DNA from: Verrucomicrobiota bacterium
GTDB taxonomy: Bacteria; Verrucomicrobiota; Verrucomicrobiia; Chthoniobacterales; UBA10450
Direction of reading: 5' to 3'
Assembly (NCBI GenBank): GCA_003220055.1
Contig: QHRF01000083.1
Location: forward strand, 564-64,563
DNA length: 64,000 nt
The notes below the pieces were generated by a model that worked only from the letters and a program-made list of their open reading frames with translations, had not been told where the DNA came from and did no database searches. The position numbers were made by a program, and so were the translations under genes. Numbering within the stretch: the first letter of the stretch is position 1; each line of letters begins with the position of its first letter. Positions 1-64,000 of this stretch are shown piece by piece.

Positions 1-366
1 GGAAATTTCGATGGTTCGCTTCTGATCGTTTCCGGTGAAGCCGACGAAGATCAAACTCGGCAGCTCGAATCGATCTGGCAAAATCCAAGGGTTCGGTTCG
101 CGAAACATTTGCCGTTGCCCGATCTGCCGGCTTTGCTGCAGAGAACGATCTTTGTCGGGCACGACAGCGGCATCTCCCATTTGGCCGCGGCCACTGGCGC
201 AAAATGCATTTTGCTGTTCGGCCCGACCGACCCGTCCGTCTGGGCTCCGCTGAATGAAAACGCGCGAGTCATCCGCGCGCCGGACAGAGATCTATGCCGT
301 CTCGATGTCGATCTTGTGCGCGCCGCGCTCGATCAGGAACTGATGCGCATTGGCATCAGCACATAA
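1..366 (+). CDS. Glycosyltransferase family 9 (LPS heptosyltransferase-like), C-terminal fragment; 5' end lies outside the window
   Basis: Frame 1 is open from base 1. Translation ...GEADEDQTRQLES...FVGHDSGISHLAAATGAKCILLFGPTDPSVWAP carries the GT9 C-terminal DSG..H.A.A......FGPTDP motif. Confidence 0.7.
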   Translation, partial: GNFDGSLLIVSGEADEDQTRQLESIWQNPRVRFAKHLPLPDLPALLQRTIFVGHDSGISHLAAATGAKCILLFGPTDPSVWAPLNENARVIRAPDRDLCRLDVDLVRAALDQELMRIGIST

Positions 367-1430
367 AGAAACGGTGTCTGGATTTTCAAAACCCCCGGAC
401 TCATCTCGTCGATCAGATCGAGAAAAACTTCGTCCTCGGTCAGATTGCGCAATGGCGCCATTAAGAATTCCGGATTGAAGGCGATCGAAAAATCGCGGCC
501 CTTGTATTGCACCGGGAGTGATTCCTTAGCTTCGCCGACTTCCGGAGTGTTGGCCGTGATGTCGATGTTGTTCTTGGCAAAATTGAGCTTGATCGAATTC
601 GATTTTTCGCTCGCCAAAAGCGACACGCGCCGCAGCGAATTCAAAAAGGTCTCGCGCTCGAGGGTGATACGCTCCTTGGCTTCAGCCGGAATGACCTGTT
701 TGTAATTCGGGTAATTGCCTTCGATCAGCTTTGAGACCAACAGCGTCTTGTTTAAATCGAAAGCGATCTGGCCATTGGACACGCTTACCTTGACATCGTC
801 ATCATCGGTCAGTAACCGCTGCAATTCGGTCACGGCTTTGGTCGGAACAATGATGTCGGCTTCCTGGCTCCGCGGAATTTCCAATTCGATATCGACCATG
901 GCCAGCCGCCGCCCATCCGTGGCCACGAGTGTGAGCTTGTTCTCCTTCATGCTGAACAGGAGTCCGTTCAGCACGTAGCGAGTTTCGTCGCTCGAGATCG
1001 CGTAGGACGTTTTTCGCAAACCATCACGCAAATCTTTCTGACGGATCGTGACCACTTTGGCATCTTCGAACTTCGGAAGCGGTGGAAATTCTTCTTCCGG
1101 CAATCCGAGAATCTTGAAGAAACTTTGTCCGCTCCGAATCGAAGCGGCATTTTTTCCATCGACATCGATCTGGATTTCACTCGAAGGCAGCTCACGGACG
1201 ATGTTGAAAAGCCGACGTGCCGGCAGGGTGGTAGCGCCCTCCTTTTCCACTTCTGCTTCAAAACTTCCGCGAACGCCGACATCGAGATCCGTGGTCGTGA
1301 GATGCACTTCGCCGTCGGTGGCTTGGAGCAAGACGTTGGAAAGAATCGGCAGCGTCGTGCGCGTGCTGACGACATTTTGGACCTGTTGCAGACCTTCGAG
1401 CAGCTTTTCTTTGGTGACGCTAAACTTCAT
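333..1430 (-). CDS. dnaN: DNA polymerase III beta subunit (sliding clamp)
   Basis: 365-aa ORF MKFSVTKEKLLEGLQQVQNVVSTRTTLPILSNVLL...; typical length, and located directly downstream of dnaA. Confidence 0.95.
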   Translation of the reverse strand: MKFSVTKEKLLEGLQQVQNVVSTRTTLPILSNVLLQATDGEVHLTTTDLDVGVRGSFEAEVEKEGATTLPARRLFNIVRELPSSEIQIDVDGKNAASIRSGQSFFKILGLPEEEFPPLPKFEDAKVVTIRQKDLRDGLRKTSYAISSDETRYVLNGLLFSMKENKLTLVATDGRRLAMVDIELEIPRSQEADIIVPTKAVTELQRLLTDDDDVKVSVSNGQIAFDLNKTLLVSKLIEGNYPNYKQVIPAEAKERITLERETFLNSLRRVSLLASEKSNSIKLNFAKNNIDITANTPEVGEAKESLPVQYKGRDFSIAFNPEFLMAPLRNLTEDEVFLDLIDEMSPGVLKIQTPFLYVLMPMRISS

Positions 1431-1496
1431 GAGGGCGATTCTGCCTAAGATGTTAGGCGTGCGATCTTATTCAGCAACCGTAATCTCACAGCGCAA

Positions 1497-2849
1497 TTAG
1501 CGTTGCAACGCACTGTCGATAAACGAAATCGTCTGCCGAATGCTGTCCTGTTCTTTCATCCGCCTTTTCACCAACTTACACGCGTGCAGGACGGTGCCGT
1601 GATCGCGCCCGCCGAACGCATCGCCGATTTCGTTGAGCGAAGATTTGGTTAATTCGCGAGCCAGATACATCGCCACCTGCCGCGGGAACGCGATGCTGGC
1701 CGGCCGGCGTTTGCTCGTCATGTCCGCCAATCGCACATCAAAATGCTCGGCCACGCGCCGCTGAATTTGCTCGATCGTGATCGAAGTGCGCGCCTCCTCC
1801 TGCAAAATGTCTTTGAGCAGGTGCTCGATCACTTCACCGGTGAGTTGTTTGCCGCTGAGCGACGCGAACGAGGCGACACGCATTAGCGCGCCCTCCAATC
1901 GACGCACATTGCTCCGAATTCGATTCGCTAAAAACTCGAAGGTCTCATCCGGCAGCTTGATCTGCATGCCACGCGCTTTTTTGCGAAGAATCGCAAGTCG
2001 CGTCTCAATCGCAGGGGGCTGCAGCTCGGCGGTCAGGCCCCATTCAAAACGCGAGACGAGCCGATGCTCGAGATTGGCGATCTCCGATGCCGGCCGGTCA
2101 CTCGAAAGCACGATCTGTTTATGTCCGTCGAAAAGCGTATTGAACGTGTGAAAAAATTCCTCCTGCGAACGTTCCTTGCCGCCCAGAAATTGAATGTCGT
2201 CAATGCACAGCAGATCGGCCTGGCGGTAGCGTTTACGGAATTTGACCAGGTTGTTGTGCTGAATCGCGTCGATGAATTCGTTGATGAAAAGCTCGCTCGA
2301 AAGATAAATCACCTTCACGTTTTTCTTTTTCGCGAGCACGTACTGGCCTATCGCCTGCATCAGGTGCGTTTTGCCCAGGCCGACGCCGCCGTAAATAAAA
2401 AGCGGGTTATAAGTGCGCGCGGGCGACTGCGCGACCGCGAGACTGGCCGCGTGCGCGATTTCATTGTTCGGTCCGATCACAAACGATTCAAATGTGTTGC
2501 GCGGATTGAGTCCAAGCGAACTGCCGCTCGCCGGTTTGGTTTCGCGGCCGGATTCGGTTTGTTTTGCGAGACTGATGGCTTCGATTTCTTCAACCGGCGA
2601 TTCGGAGGAAATGAATTTAATTCCGCGCGGTTCGCCCAATGCCGTCAGCACGGCCGCCTGAAGCGCCGTCATGTGGTTACTCTCAATCCAATATTGGTAG
2701 ATGTTGTTCGGTACGCGAAAACTCAGCGTCTTGTCGGTGGCGCCGACTAATTCGACCGCCGAGAACCAACGCTTGAAAGTGTCCGGGCTAACCTGGGGTT
2801 TTAGCGCGGCCGATAACTTTTGCCAAAGCTGGTTACATTTCTCGTCCAT
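1497..2849 (-). CDS. dnaA: Chromosomal replication initiator protein DnaA
   Basis: Walker A GGVGLGKTHLMQAIG and a C-terminal DNA-binding region (IAFPRQVAMYLARELT). The ATG at 2849 (MDEKCNQLW) is preferred; the GTG at 2897 gives the longest alternative. Confidence 0.95.
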   Translation of the reverse strand: MDEKCNQLWQKLSAALKPQVSPDTFKRWFSAVELVGATDKTLSFRVPNNIYQYWIESNHMTALQAAVLTALGEPRGIKFISSESPVEEIEAISLAKQTESGRETKPASGSSLGLNPRNTFESFVIGPNNEIAHAASLAVAQSPARTYNPLFIYGGVGLGKTHLMQAIGQYVLAKKKNVKVIYLSSELFINEFIDAIQHNNLVKFRKRYRQADLLCIDDIQFLGGKERSQEEFFHTFNTLFDGHKQIVLSSDRPASEIANLEHRLVSRFEWGLTAELQPPAIETRLAILRKKARGMQIKLPDETFEFLANRIRSNVRRLEGALMRVASFASLSGKQLTGEVIEHLLKDILQEEARTSITIEQIQRRVAEHFDVRLADMTSKRRPASIAFPRQVAMYLARELTKSSLNEIGDAFGGRDHGTVLHACKLVKRRMKEQDSIRQTISFIDSALQR

Positions 2850-3121
2850 AGGGGACTTGTTAACAGTGTTACACAATCGCCATACAGGCGGCTGCACGAG
2901 GAACTTCGTGCTTCCGATGAAGGCGAGGCTTCCAGAACCCCGCCGGCATCTGAAGCATTAAAAACTGCAAAAACGGGGAAAAATCACTAAAATACGAGGG
3001 GAAAGGGGCACTCAGCTTCCGGGCAATGAAACGTTGCGAACCAGGGTCAACATCTCCTTTATGTTCTCGATTTAACAGGGTTAAGGGCTTACTCATTCTC
3101 GGGAATTAATCTTTCTCAGAC

Positions 3122-3262
3122 ATGTTCACATCTTATTCACACGTGCCTTCCTTTCCTCCCTGCCGCTGGCTTGAGATTAGAAATCAGTTCCGATAGCGAC
3201 AAGAAAAAATCTGAACTTTATTTTTCTTTTTCGGTCAAAAAAATCTTGACTGAAAAACCAAA
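3122..3262. promoter_or_regulatory. Candidate oriC / dnaA-upstream segment (DnaA-box-like 9-mers plus an AT-rich tract)
   Basis: TTATTCACA at 3133-3141 has 1 mismatch to TTATCCACA. ATGTTCACA at 3122-3130 is a weaker match. 3205-3262 is markedly AT-rich (aagaaaaaatctgaactttatttttctttttcggtcaaaaaaatc). Only these two boxes were found by eye. Confidence 0.3.
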
Positions 3263-3383
3263 ACGAGCGTGTCCCTAGGCAACGAAAATCTCACGAAGCG
3301 CACACACCTGATCGCATTCTCGAGCGCGGACATTTTCTTTGCTTCAGCACGTTGTTAATGTCTGCTTGCGCCTTTGATTCAAC

Positions 3384-3902
3384 ATGTCGCGCGTTCTGAT
3401 TGCATCCGTTCTGCTGCTCTTCGTCGTTTCAACAACGCGCGGGGCTGAAGAACTGTTGCCCCCTTTTGGATTTCGCTGGAACGATCCGATGTCGCGCGTC
3501 GATGCTGTGCTCAAGGGCGCGAAAGCGACGATTATTTCGCGCGAGAAAAAAGAAAACCGCGAACTCTGGACGGTGGAGGGCTTGGTCCATCCCGGATTGA
3601 AGCGAACACTCTTTACTTTTAAAAGCGGCGCCTTATTCGGCGTCGAATTGCAATACGAATATCCCGATTGGTCGATTGAACGTTACAACGAGCGTATGGG
3701 CGAGATCCGTCGCTACTTTGACGCCAAGTACGGCACCGGAAAATTAGTCTCCCGGACTCGCGACACCGATTCCGATGTCATCCAGACGCTTGTCGGGTAT
3801 CAATGGACCATCGGCGCGACCATGCTCGAACTGTTTTATTTCTCCGCGCAACACGACGCGCTCGTCTTCCGCACTATCTCAGTGGATTACAAAGCGCTCT
3901 GA
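3384..3902 (+). CDS. Hypothetical secreted protein
   Basis: 172-aa ORF with an N-terminal signal-like peptide MSRVLIASVLLLFVVSTTRGAEE. No recognisable catalytic motif. Confidence 0.65.
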   Translation: MSRVLIASVLLLFVVSTTRGAEELLPPFGFRWNDPMSRVDAVLKGAKATIISREKKENRELWTVEGLVHPGLKRTLFTFKSGALFGVELQYEYPDWSIERYNERMGEIRRYFDAKYGTGKLVSRTRDTDSDVIQTLVGYQWTIGATMLELFYFSAQHDALVFRTISVDYKAL

Positions 3903-3904
3903 TG

Positions 3905-3940
3905 CTATAGCCGATGTCGCTGACATCGGCCGCGGCTACA
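3905..3940. repeat. REP-like GC-rich hairpin (TATAGCC...GGCTACA class) between convergent genes
   Basis: ctatagccgatgtcgctgacatcggccgcggctaca. Inner stem GCCGATGT/ACATCGGC, outer TAGCCG/CGGCTA. Same architecture as the 28407-28455 copy. Confidence 0.6.
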
Positions 3941-3943
3941 ACG

Positions 3944-4540
3944 TTATAGCGTCGTCTCCGCGGCCGCTGTCTGTCGATGTTTTGCGCCGCTCCGGGTTTC
4001 TTTCTGCAGACGCTTGAGCTTGCTCGACAAACTTATTTTGGCCGCTGTGCTCATTCGATCAATGAAAAGAATCCCGTTGAGATGATCGACCTCATGTTGA
4101 ACCGCCCGCGCCAGAAACCCGGTCGTTTCGATCTCGATCGGTTCACCATCTAAATTCTGGGCCTGCACCGTGATCGATTTTGCCCGTCCAATTTCGCCTG
4201 TGATTTCCGGAAAGCTCAAACAACCTTCGGTTCCCTTTTCGGTTTCAGCGCTCAAATCAATTTGTGGATTGATCAAGAGCAGTGGCATCGCGGTTTTTGG
4301 ATCGATGCTCTCGCCGTTCAATTTCATCGTACTCGGCCGATCCTCGACCTCCGAAACGTCGAGCACCGTGAGTTGAAGCGCCTCGCCGATCTGCTGTGCG
4401 GCTAAACCGACGCCATTCGCGGCGTGCATCGTTTCGATCATGTTTTGCGCTAATTCGCGAATGTGAGCGTCGATCTTGTCGATGGGTTTGCCTTTCGCCC
4501 TCAGAATCGGATCGCCGTATTGCAAGATCGACAATCTCAT
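3944..4540 (-). CDS. def: Peptide deformylase
   Basis: The three PDF motifs are present: GVGLAAQQIG, EGCLSFP, HEVDHLNG. Confidence 0.95.
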   Translation of the reverse strand: MRLSILQYGDPILRAKGKPIDKIDAHIRELAQNMIETMHAANGVGLAAQQIGEALQLTVLDVSEVEDRPSTMKLNGESIDPKTAMPLLLINPQIDLSAETEKGTEGCLSFPEITGEIGRAKSITVQAQNLDGEPIEIETTGFLARAVQHEVDHLNGILFIDRMSTAAKISLSSKLKRLQKETRSGAKHRQTAAAETTL

Positions 4541-4944
4541 TATTCGCCGCGTGTAAATGCCGGTAAATTTTTCACGCCGGCGAGCTTCAACGCGTCCATG
4601 ACTTTAACAATTGTCCCGAACGACGCTTTCTTGTCGGCTTGAAGGGCGAGCGTGCTCCGGCGCGTTTCCGATAAATTTTTCACTGCTCCTTCCAGTTCTT
4701 CCACCGCCACGGTTTTCCCATCCAATTTGATTTCGTCGTTTTGGTCGACGGTCACGATCGCGTGCTCGAGCTCGGCCGGCGCGCTCGTCGCCGTTTTTGA
4801 TTCCGGCAAATTGATCTGCACTTGGGGCTGATCCCTTTTGAACGTCGTCGAGACGACGAAGAAAATCAGCAGGATAGTCAGGATGTCGACCAGCGAGACA
4901 ATGATGATCGAGGGCGCGCGCCGCTTGCGAACTGCAAATTTCAC
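4540..4944 (-). CDS. ExbD/TolR family biopolymer transport protein
   Basis: 134 aa with a single N-terminal TM (IIIVSLVDILTILLIFFVV) followed by a periplasmic domain. Its stop overlaps the def start (TAATG at 4538-4542). Confidence 0.9.
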   Translation of the reverse strand: MKFAVRKRRAPSIIIVSLVDILTILLIFFVVSTTFKRDQPQVQINLPESKTATSAPAELEHAIVTVDQNDEIKLDGKTVAVEELEGAVKNLSETRRSTLALQADKKASFGTIVKVMDALKLAGVKNLPAFTRGE

Positions 4945-4960
4945 AGGTGTCGATCTTGTG

Positions 4961-5677
4961 TCACGCCATCGGCGCGATTTCCGGCGTCGCGGGCTCCGCC
5001 GGCGTCACCGTCTGCGCGGGGACCTGCGTCTTGGCTCGCCCACCGGCGAGCCGGCCGTGGTAACACTTTGAAAGCAGATCCGTCACGAGCGATTCCATTT
5101 CCACTGAAAGGACTTCCACTTTCTTCGAAAAATAAACGAACGCGACCAAACTTGGGACGGCGATTCCGAGGCCGAATACGGTGCAGTTCAGCGCTTCAGA
5201 AATTCCTCGCGCGATCAGTTTCGGGTCGGCTGAGCTGGCGCTGACGCCGAGACTGGCGAAAACGTGGACTAAACCGGACACGGTGCCGATCAGTCCGATC
5301 AACGGCGCAATACCGATGATCACTTCCAGGACGACGAGCCCTTTTTCCAAGCGGACCATCTCGTGACGCGCGCGCGTTTGCACCGTCTCCACGTTTTCCG
5401 AGCGCGGCCAGCGTAAATGCGCCAGTGCGACGCGCACGATCCGAGCGAGCGAAGAGGCGTCATGTTGCACGATGCGAAAGAGCCGTTCCGGATTTGCGCC
5501 AGGAGCGAGGCGTTCCATTTCACTCTCGATCGTGAGCGGCAGCACATTTTTTTCCCGCAATGCCAGCGTCCGCAAGATAATCACGGTGAGCGAAACGATT
5601 GAGCACACCAGCAAAGGCCACATGAAAATGCCGCCCTTGGTAAAAAATCCGCCTATGGTTTGGAAAACGTCGAGCAT
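4961..5677 (-). CDS. MotA/TolQ/ExbB proton-channel family protein
   Basis: 238 aa with the typical 3-TM layout; the C-terminal half GLIGTVSGLVHVF...ISEALNCTVFGLGIAVPSLVAFVYF resembles TolQ/ExbB. Confidence 0.9.
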   Translation of the reverse strand: MLDVFQTIGGFFTKGGIFMWPLLVCSIVSLTVIILRTLALREKNVLPLTIESEMERLAPGANPERLFRIVQHDASSLARIVRVALAHLRWPRSENVETVQTRARHEMVRLEKGLVVLEVIIGIAPLIGLIGTVSGLVHVFASLGVSASSADPKLIARGISEALNCTVFGLGIAVPSLVAFVYFSKKVEVLSVEMESLVTDLLSKCYHGRLAGGRAKTQVPAQTVTPAEPATPEIAPMA

Positions 5678-5690
5678 GATTCAACGGCCG

Positions 5691-6671
5691 TCATCGATTG
5701 CTAAATGTGGTGAATGAAATTTCCGTTTCCAAACCTTCTGGCGGCAAGGCGTTCGCTACATCTTCTGGGATCGGCGGTAATTGCACCTCTAGGATCGATT
5801 GCAGACACACATTCGCGAAGGCTTCATTGGCGTCATTTGCCATTACCTTGAGATTCCTTACTCGTCCGCTGCGGTCAATCGCAAAGCTGATGCGCGCCGT
5901 CCCGAGGCTGATCAGATCGGTCTTTGCTTCGACGTAGGCGTACCAACGCGAACCAATCGCATCGAAAAGCATTTTTTGATACCGGCCAAGCGGTGTCCCA
6001 ATTGCATTGACTGCGGAGGTGCCACGATTCGTGATCGATCCGGCCAGACGCGTCTTTTGTTTAAAGGGTTGATAACTTGATTTTGGCTGCTGCGGGGTGC
6101 TCGCAGCGCTGGGACGCGGCGTCGGTGTGGAAGTCAACATCGCAAACTCTTCCGATTTTGAAATCGGCGTCGGCTGCGCGCTCGGTTGCGGCGTCGCCGA
6201 TTGCTCCGCCACGCTCGGCTGGGGTTGGGCGCCTTCATTCGGCAACGATTCCCGATGCGAATCCAAATCGATCGTATTGCGATCGACTCCCTGCTGCGAC
6301 GGCAGCGGCATGCTACCAGTCGGCAGAATTTCGCTCGCCGCGATCGAGTTCGCATTCGATTCGAACGTTTTTTCTTTTGGCTGCTCGGTTTGTTTCGATT
6401 CGTCGTTCGGGATGAACATCGCGTTCTTGACCGGCGCGGGCGTGGCCAGATCGACAAACGTCAGCTCAACCGGTTTGTCTTCTTCGATCACCGAAAATGG
6501 CGAATAAAGTAACCCTCCAAAAACCGCGAGCGAATAGCCGATGAGCAAATGAATACCGAGCGCCGCCAGAAGCGCCCAAAGAATCTTGCGCGCCTCCTTC
6601 TTTCTTTCGGCCGCATCGTCCGCCGAATGGCCAATGATGAACTCCGCCGTGGTCATTGAATTCAGAACCAA
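5691..6671 (-). CDS. TonB/TolA-like energy-transducer candidate (N-terminal TM, Pro/Ser/Gln-rich linker, TonB-C-like domain)
   Basis: TM segment ILWALLAALGIHLLIGYSLAVF, a long low-complexity linker, and a C-terminal ...ARISFAIDRSGRVRNLKVMANDANEAFANVCLQSILEVQLPPIP. Located directly upstream of the TolQ/TolR-like genes. Confidence 0.6.
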   Translation of the reverse strand: MVLNSMTTAEFIIGHSADDAAERKKEARKILWALLAALGIHLLIGYSLAVFGGLLYSPFSVIEEDKPVELTFVDLATPAPVKNAMFIPNDESKQTEQPKEKTFESNANSIAASEILPTGSMPLPSQQGVDRNTIDLDSHRESLPNEGAQPQPSVAEQSATPQPSAQPTPISKSEEFAMLTSTPTPRPSAASTPQQPKSSYQPFKQKTRLAGSITNRGTSAVNAIGTPLGRYQKMLFDAIGSRWYAYVEAKTDLISLGTARISFAIDRSGRVRNLKVMANDANEAFANVCLQSILEVQLPPIPEDVANALPPEGLETEISFTTFSNR

Positions 6672-6680
6672 AACATTATC

Positions 6681-7691
6681 TTACACGCGGGATTGTGACA
6701 AACGACGCCGTTTCGACTGCGTCGAGCCGATTGTGCGGCTTCGCCTCGCGGTTTTCCTCGCATGATGAAAGAGATACTGCTGTGCGTAACCGCCATGGTC
6801 GCCAAAGTATCCCTCTGTGAACGCTTGGAGCCGCGCGGCGTTCAATCTTCGCGTCCGCGGAAAATACTTTTCACGCAAAACGCGCTCGATCCAGACGTCG
6901 ATCGGGAACGCGCGCAGCCGCTCGTAGGCAAAGAGCATCACACAATTAGCAACCTTCGCGCCTACGCCGGGCAGCTCGCATAACCGCGCCCGAAGATCGA
7001 GATCGATGAGCGCAGCCAGCTTCTCAAGATCGACATCTCCACTCGCAATCAGGCCTGCGCTTGCCCGTAAATTTTTCGCACGATAACCAAGTGCACATTT
7101 TCGCAATTCTTTCTCCGAGCTGTCCGCAATCCGGTCAGCACTCGGAAATCTAAACGTAGTATAAGTTTGGGTGGATCGAGCAGTCCCTTGCTCGATGCCA
7201 ACAAATGTCGGCGAAGCCGAGTCGATTACCATCGCCCGCGGAGCGGCCGATCCACCATCCGTATTTTCGATTGAACGTTCGAGAGTGATCTTCCGCCGCT
7301 CCCCAAACCGTTCGCGCAAGCTTCGAGAGATCTGCCGGATATGGGCGACTTGCTTCATCGATGAGCAAATGAACGTGGCGAGACATTCCCATTTTGGTTG
7401 GCGAACGATTCGTAATCCGCGGCAAAATTCTTTGGCCGCGCCCATCGCCGGATCGACTGGGAAGGACGCACAAATTTCGGCAAGCGGATGATCGAGCGCA
7501 AAATAATTGCGGATCAGTTTTTCATCTTCGCAGCTCGTCAATAACGAATCTCCACGTTGCTCGACATAGACCGGTCGATCTCCGATCGCTCCAACAAATC
7601 CGCCATCGACATTCTCCCAATGAAAGACCTGGCCGGAACCGAGCGTCATTGCCAGATCGAAATCCGGCGCGGGAATTTTTGCGAGCTTCAT
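6681..7691 (-). CDS. 8-oxoguanine DNA glycosylase / HhH-GPD family (OGG-like) carrying an internal repeat-element insertion
   Basis: HhH-GPD signature LCELPGVGAKVANCVMLFAYERLRAFPIDVWIERVL and an OGG-type N-domain (GQVFHWE...RIVRQPKWECLATFICSS). The ATG at 7691 (MKLAKIP) is preferred. The extension to 7745 is encoded by repeat copy B. Confidence 0.8.
   Translation of the reverse strand: MKLAKIPAPDFDLAMTLGSGQVFHWENVDGGFVGAIGDRPVYVEQRGDSLLTSCEDEKLIRNYFALDHPLAEICASFPVDPAMGAAKEFCRGLRIVRQPKWECLATFICSSMKQVAHIRQISRSLRERFGERRKITLERSIENTDGGSAAPRAMVIDSASPTFVGIEQGTARSTQTYTTFRFPSADRIADSSEKELRKCALGYRAKNLRASAGLIASGDVDLEKLAALIDLDLRARLCELPGVGAKVANCVMLFAYERLRAFPIDVWIERVLREKYFPRTRRLNAARLQAFTEGYFGDHGGYAQQYLFHHARKTARRSRTIGSTQSKRRRLSQSRV
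7171..7256. mobile_element. MITE-like ~87-bp element, copy A (inside the OGG coding sequence)
   Basis: Terminal inverted repeats GGTGGATCG...CGATCCACC and an internal hairpin ATCGAGCA-AGGGAC-TGCTCGAT. Alignable along its length with copies at 7692-7780 and 49172-49260. Confidence 0.75.
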
Positions 7692-7780
7692 GGTGGGTCG
7701 AGCAGTCCCTTGCTCGATGCTAAATATTAGCGGCTCTGCCGCCATTAACTAACATCGCGCGACGGAGCACGCGATCCACC
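7692..7780. mobile_element. MITE-like ~87-bp element, copy B (fills the divergent intergenic region between OGG and the symporter)
   Basis: ggtgggtcgagcagtcccttgctcgatgc...gcgatccacc. Starts at the base next to the OGG ATG (7691) and ends at 7780. Confidence 0.75.
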
Positions 7781-7816
7781 TTGCACGTTCGCGAAATTCT
7801 GTCACCTAAGATCGAC

Positions 7817-9418
7817 ATGGATGGACGGCTCGCCATCGATAGCGCGGTTCTCCTGCTTTATTTTTTCATCATCATTTTCATCGGCCTGCGCATGGGCCGC
7901 AAGGAGCGTGACCTGGAAGACTTCGCTCTCGGTCGCCGGCAAATTCCCTGGTGGGCAGTCCTCGCCTCGATCATCGCCGCCGAAACGAGCGCCGGCACTT
8001 TCTTCGGAACGCCCGGCGAAGGTTTTGCGCTGCGGAATTACACCTACATCCAGCTGGCCTTTGGCACGATCCTGGCCCGCATTCTCGTCAGCTACATTTT
8101 CATCAAGCCCTACTACGATTACAAAGTTTTCTCGATCTACGAATATCTGACCGCGCGGTTTGGCGTCGCGACCAAAAACGCCGCCTCCGCCGTTTTCATG
8201 TTCACCCGCTTGCTCGCTTCGGGCGCACGGCTTTACGTCGCCGCGATTGCACTCGTGCTCGCTTACGAAATGATTCGCGGCACGCGGCCGGGACAAACTG
8301 AAACCCTCCTCATCTACATCGGCGCGACGGTCGTGATCGTGATCCTGACTGCGATCTACACTACCATCGGCGGAATCAAGGCGGTTGTTTGGACCGATTT
8401 CATTCAAGCTTCCATCATGATGGGCAGCGCACTGGTTGCGCTTGGTCTGCTTTACAGCGCGATTCCCGGAGGCTGGCACAAAATCGCCGAGCTCCACGGC
8501 GGGTTTCATATGTCCGATATCATCACGACCGGGCTCGACCCCGCGAAAAGTGGTTGGGACAAATGGAAAGGCATGTTCGAAATCGAGTACACGATTTTTG
8601 CCGGACTCATTGGTTCGACGTTCATTACCATGGCTACGCACGGAACCGACCAGGACATGGTGCAGCGAATGTTGACGGCTGTGGACATTCGGCGGAGCCG
8701 GCGCTCGCTCGTTCTTTCTGGAATCGCCGACATCCCGATCGCACTTACATTTCTCAGCATCGGCTTGCTCCTTTGGGTTTATTACCAAACACACTTCGAC
8801 CCCAACCTTCCGAAATCGCCGAACGAGACTTTCTGCCATTTTATTCTCTACGAAATGCCGATCGGTCTGCGCGGTTTGTTGATCGCGGGAATCTTCGCCA
8901 CTGCCATGGGCTCGCTTAGCACCGCGATCAATGCACTGGCCACCAGTTTCACCCGCGATTGGTACGAACCTTACATTAATCCTGGCGCAACCGGCGAACA
9001 GAGCTTGCGCACCGTGCGTTGGGCAACGGTCGGATTCTCGTTCTTAATGATCGTGGTCGCATCGACCACATCCTATTTCGTGATCGTGCTGCCGAACGTC
9101 CGCATCATTCCGATTGTGCTCGGAATTTATGGCTACACTTACGGTTCTGTGCTCGGCATTTTCCTGGCCGGCATGCTTACAAAATCGCGCGGCAATAATC
9201 GCGGGAACATCATCGCCATGATTACCGGCTTTATCGTCGTCACGATTCTGAGCGACCTGCTGAATACGGTCGCGCGATTGTTCGGCAAAGTTGCTTACGT
9301 CAAGCCAGCCTGGCTTCCAACCATGGAATTTCCGTGGTGGATTTGCTTTGGAACAATCGTCACTTTTTCGGTGGCGATTCTTTTCCGGACTGGCCGCGAG
9401 CATCCCCCGCCAGCTTGA
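7817..9418 (+). CDS. Sodium:solute symporter family (SSF) transporter
   Basis: Polytopic membrane protein of about 530 aa with SSF-like segments (GRRQIPWWAVLASIIAAETSAGTFFGTPG; MATHGTDQDMVQR). ATG at 7817; the TTG at 7781 is an alternative start. Confidence 0.85.
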   Translation: MDGRLAIDSAVLLLYFFIIIFIGLRMGRKERDLEDFALGRRQIPWWAVLASIIAAETSAGTFFGTPGEGFALRNYTYIQLAFGTILARILVSYIFIKPYYDYKVFSIYEYLTARFGVATKNAASAVFMFTRLLASGARLYVAAIALVLAYEMIRGTRPGQTETLLIYIGATVVIVILTAIYTTIGGIKAVVWTDFIQASIMMGSALVALGLLYSAIPGGWHKIAELHGGFHMSDIITTGLDPAKSGWDKWKGMFEIEYTIFAGLIGSTFITMATHGTDQDMVQRMLTAVDIRRSRRSLVLSGIADIPIALTFLSIGLLLWVYYQTHFDPNLPKSPNETFCHFILYEMPIGLRGLLIAGIFATAMGSLSTAINALATSFTRDWYEPYINPGATGEQSLRTVRWATVGFSFLMIVVASTTSYFVIVLPNVRIIPIVLGIYGYTYGSVLGIFLAGMLTKSRGNNRGNIIAMITGFIVVTILSDLLNTVARLFGKVAYVKPAWLPTMEFPWWICFGTIVTFSVAILFRTGREHPPPA

Positions 9419-11186
9419 TCGCGAGATCACGCAGTTGCCGCGGATCGACGTCGGCTGGTGACTGCGTCATCAGATCCATCCCGCGATTATTTTTCGGGAA
9501 CGCCATCACGTCGCGGATCGATTCCGCACCGCAGAGAAGCATGACGAGCCGATCAAGTCCGAGTGCAATCCCGCCGTGCGGCGGCGCGCCCAGGCGCAGC
9601 GCGCGGAGCAAATGACCGAACATCGATTGTCGATCTTGCGCACTGATCCCAAGTGCTTCGAACATTTTCTCCTGCAACTGCGGCTCATGGATTCGCATGC
9701 TGCCGCCTCCAATCTCCACACCGTCGAGGACGACGTCGTAAGCTTCCGCACGGATCTCGGAAAACTTGTTCCCATCGTCCAGGAGCGAAACATCCTCAGA
9801 TTTGGGTCGGGTGAACGGATGATGGACCGCGTTCCATTTATTTTCTTCGGCGCTCCATTGCAGCAGCGGGAAATCCGTTACCCAGAGGAAGTCCCAGATG
9901 TCCGAGCCGGACGAGCCTTTAACAGAGGTGCCAAGCAAGTCCTGGATCTCGGCAACGCGTAACCGGATCCGCCCAAGCACTTCGCAGGCGATCTCCCATT
10001 TATCGGCGCCGAACAAAATGAGATCGCCTTCTTCGATTTTTAATTTCGACTTCAGCGCAGCTTTCTCGGCGTCGTTGAAGAATTTCACGATCGGCGATTT
10101 CCATTCGCCGTTCTCGACCTTGATGAAAGCAAGCCCTTTCGCGCCGAAAACCTTCGCCGTTTCCGTCAGCTCTTCGATCTGTCCGGTCGTGATTCCGGCA
10201 AAACCTTTCGAGTTGATCGCCTTGACCACGCCGCCCGCGTCGAGCGCGCCGCGAAAAACTTTGAAACCGCTTGCACGGAAATCGTCGCTCACGTCCACCA
10301 GTTCAACCCCGAAACGGCGATCGGGCTTATCACTGCCGAACCGGCCAACGGCTTCGCGATACGTCAGCCGATCGAACGGCGTTTTGATGTCGATGTTGCG
10401 GGCAACTTTGAAAATCGCCCCGAGCATTCCTTCGGTCAGCGCGAAAATATCGTCCGGAGTTACGAACGAGGCTTCGATATCGATTTGAGTAAATTCGGGC
10501 TGCCGATCGGCACGAAGGTCTTCGTCGCGAAAACATTTCGCGATTTGAAAATATTTTTCGACACCAGCGACTTGAAGCAATTGTTTGTATTGCTGCGGCG
10601 CCTGTGGCAGGGCGTAGAACTTTCCCGGCATCAATCGGCTCGGCACCAAGAAATCGCGCGCACCTTCCGGCGTGCTCTTCGACAAAATCGGCGTCTCGAT
10701 TTCGATGTAGCCCTGCGAATCGAGATAATCGCGCGTGGCCTTAGCGGCGCGATGACGGAGGCGCAGATTGCGCGAGAGCTCCGGCCGGCGCAGATCGTAA
10801 TAACGATAGGTCAGCCGCAGATCTTCGTTGTGGATCTCGGCATCGATCGGAAACGGCAAATCGGCCGCGCGATTGAGAATTCGCAACTGACTTGGAATTA
10901 ATTCGATTTCGCCGGTGGCGAGTTTTGAGTTTTCGGTCCCCGGCACGCGCGCCGCGACTTTCCCCGAAACTTGAATCACGTCTTCGCTCCGCAAACCGTG
11001 CGCTTCCTTCGCAAGCTGCGCGTTCTCTTCTGGTCGAAAAACAACTTGAGTGATCCCTTCACGGTCGCGCAGGTCGATAAAAATGACACCGCCATGATCG
11101 CGCGAAACGTGGACCCATCCGGCAAGGGTGGCGTCCTTGCCGATGTCTGTCTTGCGAAGTGAATTGCAGTTGTGCGTCCGGTACAT
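9360..11186 (-). CDS. aspS: Aspartyl-tRNA synthetase
   Basis: Starts MYRTHNCNSLRK. Class II motifs FRDEDLRADRQPEFTQID, GGGSMRIH and GIALGLDRLVMLL. The ATG at 11186 was verified in the sequence. Confidence 0.95.
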   Translation of the reverse strand: MYRTHNCNSLRKTDIGKDATLAGWVHVSRDHGGVIFIDLRDREGITQVVFRPEENAQLAKEAHGLRSEDVIQVSGKVAARVPGTENSKLATGEIELIPSQLRILNRAADLPFPIDAEIHNEDLRLTYRYYDLRRPELSRNLRLRHRAAKATRDYLDSQGYIEIETPILSKSTPEGARDFLVPSRLMPGKFYALPQAPQQYKQLLQVAGVEKYFQIAKCFRDEDLRADRQPEFTQIDIEASFVTPDDIFALTEGMLGAIFKVARNIDIKTPFDRLTYREAVGRFGSDKPDRRFGVELVDVSDDFRASGFKVFRGALDAGGVVKAINSKGFAGITTGQIEELTETAKVFGAKGLAFIKVENGEWKSPIVKFFNDAEKAALKSKLKIEEGDLILFGADKWEIACEVLGRIRLRVAEIQDLLGTSVKGSSGSDIWDFLWVTDFPLLQWSAEENKWNAVHHPFTRPKSEDVSLLDDGNKFSEIRAEAYDVVLDGVEIGGGSMRIHEPQLQEKMFEALGISAQDRQSMFGHLLRALRLGAPPHGGIALGLDRLVMLLCGAESIRDVMAFPKNNRGMDLMTQSPADVDPRQLRDLAIKLAGDARGQSGKESPPKK

Positions 11187-11188
11187 GC

Positions 11189-12445
11189 TCAAGCGGAACC
11201 GGAGATGTTGAAGAATTTTGCGACGCTGTCCAGCAGCGCGTCGCCGGCGATCAACGATTCCTCGCGGGTGGCGAGATTCTTCACTTTCACCTGCGGCCAT
11301 TCGTCGCCGTAAAGGAGTGTGATCCGCGCGCCGAGGTTTTCGGCGGTTTGGAATTGTTTGGGCACCTTGTCGGCCGTGAGCGGGTAATCGACGCGATAAC
11401 CGCGATCGCGGAGCTCCTGAATTTCCTCGAGCGCGTCAGGACGGCGTTGCTCCTTGGCAATGACAACATAGATGTCGATCTTGTTTTGCTCTTTTACGCC
11501 CGCTTCCAATTTCTCGCGGGCCGCGGCCCGATCACGAAGCAATTCACCGAGCACAACGTCGCCCATGGCGAAACCGAGGGCTGGCATCGAAACCGCGCCT
11601 TCGCTGAGTTGGCCGATCAGATTGTCGTAGCGTCCGCCACCGGCAATCGCTCGCAGTTTTCCAGCGCGATCGAAGACTTCGAAAACGGTGCCGGTGTAAT
11701 AAGCCAGACCGCGCACAATCCGAACATCAACATCGACAAAGCCAGCAAGTCCGCGCGCGCCAAGTCCATCCACCAGTCGGTCGAGTTTTCCGCTTCGACC
11801 ACCTTTGTCGAAGATCGAGAAGACTGGCTCGGCCAACTTGCCAAGTTTCTCCTCTGTTTTCTCGCGCGGTTCGCGGCCGGATTTGTCGATCGTCTGCAAA
11901 ACGTCTTCCCATTTTTCGGTCGGAAGTTCTTGTTGCCGCAAAAAATCAGTCCAGAACTCCCGGTCACTGATGCGAACAACGAAATCTTTTTCCGTCAGCC
12001 CGAAGGCACGCAAGATGTCGATGCAGAGCGCAATCAGCTCGATGTCAGCGACGAAATCGTTTTCGCCCATGATGTCACAGTTGAGTTGGTAATGTTCGCG
12101 CAACCGGCCGCGCTGTTGTTTTTCGTAACGAAAGAATTGACCGATCGAAAACCACTTGAGCGGTTTTTTGAATGCGCGCTCGTGCGCGGCAACGACGCGC
12201 GCCAGCGTTGGTGTCAGCTCTGGCCGCATCGACACTTCGCGATCGCCTTTGTCGGTGAAATTGAAAAGTTGATCGACAATTTCCGCGCCACTTTTCTTGC
12301 GGTAGAGATCGGTCGGCTCGAGCACTGGACCGTCCCATTCGACGAAACTGTAGCGGCGCGCGACTTCACGCCAGCGCGCAAAGATGTAATTCCGGGCAGC
12401 GCAGTGGTCGGGTAGGAAATCACGAAATCCGGGAAGCGCTTGCAT
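11189..12445 (-). CDS. hisS: Histidyl-tRNA synthetase
   Basis: MQALPGFRDFLP..., MRPELTPTLARVV, FRYEKQQRGRLREHYQ. Its stop lies 2 nt upstream of the aspS start. Confidence 0.95.
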   Translation of the reverse strand: MQALPGFRDFLPDHCAARNYIFARWREVARRYSFVEWDGPVLEPTDLYRKKSGAEIVDQLFNFTDKGDREVSMRPELTPTLARVVAAHERAFKKPLKWFSIGQFFRYEKQQRGRLREHYQLNCDIMGENDFVADIELIALCIDILRAFGLTEKDFVVRISDREFWTDFLRQQELPTEKWEDVLQTIDKSGREPREKTEEKLGKLAEPVFSIFDKGGRSGKLDRLVDGLGARGLAGFVDVDVRIVRGLAYYTGTVFEVFDRAGKLRAIAGGGRYDNLIGQLSEGAVSMPALGFAMGDVVLGELLRDRAAAREKLEAGVKEQNKIDIYVVIAKEQRRPDALEEIQELRDRGYRVDYPLTADKVPKQFQTAENLGARITLLYGDEWPQVKVKNLATREESLIAGDALLDSVAKFFNISGSA

Positions 12446-12569
12446 AATTTTCAAAGACCGATCGTGCGGCAGGGCGCGAAACAAGATTGCGGTCGAATAA
12501 ACGGCCGCTCCGAGAAGTCCAACCCATCTACAACAACGAGCATTTGGTTAACCAAAGCAGAGGACAACT

Positions 12570-12989
12570 ATGAAACAAACTACATTAGCGAAAATATTGG
12601 CGGTGGCCTGCAGTCTGGGCGTCGTAACAGCGATGGCTCAAACCTCGACCACAGTCACAACGAAAGATGCTGCGGCCGGAACGACCACTACAGAGACGAG
12701 TACGGCCACCAGCACAGGAACAATCAGCACCTACACCCCGGGAACGGATTACATCACGTTCCGCACCAGCACGGACGCGGCACCGGTGCGGTATTACTAC
12801 AGTAAGGACACGACGATTCTTGATCCGGAAGGCCATACCGTCACCTGGTCAGCGGTGCGTCCAGATCTGCCCGCAACGGTCTATTATACGCGGGACGGCG
12901 AACGCATGGTTGTCCGCAAAATCGTGCTGAGCAAGCCTACTGTGACCGAGAAAGAAACAACGACCACAACGACCACGCAAAAACCGTAA
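12570..12989 (+). CDS. Hypothetical secreted Thr-rich protein
   Basis: Signal peptide MKQTTLAKILAVACSLGVVTAMAQ, with Thr-rich N- and C-terminal tracts. Followed by a clear terminator. Confidence 0.65.
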   Translation: MKQTTLAKILAVACSLGVVTAMAQTSTTVTTKDAAAGTTTTETSTATSTGTISTYTPGTDYITFRTSTDAAPVRYYYSKDTTILDPEGHTVTWSAVRPDLPATVYYTRDGERMVVRKIVLSKPTVTEKETTTTTTTQKP

Positions 12990-13022
12990 TCGAAGCGGTT
13001 GGTAGTTAATTAGGACTCAAAC

Positions 13023-13054
13023 GCGCTCGCGAAGAAATTCGCGGGCGCTTTTTT
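13023..13054 (+). terminator. Rho-independent terminator
   Basis: 11-bp stem gcgctcgcgaa / ttcgcgggcgc (one G-U pair) with a 4-nt loop, followed by TTTTTT at 13049-13054. Confidence 0.75.
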
Positions 13055-14024
13055 AATCTTCATAGCCGCGCGGAAATTTTTGGTGCCATTTCCAGGCGCT
13101 CTCGATAATGGCGTCGAGGGATTGAAACTGCGGCTGCCAGCCAAGCTCTCTTTTAATTTTTTCCGAAGACGCGATTAAGCGCGGCGGATCACCCGGACGG
13201 CGTGGTTTTTCCACGATGTCGATGTTACGTCCGGTAATTTTGCTACAGGAATCGATTACGTCTCGGACACTCGCACCGCCACCGGTGCCGAGATTGTAAA
13301 AATCACCCCTGGTCGCGCTGAGCGCGAGGATGTGAGCGCGGGCAAGATCGACAATGTGAATGTAATCACGGATGCAGGTCCCATCCGGTGTCTCATAATC
13401 GGTCCCAAAAATCTCGACGTTTGGTTTCTGTCCGAGCGCAACCTTCAGAATATTCGGGATCAAATGCGTTTCGACGCGATGGTCTTCTCCAAATTTCGCC
13501 GAAGCGCCGGCCGCATTGAAGTAGCGAAGGGAAACGAATTTCAATCCGTGGATCTCGCCATACCAGCGGAGAATTTTCTCGAAGGCCAATTTTGATTCGC
13601 CGTAGGGATTGATCGGCCGGGGTGTCATCGCTTCATCAATCGGCACGCGCTCGGGCGGACCAAAGATCGCGCAAGTGGAAGAGAAAATGATCTTCTCAAC
13701 ACCTGCGGTGATCATCGCGTCGAGCAGATTGAGGCCGTTGGCGATGTTGTTGCGAAAATATTTCGACGGATTCTGCATCGATTCGCCAACGAGGGCGTTG
13801 GCCGCGAAATGCATGACCGCATCCGGCTGTTGCTTCGCCAGTATCTTCTCGATCAATTGCTGATCTACCAAATCGCCTTCGACGAATTCAGCCCGCGGAT
13901 CGAGCGCGCGACGATGACCTTCGCTCAGGTTATCGAAAATCGTGACGCCGTGGCCCTGGTCGAGCAATAGCTCGGCGCAAACGCTCCCGATGTAACCGGC
14001 GCCGCCGACAACGAGAATTTTCAT
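13053..14024 (-). CDS. galE: UDP-glucose 4-epimerase
   Basis: MKILVVGGAGYIGS Rossmann motif, the catalytic YGESK context (NPYGESKLAFE), 323 aa. Confidence 0.9.
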   Translation of the reverse strand: MKILVVGGAGYIGSVCAELLLDQGHGVTIFDNLSEGHRRALDPRAEFVEGDLVDQQLIEKILAKQQPDAVMHFAANALVGESMQNPSKYFRNNIANGLNLLDAMITAGVEKIIFSSTCAIFGPPERVPIDEAMTPRPINPYGESKLAFEKILRWYGEIHGLKFVSLRYFNAAGASAKFGEDHRVETHLIPNILKVALGQKPNVEIFGTDYETPDGTCIRDYIHIVDLARAHILALSATRGDFYNLGTGGGASVRDVIDSCSKITGRNIDIVEKPRRPGDPPRLIASSEKIKRELGWQPQFQSLDAIIESAWKWHQKFPRGYED

Positions 14025-14055
14025 TCTCGGGAAAATCGGCGGCCTGGGCCGTTAA

Positions 14056-14661
14056 TCAATCCAAAGTGCGACTGGATGAGGGCCGAGCCGAAGCTTCCTT
14101 AGAAGCGCTGGCCACCTTCGAGGCAGGAACGACGTTCTTTTTCCGAAGCGAAGCAATCATGCGTCGAGCGGTTTGATGTTTCGCGCGCGGGCCGAGCACT
14201 TTGAGGCTCTGCTCCTCAGAACCCCATTGCAGAATGTCGATGTCGACATTGCGCACACCCCAGCGTTTCATCTCCAGCTTGGTCGGCTTGTAAAGATCGA
14301 TCGTACTGGTACCGACTAGCGCCGTTCCGTAATCGTCGATGATAAATTCCTCCTGCGTACTACAGATTCGAAAGCGAGTCCCGAGCGGGAAGCGCGACCA
14401 ATCAGAGGCGGCGCTCATGACGTGATGACCCGAGAGATATTTGCCGAGCGCGTTTCGACGTCCGCCTTTTTCGATCCGCGTGTAAGCGGTGGTACGGACA
14501 TCGGGCATGCGACCAAGGTGCGAATTCGCGGCTTCGACAGCAGCCAAGGGCTTCTGCACTACAGCTTGTTCTGCGCAACCAACGAGAATACAACCAACAC
14601 CAAGAACTATTGTAAGGCTAAGGCTTCTCGACACTTGCAACACCGCGGCGTCAGACAGCAT
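14056..14661 (-). CDS. 3D-domain (MltA/RlpA-like fold) lipoprotein
   Basis: Lipobox-like LVGC after MLSDAAVLQVSRSLSLTIVLGVGCILVGC. 3D-domain-like RTTAYT...SAASDWSRFPLGTRFRI...IIDDYG...IDLY. The longest ORF reaches 14718. Confidence 0.7.
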   Translation of the reverse strand: MLSDAAVLQVSRSLSLTIVLGVGCILVGCAEQAVVQKPLAAVEAANSHLGRMPDVRTTAYTRIEKGGRRNALGKYLSGHHVMSAASDWSRFPLGTRFRICSTQEEFIIDDYGTALVGTSTIDLYKPTKLEMKRWGVRNVDIDILQWGSEEQSLKVLGPRAKHQTARRMIASLRKKNVVPASKVASASKEASARPSSSRTLD

Positions 14662-14747
14662 CGAAGGTCCACCCGGCAAGTACTTATTTGGTGAGAGGAA
14701 ACAGCCGACCCGAGGCACACCCCATTTAGCAGCAGACTACAGGCCAG

Positions 14748-15215
14748 TTACACGGGCGATTGTCGGGAAAATTCCGTCGTGCAATGCGGACAGCGGCTCG
14801 CCTTTACCGGGATCGTCATCGCACAAGCGGGGCACTCCTTTGTCACCGGTTCGGCGTGTTTGGGTTGCTTCAAGCGATTCATGGCCCGGATAAGGAAGAA
14901 AACTGCACCCGCGACAATCAGAAAATTGATGATCAACGTGATAAAATTGCCGTAATTCCAGGTAACAGCTCCCGCTTTGGCCGCGTCCGCCGGCGTGTTA
15001 AACGCGATTGAGCCGTCTTTCGCCGCGCGCAGCACGATGAACTTGTTTGAAAAATCGAGGCCGCCCGTGAGCAAACTGACCGGCGGCATGACAACGTCTT
15101 TAACCAGCGAATTGATGATCCCGCCGAAGGCAGCGCCGATGATCACGCCGACCGCAAGATCAACCGCGTTTCCCTTGATCGCGAACTCTTTGAATTCTTT
15201 CCAAGCTTTTTTCAT
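14748..15215 (-). CDS. mscL: Large-conductance mechanosensitive channel MscL with a C-terminal CxxC...CxxC extension
   Basis: [45 protein letters not shown] is canonical MscL. The tail is [24 protein letters not shown]. Its start overlaps the leuS stop (ATGA). Confidence 0.9.
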
Positions 15216-17752
15216 AGGACGATGTTTACCAGCTTCTTCGGAATCACGACGACTTTACGAATTTGCTTACCCGCAGTGAGCCCCTGAATTTTTGGGAGGG
15301 CAAGCGCGGCGTTCTTGATTTCCTCTTCGCTCGCCTGGATCGACATCTTCATTCGGTCTCGCACTTTCCCATTCACCTGAATCACGATTTCGACTTCGTC
15401 TTCGACCAGGAATCTTTCGTCGTAACCCGGCCATGGCTGTTCCGTGATTTGACCAGGCAACTTCAACTTTTCCCAGAGCTCGGAACTCAAATGGGGCGCG
15501 AAAGGATTGAGCAAGACAAGAAAGGGTTGCATTGCCGAGATCGGTATCGTTTGGGCAGTGGTAAACGCGTTCACGAAAATCATCATCTGTGAGATGGCGG
15601 TATTAAATGAGAGAGACTCGATGTCGTCGGTCACCTTCTTGATCGTCGCATGCAGGATTTTCCGCTGCGCCTTGGTAAGATCGACATCTTGCACCGCGGG
15701 CGATAATCCCCATTGGCCCGCCTGGTTCTCCGACATCATCAACCGCCAGACTCGGGCAAGGAACCGGGCAATCCCTTCCACGCCGCGCATGCTCCACGGT
15801 TTCATTTGCTCGAGCGGGCCCATGAACATTTCGTAGCAACGAAACGCGTCCGCGCCGTATTGCTCGATCACATCATCCGGGTTGACGATGTTGCCGCGCG
15901 ACTTCGACATTTTCTGATTGTCTTCGCCGAGAATGATTCCCTGATTGACCAAGCGCTGAAACGGCTCCGGTTTCGAAACGTAGCGAAGATCGAAGAGCAC
16001 TTTGTGCCAGAAACGCGCGTAGAGCAGATGGAGCACGGCATGTTCAGTTCCGCCCACGTAAAGATCGACGCCGCCCGGTTTGTCGCCGCCCATCCAATAT
16101 TTCTCGGTCTTCTCGCCCACGAACCGTTGATCGTTTTGCGGATCGCAAAAGCGCAGATAGTACCAACACGAGCCGGCCCACTGCGGCATCACGTTTGTTT
16201 CGCGCACGGCTTTCTTTGAGTAACGAATCCAATCCTTCGCTTTCGCCAGTGGCGGCTCCCCGGTGCCGGTCGGTTTGTAATCTTCCAATGCCGGCGGAAC
16301 CACCGGCAGCTCGCTTTCACCAAGCGCGCGATGTTTAGGCCCGTCCGGCTCGGACTCCCACACGATCGGGAACGGCTCGCCCCAATAGCGTTGCCGTGAG
16401 AAAAGCCAGTCGTGCAGTTTGTAGTTGATCGCGCGTTTGCCGAGCCCGCGTTCTTCCAGCCAGGCGGTGATTTTGCGAATGGCTTCGCGGGACCGGAGAC
16501 CGTCGATGATCGGGGAATTGATCGCGATGCCGTCGCCCACGAAACCGATCGGTTCTTCATCTCCCGGCGGCTGAACAACCCGGCGAATCGGTAAATTGAA
16601 TTTGCGGGCGAACTCAAGATCGCGCTCGTCATGCGCTGGCACGGCCATGATCGCGCCGGTGCCATAGCCGAGCAGAACGTAATCGGCGATCCAAATTGGA
16701 ATTTTCTCCTCGTTGACCGGATTGATTGCGTAAGTGCCGGTAAAAACGCCGGTCTTTTCCTTCGCCAGCTCAGTCCGTTCAAGATCGCTTTTGCGGGCAG
16801 TCTTTTCCCGATAATCGCGGACGGCCGGCCATTGCTCTTCGGTCACGATCAAATCGATCAGCGAATGTTCCGGCGCCAGCACCATGTAGGTGGCGCCGTA
16901 AAGCGTGTCCGGTCGCGTGGTGAATACCCGGATTTTTTTGTCGTCGATCTTGAAATCGACTTCCGCGCCTTCGCTTCGGCCGATCCAGTTTCGCTGGAAC
17001 AATTTGATTCCTTGCGGCCAATCGAGGCCTTCGAGTTCATCAATCAATCGCTCCGCGTAAGCGGTAATGCGCAACATCCACTGCCGCATCGGCCGTCTGA
17101 CGACGGGAAATCCACCGACCTCGCTTTTGCCATCAACCACTTCTTCGTTCGCCAAAACGGTGCCAAGCTCAGGACACCAGTTCACCAGCACATCGGCAAC
17201 GTAAGCGAGGCGAACTTCATCCGGATTCTTGCCGCGATAAGTCTTGATCGGCTCGGCCTTGTTCGTTTTCGGATTGAACCACGAATTATAAATCTGGAGA
17301 AAAATCCACTGCGTCCATTTGAAGTAACGCGGATCGGTGGTGTTGATTTCACGCTGCCAATCATAGGAGAAACCGATCCGCTTCAGCTGCGATTTGAATT
17401 TGGTAACGTTCTCGCGGGTGGTGACAGCGGGATGCTGGCCGCTCTTGATCGCGTACTGTTCTGCAGGCAGGCCAAAGGCGTCCCAGCCCATCGGATGGAG
17501 AACATTGAACCCGCGCATCCGTTTGTAACGCGCGATAATGTCGGTGGCCGTATAACCTTCCGGATGTCCGACGTGCAAACCGGCGCCGCTTGGATACGGA
17601 AACATGTCGAGCACGTAGAATTTCGGTTTGGCCGCGTCGAAATTCTTCGCGCCCGGATTCGGCGCGTGAAAAATCTGGCGCTCGTCCCAGATCGCCTGCC
17701 ACTTGGGCTCAATCTGGTCGAACGGATATGGTTTGCGGCGCTCGCTGCTCAT
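15212..17752 (-). CDS. leuS: Leucyl-tRNA synthetase
   Basis: 846 aa with a HIGH-type motif (HVGHPEGY) and KMSKS. Confidence 0.97.
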
Positions 17753-17764
17753 TGAATATCTCTT

Positions 17765-17788
17765 AGGAAAGCAGGAAAGCAGGAAAAG
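17765..17788 (+). repeat. Tandem octamer AGGAAAGC x2 plus AGGAAAAG directly upstream of the rdgB start
   Basis: aggaaagc aggaaagc aggaaaag aaa ATG(17792), in the 39-bp leuS/rdgB divergent spacer. Confidence 0.6.
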
Positions 17789-17791
17789 AAA

Positions 17792-18388
17792 ATGGATTTG
17801 CTCTTAGCCACTCGCAATCCGAACAAGACGCGCGAATTTCGCGAATTACTTGGACAAGCATTCGGCGTGATCGATCTCAGCTCGTTTCCGGAAATCGCGA
17901 CCCCGGAAGAAGCGGGCCGGACATCGGAAGAAAACGCAATTTTGAAAGCGATCGCCGCGTCGAAACAATTGCCGAGCCTCGTCATCGCCGATGATTCCGG
18001 TCTCGAGGTCGACGCGCTCGGGGGGGCGCCGGGTGTTTTTTCAGCCCGTTACGCTGGCGAAAATGCTGGTGACGTTTCGAACGTCGATAAATTGCTTCGC
18101 GAGTTACGAAAGCAAAACATCGCGACCGAAAAACGATCGGCGCGATTCCGGTGCGTTATCGCGCTGGCGCAAAACGGAAAGTTGCTGGGCGTGTTTGAAG
18201 GTTTTGTGGAAGGAAAGATTGTCGATCCACCGCGTGGAAGCGCCGGCTTTGGTTACGATCCGATTTTCGAACCAAAGGGATTCGACCAGACCTTTGCCGA
18301 GATCACGCCTGAATCGAAAAACAAAATCAGTCACCGCGGACAAGCAATCGCAGCCCTGCGGAAAGCTCTCCGCGAGATTGAAAATTAG
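17792..18388 (+). CDS. rdgB: Non-canonical purine NTP pyrophosphatase (RdgB/HAM1 family)
   Basis: [54 protein letters not shown]. Confidence 0.9.
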
Positions 18389-18852
18389 TGCGGTGGGGGA
18401 GGAGGAGGCGCCCCGGGAGTGCCGGGAGCAGCAGCGGGCCCACCTTGGGCCGCGCGAATTTGATAGCCGACTTTCTCAATTCCGGCGCGTCGGGCTTTAT
18501 CGAGCACGGTAATGACGTCGCCATGACGCGCCATACCTTCGCCACTAATTGAAACCTTGATTCCAGGATTTGCTTCGTGCAATCGGAACAATCGCGGCAA
18601 GATGTCGTCGTCGTTCACCAGTTGCCCATCGAAACTCACCGCGTTGCCCGCGCCAACCCGAATTGACACATAATCCTTCACCGTGTTCGGCGGTACCGCT
18701 GTTGCCGACGGCAACGCGACTTTGATACCTTTCATGTGCGTTTGGCTCAAGCTCACCATCATAAAGCTGGCCAGGAGAAAGAACATGATGTCGATCAATG
18801 GAATGATCTCAATCCGGGCGCGTTTGTGCGGAATGGGCGAAGCAAGACGCAT
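18385..18852 (-). CDS. exbD: ExbD/TolR family protein (paralogue 2)
   Basis: RARIEIIPLIDIMFFLLASFMMVSLSQ TM segment. The first ~45 aa are nearly identical to the 19480-19917 paralogue. Confidence 0.9.
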   Translation of the reverse strand: MRLASPIPHKRARIEIIPLIDIMFFLLASFMMVSLSQTHMKGIKVALPSATAVPPNTVKDYVSIRVGAGNAVSFDGQLVNDDDILPRLFRLHEANPGIKVSISGEGMARHGDVITVLDKARRAGIEKVGYQIRAAQGGPAAAPGTPGAPPPPPPH

Positions 18853-18856
18853 AAAA

Positions 18857-19474
18857 TTAGTAGGAGGCTCCAGTCAGAGTGTAGGTGATTGGAACTTTCA
18901 CTTTCGGCGCAACCTTACCCGCTTGAAATCGCCAGCGGCGGAATGTGGAGGTTGTAGCGTTATCCAGAATCGGACTGCCGATGCTTTGCGCCATCGTTGC
19001 GTCTGTGACGGTGCCGCTGGCCGTGTCAACACTCAAGACGGCAACGCCGCTGCCGGTAACATGACGGCTCTTTGCTTCATATGGATATTCGGGTTTCGGT
19101 GCATAAATTGCCACCGCCTTTGCACCGGTGATCGACATCGTTCCCGGTACGCCTGCTTGCGGCGCCTTAATTGGACCGGCCGGCTTGGCCGCGTTTTTAG
19201 GTGGCGGCGGTTTTTCTTCGTGAAACTCCGGCGCCACTTCCGGAATAGGCGGCGGCTCGGGAATGGGAATGTCTTCCGGTGGCGGCGTTGGCTGATCTTC
19301 CGGTTGCAGAGTCGCTTCGACTGTCGCCGTTGGAATATTCGTCAGATCGACCGGGGGCGGCTCGTGTTTAATTGCCGCGATACCGACCGAGGCCAGATGG
19401 ATCGCAATTGCGCCACCCAAAGCGGCCCAGAATTGCCATCGGGGAGGTGGTCGATAGAGAAGCGGTCCAGGCAT
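18857..19474 (-). CDS. tonB: Energy transducer TonB
   Basis: N-terminal TM, a Pro-rich linker (PPPEDIPIPEPPPIPEVAPEF), and a TonB C-terminal domain (PEYPYEAKSRHVTGSGVAVLSVD...GSPILDNATTSTFRRWRF). Confidence 0.85.
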   Translation of the reverse strand: MPGPLLYRPPPRWQFWAALGGAIAIHLASVGIAAIKHEPPPVDLTNIPTATVEATLQPEDQPTPPPEDIPIPEPPPIPEVAPEFHEEKPPPPKNAAKPAGPIKAPQAGVPGTMSITGAKAVAIYAPKPEYPYEAKSRHVTGSGVAVLSVDTASGTVTDATMAQSIGSPILDNATTSTFRRWRFQAGKVAPKVKVPITYTLTGASY

Positions 19475-19479
19475 TGCCG

Positions 19480-19917
19480 TTATCCTCGAGGTCCGGGAAT
19501 CCCTCTGGCGGATTCGCTCTTGATTTCGAAGGCGACTTTGTAAAAGCCAACCGATCTCAAGATGTCGAGCACGCGAATAATGTTGAAATGGACGGTGTCA
19601 GCGTCGCCCCGAACAAACACCTTCGCCTCGGGATTCTCATCGTGCACTTTTTTCAGCCTCGCCGTCAACGTGTCGTAATTCATCTCTTCCTTGTCGAAAT
19701 AAGGGTTGCCATTGGCGTCAACGGAGACGCTGATGTAATCCTTTTTCGACTGCGTTTCGCCGCGTTGCCCGGTGGGCAGGTTCACCTTGATGCCCTTCAT
19801 GTGCACCTGGCTCAAGCTGACCATCATGAAGCTCGCCAGCAGAAAGAACATGATGTCGATCAACGGGATGATCTCGATCCTCGCTTTGTGCTTAGGAACA
19901 GGCGAGCTAACGCGCAT
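19480..19917 (-). CDS. exbD: ExbD/TolR family protein (paralogue 1)
   Basis: KARIEIIPLIDIMFFLLASFMMVSLSQ TM segment followed by a periplasmic domain. Confidence 0.9.
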   Translation of the reverse strand: MRVSSPVPKHKARIEIIPLIDIMFFLLASFMMVSLSQVHMKGIKVNLPTGQRGETQSKKDYISVSVDANGNPYFDKEEMNYDTLTARLKKVHDENPEAKVFVRGDADTVHFNIIRVLDILRSVGFYKVAFEIKSESARGIPGPRG

Positions 19918-19925
19918 AACAACTC

Positions 19926-20966
19926 CTAGATTGAGGAACCCTTGGCTGAGCTCGGCGTATGACCGCCGATGGCCATCTCAGGGCGTTCCTTACTCTGGGC
20001 TTCCAACATAACTTCCAAGTTCGTGGCCGCGGTTTGCAATTCGAACTCTAAGTTAGACACGCGCGACGTGAAAAAGTTAAACGGAATCAGCGAGAAGATG
20101 GCGATACCCAGACCGCAGGCAGTCGCGATGAGCGCTTCCGCGATACCGCCGGTGACAGCCTGAATGGCCAATTCTTCGTTGCCCAAGAATCGGAAGGAAC
20201 GGATCAATCCGGTGACCGTTCCCAATAAACCGAGCAACGGGGCCAGCGTGACCAACGTGTCCATCACCACTAGGAACCGGCCGGCGCGCTTGATCTCGAT
20301 GCCGGCTGCAACCTGGAGCGCGCCCTGCAACGACGCATGCTGATGGTTCAAGCCGTTCCACATCATGCGCAGAACCGGATCGCGCGAATCGCGCGAAAGC
20401 CGCGACGCTTCCGCGACATCCGCCACTTCGATCGCGGTAAAGACTTTTTCAATTCGCTTCGGGTCGCGCCGGAACCAACGGCCGCCCCACCAGAAAATTC
20501 GTTCGATCACGACCGTCAAAGCGACGATCGAGACAAGGAGAATCGGCCACATAATGGGACCGCCCTTGCGAAAGTTGTCGATGATGAAGTTGCTACTCCA
20601 ACCGCTCACTTCCGGAGTGGGTGCCGCGCTTGCTGCTGGAGTCAATGTCGCCGTAACAGCTGCTCCGGGAGCAGCTGCTCCCACCGGAGGAGCGCCAGCC
20701 GGACCGACTGGAGACATTCCCGGCGCCCCTGGCGACATGCCGGCAGGTGGTTGTTGAGCGGGCGCCCCAGGCATTGGCGCACCTGGTTGGGCTGCTCCGC
20801 CGGGGGGCTGTTGTGCCGGTTGTGCCGGGGCCCCGGGCTGAGCCGGTGCACCTGCAGCCGGCGGTGCGTTCGGCGATGGCGGCGGTTGTTGTGCTGGCCG
20901 CTGCGGCGGCTGAGCAAACGCGCTCAATGCGATGAAGCTGAGACAGAGAGTAAGCAATGTTTTCAT
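19926..20966 (-). CDS. exbB: MotA/TolQ/ExbB family protein with a signal peptide and a ~110-aa Pro/Ala/Gly-rich N-terminal extension
   Basis: MKTLLTLCLSFIALSAFAQ, then PA-rich low complexity, then an ExbB core (GPIMWPILLVSIVALTVVIERI...LLGLLGTVTGLIRSF...GIAEALIATACGLGIAIF). Confidence 0.85.
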   Translation of the reverse strand: MKTLLTLCLSFIALSAFAQPPQRPAQQPPPSPNAPPAAGAPAQPGAPAQPAQQPPGGAAQPGAPMPGAPAQQPPAGMSPGAPGMSPVGPAGAPPVGAAAPGAAVTATLTPAASAAPTPEVSGWSSNFIIDNFRKGGPIMWPILLVSIVALTVVIERIFWWGGRWFRRDPKRIEKVFTAIEVADVAEASRLSRDSRDPVLRMMWNGLNHQHASLQGALQVAAGIEIKRAGRFLVVMDTLVTLAPLLGLLGTVTGLIRSFRFLGNEELAIQAVTGGIAEALIATACGLGIAIFSLIPFNFFTSRVSNLEFELQTAATNLEVMLEAQSKERPEMAIGGHTPSSAKGSSI

Positions 20967-21135
20967 AATTTCGGCGGAGTTGGATTAACTGCTCGGCACA
21001 TCTCCTTTATTCCAAAACGGTTGGACACGAGTCGAGACAAAAGTTTTCACTTTTCTTCAGCGACGTTCCGCTTCGGCGAACGTCACTTATACTTCGCATC
21101 AGACGTCGTCCGAGGATGTAGGATAAGACCAACAA

Positions 21136-21909
21136 TCAGTTCGCGTTGATCACGGGATTCCGCAGGGGCGGCCAATCACCGATTCGCGCTTCCAATTTAT
21201 CACCGGCCCGAATCGGTCCGACGCCCGACGGGGTTCCGGTCAAAATCACATCGCCCGGCATCAATGTGAGTGATTGGCTCGCGAAGGAAACAATTTCGGA
21301 AACGGAGTAGATCATCTGACTCGTGCGCGCTTTCTGCCGCACTTCACCGTTCTGGCGCAATTCCACCGGCAGGTCGCCAACATCGATATCGGCATAAACA
21401 AACGGTCCGATCGGCGTGTAGGTGTCGAACGATTTGCAGCGCCCGAATTGTTTCTCCGATTTCTGCAAGTCGCGGTCGCTGATATCGAGAGCGATGGTGT
21501 AACCGCAAACAAAATCCCGCGCTTGTTCGGCCGAAACATTCTTTGCCCGCCGTCCGATAACAATCGCCAGCTCAGTTTCGAAATCCGTTTGATGCACCGG
21601 AAACGCGATTTCGATTTTGCCATTGTGCGGCAAGAGCGAGCTTGGCGCTTTGAACCAAATCAAAGGCGTCTCCAGCGGTGTCCGTTTCATCTCCGCGATG
21701 TGATCGGCGTAATTCAAGCCGACCGCGATCAGCTTTGAAGGCGCGACCGGAAGATCGACATCTAATTGCCCCAGCTTGCGAAGCTCACCCGTTCGCTCGA
21801 GGGCGATCCAATACGGCTTTGCCAGGAGATGGACATCCTCGCCACGGACTTCACCGTAAAAGAATTCGGTGCCCGATTTGAATCCACCGAATGTGCGCAT
21901 GATCGTCAC
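21136..21909 (-). CDS. Fumarylacetoacetate hydrolase (FAH) family protein
   Basis: LIAVGLNYADHIAE..., TDFETELAIVIGR, PGDVILTGTPSGVGP. Confidence 0.85.
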   Translation of the reverse strand: MTIMRTFGGFKSGTEFFYGEVRGEDVHLLAKPYWIALERTGELRKLGQLDVDLPVAPSKLIAVGLNYADHIAEMKRTPLETPLIWFKAPSSLLPHNGKIEIAFPVHQTDFETELAIVIGRRAKNVSAEQARDFVCGYTIALDISDRDLQKSEKQFGRCKSFDTYTPIGPFVYADIDVGDLPVELRQNGEVRQKARTSQMIYSVSEIVSFASQSLTLMPGDVILTGTPSGVGPIRAGDKLEARIGDWPPLRNPVINAN

Positions 21910-22673
21910 CGCGGCACAATTGCCACAAAGTCGCGCACCGGTTTTTGTTCGGCGATGGAAAATGCCGTTCCGTTCGCGCGTTTAAACCAAAAAGCGCTGG
22001 ACGAGCCGCCATCGAGATTGAGCGCCCGTTGGACCTTAAAGTCGGGAGCCAAAACGGTTGCGAGAATGCTGGAAAGATCGGCGAGGGTTACATCGGAACA
22101 AAACCCCAAAACCCCCCTGTCCCCCGCTCCGGTGGCGGCAAATGTGCGGCGAGCCGGGCGCCTCGATTCTAGGCCCCGGACCGGTTTGCCAAGATCGACA
22201 ACCATCGGGCCGGACTCGACCGCGGCGTCCGGTTTTTGCGCCATCGAAAATTCAGCGACGCGCGAAATTTGCACTTTTTTTGATGACGCGCTCAGGACGC
22301 CACTAAGCAGACGCGCCTTTTGCAACGGCGCAATGATCGTTCCATCGACCACGAGTAATCCGATTGGCTTGTAGTCGGGATCGAAATAGCCGCCGTTGAC
22401 CGCGGCCAGAAAATTTCCGCGGCCCATGATTTCTTCCAAATCGACATGCGGTTCGCTTGGTTGATCGATTACCCGAAGGCGACACGATTTCGTCGAAAAA
22501 ACCGCGAGCTCGAGCGAAGCGCGATCGCCAGCCGCGGAATCTTCGACCACGATGTAGCGATGTTCGAGTCCGCGCAGTGGCGACGGCTCGGACTGAGACG
22601 AGATTTGCGTCCACTGCGCTTTGGCGGTGGAAAAAAGAAGAAGAACAAAAATCGCGGCGCTAAGCTTTCGCAC
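21906..22673 (-). CDS. Phosphodiester glycosidase family (DUF2233-like) secreted protein
   Basis: Signal peptide; AAVNGGYFDPDYKPIGLLVVDG and ALNLDGGSSSAFW motifs. Overlaps both neighbouring genes by 4 and 14 nt. Confidence 0.75.
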   Translation of the reverse strand: MRKLSAAIFVLLLFSTAKAQWTQISSQSEPSPLRGLEHRYIVVEDSAAGDRASLELAVFSTKSCRLRVIDQPSEPHVDLEEIMGRGNFLAAVNGGYFDPDYKPIGLLVVDGTIIAPLQKARLLSGVLSASSKKVQISRVAEFSMAQKPDAAVESGPMVVDLGKPVRGLESRRPARRTFAATGAGDRGVLGFCSDVTLADLSSILATVLAPDFKVQRALNLDGGSSSAFWFKRANGTAFSIAEQKPVRDFVAIVPR

Positions 22674-24666
22674 CGTACTTGTCGATCAAAGCCTGGAAGC
22701 GCGGATCTTTGCGAATCGGATCCCAAATTGGATTCAACTTCAGGAGGGCAACCGTGACGGTGCTCGGCCGCTGCAATAATCCATCGAGCACGGGAACGGC
22801 GCCGGCCGCGTCTTCGAAGATAGCGTGAATCCTCGCCACGGCTTCCGTGATCGCCGGACCTTCAAAAGCATCTTTGCTTTCGGGTAACAACTCCTGGGCG
22901 CGTTTGATTTCACCGAGCGCCGCGTCCTTTTGTCCGAGCCACGCAAGCGCTTCGGCCAGCCCGGCGTGGGCAGACGCATCATCGGGCGTTTGCTTGATGT
23001 CGTCTTCCGCGAAACGCTTCGCTTTCTCGAGGGCTTCTCGCGCGCCGGCTCGATCGCCCATTGCCTTCTTCGCCGCTCCAATGATGGTGTATTTGCCGCA
23101 CAAAGAGCCGTGACGCGTTGTAAGCATCGCGTCCGGGAGCTTTTCCGCTACACCCACGGCCTCGCCAAACTTACGCTGCAAAATGAACATCTGCGCGCGC
23201 CCGGCCGTGATTTGGCCCTGGATCTCCGGACTCAGTTGGCTTGAATCGACATTGTTCAGGAATTTTTCACCGAGAGAGAGATCGCCCCTCTCTTCAATGG
23301 CAACCTTGCACTTGATCTCCATGAGACCGAATGCGGTGGGAGTGATCGCCAGCGCCCGTTCCAAAATCTTGCTCGCCGCATCCCACTTCCGTTGCATCTC
23401 GTAATTGATCGCGAGGTTTTGCATCGACCATGTGTCGTTCGGATTGAGACTGACGGCTTTTTCAAGGCTGGCGTTGGATTCCGTCCACTTGCCTTGGCGC
23501 CTTTGAATAGCGCCGAGCGCGAGATAGCCTTCCGATTCGTTAGGCAATCCTTTCTCGGCGATCTCAAATTCGCTCGCCGCAGCCTGGAAGTTGTTGTCGA
23601 CATAATAATAAACAAACCCGAGGGCCAGATGCGCCTCCGGCAACTGCGGCTGCAATTGGACCGCGCGCACGGCCAGGGAACGCGCTTTCTCCCGTCGGGG
23701 CGACGCGCGCTCAAACGAGTGAACGATCCAGCTTTCCAATTGGGAATACCGAGCAAACGCCAGGGCAAAGTTAGGATCGAGCGTGATCGCCCGCTCGTAC
23801 GCCTCCTCGCCCTGCTTTAATTTTCCCAAATCCTCATAGGAGCTGCTCTGAAGATCGTGCGCCCGGACAAATGCGAGATAAGCCTCGGCATTTTGGGTCG
23901 GTTTGCTCTCGATCTGCGCCTTTTCGCTCGGCGAAAGCTTTGCCTGAAGTTCGTTCGCGATCTTTTGGGCAAGATCGGTTTGAATGGCAAAGACGTCGGT
24001 CAAATCGCGGTCGTAGTCGCTGGCCCAGAGATGCTCGTCCGTCGTTGCGTCGATCAACTGCACATTAACGCGGACACGATTGCCGGCACGACGGACGCTG
24101 CCTTCCAAAATGGTCGAAACGCCCAGCGCTTTTCCGATTTCGCGCACGTTCGGCGTGTGCCCGCGATAGGACATCACCGATGTCCGTGAGATCACTTTCA
24201 AATCGCCGATCTTCGAGAGATTGGTCAGGATATCGTCCTGAACGCCATCCGCGAAATAGGCGTTCTCTTTTTCGTCGCTTAGACTTTCAAACGGCAGCAC
24301 TGCGATCGATTTGTCGATCTTGCGCGCGGCTGCGCGCGGGAGCAGGAAAAATCCGGCGGCGGCGGAAATAATAATGCCAGTGGCAACCAGCATGATCACG
24401 TTGCGACGGCGATGAGAGCCCGCCGTTACCACCGCTGGCGTTGTTTTTATGCCTTGAGACGTGACGTCGAAAGCCCAAGCCAGAATCAGCGCGATCGGGA
24501 AGCCGATCAGCAGCAACACGATGACCAAACGCAGCGACCAACTCGGCAATTCCCAGGCCGGAAACGCGGCCGAGGCGAGCTGAATGATGCCACCAGCGGC
24601 GATAACGTAGGCGACCGCCACACGGTAAACCTTCCGTCGCTTCACTTCCTCGAAGAAACCGCTCAT
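22660..24666 (-). CDS. Membrane-anchored TPR-repeat protein with a TolB-N-like periplasmic domain
   Basis: N-terminal FEEVKRRKVYRVAVAYVIAAGGIIQ plus a second TM. SIAVLPFESLSDEKENAYFADGVQDDILTNLSK module, then multiple TPR-like repeats. Confidence 0.75.
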   Translation of the reverse strand: MSGFFEEVKRRKVYRVAVAYVIAAGGIIQLASAAFPAWELPSWSLRLVIVLLLIGFPIALILAWAFDVTSQGIKTTPAVVTAGSHRRRNVIMLVATGIIISAAAGFFLLPRAAARKIDKSIAVLPFESLSDEKENAYFADGVQDDILTNLSKIGDLKVISRTSVMSYRGHTPNVREIGKALGVSTILEGSVRRAGNRVRVNVQLIDATTDEHLWASDYDRDLTDVFAIQTDLAQKIANELQAKLSPSEKAQIESKPTQNAEAYLAFVRAHDLQSSSYEDLGKLKQGEEAYERAITLDPNFALAFARYSQLESWIVHSFERASPRREKARSLAVRAVQLQPQLPEAHLALGFVYYYVDNNFQAAASEFEIAEKGLPNESEGYLALGAIQRRQGKWTESNASLEKAVSLNPNDTWSMQNLAINYEMQRKWDAASKILERALAITPTAFGLMEIKCKVAIEERGDLSLGEKFLNNVDSSQLSPEIQGQITAGRAQMFILQRKFGEAVGVAEKLPDAMLTTRHGSLCGKYTIIGAAKKAMGDRAGAREALEKAKRFAEDDIKQTPDDASAHAGLAEALAWLGQKDAALGEIKRAQELLPESKDAFEGPAITEAVARIHAIFEDAAGAVPVLDGLLQRPSTVTVALLKLNPIWDPIRKDPRFQALIDKYGAKA

Positions 24667-24730
24667 AGAACAAATTTCGGTTGATTATCGTTCAACGGCA
24701 ACGATTAGACAGACCAATTCAACGCCCCGT

Positions 24731-25666
24731 TCACTTAACACCGGTGGCGAAGACGGTCTGGAACTGAGGGTTCTCCTTTTCGCGCGAGACCACGCTCACT
24801 TCGATGTCGCGAAAGCCGCCTTTTTCCAAAAGCTCATGCAATTTCACTTCGCTAAAGCCTAACCAGCGGTCGGCATAAAGTTCGCGCGCTCTTTCGAAGC
24901 GATGACTCAACAAGTCGAGGACAACGACCCGGCCGTTCCTTTTCAAAATGCGGTGGGCCGCCTGGACCGCTCGCTCGGGCTTGATTGCGTGATGCAACGC
25001 CTGACTCAACAGGACAAGATCGACACTGCCCTTTGTAACCGGCGGATCTTCCAGATCACCCAGCCGATACTCGAGATTTTTGAAACCATGTTTCTTCGCC
25101 AGCTTCGAACCGAACTCGACCATCTTTGGCGAGTTGTCGATCGCGATAACTTTACGCGCGCTCTTCGCCAGCAACTGGGAGAGTGTTCCTTCGCCCGCGC
25201 CAAGATCGACAATCGTCAGCCGTGGAACGAGCGAGATCAATGCGTGCGAGAGCGCTTTCCACGATCGTCCCGGGACGTAACTGCGACCGAACTTCCCTGC
25301 CAGTTCATCGAAATATTCGCGCGCTTTGTCCTGACGCTTGCGCAACGCGAGTTTCAGCGCCGTCCGGTCGCGGCCGGTTTCGGGAATTTCACGCGCGAGT
25401 GTCTCGATCACTTGTTGGACGCGGCCGCGCGCGCCATTGCGTCCTGCGGTTTTAGTCGCGCCGTAGTAAACATTCTTGCCCGCCCGGCGGCCTGCCACTA
25501 CCCCGGCGCGCTTCAATTGTGCGAGATGACTGGAGATCCGCGATTGGCCCATGTTCAGAATCTGCTGCAGCTCGGCCACGGAAAGCTCTTCCTCTTCCAG
25601 CAAGAGCAGCAGTCGCAGCCGGGTCGGATCAGCCAGTAGCCGCAATAAATTAATGGTTGACGTCAT
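24731..25666 (-). CDS. ArsR-family HTH fused to a SAM-dependent-methyltransferase-like domain (SahR-like regulator candidate)
   Basis: LADPTRLRLLLLLEEEELSVAELQQILNMGQSRISSHLAQLKRAG (ArsR wHTH) plus VDLGAGEGTLSQLLAKSARKVIAIDNSPKMV (MTase motif I). Divergent from metK-ahcY. Confidence 0.75.
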   Translation of the reverse strand: MTSTINLLRLLADPTRLRLLLLLEEEELSVAELQQILNMGQSRISSHLAQLKRAGVVAGRRAGKNVYYGATKTAGRNGARGRVQQVIETLAREIPETGRDRTALKLALRKRQDKAREYFDELAGKFGRSYVPGRSWKALSHALISLVPRLTIVDLGAGEGTLSQLLAKSARKVIAIDNSPKMVEFGSKLAKKHGFKNLEYRLGDLEDPPVTKGSVDLVLLSQALHHAIKPERAVQAAHRILKRNGRVVVLDLLSHRFERARELYADRWLGFSEVKLHELLEKGGFRDIEVSVVSREKENPQFQTVFATGVK

Positions 25667-25735
25667 CAGCGGTCTGAGACGATATATCTACATATCATGA
25701 TCGGTCAATATGTTGCTGTCAGCTTGACTGTTTTT

Positions 25736-25763
25736 GCCACTCGTCACTAGTCACTCGTCACTT
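25736..25763 (+). promoter_or_regulatory. Four in-phase heptads GCCACTc GTCACTa GTCACTc GTCACTt ending 7 nt before the metK ATG
   Basis: Read directly from the sequence; repeat starts at 25736, 25743, 25750, 25757. A TTGACT -35-like hexamer lies at 25724-25729. Confidence 0.6.
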
Positions 25764-25769
25764 CCTGTT

Positions 25770-26972
25770 ATGTCACGTCGCTACGTTTTCTCTTCCGAAT
25801 CCGTTGGTGAAGGTCACCCCGACAAAGTTTGCGACACGATTTCGGATGCCGTTCTCGACGCCTGCATTAAACAAGATCGACGCAGTCGTGTTGCCTGCGA
25901 GACCTACGCCAAGAGCAATATCGTTGTCGTTGGCGGGGAGATCACGATTCCGAATCTGGCTGACGACAAACCGCTCGGCGCGGTTCTTCCAATCAACAAA
26001 ATCGTCCGTGAGACCGTGCGCGAGATCGGTTACGTAAACGACGATGACGTCTTTCACGCGGATAAGATCGACATCCAGAACATCATCACCAAACAATCGC
26101 CTGACATCGCCCAGGGCGTCGATGCGCGCGCAGCCGATGGCAAAGAAACGGCCGAACAGGGCGCGGGCGATCAGGGGTTGATGTTTGGTTACGCCTGCGA
26201 CGAAACGCCGGAGCTCATGCCGGCGCCGATCATGTTTGCGCATCGGCTCGGACGCGAGCTCACTCGCATTCGCAAGAGCGGAAAAGTCGGCTGGCTCCGA
26301 CCGGACGCGAAATCGCAGGTCTCAGTTATTTACGAAAATGGCCGACCGATCGGCATTTCCTGCGTTGTTGTTTCAACGCAACACTCCCGCGACGTCAAAC
26401 ATTCCGAAATCCGGAGCTTCGTGATCGAAGAAGTGATCAAAAAAGTTTTGCCGAAGGAAATGTTAAGCGAGAGCACGCAATTTCTGGTCAATCCCACCGG
26501 CAATTTCGTGGTTGGCGGACCGCAAGGCGACACTGGTCTGACCGGCCGCAAGATTATTGTCGATAGTTACGGCGGAATGGGACGCCACGGCGGCGGCGCA
26601 TTTTCCGGAAAAGATCCGAGCAAAGTCGATCGCAGCGCGGCTTACATGGGACGTTGGGTCGCGAAGAACGTGGTCGCGGCCGGACTGGCATCGAAATGCG
26701 AAGTACAGTTCGCCTACGCAATCGGTCATCCCAAACCGCTCAGCGTCCATGTTGACACGTTCTGCACCGGCAGCGTCGACGAAGAAGCGATCGAGCAGGC
26801 GGTGCTGCAGACATTCAGCTTTAAACCGGCCGACATTATCGATCAGCTCGATCTGCTCCGCCCGATTTACTCAAAGACGACGAACTACGGTCACTTCGGC
26901 AAAGTCGACGACCCTGAGATCACTTGGGAAAAAACTGACAAGGCCGCCGCGCTGAAAAAGGCGGCGAAATAA
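25770..26972 (+). CDS. metK: S-adenosylmethionine synthetase
   Basis: [60 protein letters not shown] at 25770; the TTG at 25734 lies inside the repeat array. Confidence 0.95.
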
Positions 26973-26976
26973 ATTT

Positions 26977-28404
26977 ATGATCAGCACGAAGACAAACACG
27001 AAACAGCATTTCAAAGTTAAAGACATCTCGTTGGCCGACTTTGGCCGGAAGGAAATTTCGATCGCGGAAAAGGAAATGCCCGGATTGATGGCGATCCGCG
27101 AAAAGTACGCACCCCAAAAACCGCTCGCCGGTGTGCGTATCACGGGTTCGCTCCACATGACGATTCAGACGGCGGTATTGATCGAAACACTGGTCGATCT
27201 TGGCGCGAGTGTGCGCTGGGCTTCGTGTAATATTTTTTCAACGCAAGATCACGCCGCCGCGGCGATCGCCAAGGCTGGCGTGTCGGTGTTCGCGTGGAAA
27301 GGCGAATCACTCGAGGAATATTGGTGGTCGACGTATCAGGCGATCTCGCATCCGGACGGGAAAGGTCCGCAGCTCATCGTGGATGACGGCGGTGACGCGA
27401 CGTTGCTAATCCACAAAGGTTACGAGCTTGAAGAGGGCAGCGATTGGGCGAAAACAAAATCGGAGAACAGGGAAGAACAGGTTATTAAGGATCTGCTGCT
27501 CGAGATCCAACGAGATAACCCGTATCGCTGGCACGAGATCGCGAAAGATTGGCGCGGCGTTTCGGAGGAAACGACCACTGGCGTGCATCGCCTTTACAAA
27601 ATGCATCAGGAAAACCGGCTCCTCGTTCCGGCGATCAACGTCAACGATTCCGTTACGAAATCGAAGTTCGACAATCTCTACGGCTGCCGGCATTCGCTAA
27701 TTGATGGGTTAAATCGCGCGCTCGATGTCATGGTCGCGGGCAAAGTCGCGGTCGTCTGCGGTTATGGCGATGTCGGCAAAGGCTGCGCCCAATCACTCCG
27801 CGGTCAGGGCGCGCGTGTGGTCATCACCGAGATCGATCCGATCAACGCGCTCCAGGCCGCGATGGAAGGTTACGAGGTCACCACCATCGAAGACACGCTC
27901 GGCCGCGGCGACATTTACATCAGCGCAACCGGCAACACCGACGTGATCACGTTCGAGCATATGCAGCGGATGAAAGATCAAGCTGTCGTCGCAAACATTG
28001 GTCACTTCGACAACGAAATTCAGGTCGACGCGCTCAACGCCGGCAAAGGCGTGAAGCGGACCAATATCAAACCGCAGGTCGATAAGTACACGTTCCCGGA
28101 CGGCCACGAAATTTTCCTACTCTCCGAGGGCCGGCTGGTGAACCTCGGCAACGCGACGGGTCATCCGAGCTTCGTCATGTCGAATTCGTTCTCGAACCAA
28201 GTGCTCGCTCAATTGGATCTCTGGAAAAATCGCGACACCTACAAGGTCGGCGTTTACGTCTTGTCGAAGAAGTTCGACGAAGAAGTCGCGCGCCTGCATT
28301 TGAAAAAAATCGGGGTCAAACTGACCAAGCTCAGCAAAGCACAAGCCGATTATCTCGGCGTGCCAATCGACGGTCCGTTTAAATCCGAGCACTACCGTTA
28401 TTGA
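26977..28404 (+). CDS. ahcY: Adenosylhomocysteinase
   Basis: 475 aa: [29 protein letters not shown] site [35 protein letters not shown]-terminal ...PFKSEHYRY. Confidence 0.95.
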
Positions 28405-28406
28405 CT

Positions 28407-28455
28407 TGTAGCCGACGACGCTGTCGTCGGCCCGCGGTCAACGACCGCGGCTACA
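28407..28455. repeat. REP-like double hairpin flanked by TGTAGC...GCTACA
   Basis: tgtagc CGACGAC-gct-GTCGTCG gc CCGCGGTC-aac-GACCGCGG ctaca, starting 3 nt after the ahcY stop. Confidence 0.7.
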
Positions 28456-28479
28456 GTGTTGTTCGACAGACTTTTCGCC

Positions 28480-28851
28480 TTACCAACGCGCTTCCTGCGC
28501 TTCGACTTGGGTGGCCTCCACGTAGTAACAGCCCGGCGCCTTGCCGCGCCGCCATCTGCCCAAGACTCGAACGCTGCGGCGGTCATGGACGGCATCCGTA
28601 AGAATTTTCGATTGCCGTATCGGCGCGGCGAGCGAGATCGATGTCGATCTTCCAGAGTGAAAAACAAACATGATTTGCGAGGCGCAGGATTCGCCCGGAT
28701 ATAAACTCACTTTCCCGATCTGATCGAACGACGCACCAACTGATGCCGCGCTGACGTTGGTCGTCGCCGGCCTTGGTTTTTCCGGTTCGCCGCAACTGGT
28801 CAACACAGATGCGATCGCAAGCAACCACGCCGAAGCCCAAAACGACTTCAT
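28480..28851 (-). CDS. Hypothetical lipoprotein
   Basis: MKSFWASAWLLAIASVLTSC lipobox. The ORF-track version (to 29223) overlaps the upstream gene in another frame, so it was trimmed to the ATG at 28851. Confidence 0.6.
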   Translation of the reverse strand: MKSFWASAWLLAIASVLTSCGEPEKPRPATTNVSAASVGASFDQIGKVSLYPGESCASQIMFVFHSGRSTSISLAAPIRQSKILTDAVHDRRSVRVLGRWRRGKAPGCYYVEATQVEAQEARW

Positions 28852-28855
28852 TTTG

Positions 28856-29401
28856 TTAATTGGATGCAGCGTCACGCTGCTCGACAAACTTTTCACCGTT
28901 CCAGGTAAACTTGTGGAGAACTTTTCCGCTCTTATGACTGCGGACGAGAATCGTGCGGCCTTGTCGCGGCAGCTCAAATTGCAAGTCTTCATATTTTGAT
29001 TCGTATTCGCCAGAACTCCACCTGTCGCCGATCGGAAAAACTCTTCGAGATGCTTTGTGCATCTTGCCGTCCGCTCCGAGCTCGAAAAAGTCCAGGGTGA
29101 CCGAATCATCCCCTTCAAGTTCACCGGAGCAAAGCGCGAGGAGCGAACGTCCGTCTCGATAACGAAACAGCGCGACCTGAAACGATGGCTGAGCTCCATC
29201 GCCGGCGATGCTGATGTAGCCATTTTGCCTGTCGATCACTTGCGCGTTGCCTAGCCAGGCGCGCGGCGGAGCTTCCAAAGTCTTGTCTGGCAGCAACAGA
29301 AAATAATCCACCACCGTCATTTTCTTTTCGTCCGCGGCGCCGAGCGCGAACGGGAGACAAAGACCGAGCGCCAGGACAACAAAGATCGACAGTCGTTTCA
29401 T
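28856..29401 (-). CDS. Hypothetical secreted protein
   Basis: Signal peptide MKRLSIFVVLALGLCLPFALGAADE. 181 aa with no recognisable motif. Confidence 0.65.
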   Translation of the reverse strand: MKRLSIFVVLALGLCLPFALGAADEKKMTVVDYFLLLPDKTLEAPPRAWLGNAQVIDRQNGYISIAGDGAQPSFQVALFRYRDGRSLLALCSGELEGDDSVTLDFFELGADGKMHKASRRVFPIGDRWSSGEYESKYEDLQFELPRQGRTILVRSHKSGKVLHKFTWNGEKFVEQRDAASN

Positions 29402-29428
29402 CTCAGCCGCGGACCGTGGCTGAACTTA

Positions 29429-30109
29429 TCAACTCACTGTCACGCTCACGGCGTCGCTCGGCTGGCCGATTTCTTTGCCGTTCATCACGGCGCGGGCGGT
29501 GTATTTGAGTTCGCTTTTGCCGGGCGACGTGTCGATCGCGGGTGTCCGGAAAAAGAAACCGACTTTTTGCGGAGATTTGTCGCCTTTGCCTTGGCGATAC
29601 AGATTGATCCCGGAAACGCCGCCACCGGCTTTACGGAACGGGATCGTGACAAAATTTCCGGTCTGGCGCGCGCGACCGAGCTCGGCCTTGTAATTCGCGG
29701 CCTCAAATTTTCCGATGTCGATTTTGAGTTTGTTGCCGATGTCTGTCGTGAACTTCGCGTGGGCTTTGATCCGTTCGACGCGCGCCTGCCGGCGCGTGTC
29801 GATTCCGGGCCGCACCGGAGTCGGCGCGCTCGCGCCCGCGGGAAGATCGACATAATCGCCGGAAGATTGTCCGCTTAGAACCGCATTTGCGGCATGACCG
29901 GGATCGGCATCGAGGTCGGGACCGAGCGTGGTTAAAATGTGCACGGCGTAGTTCGAATCGTTGACCGCGTTCGTGATCTCGGTTTCGCTGAATCCGAGAT
30001 CCTTTCCGGCTTTCGGAAACTCTTTGGCGAAATTGCTATACCAGTCGATGCGACCGGCTCGATCAGCAGGAAAATAGGATTTGCTCATACGTGGCAGAGG
30101 TGTTGCCAC
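29429..30109 (-). CDS. Hypothetical protein (beta-rich, Ig-like-looking C-terminal region)
   Basis: 226-aa ORF co-directional with the SET-domain gene. No motif recognised. Confidence 0.55.
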   Translation of the reverse strand: MATPLPRMSKSYFPADRAGRIDWYSNFAKEFPKAGKDLGFSETEITNAVNDSNYAVHILTTLGPDLDADPGHAANAVLSGQSSGDYVDLPAGASAPTPVRPGIDTRRQARVERIKAHAKFTTDIGNKLKIDIGKFEAANYKAELGRARQTGNFVTIPFRKAGGGVSGINLYRQGKGDKSPQKVGFFFRTPAIDTSPGKSELKYTARAVMNGKEIGQPSDAVSVTVS

Positions 30110-30136
30110 CTTGATAACGCCGTCGCACCGAACCGG

Positions 30137-30646
30137 TCAAGACTGCTTCGAGATCTTGCGTGCGAGATAAGCCGAGAAATAGCCGGCGTATTTCCTTTGC
30201 AATTCCGGCTTTTGCCAATCCTTGCCCGTCAGGACTTTCCGGCAGCTATTGGCGCCGCAATTGCATTCGACCGAGTAATCATCGTCATCGGTCATCGCCC
30301 AATCGTGGGTCAGTTCTTCGCCCGCGCGAATCTCACACATGGCGACGAACGTGATCTCACCGCGGAGACCAAGGTTCGGATCGCAGGAATGATTGCTATA
30401 CAACATCGACAATTCTCTTTCGACGGCATTCACCGGCGCGATGAACAAATTGTCGTCGATCTGGATTTCGACCGGCCCGAGGGTCGGCGTGATTTCGCGA
30501 CGCAAAGTTTCGCGGTCGACAATGTGCCCACCTTTCACGAGGACGACCTCGTCTTGGGCGATGTCTGCTTTGGCAAATAAACCGCGCCCATGGATTTTGC
30601 TCTCGCGCACTTCCGTTTTCAGTGAGCGATAAGACAGCGGTGTCAT
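30137..30646 (-). CDS. SET-domain protein (putative protein-lysine N-methyltransferase)
   Basis: KIHGRGLFA..., YSNHSCDPNLG, ELTHDW, post-SET-like CNCGANSCRK. The ATG at 30646 (MTPLSYR) is preferred; the longest ORF reaches 30667. Confidence 0.8.
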   Translation of the reverse strand: MTPLSYRSLKTEVRESKIHGRGLFAKADIAQDEVVLVKGGHIVDRETLRREITPTLGPVEIQIDDNLFIAPVNAVERELSMLYSNHSCDPNLGLRGEITFVAMCEIRAGEELTHDWAMTDDDDYSVECNCGANSCRKVLTGKDWQKPELQRKYAGYFSAYLARKISKQS

Positions 30647-30652
30647 TAGAGA

Positions 30653-30736
30653 AGTGACGAGCGACAACTGGCGAGTGACAAGAGAAAAAATTGCTGCTCT
30701 TCTTACTCGTCACTCATCGCATGTCACTGGTCACTA
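30653..30736. promoter_or_regulatory. Imperfect palindrome built from GTCACTn heptads, filling the SET/MFS divergent spacer
   Basis: Left arm AGTGACg AGCGACa ACTGGCg AGTGACa (30653-30680), 12-nt centre aaaaaattgctg (30685-30696), right arm CTTACTc GTCACTc ATCGCAt GTCACTg GTCACTa (30702-30736). The 11-mer CTCGTCACTTC (minus strand, 30661-30651) is identical to metK leader 25754-25764. Confidence 0.6.
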
Positions 30737-30740
30737 TCAA

Positions 30741-32048
30741 ATGAAGTCACGCCCGGCCGCGGTCGTTTTTATTTTCATCACCGTGATGCTCGACATGCTC
30801 GCGCTCGGTTTGATCGCTCCAGTGTTGCCGAAGCTGGTCCTGAGTTTCCTGAACAACGACATGACACGCGCGGCGAATTGGAATGGCATTTTTCTGACTG
30901 TATTCGCCGCGATGCAGTTTCTCTTTTCACCGGTGATCGGCGTTTTGTCCGATCGATTTGGCCGACGGCCGGTCCTTCTCCTTTCCAGCCTTGGCCTCGG
31001 TCTCGACTACATCGTCATGGCAGTCGCCCCCACCATTGGGTGGTTGTTTCTCGGTCGCATCATCTCCGGGATTACCGCTTCCAGCATTCCCACTGCCTTC
31101 GCTTACATCGCCGACGTAACTCCAAAAGAAAAGCGCGCCGGCGCCTTTGGCATGATTGGCGCAGCGTTTGGTATCGGTTTCACGCTGGGGCCGGCAATCG
31201 GTGGATTGGTGGGAAACACGAATCCGCGGCTGGCATTTTGGGTGGCCGCAGGTTTCAGTCTGACCAACTGGCTCTACGGGTTTCTCTTCGTCCCGGAATC
31301 ACTCGCGCCCGAGAAGCGAAAGGAATTCTCGTTAGGCCGCGCCAATCCAGTCGGCTCGCTCGTTTTACTGCGCTCACATCCGGATTTGTGGAAACTCGCT
31401 ACGATTCAATTTCTCGCCTACGTCTCACATGAAATTTTCGCCATCTGGGCGCTCTACGCCATTTATCGTTTTGGCTGGGATGCGTGGAGCATCGCCAAGT
31501 CGCTCTTTGTCGTCGGCGTCTGCACTGCGGTGATCTCCGGCGGATTGACGGGACGAGTTGTGGCCTGGTTGGGCGAGAAGCGCACTCTTTACATCGGCCA
31601 GTTTTTTGGCGCCGTCGGCATGCTCATCGCCGGTCTCGCCCGAAGCGGCGCCGTTTACGTGGCGTCAATCCCGGTCATTTCGATGTGGAACATTTCCTTT
31701 CCCGCCGCCCAGGGAATCATGACGCACCATGTGAGCGAGCGCGAACAAGGCGAGTTGCAAGGCGCCATCGGCAGTTTGCGCTCGATCGCGTTCGTCATCG
31801 GACCATTTCTATTTTCATGGACGTTTGCCTGGTTCATCGATCCGAAACATTCGTTTCAATTGCCCGCCGCCGGGTATTATCTCGCAGCCGCATTGCTGTT
31901 CACCGCGATGTTCATGGCGACGCGTATCAAACAACCGCAATTTGCCGCGGCATCGACGGTGTCCCCCGGCGTTCCCGACGTCGTGCCTCCGGAAGGCCTG
32001 ACTTCAGGCACCGTCGCGCCAATGATCGAGCCCAAAGAAAACATTTGA
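30741..32048 (+). CDS. MFS transporter (TetA/drug:H+ antiporter-like)
   Basis: 12-TM-type protein with an MFS motif-A-like GVLSDRFGRRPVLLLS. ATG at 30741 (MKSRPAAVVFIF). Confidence 0.85.
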   Translation: MKSRPAAVVFIFITVMLDMLALGLIAPVLPKLVLSFLNNDMTRAANWNGIFLTVFAAMQFLFSPVIGVLSDRFGRRPVLLLSSLGLGLDYIVMAVAPTIGWLFLGRIISGITASSIPTAFAYIADVTPKEKRAGAFGMIGAAFGIGFTLGPAIGGLVGNTNPRLAFWVAAGFSLTNWLYGFLFVPESLAPEKRKEFSLGRANPVGSLVLLRSHPDLWKLATIQFLAYVSHEIFAIWALYAIYRFGWDAWSIAKSLFVVGVCTAVISGGLTGRVVAWLGEKRTLYIGQFFGAVGMLIAGLARSGAVYVASIPVISMWNISFPAAQGIMTHHVSEREQGELQGAIGSLRSIAFVIGPFLFSWTFAWFIDPKHSFQLPAAGYYLAAALLFTAMFMATRIKQPQFAAASTVSPGVPDVVPPEGLTSGTVAPMIEPKENI

Positions 32049-32079
32049 GCATTTGGTCCGAGTCAGCGATTGAAGCAAT

Positions 32080-32475
32080 GTGAAAGCAAGCGCGCGTGGC
32101 GTGATCGTCGCGTTGACGATCTGCTCCTGGATCGCGATCTCCAATCACTGCGCGTTTCGCGCGATTGCCACAAAAACCGATAGGGCCGAGAGCGGTTGCC
32201 CCTTTCATTCCAAACCAGCGAAACCTCAACCGCCACCTGCCGGAACCGAGTGTTGTAAAATTCTTCGCGCTGTCTCGACAACGCCGGCAAAGATCCTTGC
32301 GCCGGCAATCGTCGATCTTATTCATGTCGATCTTCCCTTGGTGAAGTTTGCGGCTTTCGCGCCGCCAAAAATTTCGTTCACTCGGCTATCGCTCGATACC
32401 GGACCGCCTGGCCGAACGTCATTCGTTGAATTGATCGGGAGCTTGCGCGCGCACGCTCCACCATCGTTCGCGTAA
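32080..32475 (+). CDS. Hypothetical small exported protein with Cys/His motifs (NHC...CPFH...ECC)
   Basis: 131 aa with an N-terminal hydrophobic segment. Cys at SNHCAF, SGCPFHS and TECCK. Located directly upstream of the HMBD protein. Confidence 0.5.
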   Translation: MKASARGVIVALTICSWIAISNHCAFRAIATKTDRAESGCPFHSKPAKPQPPPAGTECCKILRAVSTTPAKILAPAIVDLIHVDLPLVKFAAFAPPKISFTRLSLDTGPPGRTSFVELIGSLRAHAPPSFA

Positions 32476-32498
32476 TCGCGCGACCACTGCGTTCTGCT

Positions 32499-32575
32499 TG
32501 TAGGGCAACCGCTTCTGCCAGTCCGGCGTCGGACTTGTCGCTTTTCCAGCCGGCAGGCGAGGCGCCTGCCCTACA
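32499..32575. repeat. REP-like element (TGTAGGGCA...TGCCCTACA outer stem with inner hairpins)
   Basis: Outer 9-bp inverted repeat. Inner GGCAGGCG-agg-CGCCTGCC (32552-32570) and GTCCG-gcgt-CGGAC. Related to 37251-37274. Confidence 0.65.
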
Positions 32576-32582
32576 AACAGAA

Positions 32583-34166
32583 ATGACAAAACGAATTTTA
32601 GTTTTGATCGCGACAATCGCCCTCGGTCCGATTGGCGCGGTCGCCCAGGTAGGGGCGATTGACCCCAATCGCCCAAGTCGGAGCCAAGATCACGAGCAAG
32701 AGCAGGAGAAGAAACAACGATACACCTGCCCGATGCATCGTGAAATCGTGCGAGCTGAGCCAGGCCAATGCCCAAAATGCGGAATGACATTGGTGCCGAT
32801 AAAAGAAAACGGAAAACGTCCGATGCCGAAGTCAGAACACACGACGCATCAACACATGTCACATGACGCAAACGGCATGGCGATGCCAGATCATGAACAC
32901 CCGCCTTCGCACAGCTCCGGCGCGGCAGGCGAAATGAAAATGCAATCGTCGGTCAACGTGGCCGACCCGATGAACCGCGAAAGTTCAGGCACGAGTTGGA
33001 TTCCGGATTCGTCACCGATGTACGGCCGGATGTTCATGTTCGGTGACGACATGTTGATGCTGCACGGCGCAATTTTTCCGCGATACACCAACGTGACTAC
33101 GCGCCGAGGCGACGATCGGATCGACGCCCCCAATTGGATCATGGCGATGTATTCGCATCCGTTTAGCGACACAACGCAAATTGGCGGGAGACTCATGATG
33201 AGTCTGGATCCGCTGACCGAAGGCGGCCGCGGTTATCCGCTTTTGTTGCAAAGCGGCGAATCGTGGCACGACCAGCCACTGCACGATCGACAGCATCCAC
33301 ATGACTTGTTCGACGAATTGTCCTTTTCGCTTTCGCAAAAGCTCACCGACGATTTGAGCGGCTATTTATATTTTGGTTATCCGGGCGAACCGGCGATTGG
33401 TCCGCCGACGTTCATGCATCGGCCTTCAGCGATGGACGATCCGGACGCGCCGATCGGCCATCATTGGCAGGACTCAACGCATGTGACGTTCGGAGTTGCG
33501 ACCGCAGGAGTGCAATGGCGCAACCTGAAAGTTGAAGGCAGCGTTTTCACCGGTCGCGAACCGGACGAGCACCGTTACGACTTCGATCGCCCACGGTTTG
33601 ATTCATTCAGCGGACGCATCTCCTGGAACCCAACGCCTGATCTGGCACTGCAAGTTTCGCACGCCTACATCGAAAGCCCGGAAGGGCTCGAACCCGACGT
33701 GAACCGCCACCGCACCACAGCCTCGCTCATATATAATAGAGCGCTCGGCCCCGACTCGAACTGGGCGACCTCGCTGGTGTGGGGACAGAACGACGATACT
33801 CATGAAGGAAAAACTGAATCGGTTCTGATCGAGACAAATTACCAGCGCGAGCGCGACACTGTTTACGCGCGATGGGAGCGCGTGGAAAAGTCGGGACACG
33901 AACTCGTTCTTGCACCCGGCGATCTCAATGAAATCTTCCCGGTCAACGCGGTTTCAATCGGTTACGTCCGCGATCTTTCGCACGGAAACAACATCGACAT
34001 CGGTCTCGGCGGCCAATTCACCATCGACGTTTGGCCGGAGGAACTTGATCGTTATTATGGCAGCGGGCCAGGTTACGGATTTCAAGTTTTTCTGCGCATT
34101 CGCCCGTCGCGCCACGATCACAGCGGAATGCAGATGGAGAAACCTTCGCACTCAATGCCTAAATAA
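32583..34166 (+). CDS. Exported heavy-metal-binding-domain protein with a His/Met-rich tract and a large beta-rich (barrel-like) C-terminal region
   Basis: Signal peptide MTKRILVLIATIALGPIGAVAQ. YTCPMHREIVRAEPGQCPKCGMTLVP (HMBD-type motif). HTTHQHMSHDANGMAMPDHEHPPSH. An alternating beta-strand-like pattern runs to ...YGFQVFLRIRP. Confidence 0.7.
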   Translation: MTKRILVLIATIALGPIGAVAQVGAIDPNRPSRSQDHEQEQEKKQRYTCPMHREIVRAEPGQCPKCGMTLVPIKENGKRPMPKSEHTTHQHMSHDANGMAMPDHEHPPSHSSGAAGEMKMQSSVNVADPMNRESSGTSWIPDSSPMYGRMFMFGDDMLMLHGAIFPRYTNVTTRRGDDRIDAPNWIMAMYSHPFSDTTQIGGRLMMSLDPLTEGGRGYPLLLQSGESWHDQPLHDRQHPHDLFDELSFSLSQKLTDDLSGYLYFGYPGEPAIGPPTFMHRPSAMDDPDAPIGHHWQDSTHVTFGVATAGVQWRNLKVEGSVFTGREPDEHRYDFDRPRFDSFSGRISWNPTPDLALQVSHAYIESPEGLEPDVNRHRTTASLIYNRALGPDSNWATSLVWGQNDDTHEGKTESVLIETNYQRERDTVYARWERVEKSGHELVLAPGDLNEIFPVNAVSIGYVRDLSHGNNIDIGLGGQFTIDVWPEELDRYYGSGPGYGFQVFLRIRPSRHDHSGMQMEKPSHSMPK

Positions 34167-34169
34167 AGG

Positions 34170-34198
34170 ACCGCGTGAGGCGAAGCCTTTTACGCGGT
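34170..34198 (+). terminator. Possible terminator hairpin
   Basis: ACCGCGT-15 nt-ACGCGGT right after the stop at 34166. No clean T-tract. Confidence 0.3.
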
Positions 34199-34237
34199 TG
34201 TCATCTCGCATGACCTGCGTGAAAATGATCGCCCGTC

Positions 34238-35302
34238 ATGCATCGGTTGCCGAAAATAAATTATTACGACATCGAGCGCATCATTGAGTTCGATTTCGTG
34301 CGCGCGACGGAAGCGGCCGCCCTCAATTCGCTCCGCTGGCTGGGGCGAGGCGACAAGGAAGCGGCCGATGCGGCCGCGTGCGATGCCATGCGCGGCATGT
34401 TCGATCTGATGAATATCTGCGGCGAAGTTGTGATCGGCGAAGGAATCAAGGACGACGCCCCCGGAATTTTTAAAGGCGAACAACTCGGCACCTGGGTCCC
34501 GGGCGCGCCCCAGTTCGACATCGCGATCGATCCGATTGACGGAACGACGAACATTTCCAAGGGCGCGCCGAACTCGATCAGTTGCATTGCGGCCGCGAGT
34601 CCGGAGGAAGGCGTCAAAGTCGCGCTCCGCGATGTGCCCTCGTTTTACATGTCCAAGCTGGCGTATGGACCGCGCGTGATTCAGTACATGCAGAAGCGGG
34701 GGGATTCGCTCAACATCGACATGCCTATTTCCGAAGTGCTCGCCATCGTTGCGCGGGCAACCGAGAAACGCGTCCAGGACCTCGCCGTGATGATGCTCGA
34801 CCGCCCGCGGCATAAGGAAATCGTGGAACAAATCCGGGCGTGCGGCGCGACGCTCCGGATGATCGGCGATGGCGACATTGCCGCGGCCATGGCGCCGTCA
34901 CTTCCCGAATCCGATGTCGATCTTTACATGGGCATCGGCGGCTCACCCGAAGCGGTGCTGGCGGCGGCGGGGATCAAATGTCTCGGCGGCGAGATGCAAT
35001 GCAAAATGTGGCCGCGCGATGATAAGGAGCGCAAACAACTCGTCGACGACGGCAATGAAAAGGACCTCGAGCGCGTTTACACGGCGGACGATCTCGCCCA
35101 GGGCGAGAATATCGTTTTTTGCGCGACCGGGATCAGCGACAGCGCCCTTTTGCGCGGGGTGAAATCAAAAGGCACGACTGCGATCACCCATTCCATTTTG
35201 ATGCGGGCCAAAAGCAAAACCGTCCGGCTCATCCGCGCGATGCACAATTTGCAGAACAAAACGATCCGGCTACGCTCCGACAACCGAGAACATTTGATTT
35301 GA
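34238..35302 (+). CDS. glpX: Class II fructose-1,6-bisphosphatase (GlpX type)
   Basis: FVRATEAAALNSLRWLGRGDKEAADAAACDAM, IDPIDGTTNISKG, GIGGSPEAVLAAAGIKCLGG. Confidence 0.9.
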   Translation: MHRLPKINYYDIERIIEFDFVRATEAAALNSLRWLGRGDKEAADAAACDAMRGMFDLMNICGEVVIGEGIKDDAPGIFKGEQLGTWVPGAPQFDIAIDPIDGTTNISKGAPNSISCIAAASPEEGVKVALRDVPSFYMSKLAYGPRVIQYMQKRGDSLNIDMPISEVLAIVARATEKRVQDLAVMMLDRPRHKEIVEQIRACGATLRMIGDGDIAAAMAPSLPESDVDLYMGIGGSPEAVLAAAGIKCLGGEMQCKMWPRDDKERKQLVDDGNEKDLERVYTADDLAQGENIVFCATGISDSALLRGVKSKGTTAITHSILMRAKSKTVRLIRAMHNLQNKTIRLRSDNREHLI

Positions 35303-35310
35303 GTTTCCCA

Positions 35311-35394
35311 CCCGCGAATTACGCGAATGAGACGAATTCTTAAGAGAGAAAGCTTTTGCCTTCGATTTTTCGTGTGATTCGCGTCATTCGCGGG
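35311..35394 (+). repeat. Structured intergenic element X1 (18-bp stem enclosing 48 nt; TTTCGTGT next to the 3' arm)
   Basis: cccgcgaattacgcgaat (35311-35328) pairs 17/18 with attcgcgtcattcgcggg (35377-35394). Homologous in layout to 50181-50260. Confidence 0.65.
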
Positions 35395-35459
35395 CATCTT
35401 TCTCGACTCGACAGACGTGCAGAAGCTATTGCAAGATCAACCTTGAACCTCCGCCGCTT

Positions 35460-35858
35460 ATGAGACAAATACCGAAAACCGAATTGTCGCCGGATAACGG
35501 CTGTATTATCGACATGAAGTGGAAACTGGGGTCGCTCGGATATCACGCCAGCGCGGCCGGCAAAGAAGCTGCGCCCGCTTCCAAGGAAGCCATCCGACTG
35601 CCCGAGCTCGTCCTTTATGATCACATTGGTTTCAAAGGTGCCTACGCGCGGACGAACTTGAGCTTTCATTATATCGGCGATTTCTGGAACGACCGGATCA
35701 GTTGTCTGATCGTGGTCAGCGGTGTCTGGCGATTTTATCGGGACGAATATTACAAAGGCCCGCACTGGGACCTCGGCCCCGGCTATTACGAAAGTTTTTT
35801 CGCCGCCAAAGGCCCTGACGACGTGGTCAGCTCCTTCCAGTGCGTCGCGCTGACGTAG
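35460..35858 (+). CDS. Beta/gamma-crystallin-fold domain protein
   Basis: Two Greek-key signatures YDHIGFKG and YRDEYYKG, with NDRISCLIV / DVVSSFQCV. An internal ATG at 35514 is also possible. Preferred over the antisense ORF 35340-35765. Confidence 0.65.
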   Translation: MRQIPKTELSPDNGCIIDMKWKLGSLGYHASAAGKEAAPASKEAIRLPELVLYDHIGFKGAYARTNLSFHYIGDFWNDRISCLIVVSGVWRFYRDEYYKGPHWDLGPGYYESFFAAKGPDDVVSSFQCVALT

Positions 35859-35887
35859 TTTCGTCCGGGACAGTCTAACGGCGAAGT

Positions 35888-36277
35888 ATGACAGAAGAAG
35901 TAGTCGCTTCTGGAAAGAACCGTCACGGATGTCTGACGGCCTACCTGATCGTCATGATCATTGCGAACTCGTTAACGGGCCTGCTCTACCTTTTTGGCGC
36001 CGATGCGATCAAACAGAGGCTTCCTAATATGCCGAACTGGGCCTTTCCGGTTCTCATCGCTATCGCGATAATCAATCTGATCTGCGCCTTTGCCCTGTTT
36101 AGGTGGAAGAAATGGGGGTTCTGGGGATTTGCGCTATCGAGCCTTATCGTGTTCGCGGTAAATCTCGCTATCGGTCTTAATATCGTATCGGCTATCCTCG
36201 GTCTCGTTGGTGTGGCAGTTCTTTTTGGGGTGCTTCACATCGGCAAAGAGAACAAGGGCTGGACACAGCTCGAGTAA
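35888..36277 (+). CDS. Hypothetical integral membrane protein (about 4 TM)
   Basis: 129 aa made almost entirely of hydrophobic helices (LTAYLIVMIIANSLTGLLYLF, AFPVLIAIAIINLICAFALF ...). Confidence 0.6.
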   Translation: MTEEVVASGKNRHGCLTAYLIVMIIANSLTGLLYLFGADAIKQRLPNMPNWAFPVLIAIAIINLICAFALFRWKKWGFWGFALSSLIVFAVNLAIGLNIVSAILGLVGVAVLFGVLHIGKENKGWTQLE

Positions 36278-36293
36278 GAATCACTCGCTCCTT

Positions 36294-37241
36294 TCACTCC
36301 GCCGACGAAGAAAAGCTGAAGACGGTCTCGGCGCAGCCCCAGGAAAGAGTGAAACCAGAGCCGCCGTGTCCGTAGTTATGAATGACAGTGCGACCGTCGC
36401 GACGTTTTCCGCACTCGAGGCGAACGCCTGATTTTCGAAACGGGCGGAGACCGACGCGTTCGTTAAGCACGCGCGGATTATCAATCTTCAACACGCGGCT
36501 GCATTCATCGACGATCGCGGTCGTTGTCGCTGGATTCGCTGCAAGATCATTGCTGACGTCATTCGTGCCGCCGAAAACGCAATCGTTCGTCCGCGGGATC
36601 GCGTACATGAGCGGCGCGTCATCGCAAACGATCGCGCACTTCAGATTGTCGATCTTCGGAACGATCGCGACCTGTCCGCGGTGCGGCTCCAGATCAATAT
36701 CGTGCACGAGTCCGCGCGCTCCGATTCCAGCGCAATTGATCACGAGATTGAATTTTGGATCGACATCTTCAAGCTTTTCAAACCGAACGTTGGCATTGAT
36801 TGAGCCGCCGGCTTTTTGAAAGCGGTTCACGAGGTAATCGAGATAAATGGTCGTGTCCATGAGAGGGACGTTGAGAGACAAGCCGGAGGAGAAAACAGTA
36901 AAAGATTTCTCCACTTCGGTCGGAATGACAAAAGATTGAGCCCAATCGGGGATTTGGATTTCGCCGGTGCGGCAATATTGATGGAGCTCGATTATCGAGA
37001 CGCCGCTGCGCGGATCTCTGCAAAGATCGACAAGCACTTTGTAAGTCGCAAGCGCCCACGGGATCACTTTGTCCGCCGGCTCGGCGTCGTAGGGAAACCA
37101 AAGCGCAGCCGCTGCGCCGGAAGTGGTTTGCTGGCCAATCTGTTCGGCAAAGATCGCGGCGCGAAATCCGCGCTCGGCAAAAAGAACGCCGCAGGTCAGT
37201 CCGGAAACGCCGCCGCCCACGATGGCGATTGATTTAGCCAT
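36294..37241 (-). CDS. FAD-dependent oxidoreductase, D-amino-acid-oxidase family
   Basis: IAIVGGGVSGLTCG dinucleotide fold and HNYGHGGSGFTLSWG near the C-terminus. Confidence 0.85.
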   Translation of the reverse strand: MAKSIAIVGGGVSGLTCGVLFAERGFRAAIFAEQIGQQTTSGAAAALWFPYDAEPADKVIPWALATYKVLVDLCRDPRSGVSIIELHQYCRTGEIQIPDWAQSFVIPTEVEKSFTVFSSGLSLNVPLMDTTIYLDYLVNRFQKAGGSINANVRFEKLEDVDPKFNLVINCAGIGARGLVHDIDLEPHRGQVAIVPKIDNLKCAIVCDDAPLMYAIPRTNDCVFGGTNDVSNDLAANPATTTAIVDECSRVLKIDNPRVLNERVGLRPFRKSGVRLECGKRRDGRTVIHNYGHGGSGFTLSWGCAETVFSFSSSAE

Positions 37242-37250
37242 GAAGAAAGT

Positions 37251-37274
37251 TGTAGGGCAGGCGCACCGCCTGCC
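37251..37274. repeat. REP-like hairpin TGTAGGGCAGGCG-cac-CGCCTGCC
   Basis: The GGCAGGCG/CGCCTGCC stem is the same as at 32552-32570. Lies in the divergent spacer between the DAAO-like and mqn genes. Confidence 0.6.
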
Positions 37275-37318
37275 AACTCAAAACGCTCGTAAGCGCTGCG
37301 CGAATCGGTTAAATTAGG

Positions 37319-38413
37319 GTGATGGTTTCACTAAATCGCGACGCGCTGACCGACAAAGTGCTCGAAGGCGGACGAATCTCGCCAGAGGAAGCGCTTCAGC
37401 TTTATTCGCTGCCGCTGGAAGAATTGGGCGCGTTGGCAAATGTGCGGCGAAACCTGGCCAAGGAAAAAAGTTACGGCGGACGCGGGCGCGAGATCGTGAC
37501 CTACATTGCGGACCGCAACATCAATTACACCAATGTTTGCAACGTGTATTGCAAGTTCTGCGCGTTTTACCGGACGGAGCGCGATGAAGACCATTACGTT
37601 CTTTCGCTGGAACAAATCGACCAGAAACTCGACGAACTCTCGGCGGCCGGCGGAGTTCAAATCCTAATGCAGGGCGGGCACCATCCGAAATTGCCGTTCG
37701 CGTGGTATCTCGATCTTTTGCAGCACATCCGAACAAAATATCCGCACATCAATATCCACGGATTCAGCCCGCCGGAGTTTCAGCATTTCGCGGAAACATT
37801 CCGAATGCCGCTACGGGAAGTGATTGCAGAATTCAAAAAAGCCGGGCTGGGATCCATCCCCGGCGGCGGCGGCGAAATTCTGGTCGATCGGGTGCGCAAG
37901 AAAATTTCGCCGTTGAAAATTAACAGCGACCAATGGCTGGAGGTGATGCAGGTCGCGCATGAGCTCGGTTTGAAATCGAGCGCCACGATGATGTTCGGTC
38001 ACGTCGAAACGACCGAAGAACGGATCGAACATTTGCAACGCATTCGCGATCAGCAGGACCGGAGCGGCGGGTTCACCGCTTTCATCTGCTGGACGTTCCA
38101 GCCGCAACACACGGTATTGAAGGTCGAACAGCCAACCGGCGTGGCCGAGTATTTGCGGACGCAGGCGCTCTCCCGGATTTTTTTGGACAACATCGACAAC
38201 ATCCAGAGTTCCTGGGTCACACAAGGGCCGGAGATCGGCCAAGTGGCATTGAAATATGGCGCCAACGACTTCGGTTCGGTAATGATGGAGGAAAATGTCG
38301 TGAGTGCGGCGGGAACTACTTTCTGTTTGAACGCAGTCCAAATCGAATCATTGATTCGCGATGCGGGTTACGAACCGCGCCGCCGAAATAATTCTTACGA
38401 ACTGTTGAACTGA
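37319..38413 (+). CDS. Radical-SAM menaquinone (futalosine pathway) enzyme, MqnC/MqnE family
   Basis: NINYTNVCNVYCKFCAFYR (CxxxCxxC) plus a CofH/ThiH-like C-terminal barrel. MqnC cannot be told from MqnE by eye. Confidence 0.8.
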   Translation: MMVSLNRDALTDKVLEGGRISPEEALQLYSLPLEELGALANVRRNLAKEKSYGGRGREIVTYIADRNINYTNVCNVYCKFCAFYRTERDEDHYVLSLEQIDQKLDELSAAGGVQILMQGGHHPKLPFAWYLDLLQHIRTKYPHINIHGFSPPEFQHFAETFRMPLREVIAEFKKAGLGSIPGGGGEILVDRVRKKISPLKINSDQWLEVMQVAHELGLKSSATMMFGHVETTEERIEHLQRIRDQQDRSGGFTAFICWTFQPQHTVLKVEQPTGVAEYLRTQALSRIFLDNIDNIQSSWVTQGPEIGQVALKYGANDFGSVMMEENVVSAAGTTFCLNAVQIESLIRDAGYEPRRRNNSYELLN

Positions 38414-38549
38414 ACGGCCCACGGCGTTGTCTATGACAGGCGCCTCGCCACTCGAAGAAAATCACGCCTTGACGATAGCCCGCTTCTCCTCTAATTGCGC
38501 CTGTCCCGCGCCAGTTTTTTATGCTGCGCGGGATTCGGCATCTTGATTT

Positions 38550-41075
38550 ATGAGAGAATTTCCGGGATCGGTACGGGGCTGGACGGCAGTAATGCTTTTC
38601 GTGACCGCGTTAGGATTGTTCGCGCCGGCGATTGCGCGCGGACAGCAGGCGCCGATCATCCGTTCGATCGATGTGCAATACTCCGGTCCTGCGACCGTGT
38701 CGAAGGACGTGATTCTGGCGCAAATCAGGACGGCGGTCGGTCAGCCCTATTCCGATTCGACGGTCGAAGACGACATTCGTAGTCTCTACAAGACCGGCAC
38801 CATCCAGAATGTGCGCATTTTTGCGCAGCCTGAAGAGGACGGCGTCAAGGTGATTGTCGCAGTCCAAACGCGACAGGTGCTGCGCGAACTAGTTATTGAC
38901 GGCGCCCAACGGGTAAGTGCGAAGAAGCTTCGCAAGGAAATCGGAGTGAAACTGAACTCGCCGGTCAATGAAGATGATCTTCAGAAAGCGCGCCAAAAGA
39001 TCATCGACAGGTATCAAAGCAAAGGTTTCACCGACATTACCGTGGATTTCCGGGTCGAGCCGATCGACGAGAGACGCGGGACGGCGCGCGTCATTTACAC
39101 GGTCAACGAAGGCGTGAGGGGCGCGGTCAAAAGAATCCGTTTTGAAGGCAACGAGCATTTCAGCGAAAAGATTCTGCGCAAGCAGATGAAAACTCGCGGC
39201 AAGACGATGATCGCATTCATCGACAAATCAGGGCGATTGGACGAGGTCCAACTGCAACAGGACCTCGACGCGATCAAAGAGTATTACCAAAACCACGGCT
39301 ACATCGACGTGGAGGTGCAGGAGACCGGCCGGGAACGAAAGAACGGGCCGCTTCTTATCACTATTGGAATCAAGGAGGGAACGCTCTATCACGTCAACAA
39401 ATTGTCCTTCGCCGGTTACAAGGAAACGACCGAGGAGAAAATTCGTAAGGTCATCAAAATGAAGGAGGGCTCCGTCTATTCGCCCAAGGACTTACACGAC
39501 GACGCGAAAGCAATCGCCGATAACTATGGCCGCGGCGGATATGTCGATCTTATCATTCTGCCGCAAGGGACCCCCGCTGGCGCCGGTTTGATCGACGTTC
39601 ATTACAAGATCGAAGAGGGCAATCGCTCGTTTGTGGAACGGATCAACATCATTGGGAACACGCGGACCAAGGACAAAGTGATCCGCCGCGAAATCTTGGT
39701 CAGGCCGGGCGATGTGTTCGACACGGTGCGAATGGACACGACTAAGAAACGCCTCGAAAACCTAGGCTACTTTACCAAAGTCGAAGCCTATCCGGAGGAA
39801 ACCGGGGTGGAGGGCCGCAAAGATTTGGTGATTCAGGTGGAAGAAAAACGAACCGGTTCGCTCAATTTCGGCGCCGGTTATAGCACGGTCGACAAATTGA
39901 TTGGTTTCGTGGAGCTGACTCAGGGCAATTTCGACATTACAAACTGGCCCGGATTAACCGGCGCCGGTCAAAAATTCCGGGCAAAAGCACAGATTGGTAG
40001 TGAGCGGAAAGATTTTGTGGTTGGCTTGACCGAGCCTTATTTTCTCGATCAGCGGCTTTCGCTCGGCGGGCAGCTATTTTATTCCGAAGCGAACTATCTA
40101 AGTTCGGCCTACGACCAGCGTAACTACGGCTTTTCACTGGAGGCGCGAAAGCCGCTCTTCTCATGGGTCTACGCAGTCCTCGGTTACAGCATACAAAATT
40201 ACGATATCTTTAACGTGGCCAATGGCGTCTCGCCGGAACTTCTTGCTGAAGAAGGGACAACGACGAAGAGCTCGGTCACCACCAGTTTAGTTTGGGACCG
40301 GAGGGACAATCCGTTTTTGACCCGAAAGGGCGAGCGAATTTCCATCACGTCTTACGTTGCCGGAGGCCCGTTGGGTGGAGACGAGCAAATTTACGGATTT
40401 GATATCGAAGCAACCAAATATATCCGGTTCCCCGGAGATCTGATCCTTTTGTTCGATGTCGAGGCAGCCACGGTGGACGTATGGAACAAGCCCGAGCAAA
40501 CCAGACTCAGCGGCTTTTTTGGTGAGGTCTTTGATATCAACGGTAAGCCGGTTATCGATCCATTAAACCCACCTAAGCAACTTAGTTTACCAATTAATGA
40601 ACTCGTCCCCACCGTCCCGATTTTCGACCGACTTTATCTGGGCGGGTCGAACAACCTGCGCGGTTTCCGTTTCCGCGACATCAGCCCGAAGGATTTCCAA
40701 GGTCAGCCACTCGGTGGTCAATCGATGGCCCGCGGGACGGTGGAACTGACCTTTCCCATCATTGAAAAGGCCCGGGGCGCGATATTTTACGACGCTGGTT
40801 TAGTCAATCCGGATCCATGGGATTTCGGGGATGAAACACTGATAGTTCAGCGCGGCCCCAACGCCCGGGCTAGCGCCAAGTACGCAAGAATAAACCATTT
40901 GCCTTACAATTTGACGCCCAAAGCCACGTTCGACAGCTTCGGGTCTGATTTCGGCGTTGGTCTGCGCCTGGATCTGCCGATCGGCCCGTTACGGCTCGAT
41001 TACGGTTATCCGATAGACCGGGCTGGAAATACCGGTCACGGCCACTTGAACTTCAGCGTCGGCTACCAATTTTAA
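38550..41075 (+). CDS. bamA: Outer-membrane protein assembly factor BamA (Omp85)
   Basis: Signal peptide, repeated POTRA-like modules (IRSIDVQYSG..., IKRIRFEGNEHFS..., VNKLSFAGYKE..., ERINIIGNTRTKDKVIRRE), and a C-terminal barrel ending ...LNFSVGYQF. Confidence 0.9.
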   Translation: MREFPGSVRGWTAVMLFVTALGLFAPAIARGQQAPIIRSIDVQYSGPATVSKDVILAQIRTAVGQPYSDSTVEDDIRSLYKTGTIQNVRIFAQPEEDGVKVIVAVQTRQVLRELVIDGAQRVSAKKLRKEIGVKLNSPVNEDDLQKARQKIIDRYQSKGFTDITVDFRVEPIDERRGTARVIYTVNEGVRGAVKRIRFEGNEHFSEKILRKQMKTRGKTMIAFIDKSGRLDEVQLQQDLDAIKEYYQNHGYIDVEVQETGRERKNGPLLITIGIKEGTLYHVNKLSFAGYKETTEEKIRKVIKMKEGSVYSPKDLHDDAKAIADNYGRGGYVDLIILPQGTPAGAGLIDVHYKIEEGNRSFVERINIIGNTRTKDKVIRREILVRPGDVFDTVRMDTTKKRLENLGYFTKVEAYPEETGVEGRKDLVIQVEEKRTGSLNFGAGYSTVDKLIGFVELTQGNFDITNWPGLTGAGQKFRAKAQIGSERKDFVVGLTEPYFLDQRLSLGGQLFYSEANYLSSAYDQRNYGFSLEARKPLFSWVYAVLGYSIQNYDIFNVANGVSPELLAEEGTTTKSSVTTSLVWDRRDNPFLTRKGERISITSYVAGGPLGGDEQIYGFDIEATKYIRFPGDLILLFDVEAATVDVWNKPEQTRLSGFFGEVFDINGKPVIDPLNPPKQLSLPINELVPTVPIFDRLYLGGSNNLRGFRFRDISPKDFQGQPLGGQSMARGTVELTFPIIEKARGAIFYDAGLVNPDPWDFGDETLIVQRGPNARASAKYARINHLPYNLTPKATFDSFGSDFGVGLRLDLPIGPLRLDYGYPIDRAGNTGHGHLNFSVGYQF

Positions 41076-41130
41076 TCGAATATTGACACTTGCGGTCGGG
41101 ACGGTTTCCGACGACTTATTTAGCCCTCTT

Positions 41131-41775
41131 ATGAAAAAATTGCTTTGTTTGACGGTTGTTTCCTTGCTCGTTCTGCCGATCGCGGCGCGGGCGCAGGGAA
41201 CCTTGAAGATCGGGACGGTCGATATGAACCGCACGTTCCGGGAATACAATAAGACCAAGGACGCTGAGGCGAAGATTAACGACGCCAAGAATCAGGCGAA
41301 AAAAGAATACGACGAACGTGCGGATGCCTATAAAAAAGCGCTCGACGATATCAACAACCTTAACAAACAGCTTGAAGCGCCGGCCCTGAGCGCCGATGCC
41401 AAGGCTCAGAAAGCCAAGGAACGCGACGACAAGATTTCAAACATCAAGAACATGGAGCGCGAAATCACCGAGTTTCGGCAGACGCGCGAACGCCAGCTTC
41501 AAGAGCAGGCGTTGCGCATGCGCGAAGGCATCGTCAAAGAAATTAGCGACGTTGTCATGGACAAGGTGAAAACAAGCAACCTCGACCTCGTCTTCGATAA
41601 ATCCGGCAACAGCCTCAATGGCGTTCCGGTGCTGATGTATTCTCGCGACAGCGTCGATTTCACGAACGACGTGATCACGGTCTTGAACAAGCCAGGCCGG
41701 GCCAGCTCGATAACAACTGGAACCCCGACCACGGCGACGACTCCGAGCGCTTCCGCGACTCCAAAGAAGCCTTAA
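41131..41775 (+). CDS. skp: OmpH/Skp family periplasmic chaperone
   Basis: MKKLLCLTVVSLLVLPIAARAQ signal. KIGTVDMNRTFREYNKTKDAE and a coiled-coil body. Canonical position after bamA. Confidence 0.85.
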   Translation: MKKLLCLTVVSLLVLPIAARAQGTLKIGTVDMNRTFREYNKTKDAEAKINDAKNQAKKEYDERADAYKKALDDINNLNKQLEAPALSADAKAQKAKERDDKISNIKNMEREITEFRQTRERQLQEQALRMREGIVKEISDVVMDKVKTSNLDLVFDKSGNSLNGVPVLMYSRDSVDFTNDVITVLNKPGRASSITTGTPTTATTPSASATPKKP

Positions 41776-41796
41776 CGGCAGCTGAAGAATTAAAGA

Positions 41797-41828
41797 ACAC
41801 ACGCGGGACAAACTCGCGTGTGTTTTTT
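41797..41828 (+). terminator. Rho-independent terminator
   Basis: ACACACGCG-ggacaaact-CGCGTGTGT followed by TTTTTT (41823-41828). Confidence 0.8.
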
Positions 41829-41879
41829 GCGTACAGGTTGAAGATTCGCGATTACGTTTCGGTTGGATTCGGAGCGAAG

Positions 41880-42722
41880 GTGAGTTCAAACCAAGACCAG
41901 CAAACTCGATCGCCAAAATGCGGACTTCCAGCGCTCTGGTGGATCGTCTTCGTTTCACTCACCCTGGTTCGACTCGGACAAGCGGCCCCAAGTTGGGAAT
42001 CCACTCTGACCAAAGATCCGCCCGGTAGCTTTCCCGAGCTTCGACCGGTCCGTACCACTTATCATTTCGGCTGGTCCGGGTTTACCGCCGGCACCGGCGA
42101 CATCCACTTTGCCAAGACGGCTGATAAGCGTTTTCAGCTTGAGGCGACCGGTCGAACGATTGGTCTCGTTCGCGCTCTGTGGAGATTGGACGCGAGCTAC
42201 CGCGGATTGGCCAACCCGGAAACGCTTCGTCCGATCGAAAGCAAACAGACCGAAATCTACCGAAAGAAAAAGCTCGTTACTGATCTCAGTTTCACCGATT
42301 CCGGCGTTATGCGAGCGCGAACGGAAGGGACCGGTGCCAAAGCAACCAAACCGTTCAATTTCCCCAACTTGTTCGATCTGCACAGCGCCCTGCTTTATCT
42401 GCGCAGCCAACCGTTAAGCGATCACGGCGTTTATCGCGTTGTCGTTTATCCAGCCACCTCCGCTTATCTGACAACTGTGACCGTTCTCGGCCGCGAACAC
42501 GTGGCCGTCCGAGCGGGCGCCTACAACGCGATCAAGATCGATCTTCAGCTTCAGCGCTTGGGCAAGAAACTTGAATTGGAGCCACATCGGAAATTCCGGC
42601 GCGCGACTATTTGGATCTCGGACGATGCAAACCGAATTCCGCTGCGCATTGAAGCACAGATTTTCGTCGGCACTGTCTTTGCCGAGCTCCAGGCGGTGCA
42701 CTTTGATCAGGAAAAAAGTTAA
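41880..42722 (+). CDS. DUF3108-like exported protein
   Basis: YHFGWSGFTAGTGDIHF...LEATGRTIGLVRALWRLD... pattern. The ORF-track start at 41820 lies inside the skp terminator, so the in-frame GTG at 41880 is proposed. The start remains uncertain. Confidence 0.6.
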   Translation: MSSNQDQQTRSPKCGLPALWWIVFVSLTLVRLGQAAPSWESTLTKDPPGSFPELRPVRTTYHFGWSGFTAGTGDIHFAKTADKRFQLEATGRTIGLVRALWRLDASYRGLANPETLRPIESKQTEIYRKKKLVTDLSFTDSGVMRARTEGTGAKATKPFNFPNLFDLHSALLYLRSQPLSDHGVYRVVVYPATSAYLTTVTVLGREHVAVRAGAYNAIKIDLQLQRLGKKLELEPHRKFRRATIWISDDANRIPLRIEAQIFVGTVFAELQAVHFDQEKS

Positions 42723-42785
42723 TGCTCTAATGTCGATCCGCTGACAAGATCCATCCGGCAAGGACGGATTCGCCGCGGCGGCCAA

Positions 42786-43562
42786 TCAGCGTTCAGGTAT
42801 CCATTCACCGCGCACTGGCGCTTCGCGGAACGGGCGGCGGCGCGGAACGCGAATCGGAGCGTTCGCACCTGGTAAGAGCTCGAGAGCGGCAAGAGTTTCC
42901 AAGTCGAGTCGCCCGGTGACCGGAAGGCGGACCCGAGCCTGATAGGCCCGTAAGGAAAATTCCAAACCAGGACTGGGGTACCCGTCGATCGCACCGCGAT
43001 AAAGCCCGCGCCGCGCCAGAAGATTTTGTGCTGAAATGATGACATCCCTCCGAACTTGCGGCGGCGCTGCTTCATACGGTGTGCCAGCAAAATCCTCCGC
43101 CGGATGCGCCGGACCTGTGTCGTAATCCGGTCGGACCGGTAATTGTTCGCCACCGCGAATCCGTCCGTCGGCGGATCGATCTTGCGGCGGTTCCGGAAAC
43201 GGCTGGCCAGTTAAAGGGTTTGTCGGAGCCGAACTTTCTCGCGGTTGGGCGCGCAAGTCCGAAGTTTCCGGCGCAGCCGGCGCTGGAGTTGGGGACGCTT
43301 TTACGATCGCGCGAGCGCCGGAAGAATCGACCCCAAGAGATTTGAGCGTTTCATCATTGAGATCGCCACTGATTTGAAGCCCGTTGCGGATTTGGTAGCG
43401 CCGAATCGCCGCCGTCGTGTCCGCATCTTTTTCGCCAGTAACTTCGCCGTAATAAAAACCCTGGTCCTTCAGCGCTTGCTGCACATTTTGGACGACTTGA
43501 TCTGCCCTTGCTCCTGCCACGAGTGCGGCCACCAGAACCACAACTGCGATCAAAAGTTTCAT
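42786..43562 (-). CDS. Secreted protein with two peptidoglycan-binding (PG_binding_1-like) domains
   Basis: VQQALKDQGFYYGEVTGEKDADTTAAIRRYQIRNGLQISGDLNDETL and AQNLLARRGLYRGAIDGYPSPGLEFSLRAYQ. Confidence 0.75.
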   Translation of the reverse strand: MKLLIAVVVLVAALVAGARADQVVQNVQQALKDQGFYYGEVTGEKDADTTAAIRRYQIRNGLQISGDLNDETLKSLGVDSSGARAIVKASPTPAPAAPETSDLRAQPRESSAPTNPLTGQPFPEPPQDRSADGRIRGGEQLPVRPDYDTGPAHPAEDFAGTPYEAAPPQVRRDVIISAQNLLARRGLYRGAIDGYPSPGLEFSLRAYQARVRLPVTGRLDLETLAALELLPGANAPIRVPRRRPFREAPVRGEWIPER

Positions 43563-43594
43563 GTCGATGTTGCTTTGACGCCGAAATCTGTCCG

Positions 43595-44395
43595 CTATTC
43601 AGTCCCCGCCCCGGTCACGGCCAGCGGCAGCTGCCGTTCTTTTAAAACGTCGCGATAACGCAGAATACCTTCGCTAATGGCCGCCGCCATCTGTTCGCGG
43701 TAATCGTTACTTTCCAGCTTCGTGATATCGTCCTTGTTGCTAAGAAACCCAGCTTCCACCAGCACCGCCGGGACTCCAACGTTGGCAATCACAAAGAACT
43801 GCTCGGCTTTTGTTCCGCGATCAGGCGCCTTCGTTCGCGCCACCATCGCTTCCTGAATGAACCGGGCCAAACTCTGGCTCGCCAAAGTGGGCGACTCGGC
43901 CGCCGGCCCCTGAAAAAAGGGAATCCACGAAACAAGCCGCGGGGCCGGAGCCGCCTGATGCTCGGCATAATAAGTTTCTACGCCGGCGACCACCTTTTTG
44001 CCTTCATTGAAATGGATGCTGACAAAGATACAATCCCGCGCGCGATTCGTAACTGCCGCGCGATCGGCGAGCGAAACATAACTGTCGCCAACTCGCGTCA
44101 TCAGCGTCGCCAGACCTTGGGCTTGAAGCAATCGATCGACCCGCTGCGCGATGTCGAAAGTCAGATCCTTCTCATAAATTGCGCCGCACATCGCGCCGGA
44201 ATCCTGGCCGCCGTGGCCAGGATCGAGAACAACCAGCGTGAATGGCGCCGGCGCGGCAGTATGGCGCACCGAAGGTTCCGGCCGTGGAGTGGAAAGGACC
44301 TGCCACCAGACGAACGACGCCGCCATCAGCGAAAGTCCCAGCCAGGCGACAATGTTTTTCATTGCCCCGCCGAAGCCGAATCGCCCTTGAAACAT
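43595..44395 (-). CDS. N-acetylmuramoyl-L-alanine amidase (Amidase_3 family)
   Basis: VVLDPGHGGQDSGA, SIHFN, PAVLVEAGFLSN. An alternative ATG at 44362 (MKNIVAWLG) gives a cleaner signal peptide. Confidence 0.85.
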   Translation of the reverse strand: MFQGRFGFGGAMKNIVAWLGLSLMAASFVWWQVLSTPRPEPSVRHTAAPAPFTLVVLDPGHGGQDSGAMCGAIYEKDLTFDIAQRVDRLLQAQGLATLMTRVGDSYVSLADRAAVTNRARDCIFVSIHFNEGKKVVAGVETYYAEHQAAPAPRLVSWIPFFQGPAAESPTLASQSLARFIQEAMVARTKAPDRGTKAEQFFVIANVGVPAVLVEAGFLSNKDDITKLESNDYREQMAAAISEGILRYRDVLKERQLPLAVTGAGTE

Positions 44396-44397
44396 CG

Positions 44398-45174
44398 CTA
44401 CCTTTCAAGACTGGATCGCAGTTCTTCGTCCGCCAAAGTTCGATAACGAATCGCGCTCTTCCGGTCGCGCTCGAGCACGGCCGCTTCAATCCCAGCCTTG
44501 GCCAGCTCCTCTTCTCGGTGTTTGCGAACAGCGTCGCGCTCTGGCAATTCCTTGCTCGCGTTTTCTCCCATCGCCATCCGGCCAACGCTCCATGCATCGA
44601 ATGCCACATTGATCGCATCCGGCAACGCCCCATCGGTGACGTGTTCTTTTTGCAAAAACTTTTCCATCAGCTCTGCCGACTGGCGCGTTCCGCTCAAGAC
44701 TGCAAACCGCTGCCGCGGTTGCCCGGTCAATCCGTCAGCCGCGATTGCGCCGTCGTAATCGATGCGCAAAAACAAATCTTCCTTCGAGCTCGAACCGATC
44801 TCGGCAAAAAGCAACCGCGCAAGGTAGGGGGCACCATAAACTTGCTCGAACGCACTTTTCATTACCGGGCTGAGTGAGTAATGCGCGAGACGACGCAGGG
44901 AAACGTCCGCAGCCGAACGCGTGAAACCCTCCGTGCTCGCCAATTCGATTGCCGCTAGCCGCAGTCGTTCGATATCTCCGGGATGACCAATCGCGCCCAT
45001 CGCGATCCGGTCGTAAATCTCAAAAATCTTTTGCCGCACGCGTCCGAGCGTTACGAAAAGAATTCCGTCACGATATCCGACCGCCGCGATCGGACTCCCC
45101 GCCGCCAGCTGCGTTTCGATGTACTCGCGCCGGTTCGCGATCGCCTCTACCCAACGATACGGCTCTTCGATCAT
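44398..45174 (-). CDS. prcA: 20S proteasome alpha subunit (bacterial PrcA type)
   Basis: Remembered Mycobacterium PrcA blocks line up: EIYDRIAMGAIGHPGDIERLR, PYLARLLFAEIG...LFLRIDYDGAIAADG, IEAAVLERDRKSAIRYR. Its start overlaps the prcB stop (ATGA). Confidence 0.85.
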   Translation of the reverse strand: MIEEPYRWVEAIANRREYIETQLAAGSPIAAVGYRDGILFVTLGRVRQKIFEIYDRIAMGAIGHPGDIERLRLAAIELASTEGFTRSAADVSLRRLAHYSLSPVMKSAFEQVYGAPYLARLLFAEIGSSSKEDLFLRIDYDGAIAADGLTGQPRQRFAVLSGTRQSAELMEKFLQKEHVTDGALPDAINVAFDAWSVGRMAMGENASKELPERDAVRKHREEELAKAGIEAAVLERDRKSAIRYRTLADEELRSSLER

Positions 45175-45986
45175 GCCACCTTTTGTTTGAACACGCTGGC
45201 TATCTTTTGCTCCGGCAACGTTGTGATCCCTTCGCGCGAAACAGTTTTGATCAGTGGAAAAATTTTTCCGCTCCGATCGACTCCGCCGGTGGAAGTGTCC
45301 GCTTCCGCGGCTGTGTCGAGCGCGCGCAATGCGATCGCAATCGCTTCGTCCTCGTTCAATTGCTGCAGCTTCTTGTCGCCCCAGTTGTTTTCGTAATAAA
45401 GGATACCACGCACCGCCGGCGAACCGGAGCCGGTTGCGGCGTAATCCGTCACTTCGAATTGCGCGCCCATCGCGTCGTAAAAATAGAGTCGCGCTTCCGG
45501 TTTTGAATTTCCATCGTAGGTCGCGAAGATCGGCACCACCACGCCGACGCCTTGCATGACGAATCCAAAGTTGTCCCGCAACAATTTGGAAAGGGCGCGC
45601 ACCTTGCCATCCACGCTCATCTCTTGCAACTGCGACCGCCGAAAATATTGAAACGAATGCTCGAGCACACGCGCCATTTCCCAGGCCGTAGCCGGCACAC
45701 CCGCGATGGCCATGATCGAATGGCGATCGATCTCGAGCACCTTGTCCGCGCGATCGTAAACGACGGTATTGCCTGCGGTCGCGCGACGATCGCCCGCTAC
45801 CAGCACGCCGCCCGCAAATTTGAAAGCTAGGATAGTGGTCGACTCCGTCTGAACGAACGGATGATTTCCTGCCGCGCCGGTTGGATCGGGCGCGATTTGG
45901 AGCAAACCTTTGCGCCGCAAGAGCGCCGGGAAATCTTCACTCGCGCCAGAAAAATTCTGGTCCAATGCCAAAGGCGGCTTGTCCAT
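45171..45986 (-). CDS. prcB: 20S proteasome beta subunit (PrcB type) with propeptide
   Basis: The catalytic-Thr context ...ESTTILAFKFAGGVLVAGDRRATAGN... and GSGS...TGG blocks match bacterial PrcB. The ATG at 45986 (MDKPPLAL) is chosen because the longer ORF (to 46124) overlaps the UBact-like ORF. Confidence 0.85.
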   Translation of the reverse strand: MDKPPLALDQNFSGASEDFPALLRRKGLLQIAPDPTGAAGNHPFVQTESTTILAFKFAGGVLVAGDRRATAGNTVVYDRADKVLEIDRHSIMAIAGVPATAWEMARVLEHSFQYFRRSQLQEMSVDGKVRALSKLLRDNFGFVMQGVGVVVPIFATYDGNSKPEARLYFYDAMGAQFEVTDYAATGSGSPAVRGILYYENNWGDKKLQQLNEDEAIAIALRALDTAAEADTSTGGVDRSGKIFPLIKTVSREGITTLPEQKIASVFKQKVA

Positions 45987-46162
45987 TATTGGCCGGTGCG
46001 CTGGCGGTAGCGTTTCGACTGGTTCGGGTCCACCTTCCGCATTTTTTTCAATAAATCTTTCGTGTCCGGCCGCGAGACGTCGGGCGAGCGCGGACCACCT
46101 TCGTCCCCCTGCTTCGGACCCCACGGAGCGGGATCAAACGGCTTTTGCACGCGCTCCGGCAT
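45986..46162 (-). CDS. UBact-like small ubiquitin-like modifier (Pup analogue), 58 aa
   Basis: MPERVQKPFDPAPWGPKQGDEGGPRSPDVSRPDTKDLLKKMRKVDPNQSKRYRQRTGQ. Ends in R-T-G-Q. Located immediately upstream of prcB with a TAATG stop/start overlap. The ATG at 46162 was verified. Confidence 0.7.
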   Translation of the reverse strand: MPERVQKPFDPAPWGPKQGDEGGPRSPDVSRPDTKDLLKKMRKVDPNQSKRYRQRTGQ

Positions 46163-46260
46163 GGCAAAAAATTTAAGGAGAAATGATAAGAAGGCAAGCT
46201 GGCGCCCTCCAGCCGGCCCTGCTTGCCAGCGGAAGCGGCTAATGCCAAAATCGAGGGTTG

Positions 46261-46773
46261 ATGAAATCCCTGGTCGCGAATCCTCTTGCCGCATCGGTTT
46301 TGATCGCTCTCGCGAGCTCGAACGGTTTCGCCCAGACATCTGCGCCCACGCCGCACACCACTGCGACTCAAGCCGCCGCAGGCCAGGCCGCGCAACTTCA
46401 GGAGCTAACCAAAAAGATCGAAGAGCAGAATGCGAAGATCGATATGCTTTCGCAGCAAATTCTTAAGCTTCAGTCACAGCTGTCCAATCAACGTCCCGGC
46501 GTCATGATCGGCGAAGGCGCCCCACCAACATCGACATCGACCGCATCGACGTCTACTCCAGCAGCGGCCGAACCGTCCGTGAAAGCAGGCGATGGCAACA
46601 GCCACATCGTCGCGCGCGGCGAAACGCTTACCTCAATTGCGCGGATGCACAACATCAGCGTGAGCGAGCTGCAAAAGTTCAATCACATCGATAATCCTTT
46701 GAAATTGCAGGCCGGCCAGACCCTTTTGATTCCCCCATCGCCGATCCCGTCGCCATCTTCTTCGGGCGAATAA
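46261..46773 (+). CDS. Secreted LysM-domain protein
   Basis: Signal peptide MKSLVANPLAASVLIALASSNGFAQ, a coiled-coil segment, and LysM HIVARGETLTSIARMHNISVSELQKFNHIDNPLKLQAGQTLLIP. Confidence 0.8.
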   Translation: MKSLVANPLAASVLIALASSNGFAQTSAPTPHTTATQAAAGQAAQLQELTKKIEEQNAKIDMLSQQILKLQSQLSNQRPGVMIGEGAPPTSTSTASTSTPAAAEPSVKAGDGNSHIVARGETLTSIARMHNISVSELQKFNHIDNPLKLQAGQTLLIPPSPIPSPSSSGE

Positions 46774-46776
46774 GCG

Positions 46777-47331
46777 ATGGAGGAAGTTTTCAGCCAACCC
46801 TGGTTTTTACGAAAACATCAGGACGGCTCTGTCTTCGGCCCAATTTCGTTCGATCAACTTTCCGGTTGGGCTTCGGCCGCTCAAGTCGCGCCGCACGATC
46901 TTGTTTCGACTGATCAACAAACGTGGTTAAAAGCGCCGATGCTTGCGCAGCTCGCAATGGATTGGTTGGTCGAAGTGACCAGCGAGCATTATTACGGACC
47001 AACCACTGTCGGTGCGATCCAGGAATTTATCCGGCTTGGCGATATCAAAGCGGACGCCTTCCTTATCAACTCCTGCGATGGAACTCGCCGGCAGATCGGC
47101 GAAATGCCTGCGCTCTTCAAAACAAACGCCACCGCCTCTAAGACGAGCGCAGGCGACGCTGCGGTCGAGCCAGCCGCGGCCGGTATTTCAATTCGCCTTC
47201 AGGAACGCATCCGCGATCTCGAACAAACTTTGCGGGAAGAACGACGCGCCTTAGCTGAAGCCGAGCAGAGTTACGAAAAGCTGGAAGAAAAATACAACGC
47301 CCTGCTGCAGCGTGGCGGCCCGACCGCTTAG
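46777..47331 (+). CDS. GYF_2 (DUF4339-like) domain protein with a C-terminal coiled coil
   Basis: WFLRKHQDGSVFGPISFDQLSGWASAAQVAPHDLV and a second YYGPTTVGAIQEFIRLGDI module. Confidence 0.6.
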   Translation: MEEVFSQPWFLRKHQDGSVFGPISFDQLSGWASAAQVAPHDLVSTDQQTWLKAPMLAQLAMDWLVEVTSEHYYGPTTVGAIQEFIRLGDIKADAFLINSCDGTRRQIGEMPALFKTNATASKTSAGDAAVEPAAAGISIRLQERIRDLEQTLREERRALAEAEQSYEKLEEKYNALLQRGGPTA

Positions 47332-49130
47332 ACCGACATCTGTTCGTCCGCCGGCGCGACCGGCGCTTCCTCCAAGCTCGTCGCCGCATCGACGATCTCC
47401 CGTGGCGATTCGAGCAAACTTTGCTCGCACAACGCCGCATATTTGCCACCGTGCCCAATCAGCTCCTCGTGCGTGCCGCGCTCAATGATGCGCCCGTGAT
47501 CGAGCACGAGAATCTGATCGGCACGCACAATCGTCGAAAGCCGATGCGCGATGACCATCGACGTTCGGTTCGCCATCAAATGTTCCAGCGCTTCCTGAAT
47601 CAGACGCTCGGTCGCGGTGTCTACACTTGCGGTCGCTTCATCGAGAATCAAAATCGGCGGATCCTTCAACAGAGCGCGCGCGATCGAGAGCCTTTGCTTT
47701 TCCCCGACACTCAACTTCACACCGCGCTCGCCCACTACACTCTCCAATTTGTCTGGGAGTCGTTCGATAAACTCGCGCGCATTGGCGGCTTCCACTGCGC
47801 GCCATAACTCCGCGTCGGTCGCGCTCGGTTTTCCCATCAAAAGATTCTCGCGGATCGAGCCGTTGAAAAGAAAACTTTCCTGTGTCACCAGGCCGATATT
47901 CTCTCGCAGCGCGCGAATGCCGTATTCGCGGATCTCTTTGCCATCGACAAAAATCTGGCCATCGCCCTCTTTCAATTCGTAAAAACGCGGAAGCAAACTC
48001 GCCAGGGTCGATTTGCCAGCGCCAGTCGCGCCGACCAGGGCCACCGTTTCTCCCGGGTGCGCATGCAGTGAAATATTCTTTAGCGCCGGCAAACCTTCGG
48101 CGTAACTAAAATTGACGTTTTCGTAACGAATGTCGCCGGCGACACGCAACGGCGCATAACTGTCGATCCAGCCAGTTTCAATCGGCTCGTCCAAAATCTC
48201 AAACACGCGCTCGCCCGCGGCGCGGCCGGCTTGGACGAGTTGATTCAATTGATGAAGCCGGCTGATTGGATCGTAGAGAAACGCGGTCAACATCAGGAAC
48301 GCGACCAGGTCGCCGATTTGCATCGTGCCGTTGAGCACCGCGTAACTTCCAAACCCGAGCACGACCACCGCACCGATCGCTTCGAACATCGACATCGACG
48401 GCGAGTAAATCGCCCAGACCCGCATCACCACGAGAGTGGCGTGCCGCAACTGATCGCTTACGCGATTGAACCGGGCGTGCTCCTCTTTCTCGCGCGCAAA
48501 ACTCTTGATCTGGCGAATCCCGGACAGGTTATCGTGCAAAAGCGCGTTCATCGCCGAGGCCGCGCGACGCTGGAGACGATAACGCCGATGCGCGGTCAGG
48601 GTGTAAGTCAACGCGCCCGTGATCAAAAACGGGAACGGAATCAGCGCGAGCAACGCGAGCTCGGCATTGAAATAAAACATCACGCCGAGAACGATCATCA
48701 CTTGAAGGATCGCGACCACGCCCTGCTCGATCCCATCGATTAGCACCCGTTCGACCGAATTCACGTCTTCGATTACCCGCGTCATCAAATCGCCGGTCGC
48801 ACGATTGTCGAACCACCGCAGCGGCAGCAGTTGAATGTGCGAATACAAATCGCTCCGCAGATCGAAAATCACCCGTTGTTCGAAGGTATTGTTCAGAATG
48901 ATCCGGAGCGTGTTGAAGCCGTGCTGAAGCAGAAACGCCACGAGAGCGAACAACACCAGCGGCAGCAATTTTTCCGGATGATGCTGGCGCACGACATCGT
49001 CGATGATCCATTTGGTCACGCCCGGGAAAACGATCACCATCAACGTGCCGATGACGGCGCACCCGAGCGTGCCGAGCGCGAGCGCCGGATAACGCTTCAA
49101 GTAACCAAACACGCGCCAGACCGTTTTCAT
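47328..49130 (-). CDS. ABC exporter, fused permease/ATPase (MsbA/ABCB-like)
   Basis: 6-TM N-domain, Walker A GATGAGKST, signature LSVGEKQRLSIARAL, Walker B ILILDEATASVD. Confidence 0.9.
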   Translation of the reverse strand: MKTVWRVFGYLKRYPALALGTLGCAVIGTLMVIVFPGVTKWIIDDVVRQHHPEKLLPLVLFALVAFLLQHGFNTLRIILNNTFEQRVIFDLRSDLYSHIQLLPLRWFDNRATGDLMTRVIEDVNSVERVLIDGIEQGVVAILQVMIVLGVMFYFNAELALLALIPFPFLITGALTYTLTAHRRYRLQRRAASAMNALLHDNLSGIRQIKSFAREKEEHARFNRVSDQLRHATLVVMRVWAIYSPSMSMFEAIGAVVVLGFGSYAVLNGTMQIGDLVAFLMLTAFLYDPISRLHQLNQLVQAGRAAGERVFEILDEPIETGWIDSYAPLRVAGDIRYENVNFSYAEGLPALKNISLHAHPGETVALVGATGAGKSTLASLLPRFYELKEGDGQIFVDGKEIREYGIRALRENIGLVTQESFLFNGSIRENLLMGKPSATDAELWRAVEAANAREFIERLPDKLESVVGERGVKLSVGEKQRLSIARALLKDPPILILDEATASVDTATERLIQEALEHLMANRTSMVIAHRLSTIVRADQILVLDHGRIIERGTHEELIGHGGKYAALCEQSLLESPREIVDAATSLEEAPVAPADEQMSV

Positions 49131-49171
49131 TCTAGAGCAAAGCTATCACAGCTCGCGCTGTGCAACATCTG

Positions 49172-49260
49172 GGTGGATCGGCCGCTCCGCGGACGATGTT
49201 AAAAAAGAACGGCGCCGCCGCCAAGAGTTTAACATCGAGCAAGGGACTGCTCGATCCGCC
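49172..49260. mobile_element. MITE-like ~87-bp element, copy C (intergenic)
   Basis: ggtggatcggccgctccgcgg...atcgagcaagggactgctcgatccgcc. It is the reverse complement of the layout seen at 7171-7256. Confidence 0.75.
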
Positions 49261-49263
49261 GTC

Positions 49264-50160
49264 TCAAAGGCGGTCGCCGGAATGTTTATGTCGACCTTTG
49301 AACGTGAGTTCGGCGATACCGGATTTGTCGAGCTCGCCCAAACCTTCCGCGATCATGCGCTCGTATTGTTGTTTGGTCGCGCCCGCGAGCGGCAGATCGA
49401 GCCCGCGCTGACGTGCAAGTTCGAGCGCGATGCCGCTGTCTTTGGACGCGTGCGCGGCGGAAAAGAAGCAGCTGTGGTCGCGGTTCTGCATATCTTCGCC
49501 ATCAGTTTCCAAGACGCGCGACGCCGCGCCGGTCTGAGCAAAAACTTCGCGGAGCGTTTTCAGATCAAGTCCAAGCGCGTCGCCGAGCGCGAGCCCTTCG
49601 GCCAGGCCGGCGGTGTTGATGTTCATCACCATGTTGACGAGCGCTTTCACTTTCGCGGCTTCGCCCGCTTTACCAATGAAACGCACCGTCGCCGCCAGCT
49701 CCCTAAGCACCGGTTCTGCTTTCCGGAAGGCCGCCTCGGCCCCGCCGCACATCAAATAAAGTTTCCCTTCGCGTGCCTGGGTGATGCTCGACGCCATGCA
49801 GGCTTCGAGCGATTGCGCGCCGGCTTTCTCCGCCAGCTTCTCAACATCGACATGCACCTGCGGCGAAATCGTCGCGCAGTTAATGAAAAGTTTTCCGCGC
49901 GCGTTGACGAGAAGGTTGTCGCCGGTTCCCGAGAAAATGTTGCGCATCGCTTTGTCGTCGGTCACGACAGTGAAGGTCACGTCCGATTGCGCCGTCACTT
50001 CCGCCAAATCCTGACACGCGGCGCAACCAAGCTCTCCCGCCAGATCCGTCGCCACTTTTCGGTTCGTGTCGTAGACCGCAGTCACGTGAAAGTTTCGATC
50101 TTTCAACCGGCGCGCCATGTTCGCGCCCATTCGCCCAACGCCCACAACACCAATGTTCAT
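49264..50160 (-). CDS. NAD(P)-dependent oxidoreductase, 3-hydroxyisobutyrate/6-phosphogluconate-dehydrogenase-like family
   Basis: MNIGVVGVGRMGANMARRL Rossmann N-terminus; 298 aa. Confidence 0.8.
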   Translation of the reverse strand: MNIGVVGVGRMGANMARRLKDRNFHVTAVYDTNRKVATDLAGELGCAACQDLAEVTAQSDVTFTVVTDDKAMRNIFSGTGDNLLVNARGKLFINCATISPQVHVDVEKLAEKAGAQSLEACMASSITQAREGKLYLMCGGAEAAFRKAEPVLRELAATVRFIGKAGEAAKVKALVNMVMNINTAGLAEGLALGDALGLDLKTLREVFAQTGAASRVLETDGEDMQNRDHSCFFSAAHASKDSGIALELARQRGLDLPLAGATKQQYERMIAEGLGELDKSGIAELTFKGRHKHSGDRL

Positions 50161-50180
50161 GACGATAATGTTTCAGATTT

Positions 50181-50260
50181 CGGCTAAATACGCCAACGAC
50201 ACGAAAGATTCACGGGATTCAATTTTCAAATCCTTTGGCGTAATTTGGCGTGTTTAGCGG
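50181..50260 (-). repeat. Structured intergenic element X2 (16-bp stem enclosing 48 nt; TTTCGTGT next to the 3' arm on the gene-sense strand)
   Basis: cggctaaatacgccaa (50181-50196) pairs with ttggcgtgtttagcgg (50245-50260): 14 Watson-Crick pairs, 1 G-U, 1 mismatch. The interior begins cgacacgaaagattc. Confidence 0.65.
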
Positions 50261-50276
50261 ATACCAGCCTCAAACA

Positions 50277-51095
50277 TCAAACTTTATGGGCAAAGAACGG
50301 ATTGTGTCGCTTCTCTTCCCGGACGCTCGTCATCGGCCCGTGACCGGGACAAATGATCGTTTCATCCGGCAAGGTCAGAATTTTCTCGAGATTGTTTCGA
50401 ACCGCGTCTTTGTAGGAAACGGTCCCGCCACCCATCGAGCCGGCAAAAAGCGAGTCGCCGACTATCGCAATCGGTCGGGCGAGGCCGGTCACAACGAACG
50501 TCATTCCTCCCGGCGAATGCCCCCAGGTCAACCGTGCTTCGATCTGGATCTTGCCGACGCGAAATTTTTTTCCGTCATCGATTGTTTCCGCTGCCGGCAC
50601 CGGTTCGCGCGCCGGAGCAAAAACTTCGGCGCCGGTCTCTTCGCGCAGTCGCGGCAAATCGGCGACGTGATCGGAATGGGCATGGGTGAGCAAAATCAAG
50701 CTGATGCTGAGATTTTCTTTCGTCGCCAGTTTTAGCATTCCGGCGCAATCTGCGCCGGTATCAAATGCGGCCGCGTGTTTCGTTGCCGGGTCCCAAACGA
50801 GATACGCATTGACCAGCATCCCGCCGTAACTGGTATTGGATTGGGCAAGCCCTTCGAAATTCTCGAGCTTGTCCGGTTTCCATTTACGCTGCGCAAGATA
50901 GACCAGTGCGTCCGCGTCGAGATCCAGGACCGGCGCGATCGTGCGCAAAGTCGCTTCGTCCGCTTGCCCATCGCGCGCTTTACGAATTGCTTCCGCTCTC
51001 AAGCCGGATTTCTTCGCAAGTTCGCTATCGGAAATGCTCAAACCGCGTTGCGCTTTGCCGACGATGTCCCCGATGTTGTCTTCCAGTTCAATCAT
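50277..51095 (-). CDS. MBL-fold metallo-hydrolase with an N-terminal HTH-like extension
   Basis: THAHSDHVADL metal motif and a glyoxalase-II-like core, preceded by ~70 aa resembling an XRE-type HTH (LSISDSELAKKSGLRAEAIRKARDG). Confidence 0.75.
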   Translation of the reverse strand: MIELEDNIGDIVGKAQRGLSISDSELAKKSGLRAEAIRKARDGQADEATLRTIAPVLDLDADALVYLAQRKWKPDKLENFEGLAQSNTSYGGMLVNAYLVWDPATKHAAAFDTGADCAGMLKLATKENLSISLILLTHAHSDHVADLPRLREETGAEVFAPAREPVPAAETIDDGKKFRVGKIQIEARLTWGHSPGGMTFVVTGLARPIAIVGDSLFAGSMGGGTVSYKDAVRNNLEKILTLPDETIICPGHGPMTSVREEKRHNPFFAHKV

Positions 51096-51107
51096 AACCT
51101 TCTTTCG

Positions 51108-51806
51108 TCAGGCAGTGAGCGCGTGCGCTTCTCGATCGCAGCGCAGGTTGCGAATCTTTTGCGGAACGAATTTTTCGAAAGCGCTCGCAATATCAGCAAC
51201 CGAAAGCAATTTGCCTGTTTCCTTCTCCATCGAAGTCATTTTCACATCCGAAATTCCGCACGGAATAATGTGAGTGAACGGTGTCAGATCGTCGCAAACG
51301 TTAAGCGCGAAGCCATGCATCGTGATCCAATGGCGAACGCCGACCCCGATCGACACGATCTTGCGATGGCCGATCCAAACACCGGTGAGACCTTCGCGCT
51401 GCTTCGCCTCGATTTCGTAGCCGGCGAGAAATTCGATCAGCGTTTGCTCGAGCCAGCGCAGGTAGCGATGCAAATCCTGCCCGCACCGGCGAAGATCGAC
51501 AATCGGATAGCCCATCAGTTGGCCGGGGCCGTGATAAGTCGCCTGACCGCCGCGATTGATTGCGAAAAGCGAATGCGGCAAATGCATTGCGCCTAACAAA
51601 CTCGATTTGTCCGGCGTCCGTCCGATGGTGTAAACCGGTTCGTGCTCGAGTAAGAGCACTTCATCGGCGGCATCGCGATCTTCACGCTTTCTGGCAACGA
51701 TCTCTTCCTGAAGCGCGAGCGCATCGGCAAAATTGACTCGGCCGAGCCAGCTGATTCGAAGCATTGAATCGCCTGCCGCGCCGAAACTTTGCGAAGGAAG
51801 GTTCAT
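51108..51806 (-). CDS. lipB: Lipoyl(octanoyl) transferase
   Basis: LLLEHEPVYTIGR, GGQATYHGPGQLMGYPIVDL, KIVSIGVGVRHWITMHGFALNV. The alternative start at 51764 (MLRISWLG) is plausible. Confidence 0.9.
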   Translation of the reverse strand: MNLPSQSFGAAGDSMLRISWLGRVNFADALALQEEIVARKREDRDAADEVLLLEHEPVYTIGRTPDKSSLLGAMHLPHSLFAINRGGQATYHGPGQLMGYPIVDLRRCGQDLHRYLRWLEQTLIEFLAGYEIEAKQREGLTGVWIGHRKIVSIGVGVRHWITMHGFALNVCDDLTPFTHIIPCGISDVKMTSMEKETGKLLSVADIASAFEKFVPQKIRNLRCDREAHALTA

Positions 51807-52306
51807 ATTTGCGTCGCTCCGGGGATTCCCATCCGCGCGGTTTCTTGCGCGCGCACGTGGGTCAGACCGATCGCGAGTGCGTCGGCTGCGTCCGCATCCG
51901 GCGTTTCGGTCAAACTAAGAAGCGCGCGCACCATGAATGCGACCTGGTTTTTTCCAGCGCCGCCGCGACCAACCGTGGCCTGTTTGATTCGTGTGGGCGG
52001 ATATTCGAAAACCGGCAATCCATTTTCAGCGGCGGCAAGAATGGCCGCACCGCGCGCGGCCCCGAGCAGAATCGCCGTCTTGTAACTCTGGACGTAAATA
52101 ACGGATTCGAGCGCGCAACAATCCGGATCGTGCTCGCGAATTAATTCAATCAACCGGTCTCGAATCGCGACCAGACACGACGACGAGCGGAGCTTCTGCG
52201 CGTTGTGAATCGTGCCGAAGTAAAGAGCGCGCGCTTTCCCGTTGTTTGCATCAACAACTGCGACGCCGGTATTGCGCAAGGAAGCGTCGATGGCGAGAAC
52301 GCGCAT
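51803..52306 (-). CDS. ruvC: Crossover junction endodeoxyribonuclease RuvC
   Basis: MRVLAIDASLRNTGVAVVD..., ...DAADALAIGLTH. ATG at 52306. Confidence 0.85.
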   Translation of the reverse strand: MRVLAIDASLRNTGVAVVDANNGKARALYFGTIHNAQKLRSSSCLVAIRDRLIELIREHDPDCCALESVIYVQSYKTAILLGAARGAAILAAAENGLPVFEYPPTRIKQATVGRGGAGKNQVAFMVRALLSLTETPDADAADALAIGLTHVRAQETARMGIPGATQI

Positions 52307-52307
52307 G

Positions 52308-52832
52308 TCAGTGACCGGAACCAAGCGCGAGAAAAACGCAACCGGCAATGCCGAAGAGGAGACTGACTATCCAGAAGCGCCGTTTTCTTGTTAACGCCGA
52401 AATGGCTGCAATCGCGATCGCGATTTGAAACATGGTTACACCGCGCGCAAAAACTTCGTGCTGATGAAAATTCGATTTCGCTTCCGCTTGCTTGTGCTCG
52501 GCCTCGGTTTTGATTTCTTCCTGCTCTTTTTCGTAACGATCCCGCTTGGCGGCGTCGGATTCGTTAGGCGCGGCCGAGAGCGCAATTTTCGCGTCGAGCA
52601 CGGAAGCTTTGATGCTCTTGGCCTGATAATAACCCCATTGATCGGACGCTTCGATCTGGCTCATCATCGCTTCGTTGGCGTGTTTTCCGGAAAGAAGTCC
52701 GGCGATCGCAGCCAGAACGGCGAGAATGGCCGTGCTCAGCGCGACCCAGGAAATCCAGTTCTCGCCACCATGCTCGGCGCTGTGATGGATTTCTTCGTGC
52801 AAATGTTCAAGTGGAACTTCCGCTTCTTCCAC
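52308..52832 (-). CDS. DUF4337-like membrane protein
   Basis: WISWVALSTAILAVLAAIAGLLSG...DQWGYYQAKSIK...; C-terminal TM pair. Confidence 0.6.
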   Translation of the reverse strand: MEEAEVPLEHLHEEIHHSAEHGGENWISWVALSTAILAVLAAIAGLLSGKHANEAMMSQIEASDQWGYYQAKSIKASVLDAKIALSAAPNESDAAKRDRYEKEQEEIKTEAEHKQAEAKSNFHQHEVFARGVTMFQIAIAIAAISALTRKRRFWIVSLLFGIAGCVFLALGSGH

Positions 52833-52885
52833 GGGTTCACTCTAAGATCGACATCTACAGCTTCAAGGTCGAAACGTAACGCACT

Positions 52886-54158
52886 GTGAGCCGGCAAGGG
52901 GACGATCGCCATCCGGGTTTCAGCAGGCGATTTTTCCGCTCGCTCGGTCCCGGGGTGATTACTGGCGCGGCGGACGACGATCCCTCAGGCATCGCGACTT
53001 ATTCGATCGCCGGGACGCAACACGGCCTCGCCCTTTTGTGGACGGCGCTGATCACCTGGCCGCTGATGGCCTTCGTGCAAATGATGTGCGCGCGCATCGG
53101 AATGGTAACTGGCCGCGGCCTCGCCGGCGCCATGCACCACAAATATCCGCGGCCACTGATCCTCGTCGCGGCAGTAGCGCTCTTTGCCGCAAACTCGATC
53201 AACGTCGGCGCCGATCTTTCCGGAATGTCGGATGCGGCTGAAATGCTCACTCGCGTTAACTCTCATGTTTTCGTTATCGTGTTTGGCATTGGCATTTCTG
53301 TCGCCACAATATTTTTCCGTTATCATCAGATCGCGACCATTCTGAAATGGCTGGCGCTCGTTTTGTTCGCTTACGTCATCAGGGTTCATCGTTCATCCGG
53401 ATTGGCGAATGGTTGCGCACGCCGCCTTCATTCCGACCTGGCCGAAGAGTCACGACCAATGGGGAATGCTGGTCGCGATCCTCGGCACCACGATTAGCCC
53501 TTATTTGTTTTTCTGGCAGCCGTCGCAGGAGGTCGAAGAAGACAAAGCAAAAGGACGCCGAATGTTGTATCGCCGTTTCGGCGCTACACCGGTCGAAATC
53601 ATCACGCGCAAGATCGATGTCGACGTCGGCACGTTCTTTTCGAATCTGGTCCTGTTCTTCATCATTCTCACAACCGCGCTCACGCTTCACCAACACGGAA
53701 TCACCCAGGTTGAGACTTCGACGGACGCGGCGCAGGCGCTCTCTCCGCTTGCCGGGAAATTTGCCGGCACGCTTTTCACCCTCGGCATCGTAGGCGTCGG
53801 TTTGCTCGCGATCCCCACGCTCACCGGCTCGGCCGCGTACGCGCTCGCCGAAACTTTCGCGTGGCGCGAAGGACTCGACCAACGTTTTCGCGGCGCGCGC
53901 CCTTTTTATCTAGTCATCATTGTGTCAACTCTGATCGGCATCGCGATGGACTTCCTCCATGTCAACCCGGTGCGCGCGCTTTACTGGACAGCGGTAATCA
54001 ACGGATTGCTCGCGCCATTTCTTCTTCTCGGCATTATTTTCGTCGCACTCGATCGCAAGCTCATGAAGCAGCAGCCCAGCTCGATCCCGAGTGTAATCAT
54101 CGTGTCCGTGGCAACGCTGCTTATGTTTGGAGCGGCTATTGGAATGTTCATCTTCTGA
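52886..54158 (+). pseudogene. NRAMP-family divalent metal transporter interrupted by a +1 frameshift (7-bp tandem duplication)
   Basis: N-part GPGVITGAADDDPSGIATYS... (52886-53497) and C-part ...AAFIPTWPKSHDQWGMLVAILGTTISPYLFFWQ... (frame 3, to 54158). GTTCATC is duplicated at 53384-53390 / 53391-53397. Deleting one copy gives a continuous ...AYVIRVHPDWRMVAHAAFIPTW. Confidence 0.8.
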
Positions 54159-54205
54159 AGATCGACAAGTCGGGCGAGTGCGCCTTTATTCAACCTCGAA
54201 TCACC

Positions 54206-54904
54206 ATGAGCGAAACCTGCGTTTGCCAGATCTGCCAGAAGCCGAAATCTCCGACTGACGGGCAAATTGCCGAAGTAATCCGGCCATCACTGCTCGACTG
54301 CATCAAGAAGCACCATCCGGAATGGGATGGCACCGGATTCGTTTGCTTCGACGACATTGGCGATTGCCGCAAAGAATACGTCAAGGAAGTGCTGCAGGAG
54401 GAGATCGGAGAACTCTCCGCGCTCGATGAAGAAGTCGTCGAGAGTCTGCGCCAGCACGAGATCGTTTCCAGCGATATCGAGAAGCAATTCGAAAAGAAAC
54501 TTACTTTTGGCGAACGTCTCTCCGATCGCATCGCCGAATTCGGCGGCAGTTGGAAATTTCTTATCAGCTTTGGCGCTGTCATCTTCGTGTGGATCGGCGC
54601 CAATATCGTCTTGCTCGCCACCAAACCCTTCGATCCGTATCCGTTCATTCTTCTCAATTTGATTCTCTCATGTTTGGCCGCCGTCCAGGCGCCGGTCATC
54701 ATGATGAGTCAGAACCGGGCCGAGGCTCGCGACCGCTTGCGCGCGGAAAACGATTACAAGATCAATCTCAAAGCTGAACTCGAAATCCGGCACTTGCACG
54801 AAAAAATCGATCACCTCCTGCGTCGCCAATACAATCGGCTCTTCGAGATTCAGCAGATCCAGATCGAATTACTCGAAGAACTCGGCCAGAAACGGGAAGG
54901 ATAA
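54206..54904 (+). CDS. DUF1003-like membrane protein with an N-terminal Cys-cluster
   Basis: MSETCVCQICQK...; core FGGSWKFLISFGAVIFVWIGANI...FILLNLILSCLAAVQAPVIMMSQNR. The upstream part of the ORF-track call overlaps the NRAMP gene. Confidence 0.7.
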   Translation: MSETCVCQICQKPKSPTDGQIAEVIRPSLLDCIKKHHPEWDGTGFVCFDDIGDCRKEYVKEVLQEEIGELSALDEEVVESLRQHEIVSSDIEKQFEKKLTFGERLSDRIAEFGGSWKFLISFGAVIFVWIGANIVLLATKPFDPYPFILLNLILSCLAAVQAPVIMMSQNRAEARDRLRAENDYKINLKAELEIRHLHEKIDHLLRRQYNRLFEIQQIQIELLEELGQKREG

Positions 54905-54934
54905 TTGCTTGATGGCCCGCAAACTGGGCGAACG

Positions 54935-55258
54935 ATGAAAATAATCGTCCTCATGATAATGAGTTTTTTCGGGCCGTTCTCCGCGCAGGGCGCAGATCCA
55001 AAAACTAACTGGGCCAACAACTGCATGCAATGTCACGGGCCCGATGGGAGCGCGAACACCAGCATGGGAAAAGCCCTCAACGCAAAGGACCTCACCAACG
55101 CCGCGATTCAATCATCGTTCAGTGACGCTGAAGCAGCGGCGGCGATCAAAGATGGCGTGACTAAAGATGGTATCACCAAGATGTTCGCGTTCGGCGGCAA
55201 ACTGAGCGACGACGAGATCAAAGCTCTGGTAGCTTACGTCCGCACCCTCAAGAAATAG
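54935..55258 (+). CDS. Small c-type cytochrome (class I)
   Basis: Signal peptide MKIIVLMIMSFFGPFSAQG. Heme motif CMQCHG and a distal Met (KMFAFGG). Confidence 0.75.
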   Translation: MKIIVLMIMSFFGPFSAQGADPKTNWANNCMQCHGPDGSANTSMGKALNAKDLTNAAIQSSFSDAEAAAAIKDGVTKDGITKMFAFGGKLSDDEIKALVAYVRTLKK

Positions 55259-55331
55259 TGTCACTTAAAATCGGGGTAGGAAAGCGCAACCAAAAGAACG
55301 TAGAATGGTTTCATTTGGTGAGGGCGTGTTC

Positions 55332-56174
55332 ATGAAGACATCCTTTGCAGTCGTGGCGGTGGTGGCATTTGGCTTGGCTGGTAACGAAGCCGCCAAGGGC
55401 AGCGGGAACACATCCTCGAATTCTGGCGGCGCGGCTCCGCATCACGGCTCGGCACCAGCACCAGCAACAACAACAGCAGTGGCTCCACGTTTTAACGGCG
55501 GCGTCCCGCATTACTCCGGCGCAATGCCATACCGACCGACCGTTAATTACGGAAACGGCAATCGCACGCTGAATTACCCGCCGGTCGGCAATTCCGTGTT
55601 ACGTCACCAGATCCATTCCAGCGCGAACAGCCTCAATACTGGTTACGCGCTTCAACGCAGCGGCGGCAATCTGAATAAGACGGGCAGTTTGCATCAGCCT
55701 TCCGCGCTAAACGCACTGGCCAAAAACAAGCTCGATCCGCAAATTTCCACCCGTCTCCGCAATTGGAGCGGAAACGTCAGCAGCGTTTCGCAAGCGCGAT
55801 TGAACCACGCGAACAACTGTCACCATCACCACGGCTCCAATTGGTGGAGAAACCGCTGCGCCGCCATCATCTTTTTCGACTGGGGCTGGTGGGGTTGGTA
55901 TGACGGCTGGTGGTATCCGGCCTGGGGTTACGATCCGTACTCTAATTATGAGTACAACGAACCGATTTATGGCTACGACGGACTTTCACCGGACCAGATC
56001 GTTGCCAGTGTTCAAGCTCAGTTGCAGCAGCTCGGTTACTACACCTACGCCATCGACGGTAGAATGGGCCCGCTGACCCGCGCCGCGATCACGCGTTACC
56101 AGCGAGATCGCCTTCTGCCGATCACTTCAGGCATTGATCCGGCAACACTCGGATCACTCGGCATTATTCGCTGA
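55332..56174 (+). CDS. Secreted Trp/His-rich protein with a C-terminal peptidoglycan-binding domain
   Basis: Signal peptide MKTSFAVVAVVAFGLAG. CHHHHGSNWW...WGWWGWYDGWWYPAWGYDPY. VQAQLQQLGYYTYAIDGRMGPLTRAAITRYQ. Confidence 0.7.
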   Translation: MKTSFAVVAVVAFGLAGNEAAKGSGNTSSNSGGAAPHHGSAPAPATTTAVAPRFNGGVPHYSGAMPYRPTVNYGNGNRTLNYPPVGNSVLRHQIHSSANSLNTGYALQRSGGNLNKTGSLHQPSALNALAKNKLDPQISTRLRNWSGNVSSVSQARLNHANNCHHHHGSNWWRNRCAAIIFFDWGWWGWYDGWWYPAWGYDPYSNYEYNEPIYGYDGLSPDQIVASVQAQLQQLGYYTYAIDGRMGPLTRAAITRYQRDRLLPITSGIDPATLGSLGIIR

Positions 56175-56198
56175 CTTGCAACTGCGGCGAGTCTGCCG

Positions 56199-56708
56199 TT
56201 GAAAGATGGCGTGGAAGATTCGCCGTCACCGCAAAAACGAAGATGCAGTCGCGTCAGCGCCGGCCTGCTCATCTTTCGCCGAAACAATATTATCCAAGTT
56301 CTGCTTGCGCATCCCGGCGGGCCGTTCTTCGCCAGAAAAGATGACGGAGTATGGACAATTCCTAAAGGCGAAGCCGGCCCGGGCGAGGACTTGTTAACAC
56401 GCGCTCGGATTGAGGTCGAAGAAGAGATCGGAATCAAACCTTCCGGAAATTGGATTCCGCTCGGCTCAATCAAACAAAAAGGCGGCAAGACCGTTCACGC
56501 CTGGGCCGTCGAGGGCGATTTACCAGAGCAGTTCGAACTGAAATCGAATCTCTTCGAGATGGAATGGCCGCCCCGCTCAGGAAAATTGAAAGAGTTTCCG
56601 GAGATCGATCGCGCGGAGTTTTTTCCGGAGGAAATTGCGCGGCGGAAAATAAACCCTGCGCAGATTCCATTTCTCGATCGCTTGCGGGCGGCACTGGCAC
56701 CGAACTGA
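56199..56708 (+). CDS. NUDIX hydrolase
   Basis: Nudix box GEAGPGEDLLTRARIEVEEEIG. TTG start; the start is uncertain. Confidence 0.8.
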   Translation: MKDGVEDSPSPQKRRCSRVSAGLLIFRRNNIIQVLLAHPGGPFFARKDDGVWTIPKGEAGPGEDLLTRARIEVEEEIGIKPSGNWIPLGSIKQKGGKTVHAWAVEGDLPEQFELKSNLFEMEWPPRSGKLKEFPEIDRAEFFPEEIARRKINPAQIPFLDRLRAALAPN

Positions 56709-56715
56709 CAAAAAC

Positions 56716-59232
56716 CTATCGGTTGTCGATCCGGTCGCTGCTTTCCGGTGCCAGCACACATCGGAATCCGTAAATCACGTCGCGTTCGTTCCGATCGACG
56801 ACGTTGCGATACGACGATTGCATTTCCAAACGATTGCTTGTCGCCCAGGAACCGCCGCGGAGAACTCCCCAATCGCGGCCGGTTCCACTGCTCCCGCCTT
56901 TGTAGGTGTCGGCGCACCATTCCCAAACGTTGCCCCCGAGATCGTAGAGGCCTAACGCATTCGCCTTGAAGCTTCCTACTGGCATGGTCGTGCCGCGACG
57001 TTGCCCCGCGCCAACGAGATAATTTCCCGCGCCGGCGGGCGGCGGCCATTGTTTGCCCCACGGAAACTCGTTTTTGATTTTGCCATCACGCGCTTGCGGC
57101 GTCGCGCCGCTCTCGTTGGCCAACCCAACAGCCAGGCTCCATTCCCGATCAGTCGGCAACCGATAGGATTGTCGATCTTCCAGGAGATTTTCATCGCGCT
57201 CTTTATCGGTCAGCCATTTGCAGAACGCCATTGCGTCGAACCAGTTTACTTTCACCACCGGATGTGTCGGCGCCTGCTGAAAGTCGGCTGGTTCATAATG
57301 CCGTCCGCTCGCGCGGGAAAACGCTTCGTAATCCTGCACCCGCGTTTCCCACACCGATATGCGAACGTCGGCGAGCGGAACGAACTTCATCCCTAACGAA
57401 TTGGCGAACGATTGGCCCGGCTCAGGACCGACGCTTTTTTCCAGGCGCGCCGCCAGAAACGACTGCTGCTGCGGTTCAACCTTGCCGCTGACCGAAGTCG
57501 ACTTATAACCGCCGAGCCGCAGCTCAAACATTACGTCGCCCGGTTTTACCTCCTCGATCACGAGCGGTGTTTGGCCGAGTTCCTTGCCATTAGCGATGAC
57601 CGCTGCGCCGCCGGGCGCACTCGTGATCTTCACACTGCCGTTGGCAAAAACAAAATGAACGGCGTTTTCGTGCTGTGGATCGATGTCGATCTTTTGCTGC
57701 TCGTTAGGCCAACCGTCAAGGTGCGCCGTCAGTTCGTGCGACCGCACCGGTAAATCGAGCCGGAGCGGAGCACGGCCTCGAGATTTTCCATCCGCAAAAA
57801 TCTCAGCTCCACTCGGCTCGCTCGTGATGTTCGTTGTCGCGCTGACGAACGCCAAAACCTTCCGGGCGATTTCTCCGCGACTAACTTCGACTTCGCCTCG
57901 CATTTCCCAATCTCCGCGATGCGCCACGACCAAGTATTTTCCCGTTGGTAAATCGACGATCGATTGGGGCGTTGTCCCCGCGCGCGAAACCTGACCGTCT
58001 TGACTTCGAATGGAGAATTGCGCGCCCGTCGGCTCGGATTGGATTTCAAGTGCGCCTTTGCTGCGGACGAGACGAAACGGCGGCGGATCAAACGACCGCT
58101 TGCCGCTAAGATCCACCGCCGACTCTACCGGCTCATAACCAGGACTCATGATCCGCAGGTTATATTTACGCGGCTCCAGATCCGCGAACGTCGCCGGACT
58201 TTTCTGCGCATGATCGCCCAGGACGACGAGGGCGCCAGGCGGTTCGGTCCGAACCGTCATTTGCAAATGCAGACCGACATTTGGTTGCGGATGGTTCAGC
58301 CAAAACCAAACGCCAGCAACCGCGACCACCAGAATCGACATCGTCGCCAACAAAATTTTCGTGCGCGATTTTCCCGGACGTTCGCCGCGCTCGAGAGCCG
58401 CAAGATCGCGATGCATTTCTGCGGCCGATTCGTAACGTTTCTTCGGATCGTTCGCGCACGCTTTAACCAGCACGTTGTTGAGTTGCAGCAGCTGCTCGCG
58501 ATCGGGTCGCTGGCTCAACTGCGAATCGATCTCCGGAAAATCGAGCCGGTCTTTTCCGGTGCAGGTCTCGTAAAGAAGTTTGCCAAGACTGTAGATGTCG
58601 GCTTGCGGCGTCCCCGGTCCCTCCGGCGGAACATAACCTTCCGTGCCGACGAACGATTGCTGTCCACTCACCGCCACCAACCCGATGTCGGCGAGCTTCG
58701 GCACGCCCTCGGTGAAAATGATGTTCGACGGTTTGATGTCACGATGTGTAAGTCCGTGCGTGTGCAACGCGTCCAACGCTTCAGTTAACGAAATACCGAG
58801 GCGTATCGATTCATCGGCCGACAACCGTTTCTGGCGGCCAAGATCGCTCTTTAACGTCCGCGGCTCGTAACTGAGGATGTCGATCTCGCGACCCGCCAAG
58901 TGATCGTCCGCCAGCTCCATGCTGTAATAGAGATATTCGTTCGTGCGGCCGACGTGCAGGATATCGATGAACCCGGCATGCCCGCGCGAGATCGGCTCGA
59001 AGGCGGACATTCCTTCGAACTCACGCAGGAACGCCCGCTCGCTCTCAAACGTGCTCCGATAAACAATTTTCACCGCGCGGAATGCGCCGGTGACCGTCCG
59101 CGCCAGCCAAATCTCGCCATAAGCGCCGCGCCCGATCACGCGTAGGAGTTCGTGATCGGGAATGATTGGGACTTGAGCGGAAACTTGTTCGGGAATGGTC
59201 GCGATTTTACACAAGCCGCGAGCGCGAGGCAA
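56716..59232 (-). CDS. Ser/Thr protein kinase - TM - PEGA repeats - FGE/SUMF1-like domain fusion
   Basis: GRGAYGEIWLA, HRDIKPSNIIF, DIGLV...GTEGYVPPE. Mid-protein TM ILLATMSILVVAVAGVWFWL, then repeated PEGA-like beta modules. C-terminal GNVWEWCAD...RGGSW...GFRCV. The TTG start is uncertain. Confidence 0.85.
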   Translation of the reverse strand: MPRARGLCKIATIPEQVSAQVPIIPDHELLRVIGRGAYGEIWLARTVTGAFRAVKIVYRSTFESERAFLREFEGMSAFEPISRGHAGFIDILHVGRTNEYLYYSMELADDHLAGREIDILSYEPRTLKSDLGRQKRLSADESIRLGISLTEALDALHTHGLTHRDIKPSNIIFTEGVPKLADIGLVAVSGQQSFVGTEGYVPPEGPGTPQADIYSLGKLLYETCTGKDRLDFPEIDSQLSQRPDREQLLQLNNVLVKACANDPKKRYESAAEMHRDLAALERGERPGKSRTKILLATMSILVVAVAGVWFWLNHPQPNVGLHLQMTVRTEPPGALVVLGDHAQKSPATFADLEPRKYNLRIMSPGYEPVESAVDLSGKRSFDPPPFRLVRSKGALEIQSEPTGAQFSIRSQDGQVSRAGTTPQSIVDLPTGKYLVVAHRGDWEMRGEVEVSRGEIARKVLAFVSATTNITSEPSGAEIFADGKSRGRAPLRLDLPVRSHELTAHLDGWPNEQQKIDIDPQHENAVHFVFANGSVKITSAPGGAAVIANGKELGQTPLVIEEVKPGDVMFELRLGGYKSTSVSGKVEPQQQSFLAARLEKSVGPEPGQSFANSLGMKFVPLADVRISVWETRVQDYEAFSRASGRHYEPADFQQAPTHPVVKVNWFDAMAFCKWLTDKERDENLLEDRQSYRLPTDREWSLAVGLANESGATPQARDGKIKNEFPWGKQWPPPAGAGNYLVGAGQRRGTTMPVGSFKANALGLYDLGGNVWEWCADTYKGGSSGTGRDWGVLRGGSWATSNRLEMQSSYRNVVDRNERDVIYGFRCVLAPESSDRIDNR

Positions 59233-59239
59233 TTGCAGC

Positions 59240-59303
59240 TGTAGTGGCCGCTGTCCTCAGCGGCAAATCCCTCGCCTAAGCCGCCGAGGCGGCGGCCGCT
59301 ACA
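59240..59303. repeat. REP-like element (TGTAGTGGCCGC...GCGGCCGCTACA outer stem with inner hairpins) between the sigma factor and kinase genes
   Basis: Outer 12-nt arms pair with one bulge. Inner GCCGCTG-tcct-CAGCGGC. Confidence 0.6.
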
Positions 59304-59312
59304 ACACAAATC

Positions 59313-59936
59313 TTAGCGGCCGAGTTTTTCCAGCGCTCTAATTTCCTTTTTCAAGACCGCCGAGACGCGATGCCGCGCCAGATAGACCTGCCCGATGTTT
59401 ACTCGCAATTGGTCGGCGACTTTTTGCGCCGGCCATTCTTTGCGCACGTAGCAATCGAAAATCTGAAACTGTTTTGGATCGACCTTCTTTTTGGCGCGCG
59501 CAATCGCTGCCTCAAACAAATTGTCCTTCCATTCCGCTTCCCAGACCGCATCAAGATCGACGACGTGCGCGTCCGGCACGCGTTCGATCGTTGCGGTGAG
59601 ACGATCATCCGCAACGTGCGGACGTTTCGCTCCGCCCGGCTCGCGTTTCCGAAATTGATCGACGATCCGCCAGCGCGTGATTTGCAAAAGCCATCCTTTA
59701 AAAGAACCAATCGCCGGATCGTATTTCAGTTTGTCGATCTTCTTCGCCACGGTGATGACGGTTTCCTGCACGACTTCCTGCGCTTCCGCATCGGTCAGAC
59801 CGGATTTGCGCGCGGTCGAATAAATCAGCTTCCAGTACGTATCGAAGAATTCCTGCCAGCGCTTCTGGTCGTCCCAATTCGCCAGCCGATCGACCAGACT
59901 TCGACGCGTCGCGGCTAAACCGGCACTCTTCATCAC
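59313..59936 (-). CDS. ECF-type sigma-70 family RNA polymerase sigma factor
   Basis: Region 2 (FFDTYWKLIYSTARKSGLTDAEAQEVVQETVITVAKK...FKGWLLQITRWRIVDQFRKR) and a region 4 HTH (VADQLRVNIGQVYLARHRV). Confidence 0.85.
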   Translation of the reverse strand: MMKSAGLAATRRSLVDRLANWDDQKRWQEFFDTYWKLIYSTARKSGLTDAEAQEVVQETVITVAKKIDKLKYDPAIGSFKGWLLQITRWRIVDQFRKREPGGAKRPHVADDRLTATIERVPDAHVVDLDAVWEAEWKDNLFEAAIARAKKKVDPKQFQIFDCYVRKEWPAQKVADQLRVNIGQVYLARHRVSAVLKKEIRALEKLGR

Positions 59937-59943
59937 AATCTAC

Positions 59944-59990
59944 TGTAGCTGGGGTCGTTGACCCCGGCCAACCGCGATCAGCGATCGCGG
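59944..59990. repeat. REP-like double hairpin starting with TGTAGC
   Basis: tgtagct GGGGTC-gtt-GACCCC ggccaa CCGCGATC-agc-GATCGCGG. Same two-hairpin layout as 28407-28455. Confidence 0.6.
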
Positions 59991-60035
59991 CGACAATTGT
60001 CTGAAAGATTGGTGCGGAGCCGGCGTATTGCTCTC

Positions 60036-63000
60036 ATGAAAACTCCCGCGCCTCTCTCGAATGCGATCAAATGGGTTGCCAGTGCCGCTGGTCGTGCCCG
60101 ACGTTTTCCCGAGCAAATCTTCGGAGATATTTCCTGGCGCCCGCCTCGTTGGCTGAGTCGATGCGGAGAAAATTGGATCCGTCTCGAACACGCTTATCCG
60201 CGTCAGATCGCTCCGGCAATCGTCACGATTTTTCTGGTCTCGTGCGCAGGTGCCTGGACTTGGAACTGGTATTCGCATTTGCCAAAGCCGCGTCGCGTAT
60301 CGGTAAAGATTGCGCCGATCGAAGTCACCAAGCTCGAGAAAGATCTGAAGTTCCCGCGGCTAGTTGTTTATTTCAGCGAATCGGCTGCTCGCCTGGAAGA
60401 TTTAAAAAGGCCGTCGGTCCAAGGCGTGCACCTTCAGCCGAAACTCAACGGTGCCTGGCGCTGGCTCCAGGCCGACATCCTTGTTTTCGAGCCGACCGAA
60501 GATTGGCCGGCCGACCTGAAATTCCGTGTCGTCTTCGACGAGAAATTTTTCCCGAATCATGTGCTGATGGAGCGGTTCGTTTACGAAATGCAAACGCCGC
60601 CATTCGGGATCGCGATCAAACAACTCGAATTTTATCAAGACCCGACCAATCCAACGCAACGTGCGGTCACCGCGACGCTGGAACTCACCCACGCCGTTGA
60701 CCCCGGCGAATTAGATCGACATCTCCAGTTCACAATGGTCGGCGGATCTAACATTTTCAGCGATCCCGCTCCGCACTTCTCGATCATATTTGGACTGCAT
60801 CGTCGCGTCGCCTTCGTGCACAGCTCGCCGATCACTCTGCCCGAGCGCGACGATTTCGTGAAACTGATCTTGAGCAAAGGGGTGCGCACAGCCCAAGGCG
60901 GCGCGCAAACGAAGAACGGCGTCGAACAAAAACTCCGTCTCCCGTCGATCGCGTCGATGTTTCAGATCGATTCGATCCAAACCACGATCGCGCGAAACAA
61001 GAACGGCGAGCCCGAACAACTCATCGTCCTCACCACCACGGCCGAGATCGGCACGCGTGAACTGGCAAAGGCGCTTGAGATCCGATTGTTGCCGAAACGC
61101 AAAATCCCGGACGCAGACAAAGCAGCCGAGGAAACAGAAGACGCCGAACAAACGCGAGATGAATCCGCCGGATCGGATAACGAAAACGATTCGAGCGAGG
61201 CACCGGCAACTTCGGAGTTAAAAGAGAGCGAACGTTGGAAGAGCGAGACTGACGTTCCGGACGATATCCTGGATAACGCGCGGCCAATCACCCACGTGCC
61301 GCTGCCGTCGGAAAAGGCCCAGGGCCGACAACATGCGTTTCGTATCCGGGTCGAAACCGATGGCGAGCTTTACGTTCGGGTAAAGAAAGGTGTCCGCGCG
61401 TTCGGTGATTATCCGCTCAGCGACAATTACAATGCGGTCGTCGACGTGCCGTCGTTGCCTCGCGAAGTGCAAATTGAAGGCCAGGGCGGATTGCTCGCCT
61501 TGAACGGCGAAAAGAAATTATCGATCAGCTCCCGCGGGCTGAGCGCGATTGAATTCGAAATCGCTCGCGTCGCCACCACCCAGATCAATCATTTGGTCAG
61601 TCAAACCGAAGGGAAATTCGAGCATCCGCTCTTTGAAGCTCCGGATTACTTCAACAAGGACAACATCTCGCGGATCGCGACCGAGCGGCAAGGCATCGCG
61701 CTCGAGAACAAATGGAAAGCGAACTATTCGGCATTCGATTTTACCGAGCATTTGCGCAAGCCGGCCGACAGCGGAAGCGAGCGCGGTCTGTTTTTTCTAA
61801 CCGCGCAAGGATGGGACCCGGCCAAGAAAAAGCCGATTGAGGTTCGGGATTCGCGTTTCGTTCTTGTTACCGACATCGGAATTCTCACCAAGAAAAACGC
61901 AGACGGCAGCCACGACGTCTTTCTGATGTCGATCAAAGAAGGCAATCCATTGCCGAACGTAATTGTCGATCTTCTAGGGAAAAACGGCATCCCGATCCAG
62001 AGCGCGAAGAGCGATGCGAATGGTCATTGCGCTTTCACGTCGGTCGAGAAATCGATCCGCGAGAAAACACCGGTCGCCTTCGTGGCGCGCAACGGCGACG
62101 ACGTGTCGTTCATTCCCTATGCGCGCGAAGATCGACAACTGAACTTTTCGCGCTTCGACATCGACGGCGTGGACAATGTTCTGCCGGAAAATCTCGACGC
62201 GTTCGTCTTTACCGAACGCGGGATCTACCGGCCGGGCGACGAGATTCACATCGGCGTCGTCGTGAAGCAACGAAACTGGCAGGGCCGGCTGAAAGGATTG
62301 CCGCTCGAGACCGAAGTAGTGGACGCGCGCGGGCACGGCGTGCAAACGAGAAAAATCAATCTGCCGGACGCGGCCTTTATCGAGCTGACCTATCAGACCG
62401 CGAACGAATCGCCGACCGGCCTTTACATCTTCAACGTTTATCTCGTTAAGAATAGCAAGCGTTCGACGCTCCTCGGTTCAACCATGGCAAACGTGAAGGA
62501 ATTTTTGCCGGACCGGATGAAAATCGACACGCACTTATCGGAGACCTCGCGCCACGGATGGATCAGCCCGAAAGAAATGCGCGCCTCGGTTTCGCTGGCC
62601 AATCTTTATGGAAAGCCCGCGACCGATCGACGCGTGGTCTCACGAATTGAGCTCACGCCGACCGCGTTTTCATTTCCCGAGTTTCGCGAATACGTCTTTT
62701 TCGATCCGCTCTGCGATCCAAAAAAAGAGCGACAGGAACAAACGATCGAGCTCGGCGAAAATAAAACCGACGGTGCCGGTCAAACGCAGTTTGATTTGCA
62801 ACTCGAGCGCTTCGCCGATGCAACGTACTCGATGCGGTTTGTCGCCGAAGGATTTGAAGCCGAAGGCGGCCGAAGCGTTACCGGCACAACCAGCGCGCTC
62901 ATTTCAACGTTACCGTATGTGATCGGCTGCAAAGCAGACGGCGACCTGCGTTACATCGACATGAACAAGCCGCGCGCGGTCGAACTCGTGGCAGTCGATC

Positions 63001-64000
63001 CGCAACTCAACCGGATCGCACTCGCCAACGTCACCGCGAACGTGATCGTGCAAGAATATGTTTCGGTCCTGACCAAGCAGGAAAGCGGCAAGTTCGCCTA
63101 CGAATCGGCCCTGAAAGAGAGCATCACGAAATCCGAGAAGATTTCTGTTTCCGCAAATGGATTTCGCTACACACTTCCGACCGATCAGCCGGGCAATTAC
63201 ATTTTTGAACTGCGCGATGATCAGGATCGCCGGCTGACCAAGTTGCAATTTTGCGTCGTCGGACGCGGCGCCGTTACGCGATCACTGGAGAAGAATGCCG
63301 AGCTTCAAGTAAAGCTCGATCGCGCCCAGTACAACAGCGGCGACGAGATCGCGGTCAGCATCACCGCGCCTTACGGCGGTAACGGCTTGATCACGATCGA
63401 GCGCGACAAGGTTTACGCCCGGCAATGGTTCCAGGCAAGCAGCGCCAGCAGCGTCCAGCACATTCGCGTCCCGGAAAATTTCGAAGGCAGCGGTTACATC
63501 AACGTCGCATTCGTCCGGGCGCTCGACTCCAAAGAAATCTTTGTCAGCCCGCTGAGTTACGGCGTCGTCCCGTTCACGGCCAACAAAGAAAAACGCCGGC
63601 TCAAAGTCGACATCAATGCGGTCGCAACCGAGAAACCAGGCGAACCGTTGCACATCAGTTACAAAACGGACCGGCCGAGCAAGATCGTCATCTTCGCGGT
63701 CGACGCGGGAATTCTGCAAGTCACCGATTACAAAACGCCGGACCCGCTCGAGTTCTATTTCCGCAAATGCATGCTGCGGGTCGACACCGCACAGATTGTC
63801 GACCTTATCATCCCTGAATTTTCGCTCTTGCGTTCAGTCTCGGCCTTCGGCGGCGGCGGCGACGTTCAAAAGCTCAACCCCTTCAAACGCATCACCGACA
63901 AGCCGGTCGTGTTTTGGTCGGGCATCATCGACGCCGACAATACGCAGCGCGAAATCGTTTACGACGTGCCGGATTATTTCGACGGCACGTTGAAGATTAT
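60036..64000 (+). CDS. Bacterial alpha-2-macroglobulin family protein, N-terminal ~1320 aa; 3' end lies outside the window
   Basis: Not in the ORF track because it has no stop in the window. Frame 3 is open from the ATG at 60036 to the end. My own translation gives MKTPAPLSNAIKW...FLVSCAGAW...RGLFFLTAQGWDP...RFVLVTDIGILTKK...ERGIYRPGDEIHIGVVVK...KPVVFWSGIIDADNTQREIVYDVPDYFDGTLKI, typical of YfhM-like A2M. Confidence 0.85.
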   Translation, partial: MKTPAPLSNAIKWVASAAGRARRFPEQIFGDISWRPPRWLSRCGENWIRLEHAYPRQIAPAIVTIFLVSCAGAWTWNWYSHLPKPRRVSVKIAPIEVTKLEKDLKFPRLVVYFSESAARLEDLKRPSVQGVHLQPKLNGAWRWLQADILVFEPTEDWPADLKFRVVFDEKFFPNHVLMERFVYEMQTPPFGIAIKQLEFYQDPTNPTQRAVTATLELTHAVDPGELDRHLQFTMVGGSNIFSDPAPHFSIIFGLHRRVAFVHSSPITLPERDDFVKLILSKGVRTAQGGAQTKNGVEQKLRLPSIASMFQIDSIQTTIARNKNGEPEQLIVLTTTAEIGTRELAKALEIRLLPKRKIPDADKAAEETEDAEQTRDESAGSDNENDSSEAPATSELKESERWKSETDVPDDILDNARPITHVPLPSEKAQGRQHAFRIRVETDGELYVRVKKGVRAFGDYPLSDNYNAVVDVPSLPREVQIEGQGGLLALNGEKKLSISSRGLSAIEFEIARVATTQINHLVSQTEGKFEHPLFEAPDYFNKDNISRIATERQGIALENKWKANYSAFDFTEHLRKPADSGSERGLFFLTAQGWDPAKKKPIEVRDSRFVLVTDIGILTKKNADGSHDVFLMSIKEGNPLPNVIVDLLGKNGIPIQSAKSDANGHCAFTSVEKSIREKTPVAFVARNGDDVSFIPYAREDRQLNFSRFDIDGVDNVLPENLDAFVFTERGIYRPGDEIHIGVVVKQRNWQGRLKGLPLETEVVDARGHGVQTRKINLPDAAFIELTYQTANESPTGLYIFNVYLVKNSKRSTLLGSTMANVKEFLPDRMKIDTHLSETSRHGWISPKEMRASVSLANLYGKPATDRRVVSRIELTPTAFSFPEFREYVFFDPLCDPKKERQEQTIELGENKTDGAGQTQFDLQLERFADATYSMRFVAEGFEAEGGRSVTGTTSALISTLPYVIGCKADGDLRYIDMNKPRAVELVAVDPQLNRIALANVTANVIVQEYVSVLTKQESGKFAYESALKESITKSEKISVSANGFRYTLPTDQPGNYIFELRDDQDRRLTKLQFCVVGRGAVTRSLEKNAELQVKLDRAQYNSGDEIAVSITAPYGGNGLITIERDKVYARQWFQASSASSVQHIRVPENFEGSGYINVAFVRALDSKEIFVSPLSYGVVPFTANKEKRRLKVDINAVATEKPGEPLHISYKTDRPSKIVIFAVDAGILQVTDYKTPDPLEFYFRKCMLRVDTAQIVDLIIPEFSLLRSVSAFGGGGDVQKLNPFKRITDKPVVFWSGIIDADNTQREIVYDVPDYFDGTLKI

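Follow-up and report, generated by a model that had tools for sequence, protein, structure and literature searches.

Upstream of the 20S proteasome genes in a 64-kb stretch of Chthoniobacterales DNA (the window, at its full length) lies an ORF of 58 codons. The locus raises the question of whether this ORF encodes UBact, which is predicted to be a bacterial equivalent of ubiquitin and Pup, and where its enzymatic partners are encoded. UBact was reportedly described in 2017 by Lehmann, Udasin, Livneh and Ciechanover (BBRC 483:946) as a small, basic, probably disordered tag, and Verrucomicrobia are said to have been among the phyla of that original report.

Identity of the small gene

The UBact gene (58 aa and TAA; 45986..46162, minus strand) was assigned using the NF033388 and PF20513 profiles, conservation, and public gene calls. 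Read from 46162 to 45986, it translates to MPERVQKPFDPAPWGPKQGDEGGPRSPDVSRPDTKDLLKKMRKVDPNQSKRYRQRTGQ, followed by TAA, and the C-terminus of the product, ...KRYRQRTGQ, fits the ending R-[TS]-G-[EQ]. The protein matched NF033388 (NCBIfam) at 83.7 bits against a cut-off of 35, over profile positions 4-54 of 54, and PF20513 (Pfam) at 81.9 bits against a cut-off of 27.8, over profile positions 2-43 of 43. Both matches are far above the curated cut-offs and the names used by NCBI and JGI agree, so the identification as UBact made in the earlier note holds. As judged from its sequence, the ORF is a genuine member of this previously described family.

A comparison with UBact and Pup profiles, which the earlier note had proposed, matched the UBact models, and the Pup models in Pfam and NCBIfam gave no match at E up to 1. 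Alternatively, the gene could belong to the Pup family itself as a divergent member, given its Pup-like size, the motif Y-x-Q-[KR]-x-G-[EQ] at its C-terminus, and an hhalign alignment in which the UBact and Pup C-termini are in register. That alignment, however, had a probability of 0.5% and E = 0.11; in addition to the negative profile scans, phmmer against the PDB Pup chains returned nothing at E up to 10, and BLASTP against Mycobacterium tuberculosis Pup, the sequence of which was checked against PDB, returned nothing at E up to 100. The charge is also reversed, UBact being basic with a pI of 10.2 and Pup acidic with a pI of 4.05. Homology to Pup was rejected on the negative profile scans, phmmer, BLASTP, and hhalign, and we regard membership in the Pup family as highly improbable. 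The term "Pup analogue", as first applied to this gene, stands in the sense of analogy (size and G-[EQ] ending) and fails if homology is meant; "analogue" is the apt word because sequence similarity between UBact and Pup is undetectable.

Synteny, coding status and start codon

Related loci were located using a four-sequence PrcB alignment. The resulting 101 loci span Verrucomicrobia, Poribacteria, Latescibacterota, Nitrospirota, and Nitrospinota. The UBact ORF is found immediately 5' of prcB in 98 of them, and all 98 of these ORFs terminate in YRQRTG[EQ]; the synteny check for a small ...RQRTG[EQ] ORF before prcB thus showed an essentially universal arrangement.

As had been pointed out, the ORF list does bury the small gene in a 117-aa call (ATG 46339), and the longest prcB ORF (317 aa, GTG start at 46124) overlaps the UBact ORF in a different frame. 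Under an alternative explanation, the small ORF is no gene at all, and either prcB starts from the GTG at 46124 or the 117-aa product is made. The two long ORFs exist mechanically, many public calls give the small gene longer starts (66 to 102 aa), and some prcB calls are 307 to 345 aa long. Among 120 relatives, however, the 58-residue UBact core is 95.6% conserved versus 31% for the upstream "extension", which also differs in length from one relative to another, whereas all 120 keep the start Met (position -58). In comparisons with six relatives, the nucleotide differences track the UBact reading frame, falling chiefly in third codon positions and being mostly synonymous (31 synonymous and 6 non-synonymous codons relative to locus L174), and this third-position bias makes the overlapping prcB extension unlikely as a coding frame. 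The NF033388 alignment begins at profile position 4 of 54 and covers UBact residues 9-58, and the 117-aa ORF would extend into the LysM gene, which is divergently oriented, and its promoter region. Both long ORFs (117 and 317 aa) were dismissed as genes on the conservation and codon-position evidence, which leaves the no-gene explanation close to untenable.

The 58-aa UBact protein ends in Gln in 108 of the lineage's 120 cluster representatives and in Glu in the other 12, which is consistent with a working deamidase. In this uncultured and extremely abundant soil lineage, strong purifying selection acts on both the UBact tag and the 20S core.

Proteasome genes

The prcB gene (20S proteasome beta subunit, 271 aa; 45171..45986, minus strand) was assigned using PF00227, TIGR03690, and structure alignment, and the 271-aa form is also called on public contigs. 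Residues 1-49 (45840-45986) form a propeptide, after which the mature chain begins TTILAFKFAGGVLVAGDRRAT, with Thr1 of TTILAF as its N-terminus. PrcB scored 104.4 bits against PF00227, above the cut-off. Its best NCBIfam model, TIGR03690, gave 169.9 bits against an equivalog cut-off of 191.9, which, like those applied to PrcA, Dop, and Mpa, was trained on Actinobacteria, with all four proteins falling just or well below; the PrcB of a canonical cluster (locus L012) scored similarly, at 177.9 bits. Among solved structures, PrcB comes closest to the beta subunits of Rhodococcus and M. tuberculosis, in which mature residue 1 aligns with T50 of the query, and Asp17 and Lys33 are in place when counted from Thr1 in TTILAFKFAGGVLVAGDRRATAGNTVVYDRADK. 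The predicted catalytic residues Thr1/Asp17/Lys33 of PrcB are therefore intact.

The prcA gene (20S proteasome alpha subunit, 258 aa; 44398..45174, minus strand) was assigned using TIGR03691, PF00227, and synteny, and it comes after prcB in all related loci. TIGR03691 was the best model for PrcA at 90.3 bits (cut-off 139, likewise trained on Actinobacteria), and PF00227 gave 24.5 bits versus a cut-off of 22.4.

The genes overlap at both junctions. In TAATG at 45988-45984, the UBact TAA and the prcB ATG have one A in common, an overlap that is retained in 10 of 13 lineage loci, and in ATGA at 45174-45171, the prcA ATG overlaps the prcB TGA. The three genes may be translationally coupled through these overlaps. 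The ORF coordinates, both junctions, and the propeptide are all present in the sequence as first described.

Genes and DNA around the operon

The gene for an N-acetylmuramoyl-L-alanine amidase (Amidase_3; 43595..44395, minus strand), identified by the PF01520 tag that the identical neighbour gene carries on public contigs, begins 2 nt past the prcA stop. The order is conserved in the lineage loci, and the amidase gene is probably co-transcribed with prcA. Next in the string is a co-oriented gene for a PG_binding_1 domain protein (42786..43562, minus strand), identified by the PF01471 tag on the public neighbour gene.

On the other side, a divergent intergenic region (46163..46260, no strand assigned) separates the UBact and LysM-protein genes and was compared in an alignment of seven lineage loci. 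It contains a conserved inverted repeat, GGCAAGC (46227-46221) and GCTTGCC (46199-46193), which can be read as two back-to-back -35-like boxes, and a -10-like TAAATT at 46175-46170, 7 nt ahead of the UBact ATG; CAGCTTGCCTT and an A/T-rich box are conserved in the same alignment. No Shine-Dalgarno sequence was found before the UBact ATG. A consensus promoter scan flagged TTGCCA-17-CAAAAT on the plus strand (46223-46251), and on the UBact strand, the consensus promoter and terminator scan gave nothing above shuffled expectation. The intergenic elements may serve as a promoter, and a leaderless UBact transcript would be possible. Rfam and tRNA scans of the 64-kb window were empty.

Location of Mpa, Dop and PafA

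Mpa, Dop, and PafA were absent from Pfam scans of the 64-kb window, which took in 22 proteins and so all but about three of its non-overlapping ORFs of 250 aa or more. For the same three proteins, tblastn of the entire window gave a best E of 0.7, and a second tblastn was without hits. These results confirm the earlier observation that no Mpa/ARC, Dop, or PafA flanks the operon in the window.

The lineage has an Mpa-Dop pair at a separate locus, beside guaA. Dops sharing at least 80% identity with the one in locus L124 were found in 36 metagenome or MAG loci, none of which carries prcB or a second PafA/Dop gene. The G+C content of the Mpa-Dop loci is 0.54-0.56, versus 0.557 in the window, and the NCBI names for these Dops are "depupylase/deamidase Dop [Candidatus Udaeobacter sp.]" and "[Chthoniobacterales bacterium]". 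In assembly ERZ25039506, which appears from its "ENA+NCBI" status to be a single binned genome and not a metagenome assembly, Dop is on contig_3170 and PrcB (UBact-prcBA) on contig_14747.

The L124 Dop scored 490.8 bits on TIGR03688 (cut-off 492.3), versus 396.5 bits on the PafA model. It carries the D-H-A motif and the Dop-loop, whereas the PafA of canonical loci has D-M-G-H and no loop; these are discriminating positions between Dop and PafA (Hecht et al. 2020). The lineage is thus shown to have a predicted Dop with a hydrolase-type signature, in line with the deamidase proposed from the terminal Gln; the gene lies at the separate Mpa-Dop locus. The Mpa gene is immediately 5' of Dop, and its product has TIGR03689 as best model (458.5 bits), the Pfam domains Prot_ATP_ID_OB_N, Prot_ATP_ID_OB_C, and AAA, and a C-terminal tail that resembles canonical UBact-type Mpa. 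By these features, both partner proteins look functional.

The flanks of UBact in the window, 18 to 44 kb long, contain no PafA, and none turned up within 10 kb of UBact-prcBA (13 lineage loci) or of Mpa-Dop (36 lineage loci). Searches with canonical PafA using tblastn and blastp against the window and 176 loci gave matches in other phyla only, and a viral-contig scan using a PafA alignment gave nothing. The claim that the system is split across the genome accordingly holds for Mpa and Dop, which are at a second locus; the split is shown for these two only, as the searches found no PafA for the lineage. The PafA ligase would presumably be encoded elsewhere in the genome.

Proposed mechanism

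The reading that we favour, with a probability of about 0.82, is that the small ORF is a genuine UBact gene heading a UBact-prcB-prcA(-amidase-PG-binding protein) string in soil Chthoniobacterales, that the tag works by a Pup-like mechanism, and that the canonical cluster has been broken up. By analogy to the actinobacterial Pup-proteasome system, Dop would deamidate the terminal Gln of UBact to Glu, and a PafA-type ligase would then link the Glu gamma-carboxylate to lysines of target proteins. The AAA ATPase Mpa would bind the tag and unfold the target, which would be degraded by the PrcA/PrcB 20S core. Tagging by UBact would thus be covalent; to our knowledge, UBact conjugation has not been demonstrated biochemically in any organism, and the literature searched did not contradict this.

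Another explanation is that the lineage has lost PafA. UBact might then be attached by Dop itself, which could phosphorolyse the Gln amide to an acyl-phosphate that is attacked by lysine, or it might be a non-covalent regulator or adaptor of the Mpa-20S complex. The amidase gene, 2 nt away from prcA, fills the slot held by PafA in canonical UBact clusters, PafA is missing from 36 of 36 lineage Mpa-Dop loci, and the dominant terminal residue (108/120) is Gln, a substrate of Dop and not of PafA. Some phyla, including Verrucomicrobia, show "one or both" of Dop and PafA (Hecht et al. 2020). However, the view extends to about 20 kb around each locus, and with the cluster already in at least two pieces, a third piece with PafA elsewhere is the simplest expectation. 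The lineage Dop also bears the full hydrolase signature, and conversion of mycobacterial Dop to a ligase took 20 substitutions. We therefore consider loss of the ligase unlikely. If PafA were truly missing, the lineage would offer a natural test of whether tagging can be done by a Dop-type enzyme. Under the favoured reading, with covalent tagging by a PafA-type ligase, the locus would be one part of a dispersed system.

Public records and annotation

Public contigs contain the exact PrcB protein in 79 blocks, where its neighbours are the same and UBact is called at 58 aa and tagged PF20513. NCBI uses the name "ubiquitin-like protein UBact [Chthoniobacterales bacterium]" for a 98% identical protein, and in NCBI and JGI records of soil MAGs from Chthoniobacterales (Verrucomicrobiota, Udaeobacter-like), the UBact protein already bears its family name. 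Gene callers detected UBact on 7 of the 11 lineage contigs, but the start they chose was often wrong and made the gene too long; the gene was missed in records L007, L174, L175, and L176 and elsewhere started too far upstream. The description of the gene as hidden and easy to miss is therefore accurate for some assemblies, in which it is missed or mis-started, but not in general, as it is called on those 7 contigs and PF20513-tagged on many. Annotators should be aware that a sizeable share of assemblies either lack a call for the UBact gene or start it wrongly.

Comparison with known systems

The likeness to the UBact family consists of a full-length profile match, a length of 58 aa (family members have about 55-85 aa), the RYRQRTGQ end, and a gene position right before prcB-prcA. 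The canonical UBact cluster, known from Poribacteria, Latescibacterota, Nitrospirota, and Nitrospinota, has the order Mpa-Dop-UBact-PrcB-PrcA-PafA and was found in nearly all non-verrucomicrobial loci; in locus L012, Mpa, Dop, and PafA were identified by TIGR03689, TIGR03688, and TIGR03686, respectively. Here and across a broad verrucomicrobial clade, by contrast, UBact-prcBA and Mpa-Dop form separate loci, neither of which has PafA. The canonical cluster is broken up in this lineage, and UBact-prcBA stands alone beside cell-wall genes. The TAATG overlap is likewise lineage-specific, the spacer in canonical UBact loci being at least 3 nt.

Like the Pup-proteasome system of Actinobacteria, the lineage has a small tag with a G-[EQ] end, a Dop homologue with D-H-A and the Dop-loop, and an Mpa-type AAA ATPase for which TIGR03689 is the best model, and its 20S core most resembles the Rhodococcus and M. 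tuberculosis subunits. Actinobacterial Mpa ends in GQYL, whereas the lineage Mpa ends in ...(S/G)VI. Reviews describe the gene order of pupylation as "rigidly conserved" and the Pup gene as "invariably adjacent" to a PafA-family gene; neither applies to this UBact locus. The "rigidly conserved" order is thus dismantled in an abundant soil lineage, in which the ligase is not at its expected place. The only unusual point of the locus is that the helper enzymes are elsewhere in the genome and that the ligase was not found. There is no substantive difference between this locus and the public records from Chthoniobacterales and Ca. Udaeobacter MAGs and soil metagenomes. The locus belongs to the known UBact family and is not a new kind of system; what sets it apart is a lineage-specific break-up of the operon.

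Gene layout

On the minus strand between 44398 and 46162, the sequence matches exactly the arrangement described in the earlier note. A 58-codon ORF (46162..45986), with the C-terminus ...KRYRQRTGQ and a TAA stop, is followed by the proteasome beta subunit gene prcB (271 aa; 49-residue propeptide, then TTILAFKFAGGVLVAGDRRAT) and the alpha subunit gene prcA (258 aa). The final A of the first stop is the A of the prcB ATG (TAATG, 45988-45984), and the prcB TGA overlaps the prcA ATG (ATGA, 45174-45171). The small gene is obscured in a mechanical ORF list by a 117-aa ORF (ATG at 46339) and a 317-aa ORF (GTG at 46124). An Amidase_3 (peptidoglycan amidase) gene and a PG_binding_1 gene follow on the same strand (42786-44395), the former starting 2 nt past the prcA stop.

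In the region between the small gene and a divergent LysM gene (46163-46260), an inverted repeat is conserved; its arms, GGCAAGC (46227-46221) and GCTTGCC (46199-46193), can be read as two back-to-back -35-like boxes. Because a -10-like TAAATT (46175-46170) lies 7 nt before the ATG at 46162 and no Shine-Dalgarno sequence precedes that ATG, the UBact transcript may have little or no leader.

Identity of the three proteins

The 58-aa peptide scored 83.7 bits against NCBIfam NF033388 "ubiquitin-like protein UBact" (cut-off, 35) and 81.9 bits against Pfam PF20513 "UBact" (cut-off, 27.8), with no other family at E up to 1 among NCBIfam and Pfam profiles, which bears out the proposed UBact identity. 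The best NCBIfam models for the subunits were TIGR03690 (bacterial 20S beta equivalog, 169.9 bits) and TIGR03691 (bacterial 20S alpha equivalog, 90.3 bits), both below cut-offs that are tuned on Actinobacteria and that are likewise not reached by the subunits of canonical UBact clusters (Mpa-Dop-UBact-PrcB-PrcA-PafA) in other phyla. The nearest solved structures to the beta subunit were from Rhodococcus and M. tuberculosis, and they place the start of the mature chain at query residue 50. Numbered from the mature-chain Thr, the sequence has Asp17 and Lys33, and thus an intact PrcB catalytic triad.

Reading frame, start site, and existing annotation

A protein-collection search returned 393 close relatives of the peptide, all tagged PF20513. 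Many were called at 66 to 102 aa because callers picked upstream starts. When 120 relatives were right-aligned, the final 58 residues were 95.6% conserved and the Met at -58 was invariant (120/120), whereas the upstream part of longer calls was only 31% conserved and variable in length. Differences between the window UBact and six relatives were mostly synonymous and at the third codon position; the comparison with lineage locus L174 gave 31 synonymous and 6 non-synonymous codons, and position 3 accounted for 36 of the 45 changed bases. Conservation and codon positions together establish the UBact frame and the ATG at 46162. The 58-aa core and the UBact-frame codon changes rule out the overlapping 317-aa prcB extension, and the N-terminal extensions in public calls, which affect most family cluster representatives, are spurious.

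The exact PrcB protein occurs in 79 blocks of public contigs, and on the six longest of these the 58-aa gene is called and PF20513-tagged, with prcB called at 271 aa. In NCBI (Chthoniobacterales MAG) or JGI records, several UBact relatives already bear the name "ubiquitin-like protein UBact." Since curated family models exist and the same protein is publicly named, UBact here is already known. The earlier note had called the gene easy to miss; it is indeed readily overlooked or mis-started, but public data already annotate it. The intact ORF was uncalled on 4 of 11 contigs of the lineage (L007, 9826-10002; L174, about 9810-9986; L175 and L176, just upstream of prcB). The observation is thus confirmed and its interpretation supported; the residual interest lies in the lineage-specific break-up of the operon and in the ligase, which was not located.

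Source organism and wider window

In NCBI, PrcB and UBact proteins nearly identical to these are listed under "Verrucomicrobiota bacterium" and "Chthoniobacterales bacterium," and every contig derives from a soil metagenome or a soil MAG. The source group is Udaeobacter-like, a group very abundant in soils. The window likely adjoins the replication origin, since it contains dnaA (1497-2897, minus strand; Bac_DnaA, DnaA_N, and Bac_DnaA_C domains); aspS, hisS, leuS, metK, ahcY, glpX, and bamA are also present. An 838-aa fusion of a Ser/Thr protein kinase, three PEGA domains, and an FGE-sulfatase domain (56716-59232, minus strand) recurs as a neighbouring gene at lineage loci L172 and L175. A 326-aa ORF (5691-6671, minus strand) had no Pfam match at E up to 1e-4.

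Gene order across phyla

Scanning a PrcB alignment against one genome per species gave 80 loci from Poribacteria, Latescibacterota, Nitrospirota, Nitrospinota, and two Verrucomicrobiae MAGs. When the remaining retrieved loci were counted as well, an ORF ending YRQRTG[EQ] lay directly upstream of the PrcB relative in 98 of 101, as the synteny proposed for UBact predicts; in the three exceptions, the available sequence extended no more than 128 nt upstream. Non-verrucomicrobial loci had the canonical order, with Mpa, Dop, and PafA of one such locus (L012) identified by TIGR03689, TIGR03688, and TIGR03686. The 13 lineage loci (L001-L007, L074, L077, L172, and L174-L176) shared one neighbourhood, a divergent LysM gene and then UBact-prcB-prcA-Amidase_3-PG_binding. 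The amidase pair is kept in all lineage loci and fills the PafA slot of canonical clusters; cell-wall amidases are not known to have a functional connection with the proteasome. In L074 (~9950) and L077 (~9989), more distant Verrucomicrobiae MAGs with PrcB 77% identical, UBact stops at TGA and a ~10-nt spacer with GGAAGGG precedes prcB, without TAATG; the TAATG overlap is therefore recent within the clade. At L108 (11536-13250), a UBact ORF and a PrcB fragment are each present twice, in facing orientation on the two strands, through either an inverted duplication or an assembly artefact.

Mpa, Dop, and the ligase

None of 22 window proteins scanned with Pfam matched Mpa, Dop, or PafA; this set took in every non-overlapping ORF of 250 aa or more except about three, and the rest are too short to encode any of these proteins. 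Searching the window by tblastn gave a best E of 0.7 with the L012 proteins and no matches with lineage Dop, lineage Mpa, or two canonical PafA proteins, in agreement with the absence reported earlier.

A Dop alignment scanned against metagenomes recovered a large group of soil contigs (G+C, 0.54-0.56; window, 0.557) in which Mpa is directly followed by Dop with no other system gene, flanked by rfbB/rmlD-like, hemerythrin, and DoxX genes on one side and guaA on the other. None of the 36 loci whose Dop shares at least 80% identity with that of locus L124 had prcB or a second PafA/Dop-family gene, and about 30 further loci (68-79% identical) had the same pattern. The canonical order appeared only at Dop identities of 62% or less, in other phyla. 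NCBI names for lineage Dops include "depupylase/deamidase Dop [Candidatus Udaeobacter sp.]" and "PafA2 family protein [Chthoniobacterales bacterium]." In assembly ERZ25039506, a lineage Dop (P0526) lies on contig_3170 (206 kb) and a PrcB relative (P0061) on contig_14747 (1.94 Mb), both mirrored in NCBI genomes. Because Mpa and Dop occupy a separate locus, once in the same assembly as a PrcB relative, the unfoldase and deamidase parts of the split across the genome claimed in the earlier note are borne out; PafA was not located.

Several features accompany these loci. Some 3 kb downstream of Dop is a gene for the N-end-rule enzyme Leu/Phe-tRNA-protein transferase (L168, 14648-15214; L173, 14174-14740; L150, 13936-14502), placing two degradation-tagging functions close together. 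Just upstream of Mpa-Dop in one MAG (L171, 2320-6906; contig_3170 of ERZ25039506), genes for a reverse transcriptase (RVT_1, 624 aa) and for adjacent FRG-domain and NmeDI_C-domain proteins look like an inserted defence island. On a long-read contig (L173, 8221-9907), Mpa is broken into two ORFs (282 and 273 aa), by either a frameshift error or pseudogene formation.

The lineage Dop-like protein scored 490.8 bits on the Dop model versus 396.5 bits on the PafA model. Beside its catalytic Asp are the D-H-A residues, and both the S-T-P motif and the Dop-loop (WDYxLEDPHxDARGFR) are present, whereas PafA of canonical loci has D-M-G-H and no loop. These are the Dop/PafA discriminating positions of Hecht et al. 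(2020), in whose work Dop-to-ligase conversion took 20 substitutions, and they identify the enzyme as a predicted hydrolase-type Dop, as a Gln-terminated tag requires. The deamidase postulated from the terminal Gln thus has a counterpart in the lineage, where UBact ends in Gln in 108 of 120 representatives and in Glu in 12. The Mpa tail (...VI) agrees with canonical UBact-type Mpa proteins. PafA was not found in any inspected DNA (the window, the 13 UBact-prcBA loci, and the 36 Mpa-Dop loci). For Verrucomicrobia drafts, Hecht et al. record "one or both" of Dop and PafA. That the lineage does without any ligase is improbable; PafA at a third locus is the simplest expectation.

Comparison with pupylation systems

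According to Iyer et al. (2008), a PafA-family gene is one to which the Pup gene is "invariably adjacent," and Barandun et al. (2012) call pupylation gene order "rigidly conserved." The lineage is an exception to both statements, and no description of this exception was found in the searchable literature. UBact and Pup are alike in size, in the C-terminal Y-x-Q-[KR]-x-G-[EQ] motif, and in gene position, but are opposite in charge (pI 10.2 versus 4.05), and phmmer against PDB Pup chains, BLASTP, and hhalign detected no significant sequence similarity between them. "Analogue," the word chosen in the earlier note, is accordingly the supported term for UBact with respect to Pup.
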